Positions 1-64,000 of a stretch of DNA of 64,000 nt are shown here, piece after piece. The notes beneath the pieces are model-generated. The model worked only from the letters and a program-made list of their open reading frames with translations, ran no database searches and was not told where the DNA came from. The position numbers and the translations under genes were made by a program. The stretch is from contig JARFYF010000050.1 of NCBI GenBank assembly GCA_030265395.1, positions 17,729,051 through 17,793,050 on the forward strand. The letters run 5' to 3'. This DNA is from Rhina ancylostomus. Lineage: Eukaryota. The first letter of the stretch is position 1, and each line of letters starts with the position of its first letter.

Positions 1-290
1 GTTGTCTGAAATGGAATGTTTCAGTTATGAGGAGAGACTGAATAGGTTGGGTGTGTTTTCCTTGGAGAAGAGGAGGCTGAAGGAAGACTTGATGGAGCCA
101 TCCAAAACCAGAGAGCATAACTTTAAAGTTAGAAGCAAGGGGATTAGAGGGGATCTAAGGATTTATTTTTCATCCAGTGGGTGGCTGCAATGTGGAACAC
201 ACTACCTGAGAGGGTGGTGAAGGCAGGTACTGTCATAACATTTAAAAAATATCTGAATGAGCACTTGAATCACCAAGGCAATGGGTGAAC
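1..290 (+). mobile_element. CR1-clade (HER1-like) LINE 3' fragment
   Basis: Translates SYEERLNRLGVFSLEKRRLKEDL, the CR1 ORF2 C-terminal motif; internally deleted. Confidence 0.85.
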
Positions 291-439
291 ATGGAACAGT
301 TGATAACGTACTGGCAGTACTAGAAAACCAAGGCCAATTACATTGATTAGAGAAATTCAGTGAAGTTGTGAATTCATTGCTTTCTAAGAATTTGGATATA
401 AACCAATAACATTCACCCTTTTTTCCTTTTCTTTTCCCT

Positions 440-1150
440 GACGAGTGTTGAGGAACAGAGGGACCTGTACAAGTGCACCGTTTGCTGAAACTGGCTGGGC
501 AAGAAGACAGGGTGGTGAAGAAGGTGTATTTGCATGCTGGCCTTCTTCAGTCAGGGCAATGGCTTAGGAGTAGGGATATTATGTTGCAGTTATATAGGTT
601 GCTCGTCAGGCTGCACTTGGAGTATTGTGTACAATTTTGGTCACCCTGTTAGAGGAAAGACATTGTCAAGTTGGAGAGGGTGCAGAAGAGACTAACAAAA
701 ACGCTACCTAGAGTAGAGGCCCTGAGGTACAGGGAGAGGTTGGCCACACTGGATCTTTATTCCTTCGAGTGTAGGAGAATGAGGGCTGACCTCAGAGAAG
801 TTTATAAAATCATGAGGGGTATGGATAAGGAGGACAGTCATAGTCTTTGGCCCAGGGTTGGGGAGTACAAAACTAGAGGGCACAGGTACAAGGCAAGAGG
901 GGAGAGATTTAAGAGAAACCTGAGAGGTAACTTCTTTTTGTCGTGAGTACCTGGAATCAGCTGCCAGAGGAAGTGGTCGAGGCAGATACAATTGTAACAT
1001 TTAAGAAGCAATTGGATAGGTACATGCAGGGGAGGGGCTTGGAGGATGATGGGCCAAATGTGGGCTACTGGGACCAGCAAGGAGGATGCTGTGGTCAATA
1101 TGGACCAGTTGGGCCAAAGGGTCTGTTTCCATGCTCTATTACTCTATGAA
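440..1150 (+). mobile_element. CR1-clade LINE 3' fragment
   Basis: LEYCVQFWSP...LERVQKR...YRERL..LDLYS...TRGH motifs; 3' tail gggccaaagggtctgtttccatgctctattactctatga. Confidence 0.9.
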
Positions 1151-4100
1151 CTTTGACTCTACCCTCTATGTTTGCAGTTGCTGTCACAGTATTTTCTATT
1201 CCCTTCAAACTCTCACAATTCCTCCAAAGCCACACAGCTGGTGAGTAGTCCCATGCGCTAGCTACCTAATTAGAAAGTTAAGCTCCCCCGCTTTCTGTAA
1301 CTTCAGTATTTGTCTATGATCAGAATGGCTAACGCTTACCTACTCTCCAGTGCACTTAGTCAACTTTGTCATGGCCATTGGATTGTTACATCGTGANNNN
1401 NNNNNNNNNNNNNNNNNNNNNNNNNNNNNNNNNNNNNNNNNNNNNNNNNNNNNNNNNNNNNNNNNNNNNNNNNNNNNNNNNNNNNNNNNNNNNNNNCATG
1501 GTGGAATACTATAGGATATTAGGACCATCATCCTTAGGAATCTGTGGCATTCTTGAGAAATGTGTTAGACAATAGAAACCCAGCAGTCGTGTCAAACACA
1601 GAGGTCCAGCAGATTAATTATGGAAATTTGGTGGTGTCAGTACAGAGCCAATGACTCCACACCACCATCTAAAAAAGGGCCTGTTGTCCACAAGATTCTT
1701 GGTGCTTAAGGAGTTCTAGAATGGAGAAGCCAGTTTTGGATGAAAGGTGAGAAGAATATATAATTTCATAAAACTTCTTTGAAATGCCAGGCTAGAGTCA
1801 GCTCCCTTTGAATATTTAGTATTGGTAATAGATTTGACACATCTTCTCAGTATAATGTGGCTGGAGCAAGATGAGACGGGATGCAGAACATTCTAATTAC
1901 AGTGAGGGTCGTAGCAGAATCCAAAAAGAGAAAGTAGAAGAAGGTGAGTGCACAGTGAGGGTCCAGGAAGTGAAGCTGGAGAAGAACGGCATAGCAGCTG
2001 GAGAGTCAGCGTTCATCACACAAGACAGGCACAGAAGGTCTGCAATGTTTTTGGCTGAAGAAGAGTCCTCGTTTCTTCAAAAAGTGACCCAAGTGTTCTT
2101 GTGGACTCAGTAGTTTGTGCCTATTGGGTTCTGTTTAATCTACGTTGCATAGAAGTTAAATGTTAACTGTTTGGTGCTGATGTTTGGAAATGTGCTCAAT
2201 ACAATGTGCAAGAGTTGAAGAGAGTCTTTTGCAAGCCTTCAGTTCAATGAATATGTTTTCATGCATGATATATCTGTGACTATAAATATGTTGAGTGTGT
2301 ACATTGACATGCTCTGTGAGGAATTTTGTGGTATATCATTTATTAGTGTTTGATTGTGTTACAGTTACCTTAAAAAAACACGTTGAGTGGCTAACTATTG
2401 CTACATTACATAGACTCTCTCAGATTTATTGTGCTTACTTGAAACTCCATGTCTCAGTGAGTAAAAGAGTGACAATGATAGTCCACTCCAGAGGCCAGTA
2501 CCGAGAAACCTGCATAACTCTGTACTGATGTGTCAAGAAGGATTTAATAGTGCATTAGTCCACATTTATTTACTTTGCATTGATCTGTTCTTCCTGTTCA
2601 GCTAAATTCACTTGGCTCTGCTTTCCGTAAACCCACAGCATTGAAAACATGAGGAGCCACATTTCCATGCATAGAATTAGATTGGATTATGGGCCTTAGT
2701 AACTGCATTACATTAGGCTACTGCTATCACAATACAAGCCTTGTTTCATGCAGAGCAGTAGTGGATCCAGTAAATTGAGAAATAATTTACAGGTTGTTGA
2801 AAAATGAGTCTCCCATTGATACTAGGGGAAAAAAGGTTGCATTAGTTGCATATTCCAAACATGAAAGTGCCTCTTGTTTAGATCATTTATGAAAAACACA
2901 TATAATTTTGTGCTAAATTTGTGTAGTCTGTGCCTGATAGTCTGATTTTAAACTCCATCATACCACTTGTTTATTATAATCACTGCAATTCTCTGAGGAG
3001 CCTGGTTCTCTACTGATCTTAAATGGGCTATTAAAGATTATTAAATTGATGTTTTTAATGATAATTAGTCCTCATATAATTGCCTATGTTCCTGCCCACC
3101 ATCCACTCCAATCTAACAATTTCACATCACGCTTTTCAAATGCAAAACCCTTTTTGTATCCAAATCATACTACATTTGTCATAAACACTTAGAGGAGCTA
3201 TTTAACCACTGTTAGAGATTGACCCCAACTATGTTGTTAATGGACTTCAATTTCATCTACAGTATAATTCAAAAGATATATACATCACTGTACAAAATGG
3301 ACAGCATGGCTCAATATAGTACTGCAACTATAGGAATGAGGTGAGCTGTGGAGGGAAGCACTGCATTTCTGATATTGCCAGGTCTATTGCCAGATATATA
3401 GAATTTATCTGATTCAATGTCTTAGTAATGTGTGCAATTTGGAAAGGTGATCAATTGAATGTGAATCCACATAAAACTCAATTTTTTTTGAGGTAAAATA
3501 AAATAAATTAAGTATTCCAAGATGTATATCTAAAATGTAGAATTAGATCAAATTCTTATTAGATTAGCAAAATAGTAGACCCAGTGTTTCAAAATTAGTT
3601 TCTCAATTAGACCTCACTACAGTCTGGTTTTGGACTATAAACCAACATATAAACCAAGTATAGAGAATTGCTCAACTAGACTATAATGCTTCATTTAATT
3701 CAAACTTTATTCTGCTGGACACCAGGCCATCTCTGCTGATTGAAGAAGGTCCATTTCAGTGGAAATCACATGAAAGAAAAAAAAGATAAAACTAACAAAA
3801 CTAAACCACCTATTGCAGTTGATGTATCACTATTCCAGTACCGCCAACACTGGCAGCAACTGGGAAAATCACTTCTTCATGTAGATAAAGATGATATTGT
3901 AGTATCACTTCATTTATCTTGTGCACAAAAGCTGTGTCCAGCCAATGGTCAGTCTGACTGCAATGACAAAATCTGCATGACAAATGTACCACTAAAAGTA
4001 ATATGTCCTGGTGCAAGATGAAATGCTTCTTTAATAATCTAGCTTTCAATGCTGAGCATGTCGTGTAGGGAATCTGTTTTCAAGTGAATTGGACACAGTG

Positions 4101-4532
4101 GCATTATTAGAAAACTAATTACATTAGGAATCAAATGTTTTTATTTAGTATTCTATTTCAAATATATTCAAATCTGCTTAGCTATCAAGTGGATAATTAA
4201 ACAAGTCATGGTAAGACATTTTGCAAATTTGACAATTTTCTTTGCATTTTGGAGGAATTCTGACAACCCTGAAAATACTGATGTGGTAATTCAGTACTTA
4301 AAATTCAACTCTGTATTTCTCATTCTGTTTCACTTGCAGTTACTGGAAACCTTGTTGGAGGTTGTGAATCATAGACATCAGTTGTAAAACTTGTGATTTC
4401 CATGGGGTTAATGCCTTTTTGACTCCAAGTAATGATATACACAGAATATTGGTGTCTTGAAAGACAACACAGGTAAATTCCATAATTTTCAACCCTTCCC
4501 ATTTCTCATTTCCCCCCACTTTGTCCCAACAG

Positions 4533-4666
4533 AGCTATTACAATGGAGAACACGCTTGTCATCCTGTCGACAGTCGCTCCTGACACAGGAAGGTACTACG
4601 TACAAGCAGTAAATGACAGAAATGGAGAAAACAAAACCAGCCAGCCCATTACCTTGACTGTAGAAA
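4533..4666 (+). CDS. sdk2: Sidekick-2 exon, C-terminal half of Ig2 (approx. human exon 5)
   Basis: Pyrimidine tract + cag| acceptor and |gtaagt donor; 134 nt, phase 2->1; encodes [44 protein letters not shown], near-identical to recalled vertebrate SDK2 ([44 protein letters not shown]). Not in the ORF track. Confidence 0.96.
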
Positions 4667-7554
4667 GTAAGTGCTCTAGACAGATTAAATTATGTATGAT
4701 AAGCTTTTATTAATAAGGTAAACAATGAATGACAAGTAATTGAAAGACAGGCAAACACCTGCACTAAATAAATTTTAAAATCATATTATGCTAGGCAGAA
4801 GCTATATCAAGGATTATGAAATTGCACATTATACCATCTGTTGTAATCATTTACCTTTTAATCAATAAAATCTTAAGATCATTTGCTGTGTTTTAAAAAA
4901 TGCTAAATGCAATATTTTACAACTAAACCAAGAGTATGAAATCAGACTGTTATTATCAGGAGAAGTCCATGGTTACTGCCAAATGGATGTGCTTACCTGC
5001 ACTATGTAAGCAAGATAGTAATTCTCAAGTAGTGATTTAAATAATGAATTCCACTCATGGATTAATACAAGTATTTAATAACTTCAGGGTTTGTATTTTA
5101 GCAATGCAGGTGTACACTAAGTCAACAAAATTGCCTCCTTGATCTCTTAATTATTTGTATAAATTATATTTGCATTCAATAACAAACTTATTTTTAGTCT
5201 CATGCTGGCTGGGTCAGAGGATTGATGATTTAAATGAAATTTCTGTTTGCCCCAAACAATAAGTGTTCCTCCTCTGCTTCAACAAATGTATCATACAGCC
5301 TCCAATTTAACAGAGTCCTCCTACTAATGGTGGTTTTACTATAAATCAATAACTGGTGTACTGAGGTACTTCAGAATCCCAAGCTATGTAAATCAAAGTG
5401 CTCAGCTCACATCAGTAAGCTACAAGTGAGAAGTAGTTTAGCAGTGGCCCAACAATCATGGATGACAAGTAATCATTTCCTCCTTTGTCAAGAGCTTAAC
5501 TCCAGAGATGGGATACTAAGTAATTATTAAAGGCTGTAATTGAGACATGGAGTATATATCATCTTCTATGCAACAGTTTAACTTATTCTTCTCTTCAAAC
5601 TTAAATCTTTTTACAAATTGCGTCACAATGTTGAGCAAACTCAGAGAACCCAAATGCAGCACACCGATACAAGACTGAGTCAGTAGACTTCCTCAGGACA
5701 AACACAGGCAGCAACTGGAAGGAATCTTGCCTCGGAGATCAGAAGAGGAATCCCAACACAAACNNNNNNNNNNNNNNNNNNNNNNNNNNNNNNNNNNNNN
5801 NNNNNNNNNNNNNNNNNNNNNNNNNNNNNNNNNNNNNNNNNNNNNNNNNNNNNNNNNNNNNNNCTGCAGATTTAACTTCTTTAATTGACCACAAGTTCTG
5901 TTTATTCTTTCTATGATGAGGCTGTAACTGTGTTTTCCAGATTTATGATCCAGAATTAAGGTCCATCCCTATTAGGAATTCCGGCAGGAGAGGTATCAGT
6001 GTAACACTTGAGCAAACGGAAAATTAGTGTGAAGGAGTATGTACATTCTGAACAGCATTACTTAGTTTGCCACCTTCACACATTATTCTTTTTTCTTTGA
6101 TTACTTCATTTCATATTTACTTGAACTCAATTCCAACGTTATTTCATCCTCATTTTCTTTTAAACGTTTTTCGTCACAAAACTGTGAGGTTCTTGTACGA
6201 GTGGGAAACCAAGAAGGTAGGGAAAACTGTAGAGGATGGAGAAGTCATCGCTTCAACCCCTCTCTCACACTGGGACAGATGTGATTATAGCTTGTTCTGC
6301 AGTTGTCAGCTGAAACACCTGATTTATTCTGGAGGCTCAAGATATCATAATGACATTCTCTCAAGGTGAGTAGATACCAACTTGCAATTGCCCATTAATG
6401 GAGGATAGAGTCATATTCTTTAAAATTGAGTAGTTAAAAAGATAAATACATTCCACAGTTGATTCTTTTACATATTTGTTTCTTTTCTTGACATCTATAA
6501 TGAAATTGTCTTCAGAATTAATGATTTTCCTTTCGAAAGAAATCCTTTGGAAATGAAAATAATAGTGATCTAGGTAGTAATCAATACTGACATGTTATTA
6601 GTGTAGTGTTCCTATTACCATTGAATTTCAAGTTGATTGAAGATATGCAGTTTTATTTTGGCTTCTTAACTAGCTAGGTTGGCTGTAGTTCAGTAGCTGT
6701 GACATTCACTTTAGCCCTTGGCTGACTAATCTCTTAGCGCAAAAGGAAGTGAAGAATTCATGTCTTTTCTTTGGACCTCATACTCATCACTAAGTTATGA
6801 ATTTTAAAGAGCTCTGAGCAAGTCTCCAGGTTTCAGATGATCCTGTCAGTTTCCTGCAGAATTTAATTTGCAGTAACTCTCCACAGACTGACATAACAAT
6901 ATGGTATTTAAGAGTTGTTCAGACAAATTTCCAACAGCCAAAGTTTATCCCATCCAAAGACATTCATTTGCTCCTTGTTGCTAAGTATAATGCACAGAAG
7001 TGCCAGCCATGGGTGTTCCTTGCAAACCGGGCAAAGTTTTTATGAAGCCTTGAGTAAGTCGGTCTAGAAAATTAGCCCACATTGTCAGTGTTCTCAAATT
7101 GCAAGTAACTTAGAAGCAGCCTTGAGTAAATAATTTGGAAGCAGGTAGTTGTCTTGAAAGTGCAGCACTTCAAAGTGCTGCTCCTTCCACTCCACAACAA
7201 CTCTTCCCAGCCATGCTACTGGCTTGTCCATCTTCATCATTGTTGATGCTGACTTCTGCTTTCCTCCCCAAATTCTCCTGGCCTTTTGCTCTTTCTTCTG
7301 CAGCAACCATTTCTGGCATCTTTCTCCCACAACAAAAGAAACAAGAGTAAATCAAATGGATCCTCAATGCTGCTCTGCCATTTTTAATTCCCACCTTTCT
7401 CCCCCAACCCAACCCATTTATTCCTTGATTCCATTCGAGTTGAAAAATCTGCTGACCATAGCTTTGAATACACTCACCATCTTGAACTATCTGAGGTAGA
7501 GAACTTCAAGTGATGTTGCTTCAAATCTCACCTGCAGATCATTTAGGTCCATTG

Positions 7555-7760
7555 TTTCCTCTGAATCAGATGGTTCTGGGTTCAAGCCACATTCCCAAGA
7601 TTCTCTCACCATTTCTACTGTGAATCAATGAGTGTTGCCATTTCAGGTGCCATATTTGAGAACAGACATGAGACCCCTTCTGATCTCTTGGGTTGATTAA
7701 AATGTCTCTATGGCTCTTCTCCAAAAAATTAGCTCTCCTGTGCCCTGTCCAGATCCCAGA
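7555..7760 (+). mobile_element. Old Deu-domain SINE (SacSINE1-like) remnant
   Basis: cctctgaatcagatggttctgggttcaagcc (tRNA B-box-like head), then caggtgccatattt...gggttgattaaaa...ctcctgtgccctgtcca, resembling the recalled Deu core; diverged. Confidence 0.55.
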
Positions 7761-7879
7761 GGTCATGGCTGCTCCACTGTCATGTGTATCCAAGGCTGAG
7801 ACTGATGATTCTCCTGAATTCCAATTATTCAATTGATCTGGGGATCTGACTGGAAGGTGCAGTTTAGGTGCAGACGTGC

Positions 7880-8212
7880 AGTGATTAACTTACTGGACAG
7901 GTATCCAAAGGTCTGGAGGTTTGATCTGGAGACCAGCATTTAAATTCAATTAATGAATTAAAACTGGTATTGTTAATTCTGCTGGATTGTTGCAAACACT
8001 CATCTAGTTCACTAATGTCCTTTAAGTGAAGAGATCTGTCACCCTTCCTTGGTCTGGCTTTTATGGGTCTTCTGATCCATCCTAATAATGTCAGCTCTTA
8101 ACTCCACTCTTCAATGTTCCAGTGGCCCTTTGGATTCAGGGCAATTAAGGATGGGTAACAGATATTGGTTTTGCCAGTGATGCCCACATTCCATGAACAG
8201 ATAAATAAAGCA
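7880..8212 (+). mobile_element. Cartilaginous-fish-type SINE with LINE-derived tail
   Basis: ggattgttgcaaacactcatctagttcactaatgtcctttaag core and tail gggcaattaaggatgggtaacagatattggttttgccagtgatgcccacattccatgaacagataaataaa. Confidence 0.65.
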
Positions 8213-8354
8213 AAAGAGAGGAGATTCGCCTTGATCCTATTTTACAGATTGAGGGGTTGTGTGTCCTACATTTTATCCTGGTTTTTGTAATCTTGAAAAT
8301 TCCATGTCACTGTCCAATTAATGCTTCAGCTGTGTTATACTTGTACATCAGTCG

Positions 8355-8672
8355 TGTGTTTTAGAATAAGGGGTCACCCATTTCAGATGAAAATGAGAAG
8401 GAATTATTTTTCTCAGAGCATCATTAACCTCTGGAATTCTCTGTCCCAGTGGTGGAGTCATTGGGTATATTCAAGGCAGAGAATGACAGACTTTTAATCA
8501 AGAAGGCATTCGGGGGGTTTGGAAAAAAGGAAGTGTGGTCTTGATGCCAAAATTGGATCAGTCATGACCTTATTAAATGATGGTGCAGGCTTGAGGGCAT
8601 GACTGATCCAATTTTGGCATCAAGACCATATTTCGCTTTCCCCAATTCCCCTGTTTCTTATGTTGTTATTTT
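8355..8672 (+). mobile_element. Old CR1 3' end containing an inverted duplication
   Basis: ttagaataaggggtcacccatt...ctctggaattctct...atattcaaggcagag, typical of CR1 3' ends. Confidence 0.75.
8536..8628. repeat. Perfect 31-bp inverted repeat with 31-nt spacer
   Basis: tggtcttgatgccaaaattggatcagtcatg (8536-8566) is the exact reverse complement of 8598-8628. Confidence 0.97.
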
Positions 8673-9749
8673 ATAATGTACCATTTCCAACAATGAACAA
8701 GTAACAATAATTTATTGATGATAAATATGAAGAGCTGTAAGTAGTTTCTAAGCTATGTTTTAGGATGTTGTTCTATGGACTTTACATTGTGGGAACTAGA
8801 GTACGTTTTAGTTTAGGCCTAGCCTTTTGTAATGTTAATTAGTAACCCCATGACAAGGGATCCTTGTGGGGAAAAATAAGCACGTTATAATGGCATTTTG
8901 TTTTTTAGAGGGACACAGTTTAATCAGGAATATGGTCTTGAATTGAAGTAAAGTCAATCATTATGTAGGAGGTGTGAGTCAGCCAAAATGGATTGGGAAT
9001 TAAACTTTTAGGCTTGCCTGGAGACAAACAAAGGTAAATATTTAAAGAAATATTTAATTATTCTGAACAAATGTACATTCCATTGGGAAAGAGAAATTCC
9101 ACTGCCAGGTGATCAATTTAAAGTTTACTGAAAAAGTTATGGAGAGCATCAGATTAAAAAAAGTTTGTATTGTATTGTTATCAAGAAAAGTCTTTACCCT
9201 GAGGATCACACTTTAGGAATCAGAAACTTGTATAATCTTTCTCATTTGTTTTCGAGTAACAAGCAGAAACTTATTAAAAATGCTTACATGAAATTAAATG
9301 TTGGACTTTTGGGGGCAGAGGCAGAAGAAATTATAATGGGGATTTAAAAAATATCTGAGACATTAAATAAGTATTTTGTATCTTCACTGTAGAATACAAT
9401 AGAAATAGCAGGGAACCAATGAGAAATTTAATTAACTTCAGTACAGAGAAAATAATAGTAAACTAAAGGGAACTGAAAACAGAAAAATTCTAATTTCTGA
9501 CAGCCTGTGTCCAGAAGAGGTGGCTACAGAGATTGTGAGTGTTATCAGTAATGGTCTTCCTGTATGACTGGACAGATTTCAAAGTATGAAACATAACCTG
9601 ACTATTAATACCAACCTTTAACTGGCAGTTCTGCATTACACCACCAGCAAACTTCCACATGCAATTCAGATCTCATCTGACCTGCTCCAGCCCAGAAACA
9701 AAGTGTATTCTTACAGAGACCTACTTAGCATCTGGACCCTTGGGCGGGG

Positions 9750-9885
9750 GAAAAAAACAGTGGATGCTGAAACCTGAAATTAGAAAATATTGGAAAGCAT
9801 TCTGCAGGTCAGCCAGCATCTGTGAAGAGAAAAACTCTTTGTTTGGTATCTCTAAGGTTTCAGCTCAATGGTCTTTCTCTAGAGC
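9750..9885 (-). mobile_element. Penelope-like terminal repeat remnant
   Basis: gatgctgaaacctgaaat...gcaggtcagccagcatctgtgaagaga; reverse complement resembles 60830-60870 and 63940-63990. Confidence 0.6.
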
Positions 9886-10539
9886 AGTTCCCTGGGAGGA
9901 GACATGAGGGGATGGGTAACTAAACAGGATGTCTTATACAACTAAATCAGACAGTTACAGAACAAGAAATGACGACATGGTGAATGTTGCAGACAAGATA
10001 CAAGAAGGGAAGTAAGTTCTTTCTATTTGTCAAAGATAATTCATGTTGACTTCATATCAGCAATAACAATAAAAATGAATAAACTGGAGCACCAGGAGGA
10101 AGAGTTTTGACATTTATGCAATGTCAGACTACTTGGCCAAAAAACCTGAAGAACTTTAACTACAGATTACACTGCAACCTATATTCCATAATCTTTTGTG
10201 ACAGTTTTAAAGACTAAAAGCAGGCTGCATCTCCAAAACTGGCCACATCTTGACAGAGAAATACACACCATTGGGAGGTTGCACTGGTTGCACTTTACAG
10301 GTCTTCAAGAATGCTGCAAAATTTTCATTGGGTCTTTTGAGTGCAAGGACAATAATAGCTATCATACTCCAGTTTAAATAGAAAATGCTTTTGCACATAT
10401 TTAATCATTTTCAGTCATTTAAAATACCATTACTTGCTGGCTTGGATTGATTAAAAACCAGCTGAGTTCCTCAAGACCACCTAATTCTATTTCCATTTCC
10501 ACAATGTCTTCTCTGTTCATGTTCCATCTGCACCTTTGC

Positions 10540-11402
10540 TACCTCTGGACTTGACTATTCCAAAGTATTCCTGGCTGTCCTACTTTCCATAAACCTGAGG
10601 TCAGCCAAAACTCTCTGCTCGGTTTCTGTTCACCCATTTTCCCCATACATACCAACCAATTGCTTTTAAGCAATGCCTCATTTTAACGTTGCCATTCTTG
10701 GAATTGGAATTAGTTTATTATCGTCACTTGTACTGAGGTACAGTGGAAAAACTTGTCTTGTATACTGTTCATACAGATGAATTCACTACACACTGCATTG
10801 AGGTCGTACAAGGTAAAACAACACAGAATGCAGGGTAAAGTGTCACAGCTACAGAGAAGGTGCAGTGCAGGTAGACAATAAGGTGCAAAGTCATAACGAG
10901 GTTGATTGTAAGGTCAAGACTCCATCTTATTGTACTTGGGAACTGTTCAATAGTCTTATAACAGCAGGATAGCTGTCCTTGAGCCTGGGGGTACATGCTT
11001 TCAGGCTTTTGTATCTTCTGCCTGATGGAAGAGGGGAGGAGAGAATGCCCCAAATGGATGGGATATTTGATTTTGCTTTCTCTGTAGTGTCTTCCAGCCC
11101 TATTTCCAAAGTACCTCTGTGGCTTAAGTTCTGCTCTCTTGAGCATCACTGAATTTAATTGCTACAGTTTTGGCACCCTTACCTTCAACTGTCAAGGTCC
11201 CATGCTCCAGAATTCTCCTACAATACATCTTCACAAGTTCATCTCTCTTTCTTTCAGTTTTTTTTAAATCTACCTCTTTGACCAAGGTTTTGCTCATTTA
11301 CATTAATATTTTACTTGGCACTAATGTGAGTTTGATAAAACTCCAGTGAACCGCCTTGGGTTTTTTTTGCTATACTTAATGCAGTAGATTAATGGAGGTT
11401 GT
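10540..11402 (+). mobile_element. Old L2-like LINE 3' end, interrupted by a Rex/Babar fragment
   Basis: ttgactattccaaa..cctggctg...ccaaaactct, then after the insert tacctctttgaccaaggttttg...ctccagtgaaccgccttggg; similar to 28590-29090. Confidence 0.6.
10699..11063 (-). mobile_element. Rex1/Babar LINE 3' end
   Basis: Minus strand LPSGRRYKSLKACTPRLKDS; tail repeats ggaattggaattagtttatt; 3' UTR shared with 38390-38505. Confidence 0.85.
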
Positions 11403-12131
11403 AGACACTGTTCATTTTTGTGATAAAAGCATTTTCGGTCATTAATTAAGCTACCTTAGTTATAGTTATCAAATACATTCTAAAACAATTTTTAGGAAAA
11501 AAATGACATTTTGGAAATGAATCCAGAAGTGCTGGTTCATGGCAGACCATGTTCAATGATATGGAAACTCAGGTGGAATAAACCCTGTTCTTTTGGACTG
11601 AGTATAATTCTGGGCATAATTTGCATCAGAATCACTAATTGTACATTATTTTTCTGCTTTTATTTCTGAATTCTAAAATATGGGGAAAAGATTTTTTTTC
11701 AGAAAAGCTGATATTCAAACTCAGATTCCTAAAATATACACCCAATTTCACATAGAGATTATCAGCATTCATGTATATGTGCTTTGAGTGAATTTCAGAA
11801 AACTGGAACTTCAAAAATGCCAAATTACTTTTGCAGTTTATTTTTAATAGAAATACATATTATATTTTTTAATATTTTTTTATTTATATTTTTAATTAAT
11901 CCAGAGCATTTTATATACAATTAACCCATCAGCTCCTGGAGTCAGTGGAGCTATTTTTAATTGCTTATATTATACCTGGTATAGATACCTCCAAGTCTTC
12001 CACTATTGGAGAATTTCTGCTACTGTTTTTATTTTTTTCCTGTGTAGTTTAATTGAGCGAGGTATAAATCTAGTCAGATTTATGAGAAAATTATCACCAA
12101 TATAAGATACTGTCAGTTGCATAAATGATTA

Positions 12132-13138
12132 TATTCATAGTCAGAGAATTGTACAGCATGGAAACAGGCTATTTGGCCCAACTCATCCATGCTGCCCAAT
12201 GGGCATTCTTCATATTGATGCCATTTCCCAGCACTTTGTCCATGGCCTTCCATGCCTCAGCAATTCAATTGCTCTTAGAGACATTTTTTAAATGCTGTCA
12301 GTGACCCAGCCTCAACCTCTGACAGTATATACTCTGACAGTATACTCTAGGAACTTGTCACTCTCAAGGTGAAGAAGGTACTTTCAGATCCCCTCCAAAT
12401 CTCTTCCCCTCACCCTAAATCTATGTCCTCTAGTATTATCTACTTCTAATAATGGGAAAAGTTTCCTGCACTTTATCTATAACCCTCTTAGCTTTATAGA
12501 CCTCAATCCTATCCTCTCTTAATCTCCTCTACTCAAGGAAAAACAGACCTAGCTTCTCCAATTTCTCCTCATAACTGAATTACTCCATTCCAAGCAACAT
12601 CCTGGTGAATCTCCTCTGCACCCTCTCGAGTGTGATCACATCCTTCCTATAGTGTGGTAACCAGAACTGCATGCAGTACTCCAGCTGAGGTCTGACCAAT
12701 GTTTTATGAAGTTGGAGCATAACCTCCCTAGTTCTGTATTCAATGCCCCAACCAATGAAGGACAGTATCCCACATGCCCTCCTAACCACATTATCAACTT
12801 ATGTTTCCACCTTCAAGGATCTGTGGATTTGAACTCCACGGTCCCTCTGTCCCTCAATACTCCCTGAAACACTATCATTCATAGTGTATGTCCGAGCCTC
12901 ATTTAGTACTCCCAAAATGCATCCCCTCACATTTGTCTGGATTGAACTCCATCAACTATTTTTTTAGACCATTTCATTGACACAATGATATCGCTCTGCA
13001 GCCTAAGATTATCTTCCACATTTCCAACAACTCTGCCAATCCTCGTGTTATTAGTGATTATGCCTCCCACATCCACATCCAAGTCCATAACATATGTTAC
13101 AATCAGTAAGAGTCCCAACACTGTCCGATGTGGGATCA
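12132..13138 (-). mobile_element. CR1-clade LINE 3' ~1 kb
   Basis: Minus strand LVRPQLEYCMQFWLPHYRKDVITLERVQRRFTRML; tail tacagcatggaaacaggc. Confidence 0.92.
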
Positions 13139-14499
13139 GATTTCCTAATTTGATAATTGTAACATTTTGGGTTACCACTCTTAAGTGATCTGACCTTACC
13201 TAAAAAATCAGATTACTCAGCTGACATGCATGTAAATGTGTTTGTTATACATATTAATGTAATATATCAGAAACATTCAAATTACATCAGGAAGCAGTAA
13301 ATCATTTTTTTAAACAGCCCTAGTACATTATAAATCTTGTGGTGAAAGTATTGGTGGTATTTCAGCATAAGTTCCTTTCAGAAATGATTTTAACAGAAAC
13401 AAATTGAAATTTTGCCACTGTAATTTGCCAGAAATTTATTTATTCTGATTGTACAAGGCAAGTATAGATTTTATCAGAAGCAAATCTGTATAAATTTTTT
13501 TCAGATGAAAATGCCCAAGATCGTAGTAGACACAATACATTCAATAATGGGCATTCAATAATCTTACATTGGTATAGTTCTAGAAAGCAAACATATAGAT
13601 GGATCTGTGTCATGCCGAGTGGTATGTGATCTGTGGTATGCCAAGTGTTATTTTCAAGATTGTTTATTACTTAGCATTTAATTTCAGAAATGTTGTGCAA
13701 GTATATTTGGAGCTACTGGATTAGATTTTTTTTAAATTTGATGGGATCATACGGATGGGTTTGCTCTATAGCAATAAAGCAGTAGCTGCCATTCATGACA
13801 AGCATTTGCCCACAGATTTCTTCTGGAATCTTCCACTGGAATTTACTGTAAATGGAAAGCCATTTTGGTGTCAAAGACATAGTATGAACTCTGTGTCTCT
13901 TTATCAGACTGAAGTATTGGCAATATGGAACACTGATTCTGAGCCATGAATGGTTGGTGGCTCTAATATCAAAGTGCATATGGAGTTGGATAGAAAAATA
14001 GGATTAGGAGGAAGGACACGAGATGAAGAAATTGTACTATTCATATCTATTTCTTACTATGTTATTTTATGATAATACCCGTTGACATTGCTGATGTCTT
14101 AGAGATGGCATAAGATAAGATATCTTTATTAGTCACATGTACATCGAAACACAGTGAAATACATCATCTTTTCATGGGCATATGAGTGGGAAAATAGCCT
14201 GTACCAAAGAAAGTCAATTTAGTCAGAAAATGCAATTTGAAGAGTGGAGGAAATAGAACATCTCACAGAAACAGCAGTAGCTTCTGCCTATAAAAGGCAA
14301 TTTCTCCAGAAAAGTGGAGTGAGTGGAAGAGAGTTACTTAAAACTCAATTTCAGTCACTTAACTCTTATTACCAGTCTTGATTGTAGAGCACCCATTCAC
14401 CTTCACTCTGGCTGGCTTGGANNNNNNNNNNNNNNNNNNNNNNNNNNNNNNNNNNNNNNNNNNNNNNNNNNNNNNNNNNNNNNNNNNNNNNNNNNNNNN

Positions 14500-14690
14500 A
14501 AACATAGTGATTGTACTGATTCCACCAACTTCTCTGACAGCGAGTTCCAGATGTCAACCACTCTCTGTGTAAAGTTTGCCTCAAATCCCCCTTAAATCTC
14601 CTTCCATTCACCTTAAACTTGTATTTTTGACACATGGGAAAAGTATTCTGACTATCTACCGTATCTATGCCTCTTATAACTTTACATATG
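14500..14690 (-). mobile_element. CR1 3' fragment next to gap
   Basis: Minus strand KFKVNGRRFKGDLR; ttccaccaacttctctgacagcgagttcca. Confidence 0.75.
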
Positions 14691-15687
14691 AAATTGTTAC
14701 TCTATGCAGGAGCTTAAAATTCTAACAATAATTAAACACTGAAGAAGTGAGACCACATTTGGAAAAAGGAATTTTCAGTGCCAATTAGATTGTTTGGCAG
14801 TAATTCAAAAGTAGAACCATTAAAAATCACTTACATATGAATTGATGTAGAAGCTTAAATATCATAAGTGAAAAAAATAAAAATTAAGTTATTATTTTAA
14901 AATCAATGGAATAATTGTTAAGAGGAAATTATATGCCACCCATAGAAATTTAGTTTTTCAGCCAGAGAAGTTGTTCATTAGTAATTACGGCTTACTAACC
15001 AATTAAAAATACATCATTCAACATTTTAGTTATTATATTGAAACAGTAGTACATGAAAAGTTGAAGTTTGTGACAAATCAGTGGGTTTTATTTTTTGCTG
15101 GTTGTCTTGGCAAAGATTGCGTTTTGGAGAGGAATAGAGTATCATTGGCTGCAACCTCTGTATTTTCATGTTTAACAACACGTCCTGATACCAGAAGTTG
15201 CCTTCAGTCTAAAAGAGCAAAGTCGGTGAATGTTCACAGTTTAGTCATCATTTCTATCACAAATTTCACTCCGTTATTTTTTGAGATTAGTTTTTAAAGC
15301 CTTCCTTATTTTCCAATTTTCTCTCACTTATTATTCTTGGGGTTCAAAATGTCCTCCTTTAATTTTCTTCAGTTTTGAGAATAATTTGATATTCGTTAAT
15401 GTATTCAAACTGTGCACAGAAGGTGATATGGGATGGAATAGTTGTACCTTAATGTCATTCAAGATTTTGATAGGTTTAATGTAGATTTATTGAAATACAG
15501 GATGTGGTTGAAGTTAGCATCATTGCAACTTTTAAGGGAAAATTAGATCAACTATTGAAATATTAAGGGAGCAGTTTAAAAATAATAATAGAAAAGACAC
15601 GAGCTGGCTGTAAACACCAATATTTCTATAGCTAATAGAACTGCAGAAAAAGTAAAGCTCAACCAAAATCATCATAGCAAAAGAACA

Positions 15688-15800
15688 ATGAATGCTGGAA
15701 GTCTGAAATAAAAAACAAAGATGCTGGAAATACTCAGCAGGTCAGTCAACATCCATGGAGAGAGAAACAGAATTAACGATTCAGGCCAATGATCTCTCTA
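15688..15800 (-). mobile_element. Penelope-like terminal repeat remnant
   Basis: gatgctggaaatactcagcaggtcagtcaacatccatggagagagaaacagaattaacg is the reverse complement of the 60805-60870 motif. Confidence 0.7.
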
Positions 15801-18169
15801 TTATTTTCTGTTTTATTTATCACAGTTATGTTTATGCAGGCAAGTTTTTCCAATTTACTCAGCAACTTGCATTTACAAATGTATTAACATAGCAACAGAA
15901 TTGCTAACAGTTATTTAAAAAAAGCCAATGAGCCAAAGATGGAGGGATTGAGAGAGACTCCAATGCTTGATCATATGTTGGGTTTTAACCAGAGTCTTTA
16001 ATGAGGAGATAAATGCCTTGAGGCTTTAGGGAGGGAACTTTTAAATAACTGAAAGCTCAGCAAACAGACACAAGTGCATCAATGGAACTCAGAGGAATAG
16101 TAAGTTTAAATTTGCAATATATTCCCATTTTGCAAAATTCATTTTGAGATTACAGTTTAGTGAAAAGTAGAGTTTTGTATTTTAACAGTTTACACCTTTC
16201 TCAGACTTAAATTCTGACCAAATATTATTCACTAAGAGAATTCTGAGAGCCTTTGACATAACCTCATTCGTTCCAGTTGGTTCATCCCTCTGCCTTCGCC
16301 TTGACTGATTCAGAGTTGAAATAAGGATGCCAGCTGCTGCTTGGCTGCAGGATAACAAGAAAACATTGATAGCCAGTGAACAAAGCATATGTCCTTCATC
16401 TGTAACAACTGTCCTTGACCATTGAAAGATATTCATATTTTGACTCCCAGTTGTGGTGTGACTCAGTATTCTTGTCCTTCACATTCTCTGCCTCCTTTCA
16501 TCTATAAAACCATTATTAAAATTTAATTTCATTGTGTCCGGCTTTCATAAATAACAAATGAAGTGACTGTCATATTACATGTAATAAATCCTTAATTTTT
16601 TTATTAAATGCCTGTCAATTTAGATTTGCCTTATTGAAAGCATAAAAGAATTAGAGAAAATTAAATTTCGTTCAATTTCAAATTCACTTAAATTTGAATT
16701 TGTGTTGGTTTGCACCAATACTTTAGTGCTGCACTAAAAATGGTTGAAGGTTAAATTCTGCCAGATCTATGAAAGTTTATGCATAATTTGTGGGTCACAG
16801 TTGGATAACTCATAAATAAACTCTTTCCTCACTGATCAGCTGTTCCCAGATGATAGCTTTTGCAGAACCCCTGGTCAGTTACACAAGGAATTGTTACAAG
16901 TCTGGATAACTAATTTTGTGATACAACTCCCTGCTTCATCTTTCAGTGAGCAAGTGCACTGGAGTAATTTTAAGTCCAATTTCCATTTTTTTTTCATGCT
17001 GGATGTCCAAGTTTCTACAGCCTGCATTGATGCTTCATAATGCACATAAATTGCCTCCATCAATTTGTGCATTTTTAAGTTGCTAGTAATAAGATTTTGC
17101 TTTAGGATCTGACCATCAGTGAGGCAACAGAGATTATTTTAAAAAATTCCCATCCTTTAAGGTGGCAATATCAACAAGGTNNNNNNNNNNNNNNNNNNNN
17201 NNNNNNNNNNNNNNNNNNNNNNNNNNNNNNNNNNNNNNNNNNNNNNNNNNNNNNNNNNNNNNNNNNNNNNNNNNNNNNNNNNNNNNNNNNNNNNNNNNNN
17301 NNNNNNNNNNNNNNNNNNNNNNNNNNNNNNNNNNNNNNNNNNNNNNNNNNNNNNNNNNNNNNNNNNNNNNNNNNNNNNNNNNNNNNNNNNNNNNNNNNNN
17401 NNNNNNNNNNNNNNNNNNNNNNNNNNNNNNNNNNNNNNNNNNNNNNNNNNNNNNNNNNNNNNNNNNNNNNNNNNNNNNNNNNNNNNNNNNNNNNNNNNNN
17501 NNNNNNNNNNNNNNNNNNNNNNNNNNNNNNNNNNNNNNNNNNNNNNNNNNNNNNNNNNNNNNNNNNNNNNNNNNNNNNNNNNNNNNNNNNNNNNNNNNNN
17601 NNNNNNNNNNNNNNNNNNNNNNNNNNNNNNNNNNNNNNNNNNNNNNNNNNNNNNNNNNNNNNNNNNNNNNNNNNNNNNNNNNNNNNNNNNNNNNNNNNNN
17701 NNNNNNNNNNNNNNNNNNNNNNNNNNNNNNNNNNNNNNNNNNNNNNNNNNNNNNNNNNNNNNNNNNNNNNNNNNNNNNNNCATGGAATCCATGTGCTGGA
17801 CAACAAGGCATTAATGGAGCCAAATTGAGGACCAGAACTCAGAACCATGACATTGTGTCATGTGCACAGTTTATTCTCAGATACAACCTTACAGAACATT
17901 TAACCAAATGACGTGGAGAAGCGAGATCAGTGTGGAGTGTGTAATATGCTGCGGCATTTCGAGACTATCTCGACAGTGTGGACTGTCTCAAGATTAGTGA
18001 CTATGTAATGTCAATGGCCACTTAGTAATGCTCTTTCCCATAAGTTAAAACATTCTCTCTGTATCCATTCCATCAAAACCCTTTGTAATTTTAAAGAAAT
18101 TGTTATCCCTCAGTCTTCCTTTTCAAGATAAGAGAACTAGTCAGATCATCCTGTCCTGATATTTACTGC

Positions 18170-20370
18170 ACAGAGTACAGTGAGAAGGCAGGACAACAAT
18201 AGCTTGGCAAAGGAACCTTGGATGACGAGAGAGGTGGTAATTTAGTCAAGAAGAAAAAGGAAGAATATGTCGGGTTTAGGAAGCTAAAATCAAACAGAGC
18301 CCTTGAGGATTATAAAGAAGCCAGAAAAGAACTCAAGAAGGGAATCAGGAAAACCAGGAGGGGCCATGAAAAGTCCTTGGCAAGTAGAATTAAGGAGAAT
18401 CCCGAGGCATTCTATACATTATATCAAGAACAAGAGGATAACCAGAGAGTGGGTAGACTACATAAGGATAAAGGAGAGAACATGTGTTTGGAAGTGCAAG
18501 GTGTGGGAGAGGTCCTAAATGAGTACTTTGCATCAGTATTTGCCAAGGAGAAGGATGTGGAGGATAGGGAGATCAGTGTGGAGCGTGCTGATACACAAGA
18601 ACATTTTGAGATAAAGGAGGATTGTTGGGTCTCTTAAAGAACATTGGGATGGATAAGTGCCCAGAGCCTAATGGGATATAACCCAGGTTACTGAGAGAGG
18701 CAAGAGATGAGATTGCTGGGGCCATGACTAAGATCTTTATGTCCTCGCTAGCCATGGGTGAGGTCCTAGAGAACTGGCGAATAATGTTGTTCCATTATTC
18801 AAGAAAGGAAGTAGAGATAGTCATGGAAACTATAGTGAGTTTCACGTCAGTGGTAGGGAAGTTACTGGAGGGGATTCTTAGGAATAGGATTTTTGAGCAT
18901 TTGAAAAACCATGGCCTAATTAGGGACAGTCAGCATGGCTTTCTGCAGGACAAGTCATGTCTTACTAACTTGATTGAGTTTTTTGAGGAGGTGACAAAAG
19001 TGATTGATGAAGGTAGAGCTGTGGATGTTATCTGCATGGATTGTGGTAAGGTGTTTGACGAGGTTTCTCATGAGAGGCTCATCCAGAAGATTAAGATGCA
19101 TGGGGCCCAGGGTGAATTGGCTGTTTGGATTCAGAATTGGCTTGCTTATAGAAGACAGAGGGTAGTGGTTGATGGGATTTATTTTGGCTGGATGTCTGTG
19201 ACTAGTGTTGTTCCTCAGGGATCTGTACTGGGACCTCTGCTGTTTGTGATGTATATTAGTGACCTGAATGAAAACGTAGATAGGTGGATTAGGAATTTTG
19301 CAGACGATATGAAGGTTGGTGGTGAATAGCATAGAAGACTGGCAGAGGATATAGCGGGATATAGATCAGTTGCAGATGTGGGTGGAGAAATGGCAAATGG
19401 AGTTTAACCTGGCCAAATGTGAACTGTTGCACTTTGGGAGTCAAATGTAAAGAGACAGTACACTGTTAATAGTAAGAACCTTAACAGTGTTGATGTGCAG
19501 AGGGATTTTGGGGTCCAAGTCCTTAGTTCCCTGAAAGTAGCTATGCAGGTTGTTAGGGTGGTAAAGGAGGCATGTAGCATGCTTGCCTTTATTAGTCGAG
19601 GAACTGAGTTCAAGAGTCAGGAAGTTATGTTGCAGCTTTATGAAGCTCTAGTTAGGCGGCATCTGGAGTATTGCATTCAATTCTGGTCACCCCATTACAA
19701 GAAGGATGTGGAGGCTTTGGAGAGGGTGCAGAAGAGGTTTACCAGGATGCTACCTGGATTAGAGAGCATGCACTATAAGGAGAGGTTGGACAAACTTGGT
19801 TTGGTTTCTCTGGAGTGGTGGAGGCTGAAGGGAGATCTGATAGNNNNNNNNNNNNNNNNNNNNNNNNNNNNNNNNNNNNNNNNNNNNNNNNNNNNNNNNN
19901 NNNNNNNNNNNNNNNNNNNNNNNNNNNNNNNNNNNNNNNNNNNGAGAGGTTGGACAAACTTGGGTTGGTTTCTCTGGAGTGGTGGAGGCTGAAGGGAGAT
20001 CTGATAGAGGTATAAGGTTATGAGAGGCATAGATAGAGTGGACAGCTGGTATCTTTTTCCCAGGATTGAAATGTCTAATACCAGAGGGCATGCATTTAAG
20101 CTGAGAGGGAACAAGTTTTTTTACACAGAGAGCGGTGGGTGCCTGGAATGCACTGCTAGGGGTGGTGGTGGTGGAGGCAGATACAACAGAGGCATTCAAG
20201 AGGCTCTTAGGCACAAAATGTGTAGGAAATGGAGGGATATGGGTATTGTGTAGGCAGAAGGGATTCGTTTGGTTGGGCATTTGATTACTAATTTAATTAG
20301 TTCGGCACAACATTGTGGGCCAAAGGGCCTGTTTCTGTGCTGTAATGTCCTTGTTTCATGTTCTCTGAAT
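18170..20370 (+). mobile_element. CR1-clade LINE, 5'-truncated decayed ORF2 with reverse transcriptase
   Basis: SQHGF, SCLTNLIEFFEEVT, VPQGSVLGPLLF, FADD and LEYCIQFWSPHY motifs; several stops/frameshifts; 3' tail gggccaaagggcctgtttctgtgctgta. Confidence 0.96.
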
Positions 20371-23214
20371 ACAATTCTAACAAATTTACTTCTGAAACTG
20401 TCTCATCGAGGTTTGAACTTAGTATATGAGAGTGAACTACTAATCATTGATAACAGGTACTTTGCCAGTTTCACTGCTTCTCTGAATTGTCTTAAGTAAA
20501 ACTGGAGAAAGGATGCCAGTTGAGCAAAACATAAAGTTTTAAAGAAACATTTGCCAAAAGTCCACAGATTCTGCTAAAGTTAATAGGAAATACCTCTTTC
20601 ATAATTTGGCTACTGAGCCACTCATTCAATGGATGCCCCAGTGTTGATACCACTGGCATCAATTTAGTATTGGAAATATCCAAATATATATGGCAGGCTG
20701 CTTGGGAGAGGGTTGGGGCAGATGATAAAGACAGGTCCATCTTACAAGAGCATATTCCAGAAAGTCTTCATCTATGACATTTTTCCTGAACTTGTCTGAT
20801 GAGCAATGTCATCACAGTGCCCGGCTTTCAAAACTGGTCATCACAGAGGTGTGTCAAAATCTTTTGAGATGACCTTTAGTCATGTCCTCATGCCCACACT
20901 ACTCTCACTGTGGTAGTCCGGCTGTAGAGTTCTTCGATCGCATTAAGCAGCCGCAATAGTTCAATGCTATATTTATCAACTTGCTGCTTACTGCAGTATC
21001 AGAGAGGTCACCCAAGCTCTCCAATCACACGAGAAGGACTTCATTTTTTTTTATTTTGTTGAGGAGAAAGTGGCATGTTGGGCACTGGGATTTTCATTTC
21101 TCTGGGGTGAAGTTTAAGCTGTACAAGTACCACGTTTCACTTGTGTGACAGCTCATTTTCCAACACAAGGAAATGTATTTCACCAGTGCAACTGCTTCTG
21201 GTAACAAACCAATCTATAAAGAGAAGTTCTGAGAGAACAGGCAGTATAGGGCAGCTGCTTCATTTCACCATGCAACTTTGATCATGTTTCTTAATCTCTC
21301 ATTAGCATCCCTGCACAGAGGTGCTCATTATAAGTACATGTATTAGAAGAGCAGACCAAGAAAGAAAGATGAATCCTGAGAAAGGAATCAACTTTATGTT
21401 GAAGGCCATCCTCAGTCATTGGTAGAATAACATGGCAGCTATGGCAACAGTGAAATTATTTCACAATCCAATGCTCTGCTGATGTGAGGAAATCATTTCT
21501 AATGGAAAAAAGCATCTCTTGCTGTCTAATGGCTTGAGCATAAAGTGCACAACATTAGCAACCCTGCTAAATGAAGCTTCACAGGTATAGACATGAGAAA
21601 CATGAGTAGGTTATATATTTCCTTGAGCCTGTACCACCATTCAGTAAGATAATGATTGCCTGATCTCTAAAACCCTTGCATTTGCCCCAATTTTATGTAC
21701 TTAATAATTTAACATCCACCACAGTTCACTGAGGTAAACAGTTTGAAGATTCTCAGATCCCAGAGGGGGAAGGTTACCAGTCTTGTGGTCAGTATGCACT
21801 TAAGATCTAGGGACCTGTCCTCAGGGAAATTTCTTTTCAAGTTTCAGAGAGTTGTATATGTCTCAAAGAGAGTGTAGGCTAATTCTGCAGCAAGGTCAAC
21901 ATCTGCTGCACCGGTAAGATTTACCTCTGCACGCTGAAGGCTGTTATGTGTTCATGCATTTGAATATTTGCTAATATTNNNNNNNNNNNNNNNNNNNNNN
22001 NNNNNNNNNNNAATGCATAAGTGGAAAATCATGATATTTTTCGGTACACACCCTAGCCTCGTCATTACTATTTTACAAATCTTTTAATTGGTTTAATTGT
22101 CCAAGCAGAGTTCCTTCTGTGGCTGCTCTCTGGCTGCTGGGAGGCTGCTCCTTTTCACTGGGTTTGCACTGATGTCCTTAATGACCCATGAGACCACTGC
22201 CAGAAGCAGTCAGAGCTGGTTAGCTGTGGGGAACAGCTGAATNNNNNNNNNNGGCCTTGTGAGTGAAGAGAGAGAAGATCTGACCCTGCACACTAGATGA
22301 CCTTTGTAGCATCAACAATAGTGCTGCAGTCTGCTGGCACTCAGACGAAACTCCAAGCATCAGTCCCAAAGCTGGCCCAGCTGATAGGCGTCATGTCTCT
22401 GCTCTCATTCTTTTTCTTGGAGTCAGCTGTTTATACAGTCTTCGCTGGACTCTACTTGTTATGGAGAGATGTGTGAGTGAGGGGATTTAACTCTTCCTGC
22501 AGAAGAGGAATTCTTGCACACCATACTTTTGCTCAAGTAGGAAGGAAGCCTGCTCATGTGTGACATCACTCTGTTAATGCAGGAGAGCAGTCNNNNNNNN
22601 NNNNNNNNNNNNNNNNNNNNNNNNNNNNNNNNNNNNNNNNNNNNNNNNNNNNNNNNNNNNNNNNNNNNNNNNNNNNNNNNNNNNNNNNNNNNNNNNNNNN
22701 NNNNNNNNNNNNNNNNNNNNNNNNNNNNNNNNNNNNNNNNNNNNNNNNNNNNNNNNNNNNNNNNNNNNNNNNNNNNNNNNNNNNNNNNNNNNNNNNNNNN
22801 NNNNNNNNNNNNNNNNNNNNNNNNNNNNNNNNNNNNNNNNNNNNNNNNNNNNNNNNNNNNNNNNNNNNNNNNNNNNNNNNNNNNNNNNNNNNNNNNNNNN
22901 NNNNNNNNNNNNNNNNNNNNNNNNNNNNNNNNNNNNNNNNNNNNNNNNNNNNNNNNNNNNNNNAGTAATGACAAAGCACGAACCATCTAAGTGTGCATCC
23001 CACATCAGCCTTGTCATCAGGGAATCCAGTTCTGGATTTGATTTGAGTCCTCGGGGCTAATACCAAAGCACAAAACCCTGCAGTCTGGCTCCAGGTTCAC
23101 TTCACCTGATACCAGACTGCAGCCTGCTTGAGCCGAATATATTTCCTCCACATTCCCATCCACCCCATTTTGACCATATTGCCAGTCTCTGAGATGGTGC
23201 CATGAAATGGTAGA

Positions 23215-23462
23215 GTGGTACAGCAAAAATCAGGCTGAATCTATTGGCCACATTAATTCCGGATCCCTCTATGCCTTGCTCATTCAAATCGAAATGCCTC
23301 TTAAATGTTGTTACTGATACTGCCTCCAGCACCATGTCTGGCAGCTCATTCCAAACACCAACTACTCTGTGTGAAAAATTTACCCCTCAGATCCCCTTTA
23401 AACCTCCTCACTTTCATCATAAACCCTTGCCTCCTAGTTTTAGATACCCCTACCATGGGAAA
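23215..23462 (-). mobile_element. CR1 3' fragment
   Basis: cctcttaaatgttgttactgatactgcctccagcaccatgtctggcagctcattcc; minus strand VLEAVSVTTFKRH. Confidence 0.8.
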
Positions 23463-26400
23463 CACAAGTATCAGCACAATGCCACACTTTGGTCAGCGAC
23501 ATGCCCATCGCCATGCTCCTCCTGCTCCATGTCCTGGTGTTCTGGTGAGAGGGAATCAGGGGCTTCAGCCAAACCATGACAAGATAGGGCAGAAGATAAC
23601 TGTACTTATAAACTGTTCCCTGAGTATCTTTATAGTGATGAAGATATGTGGGAAAGTTCAAAGGAGTTGGAGTAATCATCATGAAACATTGTTAACAGGC
23701 ATTCCTGGCAGATGTAATAAAGTGGTGGATGGGGCTCTGTGTTCCCTCTGCATGTCTCCTCCAGGGTGATGAGACTCCATTTCCTTGAAGGTGGCCTCAT
23801 TCCTCAGTGTTTCAGAAGATGAATGACATTGAGTCGTCTTTTCATCGTACTACTTTGAAGGCTTAACCTATGTGTGGGGAGTAGAGGGGGTGGATGGTCA
23901 GTGGGGGTGGTAGTGGAAGTGAATGGAAAGACAGCACGAGCATGTATGTGTCTGTATAAGTGCTTCTGGACGGGAGAGCGGTACTATTAGTGCCGTGCAG
24001 ATCACCTTTGCATAGCCTCTGAGATCATGAAACATCTTATTATGTTACTTTGTCATCCAGTGATTCTCACTCCTGGAGGAAATTATTTGAGCCATTTCCC
24101 ATCTAGCTTTTCCTATGGGGCTCTGGAATATCTCCTGGCCCCTTGATTCTCATAGCCTTCCCCCGGCACGTATCTGACTTACCAAGATTTCAATATCACT
24201 CTCCATGAACCTGGCAGCATCTGTGTCCTTCACAACGCTGCTATTTTCCAACCATGTGAAGTGCCTGCATTTACTGGTATTAACAGCCAGAAGAGGCAGC
24301 CAGTTTACTCTCTACAGCTGGTACCCCTCTCTGATTGTGCAGCAAATGTTGGTAGCTACCCTGAATTTTGTGTGGGGTTAGGGTTAGGTTTCATGTCAGG
24401 CCATGAAACATCCTAATGTTGATGCACACATGCTTTTAATTCCTTTCTCGATATTTTGATGGGAGCCCAATTCAGGACTAACGCTCAGGGAACCAATGCA
24501 CCAAAAGTAGATGTATTTCAATTTCCAGAGCATGTTTGTCAAACTGTTGGTTAGAGACAAGGCAGCAAAAGAAAATGTAATAAGTGTCAATCTATCTCCC
24601 CTCTCAAAATGTGTTCTGTGCTACTCATAAAATGTAGGGATCTTAGCACATATAGGAGCTAATATGTGCTTAGAATGCCTAAACATGTTTCACATCCAAC
24701 GACTTATTTTACTTTATGCAAATTTTGCTTTTAAAAGCCACAAAAGGCAATCAATTAATACTTAGTAAGGCCCCGCTAAAGGCAGAAAAGCTTAATGTCA
24801 GTTTCTGATGGTGTTCATTGAACAATTCATACTCAGCAAGATAATTCACAGCAGAAATGTATAAAGCAAAATTATGGCATGTTAACTTAAATCAACAAAC
24901 AGTGCATGGACAACCAGATGCTTACTACTGCTTGCTTAAATTTATTTATGCAACAATAGTGTTGTTAGCCATCTAAGTGACATGTGTTTAGCAAACCTAA
25001 ATTTCAAATATTATTTTCTACCATTAATTGGCACTTATGCCTTTTATTCATGCAAAGGTAATTCATTTTTAATGTGCAATTTGTAGTTTATCAAGAAATC
25101 CATTTCTCTGGTGCAATAAATGCAGACTCAGAATATAATTCAACCCCGAGACAGCTAGTTTTAAATTTAGTTTTTAACTTTGTGGGTCCGAAACACCAGA
25201 TGCATGCCGTGGAATTTCGGGCTTTATATCAAATTTTTACTCCATGATCCCAGTAATTTGCAAATATCTTGAGTTATTGATTCTTTCAGTTCTTGTATTG
25301 TGATTTCAGATCTATCCCTTGATATGAACTGTGCTTAAAGCTGGTCATTTTAAATCCCTAGGTCCGCAAATTATCAATTGTCCAATAAGATGGAGCAGCC
25401 TTTTCTTTTGGAACTTGATTACCAAAGCTCAATGGCTGCAGATTTGAGACTACATTAACCTACTTGATAAATGAAATTTTTGACTTGAGTCCTTGGATTG
25501 GTCTTGAGGCCACGCATAAGATGCTGCAGTGAACTTCCTTGAATGCAGTTCATATTTCTGTGCCTCACCAAAATGCTCGCAAATTGCTTACAAGCCTTCA
25601 GAATGAACATTATAGAGAAGGAGGGCTGAACACAACCCTGTTCTCGCAAAGCCTGAAGGAACCCCGATTAATTTTTCCTTCAGCCAATTCAGGGATGTTG
25701 AGGCCAATTGCAATGGGCCTTTTGCTGGATTAATTGAAGTAATCTTGTGCAAAATGGACCAGCAGTGAACTTGTGCCTTTCCTGTTGTGTATGGCTGAGC
25801 TACTCTTTACTCAAGGGAACATTTGAAGAATTGAAGAATCTCCAACATTCAACATTTTTAAACATATTTTTGTTATTTTATTTCCACCACTCATTGTGTG
25901 AATTGGAGTTGTTTCAAAATACTGTTTGCTTATTTCCAAAAAAAATCAAGCTTTGGAGTCATCTTTTCAACTACTACAAAACTTAATGCAAATCCTTTGT
26001 GAACTGGCCAGGTTTTACCCCAATTTGCCTTGCCTGTTTCTCCCCCAATTATGAACTTCCCTATGTAGCTTGTGGAAAATCACTTCTCAAAGCAACAAAA
26101 ATTTTTTTCAATACATAGTCCCTTAATATACTTCCAAAACAAAGACTTGAAGGAGCTTCCATCTCAAAAGCCCCTATCCCTTCACTTGCACTGGGACATT
26201 GGGAAAAGGCACAATGGGTTCTGCTGACTTTGCTTTTCACTCTGTACTACCTTCTCCACAGGTTCTGACCAATCAATTTCTGTAGAGTCTGCTAGCCTGT
26301 TACCTATTACTGCCTTCAGAAAACTTCCAAACTCTTTCATGAAAGGGATTTATTTTTACAAAATGAACTGTTGTTTCTGTACACATTAATATTGGTGATA

Positions 26401-27176
26401 TCCTGCAGAGCTGGGAAAACCAAGCAGTATGGTAAAACATGGGTAAACTGAGATTAGTAACCCAGATATCAGAATGGATTTGGAAGAGCGTGAAACCTGG
26501 CTGTTATCCAGCAGTGGCATTGCCTTTAGGTGATGCATACCAGATAACCTCACTTTACATACTCGAGTATATACCATTTCCTCTCTCAAATAGATTTTAC
26601 TGTGTTTTATGGAGCAAACTCATTCTAGATGAGCTGGGAAAAATTCTTATTATGTTCCAGCTTGTTTTATTGGTAAAAGCTATTAAAATATCTTGACATG
26701 GATGAATTAGGGTCTCCAATCTGTTGTTATCAAATCTGCTTGAGATGTTCTAATTAATTTATTTTTGTACAGCCTGTAAATTGAGAAATGTTCAAAATAT
26801 TGCCATGTTAGGTATTTTCATCGTGCTCTGCCTGACAAAGACATCCATGACTTTGGAAAACCATATTTCAATTACAGTCCTTGGCAATAATGAGGAAAGA
26901 TTGATATGTAGCACCTTAGTTACTGACCATCAGACAAAAAAGACAACCACAACTCAAATTAATATTATTCATTTATAGTTAGATCTCAGTGTACATAAGT
27001 TTAATGTTTTCCTCAGTAGAAGCTCATTTATATCCGAGAAAACATATATATGGAAATTAGGTGAGGAATTTAATCAATGGGTTTAATAAACTGGTTAAAG
27101 TAGTAGCCTAGGGGTTTCTTTATACCATGTGAAGCATTAATGGAAGTTTAACTTATCAAGTTATTGATGCTGCAGG

Positions 27177-27178
<2 letters not shown>

Positions 27179-27229
<51 letters not shown>
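27179..27229. repeat. (TC)n microsatellite running into a gap
   Basis: About 25 uninterrupted TC units. Confidence 0.98.
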
Positions 27230-27394
27230 NNNNNNNNNNNNNNNNNNNNNNNNNNNNNNNNNNNNNNNNNNNNNNNNNNNNNNNNNNNNNNNNNNNNNNN
27301 NNNNNNNNNNNNNNNNNNNNNNNNNNNNNNNNNNNNNNNNNNNNNNNNNNNNNNNNNNNNNNNNNNNNNNNNNNNNNNNNNNNNNNNNNNNNNN

Positions 27395-27585
27395 ACGGGA
27401 CACTTGTTTGGAGTCCAAGAGTCGAATGAACGACTGGGGCACACTGACGTCACGGGCAGGTCACGTGACCTTCCCGCGCGCGGGCTCCACTAGCCCACAA
27501 AGAAAGAGTGCCCCGCGCCATCTTGTGTTGGGGCCTCCGACGACGCTCGCAATCGTGGGAGCCAGTTCATGAAAGGTAAGTCGCC
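27395..27585 (+). promoter_or_regulatory. CpG-dense promoter-like segment with consensus 5' splice site (internal promoter or retroelement terminus)
   Basis: 18 CpGs counted in ~190 bp; TGACGTCA 27445-27452, AGGTCACGTGACCT 27458-27471, CCCGCGCGCGGG 27473-27484, CGCCATCTT 27516-27524, AAG|GTAAGT after 27575. Confidence 0.45.
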
Positions 27586-27721
27586 ACAATCTGGATACAA
27601 ATGTCATTTTTATATTTGAATTGAGACAATATTTTCTATAATGTCCTTAAGAAAGTCCTGATATATATTTAAAATAAAGGTCTGACAAATAAAAATGAGG
27701 ATCTAGCTATTTTTGTACAAC

Positions 27722-28030
27722 ACATAAAACATAGAATGGCATTGGACCAGCCATTCGGCTCACGATCTTGTGTCGATCTTGATGAAGATTTATACTAAAT
27801 GTCCTCCTCTTGTTTATCATCCATATCCATTCATTTCAGATTCATGTGTCTATCTAAAAGCCTCTTCAACTCTAACAAACTCCCTGATTCCACTACTACC
27901 CCTGGTAACCCATTCCAGGCACCTACCACTCTCTGCATAAAAACCTGTCCCTCATGTCGCCTTTAAAATCCCCCCCCCTCCTTAAAACCATGCAATGTCC
28001 TTTTTCTTTTGCATTTCTTGCAGGAAAAAT
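27722..28030 (-). mobile_element. CR1 3' end
   Basis: cataaaacatagaa tail; ttccactactacccctggtaacccattccaggcacctaccactctctg. Confidence 0.8.
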
Positions 28031-28094
28031 ACACAATTTTTTTTGTTTAGTGCAGAATGTATGATTTTGCTGGAGCAGATACAGAGCAACAAAC

Positions 28095-28212
28095 CCTTGC
28101 CTTTATATAGCACCTTTCAGCACTTCAAGCCATCCCAAAGTGCTTCACCACCAGTGTGTTCTTTTGTAGTAAAGCTGCTATTAAAATGTTGGAAATACAA
28201 CAGCCAGTTTAG
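28095..28212 (-). mobile_element. Deu-SINE (SacSINE1-like) 3' tail
   Basis: cttgcctttatatagcacctttca...catcccaaagtgcttcac, the reverse complement of the recalled ...ctttgggatg...tgaaaggtgctatataaatgcaag tail. Confidence 0.65.
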
Positions 28213-28499
28213 ACAAGAAGATTCTAGTTTTAATCCTTGGCATGCGACAAATTGATTTGTTCAACCAAAACAGTTAAGGTACATCCTGAATTGGCTTCAG
28301 AATTCTTGGACGAGGAAAAGGGAAATCATTGTGGATTTTGGTTAGTCTTGTTGCCTGGTAACCCCTACGGAAAAGATTGTGTCAATACATGCTTCCCTTA
28401 TTTGCTCTGCTATAAGATAGCTTGAACTAGACTGCTTCAAGTCTCAGTGCGTATATGACTCTGAGGTGAGCTTAGCCCCAAATATTCTCCATGACAAAA

Positions 28500-29090
28500 T
28501 CTATCTCCTTTAAATTCCTTGACCTTGCTGCTCCTCCTAGTGCCTTTGCCCATCTGCGACTCAAACTCTCTTTCTTTTAAATCACCCTTAGACTAGATTA
28601 TCCCAATGGTCTCCTGGATGCTTCCCATCTCCCAGCTCATCCAAAACACTGCCTCCCATTTCCCATACTTTACTAATCAATCTGATTCTTGTTACTCCAA
28701 CAAATCAATTTAAAATTCTCAATATTGTGTTTAAATTCTTAATGTTTTCTCATTTTCCCCTTGTCTGCAGCCTGTTCTAGATCTACAACTTATTCCCCAT
28801 ATCTCCCATGTTGCTCTGACTCTCACCTCTTGTATAAAGCTCTTCGTCTTTGCCCCACATTTGACAAGTGTGCATCACATTGTCCAGGACTCATATTTTA
28901 GAATTCATTCTGTGAAGTATTCCATCTCACAATTTCTCTATTCTTTTTCATTGTCACCATTAATATCTGATTCACCAAGCTACTGGTCACACATATCTCC
29001 TTTTGGCAAAAGCCCATTTTAGTCTCACAATGCTTTTTTCAAACAACTTGGACATTTATTAGTAGTAAAGGAGCTGTGTAAGGGCATGTT
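28500..29090 (+). mobile_element. Old L2-like LINE 3' remnant
   Basis: tagactagattatcccaatggtctcctgg...catccaaaacactgc...tttaaaattctc (RLDY.N.LL / IQN / FKIL pattern). Confidence 0.6.
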
Positions 29091-30464
29091 TTCTTCATTC
29101 AGTAAGATTGTTTCTGTTATTTAAAACATTCCCCATCTTCCCATTCTAATATTTTTCTTACACACATACAAACTGCTTTAACACTCATCTTGAAGAGAAG
29201 CTAGTTAGGTCAGCTACTTGAACTCTTACAGAGCAAGTTGTCCTGTCCTGGGACTTCTTTCTTTGGGCAGCAACATAGCTTTGTATGCCCATGTTCTGCT
29301 TTAATTGACTAACACTGTCCTTGATGTGCCAGTTAGAGGACTGTAAAAATCCACCTTCCTATTTTTTCAAGGCTGCAGCTTTTAAATGCACGATGTTTAC
29401 ATGATGAAGGTTATGTAATTTATTGCATTCATTTTCTTTCTGTAATTTCGTCCAAGGCTAGGTGCCTCAGATTGTAGCTGTAGATCATTGGAATATTTAG
29501 TTTGGAAGTAAGCTGGGATGTATTCTACCTTATTCCCAATTTTCTTTTTGGTTTTGCTTACATCTTGCATCTCAGATAATGGTAGCAAACTACAATGACA
29601 AGCACTTCTGCGATGCAGGATTGTTCAGAATTACTGGGTTTGTTAAGCCATTTTTTCAATTCTAAGATAGCCCACAATATTCCTGCCCTTTTCAATACTT
29701 TCATTGGTTGGCAGTTGATACAAGTTAAGTTGAATCCTCCTAGAATTGCCTGTACTGCTGGCTATTTTGGTTGGATCTTCAGCTGAGATCCAGTAGGTAC
29801 TAGGGATCAGTTGTTTAATAATGATCCTTAAGGATTGCCTTGGAAACTCCCAGCATAAGCTATTTTAATCATTTCCTGAAGAAAATATGAAATAAAAGGC
29901 TTCAGTAATAGGAAAACTATGGGGGAAATGATGAGTTATTCCTTTAAAACATGGTTGGATTGTCCCGTTATTAAAAAGGGTGATGTTTAATTGTGCTAAG
30001 TTCACTGCAAATCTTCTCAAATATTTTATTCACTCATTGCACTGTGAGGTCATAATAGTAATTGCATTGAAAAATAGACAGTTTATCACGGTGCACAAGA
30101 TATACTGAATCCAGCCAAAATGTTGAATGTTGTTGCTACATTCCCCAAATATAGCAGGGTCATCGAGTCATGCAGCATGGAATCAGGCCATTCAGCCTAC
30201 CAGATCCGTGCCAACCATTGGNNNNNNNNNNNNNNNNNNNNNNNNNNNNNNNNNNNNNNNNNNNNNNNNNNNNNNNNNNNNNNNNNNNNNNNNNNNNNNN
30301 NNNNNNNNNNNNNNNNNNNNNCACAGACCATCGGAATTGTGAATCGTCCAGTCCAAGCAGTGTTGCTCTGTGGTGGGAGTTCTTTCTCTCCTCACTGCTG
30401 TTGAAGGAGTTTATAATTTGATACAAAAAATTAAACATTTGAATAATTTTCCCAGTAAAATCCC

Positions 30465-31322
30465 CTGTGCACCAGTGTGTCCCACAACCTGAAAAGCCAT
30501 GTTCTCCCAGTTAATCCCATGTTCCAGTACTTGGCCTGTAGCCTCTATGCCAAGGCAATTTAAGTGCTCACCAAGATATAGCTTAACTGCTGTCAGCAAA
30601 TCTGCTTCCACCTCTCTCTCAGCCAGTGTATTGACGGTGGTCCCCACTCCCTGGGTGAAAAAGATCCTCCTCAGATTCCATCTAAATCTAGATCTATGTC
30701 CTCTACTTTTATTCATTTCTGATAAGGAGAAAAGTTTCCTGCTGTCAACTCCATCTATACCTCTCACAATTTTATATACCACAATCATGTCCCCACTTAA
30801 CTAGCTTCTCTCCAGGAAAGTAGACCCTGGCTCTCCAGTCTCTCCTCATAACAGAAATGCTCCATCCTTGGCAACATCCTGGTGAATCTCCTCTGCACAA
30901 TCTCCATCGCTACCACATCTTTCATGTCATATGGTGACCAGAACTGCACGCAGTACTGCAGCTGGGATCTGACTAACATTTCACAAAGTTAGAGCATAAC
31001 CTCCCTGCTCTTGTATTCAATGCCCCAACTCATGACAGCCAGTATCCCATTGGCCATTGTAACCACGTCATGTTCTGTGCTGCCACCATCAAGGATCCTT
31101 GGACTTGCATGCTGAGGTCCCTCTGTTTGTCAATTTCCCCTTGGACCTTACCGTTCATGGTGCATGTCTGAGCCTCAGTGGTACTCCCAAAATGTATCAC
31201 CTTGTATTTATCAGGATTAAACTCCATCTGCCATTTCTCAGTTCATTTCACCAACACATCAATTCACCCTGTAGCCCAAGACAATCCTCCACACTGTCAA
31301 CAACTCCATCAAATTTCATGTC
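30465..31322 (-). mobile_element. CR1-clade LINE 3' fragment
   Basis: Minus strand MEFNPDKYKVIHFG, LVRSQLQYCVQFWSP, YEERL. Confidence 0.92.
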
Positions 31323-31560
31323 TTGGTTGTAATCCATCCTTATCTTGACCCAGATCAAAATTTTATAATTTTTTTCTCTGATATAATTAAAAGGAAACTC
31401 CAACTTATGGTTATGGCAGGTTTAAATAGCATTGTGTGAGCCACATGCAAAAAGGTATCAACACCTTTTTTTAAAGTTCAAAATATGCAGTTGTTTGTAA
31501 CGGTCAGAGCAATCAACAATGAATTTTAAATTGGAAATGCAAAGCTGCTAATTAAAACTA

Positions 31561-32141
31561 CAGGCAGTCCCCAGGTTACAACAGGGTTCTGTTCCCGGTA
31601 GCTGTTTGTAATCTGAATTTTTCGTAAGTGAGAAATGAACAAAAACATTGTGTGGGAAAGGATCACAGAAACAGCTGTGATAGCAGAGCAAGCAGGCATG
31701 GGAAGAGTGGCCTCCAGCTGGCCTCACTGACTTAGTGAGTGAGTTGAGTCTGCTCGGTGCTCCCGACTCTCCTCAGTTCAACCCAGCCCCCATTGTTGTG
31801 GCTTGGAGTTGGGTGGGGAGAGAAGACACATGGAAGTACTTCATTCCCACCCAGCAGAAGATGCCTGTAGCCCTGCAGCAGCAGGCAAATCCAAATACAA
31901 ACAGCTGGCACAGCAGCTCAAACCATTAATTCCCACTAAAAATCTTGCCTCCACCTCAACAGCAACCAGCTGCGTGGTCAGGCTCTGACCACACTGCCTA
32001 ACTCCAAATCACTTGATTCACCTGTGAAGCTCAGTTGTAAAGTTAGGGAAGCTTAACTTGTTTCAAATATTGTTTAAAAATTAATCAGAAAATTTTAGTG
32101 AGTCAGCTTGTTCGGATGTACGGGTGTCTGGGGATAGCCTG
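31561..32141 (+). mobile_element. Tc1/mariner-superfamily (Tigger/pogo-like) non-autonomous DNA transposon
   Basis: TA|CAGGCAGTCCCCAG ... CTGGGGATAGCCTG|TA: terminal inverted repeats 12/14 identical, TA target duplication; body shared with 43966-44368. Confidence 0.8.
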
Positions 32142-33269
32142 TATTTAAATACTCATTTGTCTTTATCTGAAGTACAGCTCAACCTGACCCAAGTTTGTTG
32201 AGATATGGTGATGTAAGTTTTTCTCCCTTTTGTCTGTAAAATATCACATGGATGAGACTAACATGTCACTTTAATATTGGCTTTCACTGCCAGTGTAGTG
32301 GAATTTGCTTCATTTTATTATTGTAAAGCTAATGCAACAATAGTATCAGTGACATTAAACAAGTTTAATAGTTACTTAAATGCACAAGCTACAAATTTTA
32401 GTGCTGACTGCAGTCTTGCAAATGAACCAGCAAGTTAGCATTCAGGTTCCCCAGAACTATATCAAATGTTAAGTGATACACCAAAAATTTACGGCGTTGC
32501 CAACCTGCTAAATCCAAGAAGAAAATCATAGCTCGTAATTTGCAACTAAAGTCTGAACGGGTAGAAGCTTGGAACTCATGTAATGATCATAACAATTTAG
32601 TGCTCTTGAAGGATGCTGCTGAAACGTTTCAGTATTTACTATTAGTTATTAATCAGCAAAAATGTGGATGCCTCACTGCTGACTACAAATTATGGACCAG
32701 TGTAGTTGTAAGTTGAAAGGATTCTTCAATTCAATGCACTGCTTTTATACATGTGTTGTAGTTAACATCTAAAAACAGCACAAAATCTTTTGAAGTCACA
32801 GCAGAAGTATAATTGTGTAATTCAGTGGTGATAATCCAAAAAGCAGCTGCATTTACTTTCACTGTTCAACATTATCAGGAAGAAAACGATCTATTTCATA
32901 CCCTCCTATGTTCTTTCCCAGATGCCATCTTTACCAACAATAAAAGTATACAGTGTTGTTTTGGCATAGCGTTGGAAAGCAAAACAGCCTTTCTGCTTAA
33001 AAATGTATTTTCTAAGAATAATGCCATTCTCAATTTAAATATAAGAAGTAGAGAAAATTAGATAGTTCTTTCAAAGAGCAAGTGCTAGTGTAGTGAATGA
33101 AAGGACACTGGTCAACTTTCTACTGCTCTAAACAAATGCTGAAATGTCCAGCCCAAATGTACCACTGTTATGAGAGGGTTTTTCAGAAACATTAGCAGGA
33201 ATGAAGAAAAGACAGCTTGGCTTTCAAGAGGCCATTTACTGAATGGTTTTTAACAATACTGCACTTGGA

Positions 33270-33760
33270 AGAATCATGTCAGCTTCCTAGATTACAGTCA
33301 CTGACTTAATGTGCACCACATGATGTACATATGTCAGAGCTCTGGGATGCAGAAGGGTTTGGGTGACGTAGTGTATGATCCACAAAAGGCCTGTGTGCAG
33401 ATATAGCAAATAATTTGGAAAGCTAATAAAATGTTATTGTTAATTGTAAGGGAAATTGAATACAAAGATAGGGAGTCTATGCTTCAGTTATACAGGCATG
33501 ATTTGTGAGATCACATCTCTTCTTCTACGTCTCTCAATGGCAGCATGTTCCAAGTCATTACCACTTGCTGCATTAGAAAGTTCTTCTTCACATCTCTTGA
33601 ACCTTAAACCTGTGTCTCCAACTCCTTCTACCATCAGCGGACAGCTTTTCTTTCTTTATATAATCTGAACAGTCGTGATCTTGTACACCTCCATTAAGTC
33701 TTCCTTCAGCCACCTTTGCTCCAAGAAGAACAAACCCAACTTCTCCATTTTAACCTGGTG
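33270..33760. mobile_element. Two old CR1 fragments in opposite orientation
   Basis: + strand ggaaattgaatacaaagatagggagtctatgcttcagttatacagg to ~33520, then a - strand piece cttgtacacctccattaagtct...ctccaagaagaacaaacccaacttctcc. Confidence 0.6.
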
Positions 33761-34117
33761 GATAAAATTACGATAATGGTTCTGGGTCATTGACAAGGGT
33801 CAAATGAATTAATGATGAAGATTGAAATTGACATGGAGGTTTGCTGGATTCACAGTTTAGGAATTTATTTGTGCCAGTTTGACAGTGTTATAGTGTATTT
33901 GAACTTCCCTAACATGGTTTGAAAAAGTTCTGCAAGGATAGCACATTTGATTTGCCTCGATTCAAAATAGAGTTATCAGACTTCCACTATAACTCTACTC
34001 TGTTTCAGGATGAGCAAGTATTACCAGTTGAATTTCTCAGGCTGCCGGCACTTATCCCCACAGTCCTTAAAGGGTCATATCACAATGTAGGAAACACCCT
34101 ACCAGCTACTGGCACCA

Positions 34118-34300
34118 GGTGGCACAGTGGCACAGTGGCACAGCGATCCAGGTTCAATCTTGAACACAGGTGCTGTATGTGTGGATTTGCACATTCTCTC
34201 TGTCACTGCGAGGTTTTTTGTCGCGTGCTCTAGTTTCCTTCCACTCAGAAAGACATGCTGGTATATTAATTGGCTGGATGCAAACTGTCCCCAGTGCAGG
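34118..34300 (+). mobile_element. V-SINE (HE1-like)
   Basis: ggtggcacagtggc head, ggttcaatc B-box, V-domain tgtgtggatttgcacattctct...tttccttccactcagaaagacatgc. Confidence 0.85.
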
Positions 34301-35475
34301 TGGCCGCCAAAGTAGACGGCAGATCTCCGAAATTGCCCCCAGAGTAGATGGTACAGGCTGCTGAAGAACAGTGAACAGAGGAGGAAGCCTCCTTCTCCAC
34401 ATGCGCTTTTGGCAGGAAATTTCCAGAGAAGTGTGTTCAAGGGCAAGAGTTCACTCTCTGAATGCCTGCACTTTTGGGATCTCTCCAATGCAGCCAAGTG
34501 CCCTGTCAACTCTAAATCCTGAAGCTGCATTAAAGCAACACAGCAGCAAGCAGCATAGAAACAGCTTGGAAGGGTCCTGAGGCAAGGAGTTGAAGAGAGG
34601 ATGACCTTGACTTTGATTCTGAGACACTTGTTTGAGCTTGGATTGCAGATTTCCAGAGGTCATAGATGTGATTGAGGTTGACTTGTGGAAGAGCAGCCTG
34701 CCTAGATGTTGCTATCATGGGAAGTGTCAATTCGATGGTCACTCCCTGTGAAGTTGGGTGGAGAAGATGTTGGTGCCATCTCTTTTATCAGCTATCTTTC
34801 TCATGTGTTATTTAATTCATTGTCCACCTTCTGTTTTTGAAGGATTTCCTCTGGCGTTACTGGCCAAGTGTTTTGAGGGAACCTGCTATAACAATTTGGT
34901 GGACTGACTCTGTTTTGTAGAGTAGCATTGGTTATAACTGCAGGGAAAATGAGTCTGCCATTTTAAATAATGCAGCTGCAGAGCTTTCAGTTTTAGTGAA
35001 TCCTGCTCCTTCTGTGAGTGAATAATACCATTCATTATTTGACTAACATGCACTGGATTTCTCTGTTGTCATTTGGGTGGGTCAAATGCCAAAAGGAGAG
35101 TACAGGAAAATCTCACATCAGAAAAACTATTGCATTAATGAATGGTATTGTCTTGCAGAAACGTACACTAAATTTCTTCATGCCACATTAACACAAGTTT
35201 GGCCTGCGTAGTGCTGGGATTATGCAGACAGATTTCTTGGCCCCACTTGGTTTTCATTAGAAATAGAAGAGAACATCTAATAAAAATTGAAGACCTCCTG
35301 TCTAAAGCTTAATGTTGAATCATTGTACATGTTAATTCCTTCAAAATCTTTGCTCCAGACATCCATTAGTTTACAAGACAAACCTGCGGTTTATAAAATA
35401 CAAATTCTCAATTGCACACAACATTTAAAAATGGTTCCTTTCAAAGGTTATTTTTGTCTTTTTGTGTCTTTAAAG

Positions 35476-35587
35476 ATACAGGTGCTCCAGCTGACCCCAT
35501 TGCTCCAGTTATAATTATCTCACCAAAGAACACAAGTGCAGTCTTGGGATCTCCTGAGGTTACAATGGAATGTGTGGCCAATGCCAG
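35476..35587 (+). CDS. sdk2: Sidekick-2 exon, start of Ig3
   Basis: taaag| ... AG|gttagt; 112 nt, phase 1->2; (N)[36 protein letters not shown](R); phase matches both neighbours. Confidence 0.95.
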
Positions 35588-37466
35588 GTTAGTACTTCAT
35601 ATTTCCACCTTACTTTGTTTCATATGAAAATAATTGGTAAAAATGTGTTTCCAACAATTTCTTTCGAAAGAACACTGATTTATCATGAAAAGGAAGATTT
35701 ATAGATTTAGTTAACGAGCAGAATGGCAGTAAATCTTTTATTCTGAAGACATTGCTTTTGTAGAGTTTCAAATAATCAGTCCTGGACAACAGTGTCACAA
35801 ATTTTATTGGTTTAATACTAATGCAATCAACTTTTGAAATAGTTTTCATAAATCATATGAACTGCTTTTTGAATGATTGATAAACAACTAACTTTAAAAA
35901 AACATAGATTCTGTTTGGAAGGCATGTGGGTGAAATTTCATAGCAGACACAATTGGTTGAGTTCCAGAATAACCAAAAGTAACACTATCTTTCTCATTAC
36001 CTCTCTTTCATGTGTACTGTTACTGTGTCACTCTGAGCTTCAAGTGTCAAAGCTGAATTGGAAAGCACTGTAAATCTCTGTAGTGCATGAGAAAAGGAGC
36101 TCAATACTTTTATACAAATCAAAATTGGTCTCTCTGCTTGATTGGTTTCTTGCTGTTTTACAAAATGAAACCATTAATTTTGGGAGCAGTCTGAAAAGTG
36201 GAAAGCCAAGTCCACAGGTACACAGGTGATGAAAGCTCAGTTAATTGATTTTGTTCTGAAGCACTCTCCTGTTGGAAAAAGGACAAGGAAGGAGATATGG
36301 CTGCCTGATGTGTGTTCTGTTATACATTAAATATCTCTCAATGATTGGGAAATATTTAATGTTGAGAATCAATGAGGACTAATGCTCACCAAGATTGTTA
36401 GGCACAAAACAATGGTTGCCAAGCCCTTGGGCTGTTATTGGAATTATTTTGGACATCAGTGACTTCATTATTTTTATAGTCCACAACATCCAAAATGGAA
36501 TATTTGGTTCTGCTTGACCAAGCTTTACAAATCCCACTTCCACTCATGATTAATCCCAGATGGTTAATCCCAGATGGGACACCAGTATATTTTGTTTACG
36601 TCACTTTTGGGCAGGTCAACAAAATTAGTATGCTCCTATCTTTTTTTATTCCCGAGGAATACAAACCGCCAACTTGGCACCAACAAATTTGCACTTTTGG
36701 GTGTTAAGTGAAATGGCAGCAAGTCCAATCGTGCAGTTTAAAATAATCAGCAATATTGAAAATTTCACAGCTTTAGTACCTACAAAGATTGGAGATTTTA
36801 TTTTGACTTCACATTGTTTCTGCCAGAAAAGTATATAAAGGCTGAATTTCCACAACCAAATTATGATCTGCTGAATATTTCGAGCATTTTCTGTCCTTGA
36901 TTCAGAGTGATTGTGTATTTCATATGGTCCATCACATGATGAGCTGATGTCTACCTCTCTGCTGGCTGTGAAGAGGNNNNNNNNNNNNNNNNNNNNNNNN
37001 NNNNNNNNNNNNNNNNNNNNNNNNNNNNNNNNNNNNNNNNNNNNNNNNNNNNNNNNNNNNNNNNNNNNNNNNNNNNNNNNNNNNNNNNNNNNNNNNNNNN
37101 NNNNNNNNNNNNNNNNNNNNNNNNNNNNNNNNNNNNNNNNNNNNNNNNNNNNNNNNNNNNNNNNNNNNNNNNNNNNNNNNNNNNNNNNNNNNNNNNNNNN
37201 NNNNNNNNNNNNNNNNNNNNNNNNNNNNNNNNNNNNNNNNNNNNNNNNNNNNNNNNNNNNNNNNNNNNNNNNNNNNNNNNNNNNNNNNNNNNNNNNNNNN
37301 NNNNNNNNNNNNNNNNNNNNNNNNNNNNNNNNNNNNNNNNNNNNNNNNNNNNNNNNNNNNNNNNNNNNNNNNNNNNNNNNNNNNNNNNNNNNNNNNNNNN
37401 NNNNNNNNNNNNNNNNNNNNNNNNNNNNNNNNNNNNNNNNNNNNNNNNNNNNNNNNNNNNNNNNNN

Positions 37467-37620
37467 GTTCCTGGCCACACACCTGACCATGTTCCCCATG
37501 ACATTCCATCTGCACATTGCCCCTGTAGCTATCTCTGCTCCATCCGCACACCCGGACTTGTTCCTGGCTGTGCTCCATCTGCACACTTGGTTCAGTTCTT
37601 GGCTGTGCTCCTGCCCATTC
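37467..37620 (+). repeat. Degenerate ~34-35 bp tandem repeat next to gap
   Basis: Recurring gttcctggctgtgctccatctgcacac variants, about 4-5 units. Confidence 0.6.
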
Positions 37621-38384
37621 TCCCAGCCATGCAGTGATCCTCACTTCCCACGGGAGCTACCCTTGGGATCAGTGGGAACCACCACAGGCATTGGACACTG
37701 CTATGAAGACTACTGATCAAGGTGAAGAATCTCCTGTGGCATTTTCATCATATTTAATATTATACATGTATTTATGACCATGGGTTTACTTCCCCCATAC
37801 ACAAATGGAAATAATTTCTCTTTACGTACTCAATGAAACCCTCTCAGAATGTTATAGATTTCTGTCCTGTCACTTTCATTCTTCATAGTTCTTGAGAAAA
37901 GAACCTGATGTACATACACAGTCTTAGTAACATCCTGCAAATCCTTTTTGCACCTTCCCATTGCGTGTGTCTATATTATAGAGACAACCAAATGAAAATC
38001 ACCTCAACCCTCTTCCCTCACCACAGCAAAACTGTTAACTTTCTGCTAGAGTGCAAGAGAATAAAAGTACAATGCACATAGATTTCTGTCCTAGTTTCTA
38101 CTGTTTGAACAAAATGAAAACTGTTACCTTAGGATTTGCAAAGGTTCATCAGTGAAGTCTCATTAATCCTTTTGCAGTAAGCAGTGGAAAAAGTGCAACT
38201 TTTGTTGATCATTCACATTTCTTCATCAGTGAAGTCAGTCTCTTCAGAATCCAAATATTAATAAGTATGGTGGTGACTCCAAACCGCAGAGTGAAGTGAT
38301 GTCTATGAGCATTGCGTGAACAGACTTGTAATTATGAATACAGTAATGTTTGAACATGTGCATGGAGCACATCAGCAGTAACTC

Positions 38385-39770
38385 ACAGAACACCAAGGTA
38401 CAAGTGAAAAGCTTGTCTTGCATACCGATCGTACATGTCAATTCATTACACATTGGGTTAGTACAGAGTGCATTGATGTAGTACAGGTAAAAACAATAAC
38501 AGTACNNNNNNNNNNNNNNNNNNNNNNNNNNNNNNNNNNNNNNNNNNNNNNNNNNNNNNNNNNNNNNNNNNNNNNNNNNNNNNNNNNNNNNNNNNNNNNN
38601 NNNNNCAGTTACAGAGGGAGGTGTTGAGTCCTAGGTCTTGGAGTTTGGTGACAAGTTTGCTTGGGATTATTGTATTGAAGGCGGAGCTGTAGTCAATAAA
38701 CAATAGTCTAATGTAGGTGTCTTTATTGTCCAGATGCTCCAGAGCTGAGTGTAGGGCCAGGGAAATGGTGTCCACTGTAGACCTGTTTCGGTGATAGGCG
38801 AATGGCAGTGGGTCCAGGTCTTCCGGGAGGCTGGAGTTGATGTGTACTAGGACGAGCATCTCAAAGCACTTCATGATGGTGGATGTCAAAGCCACTGGTC
38901 GGTAGTCATTGAGGCATGCTACCTTGCTTTTTTTTGGTACTGGGATGATAATGGTCTTCTTAAAACAGGTGTGAACCTGAGACTGAAGCAGGGAGAGGTT
39001 AAATATGTCTACAAATACTTCTGCAAGCTGGTAATCCAAGATCTGAGCACACAGCCAGGGACATCATCTGGGCCAAATGCTTTCCTCGTGTTCCTGCTCT
39101 GGAAGACTGATCTTATGTCCTCAACGGTGACTACGGGTTCAGTTGCATTGGAGGCTGTGAGGGTGGGTAGTACAATCCACTTCCCTTCTGTTCAAAATGT
39201 GCATAGAATGCATTAAACTCATCAGGAAGGGATGCGCTGTTGTTAACTACGCAGCCTGTCTTCGTCTTGTAGCCCGTTATTTCATGTAAGCCCTGCCATA
39301 ACTGACGGCTGATCAGGGACTCTATTTTGAGTCGGTATTGCCTCTTGGCATCTCTGATATCTTTCCGAAGGTCATACCTCGATTTCTTGTACAGGTCAGG
39401 ATCACCAGATTTGTGTGCAGCAGTCCTCCACTTCAGTAGGGAGTGGATCTCCCGGTTCATCCATAGTTTCCTATTTGGGAACACCTGTATTGTCCTCTTT
39501 GGTACACAGTCCTCCACACACTTGCTGATAAAGTCCGTGATGTGGTGACATACTCATCTGGGCTGGCAGCTGAGTCTTTGAACATGGACCAGTCCACTGA
39601 CTCAAAGCAGGTAGAAGCTCATCTGCTTCCTCAGATCAGCACTGCACAACTCTCTGTACCAGATCCTCCCGTTTCAGTTTCTGTTTGTATGCAGGGAGAA
39701 GGAGCACAGCCTGGTGGTCTGATTTCCCAAAGTGAGGACGAGGGGGTGGCTCGGAAGGCATCTTTGATGG
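38385..39770 (-). mobile_element. Rex1/Babar LINE, decayed (endonuclease end + RT + 3' UTR, with gap)
   Basis: Minus strand [55 protein letters not shown]. Confidence 0.93.
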
Positions 39771-41129
39771 CTGCATGTAATCCACCAGATCCTGATGGAA
39801 AATCACTGGTCATGTGTGATTGCACTATACCTTACATTTTACTGCTCAGCTTCAGTGATCTCTTTGTGACTTGTCTGAATACTTGGCTGGTTTTAACCCC
39901 ATTTGCCCAGAGGAAGCTGTTTGGGTATTTAATGTCTGAAATCTTCCATTGGTTTTAATTCTAGTAAACATGCAGAAGTGTGCTTTCTTAAGGGTCCTTT
40001 TCTCATGTTTCTCTCGGTCTCAATGAGATGAACAGGGGCCCACTGTTATTTTACCCAAACCCATCTAAAGAGGTCTGACTGGATTTCCCTACAAGTAAAA
40101 ATCAGTCTAAACCTGCCAGAAACAAGAGGCAAAGAATGATGAACTTTCTTGTTTCCTTTGTGGAGCCAGGATGAACCAAAACAATCTTCTTGGTCCCAGA
40201 AGAAAAGCCTTTTCTCTTTGGTGCTACACTTTATTAATCTGGAATCTTCAAACAATTGAAGGTTAATTCTGGCTAGGATGGACTGACAAAAAATATAATC
40301 CACCGAGAATTCCTGCTTTAATATCTCCTTGTTTGAACAGATAGGTGGAAGTCACACACGGGTTTTAAAAACAATTACAAGAGTTTTGTTAACCTTTTCA
40401 GAGGACCCTATGTGAATAGCATTTAAAACAGAAGGCAATATTGACACAGCCTGCTGACCAAGTCAACCTAGACATCTGTGTGCAAGTACATATATGCCTG
40501 TACACAGTCATCAATCCTTTGTGCCACAAATTACATCATGACATGAAAATTTAAATAATCCACCTATTTGTATATAATCTATGATTTTCTTAGAATTGAC
40601 GACCGAATAGAAGCAAAAATTGAGCTATTACAAGAAGACAAATATTCGTCAAATGACATTTCCAGTAGCCCCTGAGGAAAGCTCTTCCTGTAACTGTTTT
40701 TTCCCTGTCTCTAAAGAAAAGTGCCACCGTAAAGCAGGGGGAGAGGAGTGGGCAGTTCCTTCAGCCCTTGCCTTTGCTCCATGAGTAGCACAAATGGCCA
40801 TTCTTTCAGTGAGAGCATGGATGGGGGCTAGCGGCAGCTATATTCAACATTGTTAGCACATTTCCAATGTTCTTTGGTTTTGAATTTAATCTTATTGCAT
40901 ATGAGAGGGTGTGAGAATGAAGGACAGAGAGAGATCATGAATCTCAATACATTTTAAAACAAAAGATTCTGTAAAATCTGCAAGTAATTCCTGAATCTGA
41001 TTGACCAGCTGTGATTTACCAGTCAAAAGCATCACTGTAACTGGATGCACTGGAGAACCAGTAATGCAGTACAGATACAATATATCCGACACCAGTATGT
41101 CTGCCTTTGGTTGGAGCAGAGAGTAAGCA

Positions 41130-41682
41130 CCAAGAGGAAATATTCATTAAAAATCCCACCCATCTCCTGCTGATCCCTAAGGGGACCTACTCTCTCCCTC
41201 GCCACCCTTTTACTTTTTATATAGCTATAAAACCTCTTGAGATTTTCCTTGACCTTACCTGCCAGATCCATCTCATACCCTCTCTTTGCCCTCCTGATTT
41301 CCCTCTTAAATGTATTCTTTTTATAGTCATTGAGGGTTTTACTCTTTTTATAGTCATTGAGGGATTTACTCATCCCCGACCTCCTAAACCCAATGTGTGC
41401 TTCCTTCGTTTTCTTGATCAGAGGATCAATGTCCCTCAATAGCCAAGGTTCCCTAAACTTGCCATGTTTACCCTTCACCCTAACAGGAACATGCTGCTCC
41501 TGGACTCTTTATCACACTCTTAAAAGCCTCCCATTTGCTATTCGTTCCTTTCCCTTCAAACAGGCTCACCCAATCAATCTCTGCTAGATCCTGCCTAATT
41601 CCCCCAAAATTAGCCCTGCTCCAGTTTAGGACCCGAACCTGTAGATCTGTCCTATTCTTTTCCACCACTATCTTAAAACTAA
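41130..41682 (-). mobile_element. CR1 ORF2 internal fragment (endonuclease-RT linker)
   Basis: Minus strand VLNWSRANFGGIRQDLAEIDW, KREIRRAKRGYE, FYSYIKSKR; contains a 27-bp tandem duplication at 41316-41369. Confidence 0.88.
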
Positions 41683-43965
41683 TAAAGTCAGCAAGGGGTT
41701 TCCTCGGGAAAAATCAATGAGCAAAAACAAAATGCTAAATTTAATTTGAATTACATTTTCAGGGGATAGTTAATTCTTGACAATATTCATCTTTATAATG
41801 TATTAAAAAATTGCTGTGATGGCTGTTTTACGATGAAGAAAGTTTAATTTAATACTCATGAGATTTGATTTACTTAATCTACTGAGCACAAATTACTTCA
41901 CCTTATAGGTGAGAAATTCTGCTCTGCTCTATTATTAATGCATTAGTTCATTAATTTGCACCAAATTGCTGTGTTGTCTCATCAAGTAATGGGACTAAGA
42001 CCTGGAAATGCGAAAGTCCATTGAAAACAGTGCCAAAATAACATTGTGCTGGGGTCCCACACCAATCTCATATAGGGTCAACGGAGAATGATTTCCTTCT
42101 GCGCATGATGTAAAAGGGATAGTTGCTCAAAACACCATGAAATCTTCAGTGGAGTCACAGTCAGTAAACATATACAAAGTCAAGACTCATGCAAAAAGCA
42201 AATCTAGAAACTACTTCTCCTAATCTGACAGGTCTCTTACAGAGGTAATTATCGATGGAAATTTCAAATCATGTTCGCCTCCATTATTCATATCCATTAG
42301 CCTTGCAATAATATATTGCATAATAGAATTTCAACCTCTTCCATTTGTAAGTACTTCATGAAAAATAGTCTGAAGATTGTGGGATTCTACCTGCCTGTTC
42401 CTTTATTTGAAGAAGAACTGATTTAAACATCTCCAAAGATCATAGCAAAGACTAAGAGAAAATAAAAATCATTAGCATAGAGGAAGGTAACATTGACAAA
42501 AAGTACTGTTTTTTAATGTTTCTCCTATTCTGTTGATTCTGTGAAGAGTCAATGATTGATGTTCTTTCAAGAATAGTCTGTTGATATAAAGTTTTCCAAT
42601 TAGCATTAAAGGAATAGCAGTTATTTATTACAAGTGACGAATATTATTAACTGAGGAACCTGAGAGACTGAGACTGTGGAGTTATATCAATCTCACAATG
42701 CTCATGACTGCTGTGATGGACTTACACTGTTTGCATAAGAAGTTTGTTGGTATTTGAATCCAGTCCGCTAAGCACTGAGAAACTGATAAACATGAATAAG
42801 CTAATGTTTAAAAAATATCAGGAAAAGGTCCCTTGAAATTTGAAACATAATTTTATTGAGAGTTCTGATTAAATTTACAGCTTGTTATGAGGCATAGTTG
42901 ATAATTTACTCTGAAAGCTCTTGTAAATATGAAGGTCAGTTTTACTTTAGATGCTATTAGTTTCATAATGCTATTGGTAACTCAGTCAGACCTTCATATG
43001 GAAAACAACGGGGCAAAGGAGATGTTGTGGTGCACTTTCTTTTGACTTGTGTCAGTTCTTGACTCCTGCCAGTTCTTGACTCCTGCCCATATATAATAAA
43101 GGGGCTCTTTCCTTTCAGTGTGAATACATCTGCCTGTCTGTCTGTTTTCTTTCCCTGGTTCATCTCATGAAGAGATCTGTAGGAACTAGTTGGGTATTAG
43201 GACATGTAGGGAAAGAAGCAGCTCAGCAAAGTGGTTCTACTACATGTGAATACTGATCTTGCATTGCACTCCGTGCATACTTAAGCCCCTTATATATTGC
43301 TGTATTAGCCTGGATTTTCTGCAGCTGATGGATAGATGAAGTTAAAACTGCTGGGTTTTGTTCAATTGGTCCTCAGAAATGCTTTCTTTTCGTAGATTCT
43401 CAGTTTTCCAGCTGTCCAAGTGTTCTTCAGGCAGCACAACAGAAGCATGATTTGGGGATAATGATGCCACAATAACATCACATGGGTACTTTACCCTAAT
43501 AAGAGTGTGGTGATTTATGATTACAGAAGCTAGTAAAAATATGACTCAGCATATGATACACAGGCAGAGTATGCTAGTTTTCATAGCTCCCCCACCTATG
43601 TGCCTCCCCTGCAGAAAACTGGTGGAACAACTTGAAGGCAACTTGAGAGAGAGAGAAGTTCTTGGTTATCTAAGAGCCTCCTGACTCTGCATGAACCAGC
43701 TGGCAGATAAGAAGAGGTTTACACTTGACATTTTACCTGACTCAATGAATCTTTATCTTCACCCCAACATTTCATCTTTCTCTAACTTGTAATCTTAAAC
43801 TTCCCATGTTTCACAAAGCTGTTTAGTCTTGTTTGTGTTAATGTACTGTTCGCAATCCATTGAATGTTTTCAGTCTCTAATTATAGACACCATAATGGAG
43901 GTAAATGTAGGCAGTTCGATCCAAACTGTCAGAGTTCTCCAGCAAGTTACAATCAATACCATATA

Positions 43966-44368
43966 CAGGCAGTCTCCAGATTACAACAGGGTTCTGTTCC
44001 TGTTCATAACCTGAATCATTTGTATGTCAGAAATGAACAAAAACAGTGTGTGGGAGGGGATTACAGATACACCAGTGACAGAAGAGTGAGCAAGCGCAGG
44101 AAGAGTGGCCGCCAGCCAGCCTCACTGACTCAATGAGTGAGCAAGTGAACCTGTTCAGCTCTTCGGCTCAACCCAGCCCCCGATTGTTGCGGCTCAGGGA
44201 TGGAGAGAGAAAGCACATGGAAATGCCCCGTTCCCACCCGGCAGAAGATGCCTGCAGCCCCACAGCAGCCTGCAAATCCATCCTCACCCATCCCCACTAG
44301 TCTCCCAAATGATCAGTTGTATGTATGGAGTTCCCATAAGTCAGGCATTCATGACCTGGGAGGACCTG
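43966..44368 (+). mobile_element. Tigger/pogo-like MITE, second copy
   Basis: TA|CAGGCAGTCTCCAGATTACAACAGGGTTCTGTTCC ... CTGGGAGGACCTG|TA; collinear with 31561-31890. Confidence 0.8.
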
Positions 44369-46116
44369 TATTATAAAACCTCACTATAACAACTATAGAC
44401 ATGTATTGATCTGTTTTTTTGTGATTTTTCTATTCCCTTTTTAAGTTACTTCTCTCATTATCAAAGTACTTAAAAAAAATTTATTTTAGTCCTCTGAGAT
44501 TCTGTTCTACTTGTATTAATTCTGCCTTATTTGTTTGCACTCAGTGTACACACAAACAAAACATTTGACCTCTGCACATTGTTATCTGTACCAGGTTTAA
44601 AATGTTCATGCAGGTTTTTTGTTTGTCTCTTGTCATAAAAGAAAACTAAACGTTAATATAACAAGCAGGTGAAGCCTATTTTAAACATTCTTTCTGAAGA
44701 ATGGATTGCCATGCAGCCAGTACTCAGCACTAGAGAGAGGAGATCAGATCTTCTGAATGATCTTGCTACCAATCTAAAATTACTAATTTTCCAGCAACTG
44801 GTTATTTTGTACTGAAAACTTTGTGTGGGTGCTATGCAAGAGATTGTCTTACACAGGCATCAAACAAGACATTTAAATGAAGCATGAAAAAATCACTTTA
44901 CACGTTCTGTGTTCAGTTCACAAACAACAGAAGTTCACAGCACAAGGGTTTCAGATGATGTTGTACTAGACAGTGCTGATCAGAGACTAGTAAGAATATT
45001 AAATGGAAAGGTCATGCTGGTGCAGTTAGACAATATTCTCCTGAGAACACGGTGGTAAAGGGAAAGCATTAAACACAAGTAAACTTTGATAAACCTGACA
45101 TAATATTGTTTTATGCTGTCACTTTGGACAAAGAGCAAAATTATTAATTTCCATGTCCTGTCATTTCTGCACTTTATGAGTCCACTAAGTTCACATATTA
45201 AAGAGTGGCAGGAACAGTGAACATCAACATGAATTTCACCACCCCAAAACAATGTTCTTAGTTTGTCAATTAAAGGAAAATGCAAAATTCAAATTCCTAT
45301 TTTAATAATACACCTTCCTCATTAGAAAATAGATATAACATTAAAAAAGTCTAGAAAGAGTGGATGTTCAGAAATATTCCATTATTTGTATTTAATACTT
45401 TGTGCAATATGTTGTAGACTGGTGCCTTCAAGGGATGCTCTGATTAAAATTTTACATTCTCACATATTTTTTCTGTTACAAAATGGCTTCCACTTGGGAT
45501 CAAAATGGCAAAGCATATTGTTACCTCTCAAGGCTGTAACATTCTGATGCACATTGCATTAATTTTGTCCCACCCCTCCACAAATGAATTCTGATGCCTT
45601 TGGTACAAGACTACTTTTAGTATGGTATTGCCTTCAATAGTTCTTTTGTCATTGGAGCATCCATGTAATACAGATGAAGTGCTAATGAGATTTTTAATTA
45701 ATTAGTTTAAAACTAATTTTCTCTCAGCTCAACTGCCACCCCCTCCAGTCAAGTGTTCCTTCTGTTTCCTTGTTGTCTCTACGTTATCCATCATTTCCAG
45801 AGTTCAGCCAGTGTTGATCTTGAATTGGCACCAAGTATAACGCCAGAACATTTTCTTACTCATTTTATTACCTGCTACTTAAAAATTTGCTATCTTAATA
45901 AGTGCAAAAATAAAGTCAGAGCTCCTGCCAAGCACATATGCAAAGATAAAAATAATACGGTAATTCTTGTAAAGTCATTAGTTCTCTCAAATAATTGTTA
46001 TAAACAATTGAAAAAAAAAATCATTCAACCAATGTAGAGACCTGGAGCGTGCTGGAGATGCACATTGATCACAATATCAAAATTTGAGAATGATATCTAA
46101 TGAACAATATCAACTA

Positions 46117-46754
46117 GAAATTTTAATCATTTATATTTAATTGCAATGGGCTTTCTACAAGAGAACGCTGATAATGTCTGCAGATCAATAGTGTGTGGAA
46201 CACCTGTGTCTTGTGGGTTTTTTTTCAGGCCACTAATTAAGCTAAATATTAGCTGGAAGAAGGATGGAGTACCACTGAGAAGTGGATTTAGTGACCACCA
46301 CCGGAAACTGACAATTCTAAACTTGAAAGCGCGTGATGCTGGGTACTATGAATGCGAAGCTGTTCTCCGAAGCAGCAGTGTTCCCTCAGTCAGCGCAGGG
46401 GCCTATTTGTTTGTGTTGGGTGAGTGTCTGGTTCTGTAAAGAGCACTTACATATGGCTACGAAACATTTTGCAGGCCCTGATGCAGAACATTTGTGTCTC
46501 AAATCTGAACCAAACTCGTTTATTTAATTACCTATTAAAGGATGTACACTATTATAACATGAAAACACAATGTGTTATTAAGGCTTATGATCTGTTGTTA
46601 GTTGAATTTTACTGCCGTATCACAGCTGGCAATAAATTAATGCATATTTTTGTTCCGATACATATTTGCTTGGAAATTTTAATCATTTATGTTTAATTGC
46701 AATGGGCTTTCTACAAGAGAATGCTGATAATGTCTGCAAATCAATAGTGTGTGG
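46117..46754 (+). repeat. 82-bp direct repeat pair (46117-46198 and 46673-46754) flanking an exon
   Basis: gaaattttaatcatttat...tcaatagtgtgtgg; 79/82 identical, three transitions. Confidence 0.97.
46229..46419 (+). CDS. sdk2: Sidekick-2 exon, rest of Ig3
   Basis: ttttcag| ... G|gtgagt; 191 nt, phase 2->1; [63 protein letters not shown] with Ig I-set W and DxGxYxC motifs. Confidence 0.96.
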
Positions 46755-47268
46755 CACTGATCACTTGTGTAAATTAAATTTAGAATACAGTTAATTTTAT
46801 CCAATGGCTTGTTAAACCCAAAATGCTGCTGATAGGAAACAAATGTTTTGGACGGATCGGATGCAGAGATTACATTTTGACAAGTGGGGTCATAACTGTG
46901 TGAGTTTATAATGGCAATAGCATGATTAATTAGGTAGCTTGAAAACTGACTTCTCAATATGAAATATATATATTTGTGTTCAGAGATGCTTTAAACCTCC
47001 ACATTCACTTTATATTATGTTTTTTTTGGTAAGTGGTCTAACAATAACAGCAGAAGACGTTTTACCTTGGAGGCTAGAAAATTGTCTTTCTGCCCTTCCC
47101 CAACACAAGTCATATCATAATGGAGAATAGTGGAGAGAAATAAATCTTCAGAATAATTGAAAGCAAGTTACCAATGATCACTCTTCCATCTGTGTTATAC
47201 AGTTTATCTTCGATCATTGGGCAGAGAGTACTTTTGCTGATTATTATTCAGTTCTTCTCTTCCTTCAG

Positions 47269-47352
47269 AGCACCCACAGCTGGTTCTGGAACCTGAGCGT
47301 CACATCACAGCTGAGATAGAGAAAGTGGTGGACATTCCTTGTCAGGCTCAAG
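47269..47352 (+). CDS. sdk2: Sidekick-2 exon, start of Ig4
   Basis: ttccttcag| ... G|gtaaag; 84 nt, phase 1->1; (E)[27 protein letters not shown] matches recalled SDK2 [20 protein letters not shown]. Confidence 0.95.
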
Positions 47353-47498
47353 GTAAAGTCAGCAGCCAATCTACTTTTATTAGATTTAGGAAGAAGATTA
47401 TATGTAGGAGAGGTTGGAAGTGTAGTAACATTATATATGACCAATGGTCTTTGTCCTGGTGACTGCCTACAGTCCATGATGTTGACTGATTGCTCTAC

Positions 47499-47900
47499 TC
47501 AGAATCAGAATCATGTTTATTATCACTAACATATGAAATTTGTTGTTTTGCAGCAGCAGTACAAGTGCAAGACATAAAGATATAAAAATTACAATGTCAC
47601 AAAAATAAATAAATAAATAGATAGATAGCGCGAAAGAGGAATAGCAAGTTGGTGTTCATGGGTTCATGGACCGTTAAGAAATCTGACGGCGGAGGGGAAA
47701 AAGCTGTTCCTGAAACATTGGGTGTGGGTCTTCAGGTTCCTGTACCTTCTCCCTGATGGCAGTACTGAGAAGAGGGCATGTCCTGGATGGTGAAGGTCCT
47801 TAATGATAGATGCCACCTTCTTGAGGCACCACCTCCTAAAGATGTCTTCGATGGTGGGGACAGTTGTGTCCGTGATGGAGCTGGCGGAGTCTATAACCCA
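47499..47900 (-). mobile_element. Rex1/Babar LINE 3' end
   Basis: Minus strand IIKDLHHPGHALFSVLPSGRRYRNLKTHTQCFRNSFFPSAVRFLN; (agaatc)n tail. Confidence 0.92.
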
Positions 47901-49111
47901 TTTCTGGGTGGCAGGTCTGGTCCTGCATAATCTGGCCTGTTGTGTTTCTCCCCCTGGCTGTTGGCTGTGCATTTCCAGTGTTTTTTCTCGATTTACTTCA
48001 TAGATTTCTAGATTTATGTGACCTTATTGAGCTGTTTTGTGAGATGTCTTGCCTTGTTGAAAACCAAAAAGCAGTTGCTGGGCAACATTTTTCATTCAAA
48101 GATTGAGAGTCATGGCTTAGAGTTATTAATTAGAATCACAGAAGTTTCAGAGATGATTTCTGTATCAATTTACAGTAAAGTTGTGAACAAATGCATTTGA
48201 GATTAGCAAGATTATCAAATGCAGTTTGTAATACATGAAGAGCTTCCCAGTTGGTTGAAATATAGATGTTCAATGTGACATAGGAATGATCCATATAGAC
48301 CATAAGGTTTCAGGTTTGATTTGTTTCCACCAACCAGTTAGGATGATTGAATTAGCTCAACCCCTTCGAGATAGTATGGAAATGATCGGCAAAAGTTATC
48401 ATTTTCAATTGTTACCCACAGTGTAGTCATTGGATGTGAGCTGAGATGGGTTACAGTGTGATATCTATCATGATTAAACATCCCACTGACACTCATGAAG
48501 AATGCTATTTTTATGAAGGCTGTGGATAACTTTCAGCTCTCCTGTAGCCATTTCCCAGTTAGAGTCAGTGCCTGCAGGGTCAGTTTATTACCTTCCTTCT
48601 AATCCATTTTCAGTCCCCAAGAATGAATCACTATCTGCTGTACCTTAATGTATTTTGTTGCAAAGTGTTATTGCCATGAAGCATGCACTGAGACTTCCAT
48701 AATGTTTGTATCTGGGAGGAGCAGGGAATGCAAAGTGGTACATCTTTGGAGGAATATAAATATGGCCAATTCATATTTGCATTGAATGATTAAGACCTGG
48801 ACTTTTCCTAAAGCAGTCAAAGTGGGACAGAAAATAAACTGAAAAAAGACAGCCATATGATTCCAGCCACTGAATATTACTTGTTCAACTTTACAACCTT
48901 GAATATTGTCAGTATTTTGATTTGAATTAATTCAAATTCTTGATGGATTTAATGTTTCTATATTTTTACTTTAATGATATTTTATGGAAAAGAGGCCACA
49001 GTGAATATAAAGGCTTCTGAACACCTCTTGCCTACTAACCACCTTTTCTGGAAGTACTTTATTCAACATGCATGTATTGAAGATTTCAAGGTTTTATTTA
49101 TGTCATTTCAG

Positions 49112-49306
49112 GTGTTCCAGCACCAGTGGTGTATTGGTATAAAGATGCAACATTGATTACAAGGTTAACCATCCCCAGATACAAGCTGCTGTCCAATGGC
49201 AGCCTGCAGATCAATGGACTGATCCCTGATGATACTGGCATGTTCCAATGCTTTGCTAGAAATGATGCTGGTGAGGTGCAAACATTCACGTATCTTGCTG
49301 TTACCA
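49112..49306 (+). CDS. sdk2: Sidekick-2 exon, rest of Ig4
   Basis: tttcag| ... A|gtaagt; 195 nt, phase 1->1; (G)[64 protein letters not shown]. Confidence 0.96.
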
Positions 49307-49639
49307 GTAAGTAAATTATCTTCCAGGTTAATCTGCTATTTCCATTCATGTACACTTCCATGTCCTATTGTGTGTGAAACTTGTGAATTGAGGAGCAGTG
49401 TTTCAGTTGGGCCAGCCTAATCTTCTAATCATAATTTTTCTTTAACTTTTCAGGGAGCGTTTTAGGGCAAAAGACTTGCTGTAGTTTTAGGAAGTAAAAG
49501 TATCATAAAACAGAGTGGGGTGCTCACATAAGATAAGAGTAATGCTTGATTTGGAAATATTATAATTTTTTATGCATCAGTAGATGTGGAGCATTTATTT
49601 TCTGAAGGGATGAAAGGAATTGCTTGTTTAGAGTGAAAC

Positions 49640-49882
49640 CTTTAATCCAAGTGGATATATATGGCACCATTGCTCTCTTTGGTAAAGAGCAGAGAGCCTT
49701 TCCAGCTTCCCTCAACACTCGTTCCTCAATTCCTCACGACCAAAACAGAGTCAATCAGTATTAGCTTTTTGTGGGACCAGCGTGTTTATAGTCATAACTA
49801 AAGTGAATACACGACTGCATTGATCATTGAAGTGTACTGGGGCATCTGAATTGCATGAAAGGTATTGTATAAATACAAAAGC
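49640..49882 (+). mobile_element. Old Deu-domain SINE remnant
   Basis: agtggatatatatggcaccattg...aagagcagagag...aaaacaga...tttgtgggacc...tgaaaggtattgtataaatacaa. Confidence 0.6.
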
Positions 49883-49969
49883 CTGAAACTTCATATTTGC
49901 AGCACAGCCTTTTCAGGAGAGGCACATGAGAATTAATTATTTCTGAAGAGTATCACAATTATGATAATT

Positions 49970-51416
49970 TCATAAATGGCAGTGATGCTTCACTGCCGGA
50001 TGAGCTCAACGCCTTTTATGCACGCTTTGAAAAGGAGAATAACACTACACCTGTGTGAATCCCCACAGCATCTGGCGACTCTGTGACCTCTGTCTCAGAG
50101 GCCAGCATCAGAACTGTTGCCTGGTAGCACTCACATCAACTGTGATGAAGTGTTTTGAGAGGTTGGTCATGGCGAGAATTAACTCCTGCCTGCGCAAGGA
50201 CCCATACCCACTGCAATTTGCCCATTGCCAAAACAGGTCTACAGCTCAAACGCCATCTGTAAATTCACTGATGACACCACTGTTGTCAGAATTTCAGATG
50301 GTGATGAGGAAATGTACAGGAGTGAGATAGATCAGCTGGTTGAGTGACGTCGCAACAACAACCTCGCACTCATTGTCAGCAAGACCAAGGAATTGATTGT
50401 GGACTTCAGTAAGGGGAANNNNNNNNNNNNNNNNNNNNNNNNNNNNNNNNNNNNNNNNNNNNNNNNNNNNNNNNNNNNNNNNNNNNNNNNNNNNNNNNNN
50501 NNNNNNNNNNNNNNNNNNNNNNNNNNNNNNNNNNNNNNNNNNNNNNNNNNNNNNNNNNNNNNNNNNNNNNNNNNNNNNNNNNNNNNNNNNNNNNNNNNNN
50601 NNNNNNNNNNNNNNNNNNNNNNNNNNNNNNNNNNNNNNNNNNNNNNNNNNNNNNNNNNNNNNNNNNNNNNNNNNNNNNNNNNNNNNNNNNNNNNNNNNNN
50701 NNNNNNNNNNNNNNNNNNNNNNNNNNNNNNNNNNNNNNNNNNNNNNNNNNNNNNNNNNNNNNNNNNNNNNNNNNNNNNNNNNNNNNNNNNNNNNNNNNNN
50801 NNNNNNNNNNNNNNNNNNNNNNNNNNNNNNNNNNNNNNNNNNNNNNNNNNNNNNNNNNNNNNNNNNNNNNNNNNNNNNNNNNNNNNNNNNNNNNNNNNNN
50901 NNNNNNNNNNNNNNNNNNNNNNNNNNNNNNNNNNNNNNNNNNNNNNNNNNNNNNNNNNNNNNNNNNNNNNNNNNNNNNNNNNNNNNNNNNNNNNNNNNNN
51001 NNNNNNNNNNNNNNNNNNNNNNNNNNNNNNNNNNNNNNNNNNNNNNNNNNNNNNNNNNNNNNNNNNNNNNNNNNNNNNNNNNNNNNNNNNNNNNNNNNNN
51101 NNNNNNNNNNNNNNNNNNNNNNNNNNNNNNNNNNNNNNNNNNNNNNNNNNNNNNNNNNNNNNNNNNNNNNNNNNNNNNNNNNNNNNNNNNNNNNNNNNNN
51201 NNNNNNNNNNNNNNNNNNNNNNNNNNNNNNNNNNNNNNNNNNNNNNNNNNNNNNNNNNNNNNNNNNNNNNNNNNNNNNNNNNNNNNNNNNNNNNNNNNNN
51301 NNNNTTTTGTGTTTTTTTTTGGTAACTTTTAGTAATTTTTCTGTCTTGCACTGTACTGCTGCTGCAAAACAACAAATTTCACGACATACGTCCGTGATAA
51401 TAAATCTGATTCTAAT
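49970..51416 (+). mobile_element. Rex1/Babar LINE, internally deleted, spanning an 886-N gap
   Basis: [32 protein letters not shown](T)DDTTVV, KTKELIVDF; 3' tail ctgctgcaaaacaacaaatttc...aataaatctgattct. Confidence 0.9.
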
Positions 51417-53412
51417 TTCCAATCGAATCACTCCACTTTGGAAATTCAATGGCTATGAATTGTGTTTGCACTGGTGATACTACAACTGCATCAGATACAC
51501 CTGGAAGTTCCTTTGGAGCCTTGACTGGGAAATCAGGTCACATAGTTTAGAGATGCACTTGATGGGTACTCTCAGAACAGCCATATTTTAATAGCTACCA
51601 CTGGAGCTGGTCCCAGCTCAGAATTCTATTCAGGTAGGTTCCTTTAATTACTTCCTTCAGTACCAAATCTCCCTCCCACCCATTCATCTTTCCCTCCCAT
51701 ACCTTGATCATCTCCAACTCCCCAGTTGTCCCCAGCAGACATACCAGCTCCACACACCAGTCCAATTTTGGCCAAGCTACCCCAGTTGAGTCCTGAATGT
51801 TCTCCCAGCCAAGGTCATGATCAAGCCCGACCCCTAGCCAAGGTGCTGACCTGACCTGCAACCAAGGTACTAAGCCAACCCTCTCTTGCTGCCATCCGCA
51901 ACCCACCCCAGACCCTATTCTGATCGTAGATAATTTGAGGCTTTCCAAGGGATAGGTTGCAAGCAACATTCAGTTGCATCAATATGTTGGGCCTCAAGTG
52001 CTTCTCTGTTTTGCTGCAGGAACCCCACAACTAACACATGCATTACCACAAGGCACAAAGATTCTTTAGTGCACCTCCCATAACTCCAATAAATTCCAAT
52101 GTATTTCATTTCTTTCTCCTATATCACAAGATTTGCAATATTTTATCCCATTACAATAAAAGCAATGTGTTCTCCACGGTTCTTTTGAAGCAAAACAAGG
52201 GTTAACTCTTTACAAGGTGTTTCTTTCTTTGCATGAGATAACAGGGTAGGGGAGTTTTATTAAAATTTTATGATTTTATCCTTATTTCAGAGATTTCTGC
52301 AACAACTCACAATTAGGAATAGAATTTCAATGGTAAAGCAAACCAGGTGGTTTCTGAAATGAACTGCAATTTCCCAATGCCAGTTTTAGAGATTAGCACC
52401 TGGTTGAAAATCGGCACTCATACCAGAATGTGCCTTTGATATGAGGTTTTAAATGATTTCAAACTAACAATATAAAGAACAGCTATCCTACCAGTGGAAA
52501 ACAACCTAATGGCTTACGTTTTTCATTTGTAGTTTATAAATAAAACTGACATTTACAAATTGGTTGCCCATTTAGAAACCAGATGATTTTCATTGCTTTT
52601 TTCCACCTGTATTCACTATCTCTTGCACCAACAGCTGTATAAAGCCTTACCCAATATACATTTAGCCTTCATGAACTAGGAGACCAGCTCTGAGCAAACA
52701 ATAAGACAAACTGAGGGCGGCAGAGAAACAAACATTAGTGAGGAGGATGTCAGAAGGGAATCCGGAGGAGGAAGCAACCTTAATTCCATCAGCAATCCAT
52801 AGAAATTGCACAATGACATTGTAAAAGTGGAACATTCTGATTTGCCTCATATAGTTTATTTGCCACTAATTGTCTATTTGTAAAAGTCGATGTTATGTTA
52901 ACGGAGAGGCAGAATTTCTGGAAACCTCTCCCTAAACTTTGTTGCAATCTCTACAAAGAATATTAGTCTCATGCTACATTCTTAAAGGGCACACACCCAG
53001 TATTTCATGAGCCACAATGTTAGGCCTGCTGCTGCATTTTAGTGTATGACTCATTCCAATGCTCCAGCTAGCAATCCCATACTTAACATTTAGAACAGTG
53101 CATTAAAACGACAACATTTGGAGGCACTCAGCAGGTCAGTCAGTAAACTAGAGAGAGAAACAGGTAATGTTTCTGATTTTCAGCATATGCAGTTTATTGA
53201 TTTTCATTTAAAACAGTGGTATGAGTTTATTGAAATCCAATCCAGTGTCTTGTGAAAAGAACCTAATTTTTCCCATTATTGGCCCTTCTGTAAGGAATAA
53301 CAGAATACATTTTATAAATTTACCATGAATAAAATTAATGCTCAGAAACTAAATTATTGTGCGATATTTCAATTAACTAACATGAGAAAAATGTTGGGTT
53401 TGGTTGTTACAG

Positions 53413-53529
53413 GTATTCCTCCCAATATTACCAGGGGGCCATCAGACAGCACGGTGATTGACGGGCTCTCAGTCATTCTCTCATGTGAAACATCAGGGGC
53501 ACCGCGGCCAGCTATCACCTGGCAGAGGG
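53413..53529 (+). CDS. sdk2: Sidekick-2 exon, start of Ig5
   Basis: ttacag| ... G|gtaagt; 117 nt, phase 1->1; (S)[38 protein letters not shown]. Confidence 0.96.
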
Positions 53530-53571
53530 GTAAGTATTAAAAATTACTGCTATTGCTTGTGATGTTTTTCA

Positions 53572-54045
53572 TGAGTCACAGTTATACAGCATGGAAACGG
53601 GCCCTTTGGTCCAAATCATCCGTGCTGTCCATGTTGCCTACCTAAGCTGGTCCCATTTACCTGTGTTTGGCCCATATCCCTCTAAACCTTTCCTAATCGT
53701 GTACCTGTCTGAAAGTCTTTTAAATATTGTAATTGTACCCGCCTCTACCATTTCCCCTGGCAGCTCATTCAATCTACCTTCCCCCTTCTGTATGAAAAAC
53801 TTGCCTCTCAGATCCACTTTAAACATTTCCTTTCTTATCTTTAACCTCTGCCCTCAAGTTTTAGACTTCTCAACCCTGGGAAAAAGACTGTTGCCATCCA
53901 CCTTATCGATGCCCCTCATAATTTTATAAACATCTCCACCTCCTTTGCTCCAGGGAAAACAGTCCCATCCTATCCAGCGCCTCCTCATAACTCAAGCTAT
54001 CTAGTTCTGGCAACATCCTCGTGAATCTTGTCTGCACCCTTTCTA
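53572..54045 (-). mobile_element. CR1 3' end
   Basis: tacagcatggaaacgggccc tail; minus strand MVEAGTITIFKR; starts ~45 nt after an exon donor. Confidence 0.9.
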
Positions 54046-54735
54046 GCTTTGAGGGATGATGAACTCCAATTTTTCTTTGCTGCTGACTTCTGTAATCCAT
54101 GCTTGTTGATTATTGGCCTCATAATGATTGATGCTATATTGGCAGCTTCCAGTTACCCAGGACTTATGAACACTTATGTATTTAGTTTGTGAATTTGGCA
54201 GTTTAGGAGGATCTACCTTGTTCAGAGCAGAAACTTGCCCTGGCCACTGCAGATAGACTCTGTCAGTTGTCTTTTCCAAGCCCAAGAACCTGGAATTGAA
54301 AGCAGCCAGGAAATCCCCTCTCAAATAGGGTGTTAAGGCCTCCAAGGACCCCAGTTCCAACAGCCCTCCTCATTTAATTTCCCTTTAAAGGATGGGTGAC
54401 ATTTTTGGTTTGAACAACAGTAAGGAAAATTCTGCTAAAGTGACAACATCACAATCCATTGTCCAAAATCCAATCAACTGTGGCCAACTCCAGCTTTAAT
54501 CAATATGAGACTGAGCATTTGAGTTTGACCCTGGCTTGTAAAGTGGGTGGCACATGAAAGACCATCTGTAGCCCCGTTTGCCTGATACATCCAACACACA
54601 GTGCCAGTAAATAATTAGATGATTCTGACTAGATCTGTGATGAAAGTACTGGACGAAAATAAATAGCTTATTTACATTCCAGAGTGAATCATCACTGATG
54701 CATTTCAAAAGCAGCATTTAATTGTTGTCATGATA

Positions 54736-55053
54736 CAGGGACTTCCCGAGTTATGAATGTCCAGACTTACAGAAAGCTGACTTTATGCATTTTCTCCTAT
54801 ACATCTTTAAAGCATTTTTCAAGCTAGTAATAATAATAAAATGTTTCATGGTATTCATTAATGTCTGCATAAGTATTTTTCCATTAGTTTAATATGGGGT
54901 ATTGTTAGGGTGATTGTTCAATGAAATGAAAGAATTCTAGCAAGGGTATGTAGAATGATATGATATGGGTAGCTAAAGAAAACAGATTATCTCACTTCAG
55001 CTTATGGACAGTTCTCAGGAATGGAACCTTTGTGTAAACCTGCGGACTGGCTG
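54736..55053 (-). mobile_element. Tigger/pogo-like MITE, related ends, different AT-rich interior
   Basis: TA-flanked; reverse complement of the right end CAGCCAGTCCGCAGGTTTACACAAAGGTTCCATTCC resembles the left end of 31561. Confidence 0.65.
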
Positions 55054-56312
55054 TATATCATATAAAAGATCTAATGAGTTGCATGTTCCTTTAAAGAGCA
55101 TTGCTGCACCATGCCACCCCCAGTTGATGATCTTGCTTTCAATAATGTACAATTCACATTCTGTGAGTTAATGGTGAGTCATGTTATGAATTTGCTTCAA
55201 AGCTACTTGTGAGCCTGCATGTGGCCTTCTTCCATCTGAATAACCCTCTGACCTGGAAATGCTTGATGCTCACATTTGTCGTCAGATGGTCCTAAATGGC
55301 ATACGTCTCTTACATCATTTATATATTTGTTTGCAATGTTTTCTACGATGAGACATGATTTTCCACATCTAAGTTTCTCTCAGCAGACTCTCCCTCAGTT
55401 CTGCGTCTCATATACTGCATTCAATCTTGTTACAAATCAAGGAGGCTATCGGACCTTCAAAGTTACAATTTCCAGCCAGCAGCTTCATTTCAGTTCAGCA
55501 TGTGTTGAATGTCTCTTCATTCACCAGCCACCCACTGAAGAATTTGAGATTTTCCATCATGAGACTTCTTGAAAAATCCAGTAACAAATTCAAGGCCTTT
55601 GAAATGCANNNNNNNNNNNNNNNNNNNNNNNNNNNNNNNNNNNNNNNNNNNNNNNNNNNNNNNNNNNNNNNNNNNNNNNNNNNNNNNNNNNNNNNNNNNN
55701 NNNNNNNNTGAAATGCATTTTTAAATTGTGCAGTTTCACTGTCTGACTAAATTTTATGATGTATTTTTCAGTTCCTATCCCCAGATCTGGCAACAACCAG
55801 TTTTACATGCTGGTCATTAGCAGTTCTTTTTGCTTTTCCAAAGAAGTTGCTATCTTTTGCTTCAAATTTAAAATACATCAGCCCAGATTCTTGAATCAGC
55901 TCGCGCAAACTGAGTCTGGGCTTCCAGCATCCACTTCTCCTGGGTCACCTCTCATTCAGAGCTCGATCTTTCCAGGTGGTCTAATAACTATTAATTTTTT
56001 GATCTCCCTTTCTTTTGAACTTGGACAATGTGCTGACCAATGTTCTTTCTGTGTCTTGTACACTGACCTACTCCATTTACCCCTTTTTGTACTTCCCCAC
56101 AGCAGCTGATTTTTTTTACAGCCGTTATTTACTGACTGGAGAAAAAAATTGCATTTACTTGTTTGACAAATTATCTTTTTCATAGTCTATTGTTTTAGCA
56201 TCATGAGCAAATTGTCAGGTCTTATTTCACATTGGTTGCATTTCAAATCCCTTGTGTATCTGGAGGTCCAGAATCCAATGATCTCTTTGTCTCTGTTCCT
56301 TTTTCCAAACAG

Positions 56313-56480
56313 GAGAGAAGGTGCTCGCAAGTGGGTCTGTCCAGTTCCCTCGTTTCACATTGCTGGAATCTGGCAGCCTCCTCATAAGCCCGTCTCACAT
56401 CTCAGATGCTGGGAGTTACACGTGCTTGGCCACAAATTCTCGAGGAGTAGACGAGGCTTCTGGAGATCTCATTGTGTGGG
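56313..56480 (+). CDS. sdk2: Sidekick-2 exon, rest of Ig5
   Basis: Long pyrimidine tract + aacag| ... G|gtaaga; 168 nt, phase 1->1; (G)[55 protein letters not shown]. Confidence 0.96.
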
Positions 56481-57639
56481 GTAAGAGACGATTCTGCTTG
56501 CAAATCTGAATTCCTACTGATGGTCCATATTTAATTTGAAACTGATGGAAAATTGGAAAATGGAACAAAACAATTGTTAAGCCCATCTTCAAAACATAGA
56601 TTTCTTCCATCTCCCTGTTTAGTCCATTAGTACAAGAGCAGCAGCTGTGATATGAACACAATGGAGACCAAAAGAAGATTATTTTGAATAAAGCAATCTC
56701 GTTTTACTTTGCTGTGCAGGCCACCTGTGGAATATAAGCAAGGGGAAAGTCTATTTTATAATCAGTCTATTCTGTATATGCAAAGTAGATGTAGTTAGCA
56801 TAGCCTCATGAGCCAAACTGAATAATAAATATTCATGCCAATAATGAACTCAGGAGGTATTTAATTCATTGTGGGTTTTACTTAGCANNNNTGATTGAAG
56901 TTTTTCCATTTGGCTTCGTCTCATCGCTAAACAAATTCAGGTGTGTTGCAATGCCAATGCTGAGCTTAAAGCCTGCAGCTTGGCACACAATATTATTGAA
57001 TTACTTGGCATCTCTCAGGGCCAGAGCTGACTTTGAAAGATATGATACCTGTATTAGAACAAAGTGTGTCTGCTTTTGGCCACTGAAAGATAAGACAAAC
57101 ATTCAAAGCCAGAGGGGGTAATTGGAAAGGGTTGTAAGACTTGTTCTACACATTGGTGTTTAAAGGGAAAACTTGGCAACTCGGATTATTCAGCCTTGCA
57201 ATGCGAAAATTAAGGAAGTACTTCATAACATGTGTTGAATAAATAAACAATGCTACAAATTATACTGAGATGGCAAGATCAGAAATAGGGTTTTGAACTG
57301 GTGAATGGCAAGATTTAGGACAAGATTTAGGGAACTTATTCATGGTACAAGTGACCAGTAAGTGGAATCTTTTTCCAACAGGAAAGCAGAAACCTTGGAA
57401 TTAAATTGAGAAACCATGGTTTATTTTGGATTGATCCATTAAAATGAGTTTTGTGTATTTCTTTTATCTCTCCACTTCTGTTTTAGGCTCATACAACAGA
57501 CACATTTATAAATAATCTGTTTATACAGACTTGCATATTAAGACTACTCAGTACATGAACTGGTATGGTATAAACAGAAGGGTCATATTCTATTTAACAT
57601 ACTGTGTTTTCCCAGTGCTCCATTGTAAAGGATGGTTTT

Positions 57640-58250
57640 GACACAGAGAAGTACACACCCTAAAATATATGAATGGGAGTCCATTCTACCATTCAATTCC
57701 ATCACAGCTGCTTTGTACCCCAAATCCACTAATCTCTTCTGAACTGCCTTTGAAAGGGAATGCAACCAGATTTGTACAACCTGAATTCATAAGGTAGCCT
57801 TTCCTTCTGTGGTACTGTTCTAGAGAATCTGCATTGTACCCTCTAAGACCAGTGTACTAAGGTCCTGCACCCAAAACTAACTGTTGTTCTCAACATAGGA
57901 TCTGAGCAAAGTTTAGTGCAGCTGTTGTTGAATTCCCTGCAAGTTCCATTTTTGTTTTAATTATTTTGTATCAGTGTTTTAAGATCAATTGCTGGGTGGC
58001 AGAGTCAACTTAAGAGGCTATGTGACCTACTTCTGTTTCTATTTATAATGTTATTATGCTTGCTTTTGGTGTGGACATCTAAATCCCTTAGCTCTTCCAC
58101 AATTCCTAGTCTGCATTTATTAGGAAAAGATACTATCTTTGCTTACTCAGATTAAAGTGACAGATCTCACACTTCCCCACATTTGTCATCAGCTATAGCA
58201 TAGCTCTCCCATTTCATCTGTCTCTGTCCTTTGGTAGCTTTCTTCTTCCA
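57640..58250 (-). mobile_element. Very old CR1 remnant
   Basis: gaatctgcattgtaccctct...cccaaaactaac...aaatccctta...ctcacacttccccacatt, collinear with the younger minus-strand CR1 copies. Confidence 0.5.
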
Positions 58251-58540
58251 TCCATACAACTATGCCAATGAACTTAATATCTTAGCAGATTTGCATGACC
58301 ACTGCACATTATATCAAAAGTTACTACCACCTTCAACGTGATAAAGTCTTTGGTCGATTTCGGAAAAGGGTGTGAGATGATTTCAACCTCAAACCTGGCA
58401 TAAAACCCATGGAACACTGCCCTCCTATCTACTTGCAGTAGGTCAGACGTCAGAAGTATCTCGTGGCACTGGAAGGACAAGTCAACCAAAGTTTGCATTC
58501 TCTCCCAGGCCAACATTCCCCAATTACACTTTGTCAGTAG

Positions 58541-59800
58541 GGCAACACAGTGGATAGAGCTGCTGCCTCACAGTGCTAGAGACCACGGGTTCAATCCCCG
58601 ACCTCGGGTCCTGTCTGTACAGAACAGCACAGAAACAGGCCCTTGGCCCATCGTGTCAATGCTGACCACAACGCCAAACTGAACTAATCCTATCTGCTGC
58701 ACATGCCCCTTCACTTCCGCCCTGTTCACGTGCCTGTCTCAATGCCTCTTAAAAATTCCCTAGTTAATCTGCTTCCACCCCTGGCAACATGTTCCAGGAA
58801 GCTACCACTATGCATTTAAAAGAACTTACCCTGCTACATCCTCTAGTATTTGGCATTTCTACCCTGGGAGAAAGACTCTGACTTATCTACCCTACGTCTC
58901 TCATACTCTTAGAAACCTCTATCAGGTCTCCTCTCAGCCCCTGGCGCTCCAGAGAAAACAAGCCAAGTTTGTCCAACCTTTCCTTACAGCTAGTATTTTC
59001 AAATCTAAGCAACATCCCGGTAATCTACTTCTGTACTCACTCCAAAGCCTCTGATAATGCGGCAACCAGAACTGCAAACAATACTCTGAACGTGGCCTGG
59101 TTTTTACACGGCTGCAACGTGACCTGCCAACTTTTATACTCAGTGCCCTGGCCAGTGAAGGCAAGTGTGCTGTACCCTTCTTTACCACCCTAATTACTTG
59201 TGCTGCCACTTTCAGAGTTAGACCCCAAGATCCCTCTGTACATCAATACTCCCAAGGGTCCTGCCATTAACAGTATACTGTCCCCTTGCATTTGACCTCC
59301 CAAAGTGCGACACCTCATACTTCTCCGGATTAAACTCCATCTGCCATTCCTCTCTCCATACAACTTGACAAGCAGACGATCCACATCATTTGGCTGTATC
59401 CTCCGACGAGCTTCTACACCATCCGCGACGCTGCAGGTTTTTGTGCCATCTGCAGACTTGCTATTCAGCCCATCTACATTTTTGTCGCAAACAGCAAAGT
59501 TTCCAGCACCGATCCCCGTGGAACATCGCTGGTCACAGACCTCCAGTCAGAGAAACACTCCTCCGACCACAACACAATGGCCAAGCCAGTTTGGAATCCA
59601 AGTCACCGTCAAGTGGAGTTTCCACATCCTCTGTGAACACCCACATCCCAAAGACATGCAGGTTGGTAGGTTAGTCGGACACTGTAAATTACCCCTAGTG
59701 GCAAAACCCGGGTGGAGCTGATCTGAGAATAAAATGGAATTGATGTTCACTGTGTATTCAATGAGCTGAGTGGCCTGGCTCTGCGCTGTAATACTCCATG
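58541..59800 (+). mobile_element. V-SINE (HE1-like) split by a nested LINE; halves 58541-58620 and ~59613-59800
   Basis: Head gagctgctgcctcacagtgctagagaccacgggttcaatcc...gtctgtac; resumes ggagtttccacat...cccacatcccaaagacatgcaggttggtaggttag. Confidence 0.85.
58621..59605 (-). mobile_element. CR1-clade LINE 3' ~1 kb inserted in the V-SINE
   Basis: acagcacagaaacaggccc tail; minus strand EYCLQFWLPHY; attaaactccatctgcca. Confidence 0.88.
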
Positions 59801-60174
59801 ACCTTCTATAGTACTAGACGATTTGAAGATGGAAATAGGCAGATCTGGAGATGGATAATGAAAAGTTTAAGCTAGTTTATCAAACAGAACACCATTTAAC
59901 GTCCAAGCTTCTTGGTGTGGCATCTAGTTTACAAGTTTATCTCTCAAAGCTCCCTTCCACATCCAGATGTATTTTCGATTTTGCTAAGTGTAGCTTAGAG
60001 TACAGAAAATTTACGCCTCAGATTGTGTTTCAGGTACAGTTCCCTGAAGCTTCTAACTATTCCAGCAACACGTCACTAAACACATTATTGATGCATCAAT
60101 TTTCCTGAACACATCTGACAAATTCCAAGCCATCCAGCCCTTTCGCAGTGTGGGAGTCCCAGTCAATAAGTGGG

Positions 60175-60318
60175 AAGTTAAAATCCCCTGCTATTACAAC
60201 TTTGTTTCTTACATTGGTCTGCTATCTCCCTACAGATTTGTTCCTCCAATTCTCTCTGACTATTGGGTGGTCTATAATACAACCCTATTAGTGTGGCCAC
60301 ACCTTTCCTGTTCCTCAG
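60175..60318 (-). mobile_element. CR1 endonuclease-region fragment
   Basis: Minus strand LRNRKGVATLIGLYYRPPNS, then GDFN-like ggggattttaac. Confidence 0.8.
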
Positions 60319-60418
60319 NNNNNNNNNNNNNNNNNNNNNNNNNNNNNNNNNNNNNNNNNNNNNNNNNNNNNNNNNNNNNNNNNNNNNNNNNNNNNNNNNN
60401 NNNNNNNNNNNNNNNNNN

Positions 60419-61085
60419 CCTTCCAAGTAAAGTAGCAGTTCCCTTGCATTTCCAAATAAGTGAACTGCATTCAGTGCTCACAATGTTATATCCTCTACAT
60501 TGGAGATACCAAATACAGGTTGGATGACCACTTTGCAGAACATCTCAATTTAGACCGCATGGATGACCTGAGCTTCCGGTTGCCTGTCACATTAATTCTC
60601 AATCCTGCTCCTACTCTAACCTGTCTGTATTTGGCCTCCTATATTGGTCCACCAAAGGCCTATGCAGGATGAGAAATAGCATCTCATCTTCTGACGAGGC
60701 ATATTATAGCCCTTAGGGTTTAACACAGAGTTCAGAACATTCAGATAACCAGCCTTTCCAGTTTGTGCGAGTTCAAGCAAGTTCTGATGAAAAGTCATCA
60801 ACCTATAACGTTAATTCAGTTCTTCTCTCTCCACAGGTGCTACCTGACCTGCTGAGTATTTCTAGCATTCTTCAGATAATTTGCATGTATCAGCTCCAGC
60901 ACTGTGTTTTCTCTCTCCTCTGTCTTAATCATCTCCCTCTTTTCACATCTCCTGCAGAAAGTCAGCTGCAATAAACAAGCCTTCACCATCTCCTCTCAGC
61001 TGGCATCACCGCCTTGTGGATTGTTTTTCCTGGTTCTGATGAAAAATCATCAACCTGAAATATTAACTTTCCTTCACTCTCCGAG
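60419..61085 (+). mobile_element. Penelope-like element 3' part (GIY-YIG endonuclease remnant and two terminal repeat copies)
   Basis: CIQCSQCYILYIGDTKYRLDDHFAEHL (CxxC, YIG, RLxxRxxEH pattern), then the ttctgatgaaaa.tcatcaacct unit twice (60782, 61034). Confidence 0.82.
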
Positions 61086-62430
61086 GAGGCTTTCTGTTCT
61101 TATCCTACATTATTTATATGTATTACAAAAAGCTGAGCTCCCAGTATAGGTCTTCTTTTCAAAGGATACTTATCAAAAACATCTCCCTTTATTACTACTC
61201 TCTGCCATCTACCTCCAAATCTGTAGTAACAAAGTTGTCCTCAACATTGTAGTCTCTTGCCTTTGCTGATCATGGAATCCCATACAAACAATATCCATGA
61301 AAAGAAAGACTAATTGATAACAGCAGTGATACTTATGGCTTCAGTAAATTTGAAGAAGCAGTCCAATTCCATATGATATTTTCTATATAATTCCAAACAA
61401 TTTAATTATATTGTATGTCATTATAAAGCAGCAAATGTGACTTGGGTGAAGGTTAATTGACAGGTAATGTTTGAGTGCCCTCTACTGTTTCTGTTGAGTA
61501 CTGTAATACACAGACTGAACACTTAAATTTCTTGGAAGTCCTAAACTTTCAGAGAAGTCCACACTGTTCCAATTGTGTTCTGTCAGTGGACTCCTCATGA
61601 TATCTGGAAATGGAGGACCAATTTCCTATAGAACACTGGAAATCTGGGCACTGAACCTGCAGCATGTTATACTTGGTGTTGGTTCAATGTTTCCATTCTT
61701 TTCAAGAGTGAACTATTTCGATTGCCAAAGGTAAGTATCAGGTAATTGTGTTTTCTTGTGTTTTTGTTTTAATCATTTAAGAATTACTAATAATATTAAC
61801 ACATTTTTCACATGTATAATTATGTTTACTGCTCTTTAAGCATTTCTCAAACATTCACTTGCTGTAATAGTTGTGACAGCCTGTGATCCTGAGGCGTGGT
61901 TTAACCGACTATCAGAGCAGCTCGAGGGCCAGAGTGGGTTGGCCCCACGTCAACCAAGAGCTGGTTCAGGAGACTTGCAGCAAGTGAGTGCCGATAGGGG
62001 AGCTGTGTTGTAGACCGGACCGAATCATCCCATGCACCAGGTATTCTGCACCACTCCTACAGGCCTTTCGGATTTGGTGCTTTCTGTAGATCAAGACACA
62101 AAATAACAAAACCAGGATCTCTGTGTCTGAAGTTCAGTTGTTTCTGGGGAGAGTGGGATAAAGAGGCTCAATTTAATATCGGTCCTGTTGACCATCTCCA
62201 CTGGCACATATCCTGAGGAACAGTTGCCCCTACTTCCCTGAGCCTAGCTGGAGACTCCATCCCAAATCATAGTCGTTAATAGTAACTGCTCTGAACCACC
62301 AATGTCAAAGTTGTACCAGGACTCTGCTGGATCTGGTACCAGCCTGTCACCTGATCCAAATGTGGGTCATCTTGTTGCCAATGGAAACTAATATTTAATA
62401 GAATGACATACTTTTTATACTGTTTTACAG

Positions 62431-62533
62431 CTCGGACTCGTATCACGAATCCCCCACAGGAACAGAGTGTAATCAAAGGGACCATGGCAGTACTGACCTG
62501 TGGCGTGACCCATGACCCTAATGTTGCAATCAG
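62431..62533 (+). CDS. sdk2: Sidekick-2 exon, start of Ig6
   Basis: ttttacag| ... AG|gtatga; 103 nt, phase 1->2; (A)[33 protein letters not shown](R). Confidence 0.95.
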
Positions 62534-62654
62534 GTATGACCACTTGGTGAGAGTCTGGTGCTGAGAGTAGGGATTACACTCACCCCAAAAAGTAGTTGGT
62601 AATGAAATTGTGGGACCTACCATTGTCAGGAACTGCATATTCCATATTTTCTCA

Positions 62655-62950
62655 CAATGTAGAAAGAGGCCATTCAGCCTATCAAGTCTATGCTGACTCA
62701 CAGAGCAATCCCATTCTCCCCACATTCTCAAAAATTCAAGTAACCACCTGTACCAAGGGCAATTTACAATGATCTTTTAATCTACTAACCTGCACATCTT
62801 TTGGGATGTGGGAGGAAATCGCAGCACCCAGAGGAGAGCCACATGGTCGCAGGCAGAGCAGACAAACCCCACACAGATGGCACCAGAGGTCAGGATTAAG
62901 TACAGGTTGCTGGAACTGTGAGGCCGCAGCTGTAGACACTGTGCCACCCT
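62655..62950 (-). mobile_element. V-SINE (HE1-like), near full length
   Basis: Reverse complement: ggtggcacagtg head, V-domain ...tttcctcccacatcccaaaagatgtgcaggttagtag, CR1-like tail ggctgaatggcct. Confidence 0.88.
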
Positions 62951-63894
62951 TGGATACTGTCCATCTTCTAAGGCTCAAGTACAAGTTGGGATAGGCTTGT
63001 GGAAATGTTATCTACCTATCCATTAATCCTTGTTGTAAAGCTGACAGTTTCAAACCTTCAACAATGTAAAATCTCCTGGAGCAACACTCTCTGCCTTCTT
63101 AATGCAGTTGATAAATGACATAGTCAGGCCATGAAGGATGTAGCAATTGATTGTGGAGTTAAGAATGTGGTTTACTTTCCAATTAAGGTGCCCAGTGTTG
63201 TTGGAAACTTCAGAGCACGAACCTTCTCTATTGTATTGGGACAGAGGTTGACACTAAGTGTTTCTGTAGGGGGTTACTATCACCCTTAGTGCAGGGGTAT
63301 AGCCAGGAAATTTAAATTCCACACTGATGCTAGAGAGGAGGTTCCACTAAGTCAGAGTGGCTGTAGTACCTGTGTTCTGAGTGATTAGGTAAGGCCAGAA
63401 GAAGAATATTCATGACTTGGGGTACGATCAGTGTGGCTGCCAGTTAGAGAGGACACAGTGATAGTGACAAAGGTTTTCCTGCCTCTGCCACTAAAGTCAT
63501 AAATAAATCACTCAAGCTTGCCAGATGCTCATTCATTAAACAACAAGAATAGTTGCAGCTTTGGGCTTAAAAAGAGAGGTATTCAAAACCTTCATGAAGT
63601 GATTGTGAATTGTAACACTAGAGGTTGCAAGACCAGGAGGTCCATTAAAGGCATGGATCATATTACACTTGCAGCAAAAGTATAATACAAAACAAAATCA
63701 CAAAATCTTAATTTGTTCTTTGGTTAAATAATATTTTCTGTTGTTCAATTAAATTGACTTCACTAATGCTAATGACTGCTAAGTCTACTATTCTCAAACA
63801 AATCTGCAAAGTTGCCCTCAGGATCTCAAAAAAGTTTGTCCCAGAGTTTGAGACACAAGAGATTGTGGACGGTGTAACTTGGATCAAACATCTG

Positions 63895-63995
63895 GAGTCC
63901 TGATGCAGGGTCTTGACCCAAAACGTTGACCATCCCTCTGCCTCCACAGTTGCTGTCTGACCCGCTGAGTCCTCCAGCAGTTTGTTCTTTGTCAG
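63895..63995 (+). mobile_element. Penelope-like terminal repeat
   Basis: cctgatgcagggtcttgacccaaaacgttgacc...tgacccgctgagtcctccagcag. Confidence 0.75.
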
Positions 63996-64000
63996 AGTTT

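Follow-up and report, generated by a model that had tools for sequence, protein, structure and literature searches.

The CpG-rich patch in the Ig2-Ig3 intron of sdk2 of Rhina ancylostomus, an LTR of a high-copy CsRn1-like Ty3/Gypsy family that is probably inert for the gene

The CsRn1 clade of Ty3/Gypsy elements (CsRn1, PwRn1, AgCR) was described with a tRNA-Trp primer-binding site (PBS), a CX2HX9CX3C motif in Gag, a 4-bp target-site duplication (TSD), ends of the TGT...ACA type, a purine tract before the 3' LTR and the order Gag-PR-RT-RH-IN; in that paper, of 2008, the LTR pairs were more than 97% identical and the clade was termed invertebrate-specific (PMC2582038). Among vertebrates, teleosts harbour CsRn1 families whose LTRs are short, and those of pufferfish, with LTRs of 174 and 302 bp and about 20 full-length copies per family, were listed without a recognised Gag (PMC4746887, PMC11117352). 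Among the solitary LTRs of human ERVs that lie in introns, the antisense orientation is described as preferentially tolerated (PMC1794541). With respect to the host gene family, for mouse Sdk1 a short form was reported from cDNA and RT-PCR, with a five-residue first exon, without signal peptide or Ig1-2, and cytoplasmic (PMC6333872); the mammalian Sdk1 form devoid of N-terminal Ig domains to which the first-pass annotation refers is thus confirmed in print for mouse. A review ascribes Sidekick adhesion to Ig1-4 and terms the significance of such variants unknown (PMC7479261).

The window studied here is a stretch of 64,000 nt of Rhina ancylostomus (contig JARFYF010000050.1, 17,729,051-17,793,050, forward strand), and positions are counted from its first letter. 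The host gene is sdk2, the Ig2-Ig3 intron of which is 30.8 kb long and contains a CpG-rich patch; the placement of this patch between Ig2 and Ig3 was borne out by exon matches to Sdk2 on either side (Table 1). The exon of the Ig2-Ig3 linker matched Sdk2 residues 192-227 of PDB 5k6x/5k70 with E 3e-13 (Sdk1 only 6e-7), and both this exon and the following one resembled Sdk1 less closely than they did Ig3 in the crystal constructs of Sdk2. The closest homolog was a catshark protein (84%). The natural donor at 4666 is phase 1, and recomputation gave this phase also for the candidate donor at 27575 and for the exon at 35476, as had been claimed.

The visible patch has a GC content of 60%, 18 CpG and a CpG o/e of 1.02, against an intron mean of 1.34 CpG per 191 bp and 11 CpG in the next-best 191-bp stretch of the window, so that the enrichment is far above background and the earlier description of about 190 bp with 18 CpGs in a CpG-depleted intron holds. 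That second most CpG-rich stretch is at 59377-59567. CpG islands are defined by a GC content above 50%, a CpG o/e above 0.6 and a length of at least 200 bp; the patch exceeds the first two values, yet its visible length is just 194 bp. The nine-base motif at 27516-27524, which we take to be of the YY1 type, the TAG at 27491 in frame with the ATG at 27569, and the donor after 27575 (GTAAGT from 27576) were all found where the first reading had placed them. The three palindromes also have the positions given for them, but they are separated by 5 nt and 1 nt and are therefore nearly, not strictly, back-to-back. The unit extends as a dispersed repeat to 27588, past the end at 27585 given first. 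An Rfam scan of 26500-28500 gave a sole match, by chance (E 3.6) and outside the patch.

Table 1. Positions of the features of the LTR, its flanks and the surrounding sdk2 exons in the window.
Feature	Position	Strand	Basis or remark
sdk2 exon, end of Ig2, phase-1 donor	4533-4666	+	Match to the C-terminus of Sdk2 Ig2, E 1e-20
(CT)n microsatellite (27180-27229), then a gap of 165 N in the assembly that conceals the left end of the LTR	27180-27394	.	
Visible 194 bp of an LTR of about 252 bp, CsRn1-like Ty3/Gypsy, antisense to sdk2	27395-27588	-	Homology to sister copies
Site of a deletion of about 29 bp, central AT-rich piece of the LTR lost	27439-27446	.	Short direct repeats flank the piece in intact copies
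CRE palindrome TGACGTCA	27445-27452	.	
Extended E-box palindrome AGGTCACGTGACCT	27458-27471	.	
GC palindrome CCCGCGCGCGGG	27473-27484	.	
Presumed YY1-type motif CGCCATCTT	27516-27524	.	
ATG AAA G/GTAAGT, antisense reading of the first 20 bases of the LTR	27569-27581	+	A of ATG is a CpG-to-CpA change
ATCT, expected right-hand 4-bp TSD of the window copy	27589-27592	+	End of homology and family TSD; left partner in the gap
sdk2 exon, Ig2-Ig3 linker and start of Ig3, phase-1 acceptor	35476-35587	+	Match to Sdk2 crystal construct
sdk2 exon, remainder of Ig3	46229-46419	+	Sdk2 match

Searching the genome (2.2 Gb) with the patch turned up 3,210 candidates at first look; 40 of these were scored, with 43 matches, and the homology stopped sharply at query position ~195, i.e. 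at about 27588 of the window. The 19-mer containing the donor had 1,352 exact matches in the genome (control 0) and an 18-mer from the opposite end of the LTR 2,209, both counts being lower bounds on copy number; the junction of PBS and LTR had 452. The patch is thus one of many dispersed copies, which the first-pass annotation had itself named as evidence against its proposal of a host promoter, CpG island-like and with a mini-exon. That proposal is not supported, in view of the thousands of copies and of the methylation-type decay of CpGs described below.

Full copies of the LTR are about 252 bp long and have TG...CA ends with short inverted termini. In the window the 5' terminus of the element, TGTGGCGAC on the minus strand, lies at 27588, and about 29 bp of the 3' end would fall within the assembly gap. 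Loci in two parts, with both outer ends recovered across a gap or an internal piece, showed an exact 4-bp TSD match in 26 of 30 cases (cross-locus control 0.025; L021, which duplicates L019, was not counted). Among ungapped single LTRs, 7 of 20 had a 4-bp match (control 0.092) and none of the 20 a match at 3, 5 or 6 bp. The family TSD is accordingly 4 bp long, with an alternation of purines and pyrimidines. The other 13 of the 20 ungapped LTRs (among L002-L020, L057, L065, L070 and L071) had no 4-bp match, against the 26 of 30 gap-spanning loci that did; these may reflect mis-joins made through the repeat during assembly, or else recombination between different elements.

After the LTR, on the minus strand, the PBS was complementary to the host tRNA-Trp plus CCA, as predicted by ARAGORN for tRNA-Trp(CCA); of 27 junctions, 15 showed this at 12 of 12 bases and the remaining 12 at 10-11 of 12. 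The PBS was followed by Gag with DUF7041 (E 4e-20 and 2e-21). The CX2HX9CX3C motif was stop-free in 19 of 25 loci, or present in 21 with stops allowed, these 25 including sister subfamilies of 70-80% LTR identity; no stop-free motif was found in the first 77 loci, most of which are without that region. An RT piece (L085) matched RVT_1 with E 3e-10, one contig (L109) carried, in order, RNase H, rve (integrase core), the purine tract (PPT) and an LTR, and another locus (L098) had an LTR, Gag, CHCC, a protease motif and an RT motif. The order RT-RNase H-integrase was pieced together from these separate natural copies and not read from one element, and the protease was recognised by motif match alone, with no Pfam match in the pieces scanned. 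Pfam was empty for 6/8, 2/4 and 2/3 of the sister-copy pieces in three scans, and five loci with LTR ends nearby (L103-L107) had none of the coding motifs sought. Direct TG...CA terminal repeats, a PBS after the 5' LTR, a PPT before the 3' LTR and this order of pol are the traits of Ty3/Gypsy elements, and it is essentially certain that the patch is a Gypsy LTR.

TRIMs are miniature LTR elements with a short non-coding internal region. They were considered and rejected: every short span found here includes a gap of 100 N, and the pieces from inside the elements code for Gag or integrase. Two LTRs about 1.5-2 kb apart, with Gag and part of pol kept, were observed at L098, L094, L102 and L082; these are possibly internally deleted derivatives. 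The LTRs of L094, L102 and L082 are just 68-79% like the family of the window copy, so that sister subfamilies exist.

The family was classified as CsRn1-like. The tRNA-Trp PBS, the CX2HX9CX3C motif of Gag and the 4-bp TSD were found at family level, the left TSD of the window copy being in the gap, and the label is kept at 'CsRn1-like' because it was drawn from traits rather than from an RT/RH/IN tree. The TGT...ACA-type ends, the purine tract before the 3' LTR and the order Gag-PR-RT-RH-IN are further likenesses to the clade as described in PMC2582038. In contrast to that description, the host is a cartilaginous fish, the LTR pairs are about 91% identical and the copies number in the thousands. 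The LTR of 252 bp is short, as in the pufferfish families, but Gag with DUF7041 was recognised here; this comparison is one of descriptions, not of sequence relatedness (PMC4746887, PMC11117352). A full-text literature search found no paper joining CsRn1 and Chondrichthyes and nothing specific on elasmobranch Gypsy elements; repeat databases and subscription journals were outside its scope, and the family may therefore already be catalogued.

The simplest reading of the window copy is a solo LTR, the left end of which is hidden by the gap. Contigs from four of the eight sequencing runs included none spanning 27230-27394 and gave no useful joint. One contig of run X1 (organism A, depth 2.1) matched 27589-27817 and had 36 letters unmatched where the LTR would begin; it is possibly an empty site in organism A, but as a lone contig of low depth it is not taken as evidence. 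About 150 bp to the right of the LTR, at ~27730-27945, there is a second, unrelated high-copy repeat, over which, in three runs, the contig depths summed to between hundreds and tens of thousands.

The orientation was read from the positions of PBS, gag and PPT in sister copies. All three are on the minus strand; the element is therefore antisense to sdk2 and 27588 is its 5' end. With this orientation the CRE, E-box and GC palindromes, as motifs of the LTR family, would likely belong to the element's own U3 promoter region and face away from exon 35476, to judge from the LTR layout given in PMC3601003. In copies sampled independently of the window, the CRE was present in 15 of 21, the E-box in 11 of 20 and the GC palindrome in 3 of 24, and the YY1-type motif was kept in 19 of 29 pattern-sampled copies. 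Like the human ERV solitary LTRs, the LTR is intronic and antisense; it differs in being of Gypsy rather than retroviral type and in having a cartilaginous fish, not a mammal, as its host (PMC1794541).

Downstream of the motif cluster, intact copies carry an AT-rich piece that may represent, on the minus strand, a TATA or poly(A) signal. The window copy lacks this piece. A similar shortening was found in 6 of 49 full-length copies. In L002, L003, L013, L014, L027 and L041, and in the window copy, the piece is absent or shortened between short direct repeats, by either recurrent deletion or descent in a sub-lineage.

An excess of CpG transitions is the pattern expected from germline methylation. 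In 17 LTR pairs, 230 of 2,683 sites differed, and transitions affected 0.236 of CpG sites vs 0.032 of other sites. The family is thus not very young, and of the alternative origin first suggested, a young DIRS/LTR retroelement end, the LTR retroelement was upheld while youth and DIRS were not, the element being an integrase-type Gypsy. In the window copy, 6 of 8 minority-state sites are CpG-type, that at 27569 (the A of ATG) included. It has 18 CpG vs a family median of 19; the 'island' is therefore best described as the incomplete decay of a CpG-rich LTR. Methylation, which had also been named as evidence against the host promoter, is suggested for both the family and the window copy by this decay, which together with the copy number argues against a germline-methylation-protected, single-copy CpG island.

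All four motifs are intact in the window copy, as in none of 30 full-length copies chosen without regard to likeness, and only one of the 30 had as few minority sites; this set consists mostly of more diverged PBS-linked copies, and there is some circularity in its majority state. The impression that this copy is unusually well conserved did not hold on a retest by pairwise distances over the last 120 bp, which gave an average value against the pattern-sampled copies (mean distance 0.080 vs median 0.083). As 8 of 19 pattern-sampled and 3 of 20 PBS-linked copies were as close or closer and as close, respectively, the window copy is average to slightly well kept.

With respect to the mini-exon, exact genome matches numbered 177 for the ATG form against 1,226 for the CGTG form, so that the ATG is most plausibly a frequent CpG-to-CpA change. 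The donor 9-mer was found in 36 of 49 full-length copies. GGTAAGT at 27575 is the only one in the Ig2-Ig3 intron and the strongest donor consensus match there, and 16 ATG-open, phase-1 GTRAG mini-exons were counted in the same intron. The ATG stands in a weak context, with T at -3 and A at +4, and has a further ATG upstream of it (27426). Both the start codon and the splice signal probably arose by accident rather than as parts of a hidden short form of Sdk2.

The best explanation, to which we give a probability of roughly 0.86, is the LTR of a high-copy, tRNA-Trp-primed Ty3/Gypsy element, antisense in the Ig2-Ig3 intron, presumably silent and inert for sdk2. The window copy would likely be a solo LTR, methylated and removed by splicing, that plays no part in the production of Sdk2. 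The integrase would have inserted the element in the intron with a 4-bp duplication, and recombination of its two LTRs would have left a single one. The CRE, E-box and YY1-type motifs would be the promoter of the element itself and point away from exon 35476. The CpGs would have been eroded by germline methylation, and one such change would have turned CGTG into CATG beside a donor-like terminus common to most copies.

It is unlikely, but the best of the alternatives, that the same LTR leaks in demethylated cells (germ line, early embryo) and gives rare transcripts without selected function, either because transcription towards exon 35476 is driven at a low level by the palindromic sites or because the donor is used cryptically. 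The motifs are palindromic and intact, the donor is the intron's strongest, and LTRs are described as commonly giving rise to antisense transcription (PMC3601003). Against leakage, the window copy shows methylation-type decay and, by an analogy with another family and another region, no splicing was seen for young antisense HERV9/HERV-K internal regions in human genes (PMC1794541).

Less probable still is exaptation, in which the antisense LTR would serve as internal promoter and first exon (M-K-D-T-G...) of a cytoplasmic Sdk2 without Ig1-Ig2 or signal peptide, convergent with mouse Sdk1. The idea is not absurd because the mouse short form is real; the hypothetical product would share with it the tiny first exon and the absence of signal peptide and Ig1-Ig2, although that form belongs to a paralog and is backed by cDNA and RT-PCR, whereas the candidate exon here is a transposon terminus (PMC6333872). 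The frame and position of the mini-exon fit and all four motifs are kept, but the same ATG-donor occurs in 177 copies, the decay of the window copy is average, the ATG context is weak, and about 12-15 genes would have a sense, in-phase ATG-donor by chance (a rough figure that assumes an intronic fraction of 40-50%). A single sdk2 mRNA was found in mouse (Kaufman 2004, as cited in PMC6333872). Of 66 Sdk2 records with the N-terminal half of Ig3, 31 are without the Ig2 motif and several begin near this junction, but those starting at the junction have unrelated N-termini and some are marked partial. The start MKDT was found in none of 116 Sdk2-like records, proteins of up to 2,000 aa with one catshark as the sole named cartilaginous-fish match, which weighs little either way. 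In Sdk2 models of frog, medaka, cyprinid and tamarin (P0068, P0071, P0054, P0008, P0038), short unrelated N-termini were observed just before the Ig2-Ig3 linker. Among the papers listed for sdk2 and retrotransposons, none was relevant by title or start of abstract.

There is practically no chance that the patch is a host CpG island of single copy or one end of a DIRS element: GC 60% and CpG o/e 1.02 would suit such a reading, but thousands of dispersed copies rule out the former, and TSDs together with a DDE integrase (rve), neither of which is known from DIRS/Ngaro tyrosine-recombinase elements, rule out the latter.

As found, the antisense Gypsy LTR has little consequence for Sidekick biology. 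If exaptation were true, an adhesion-dead form of Sidekick, of a kind whose significance is described as unknown (PMC7479261), would have originated convergently; one CpG deamination would have given an LTR its start codon, and a paralog would have re-invented mouse Sdk1's short form. The locus also serves as a caution, since an LTR can take the form of a CpG-rich patch that is dense in motifs, has a perfect donor and adjoins a gap in the assembly; the locus yields as a side result a high-copy CsRn1-like family in a cartilaginous fish.
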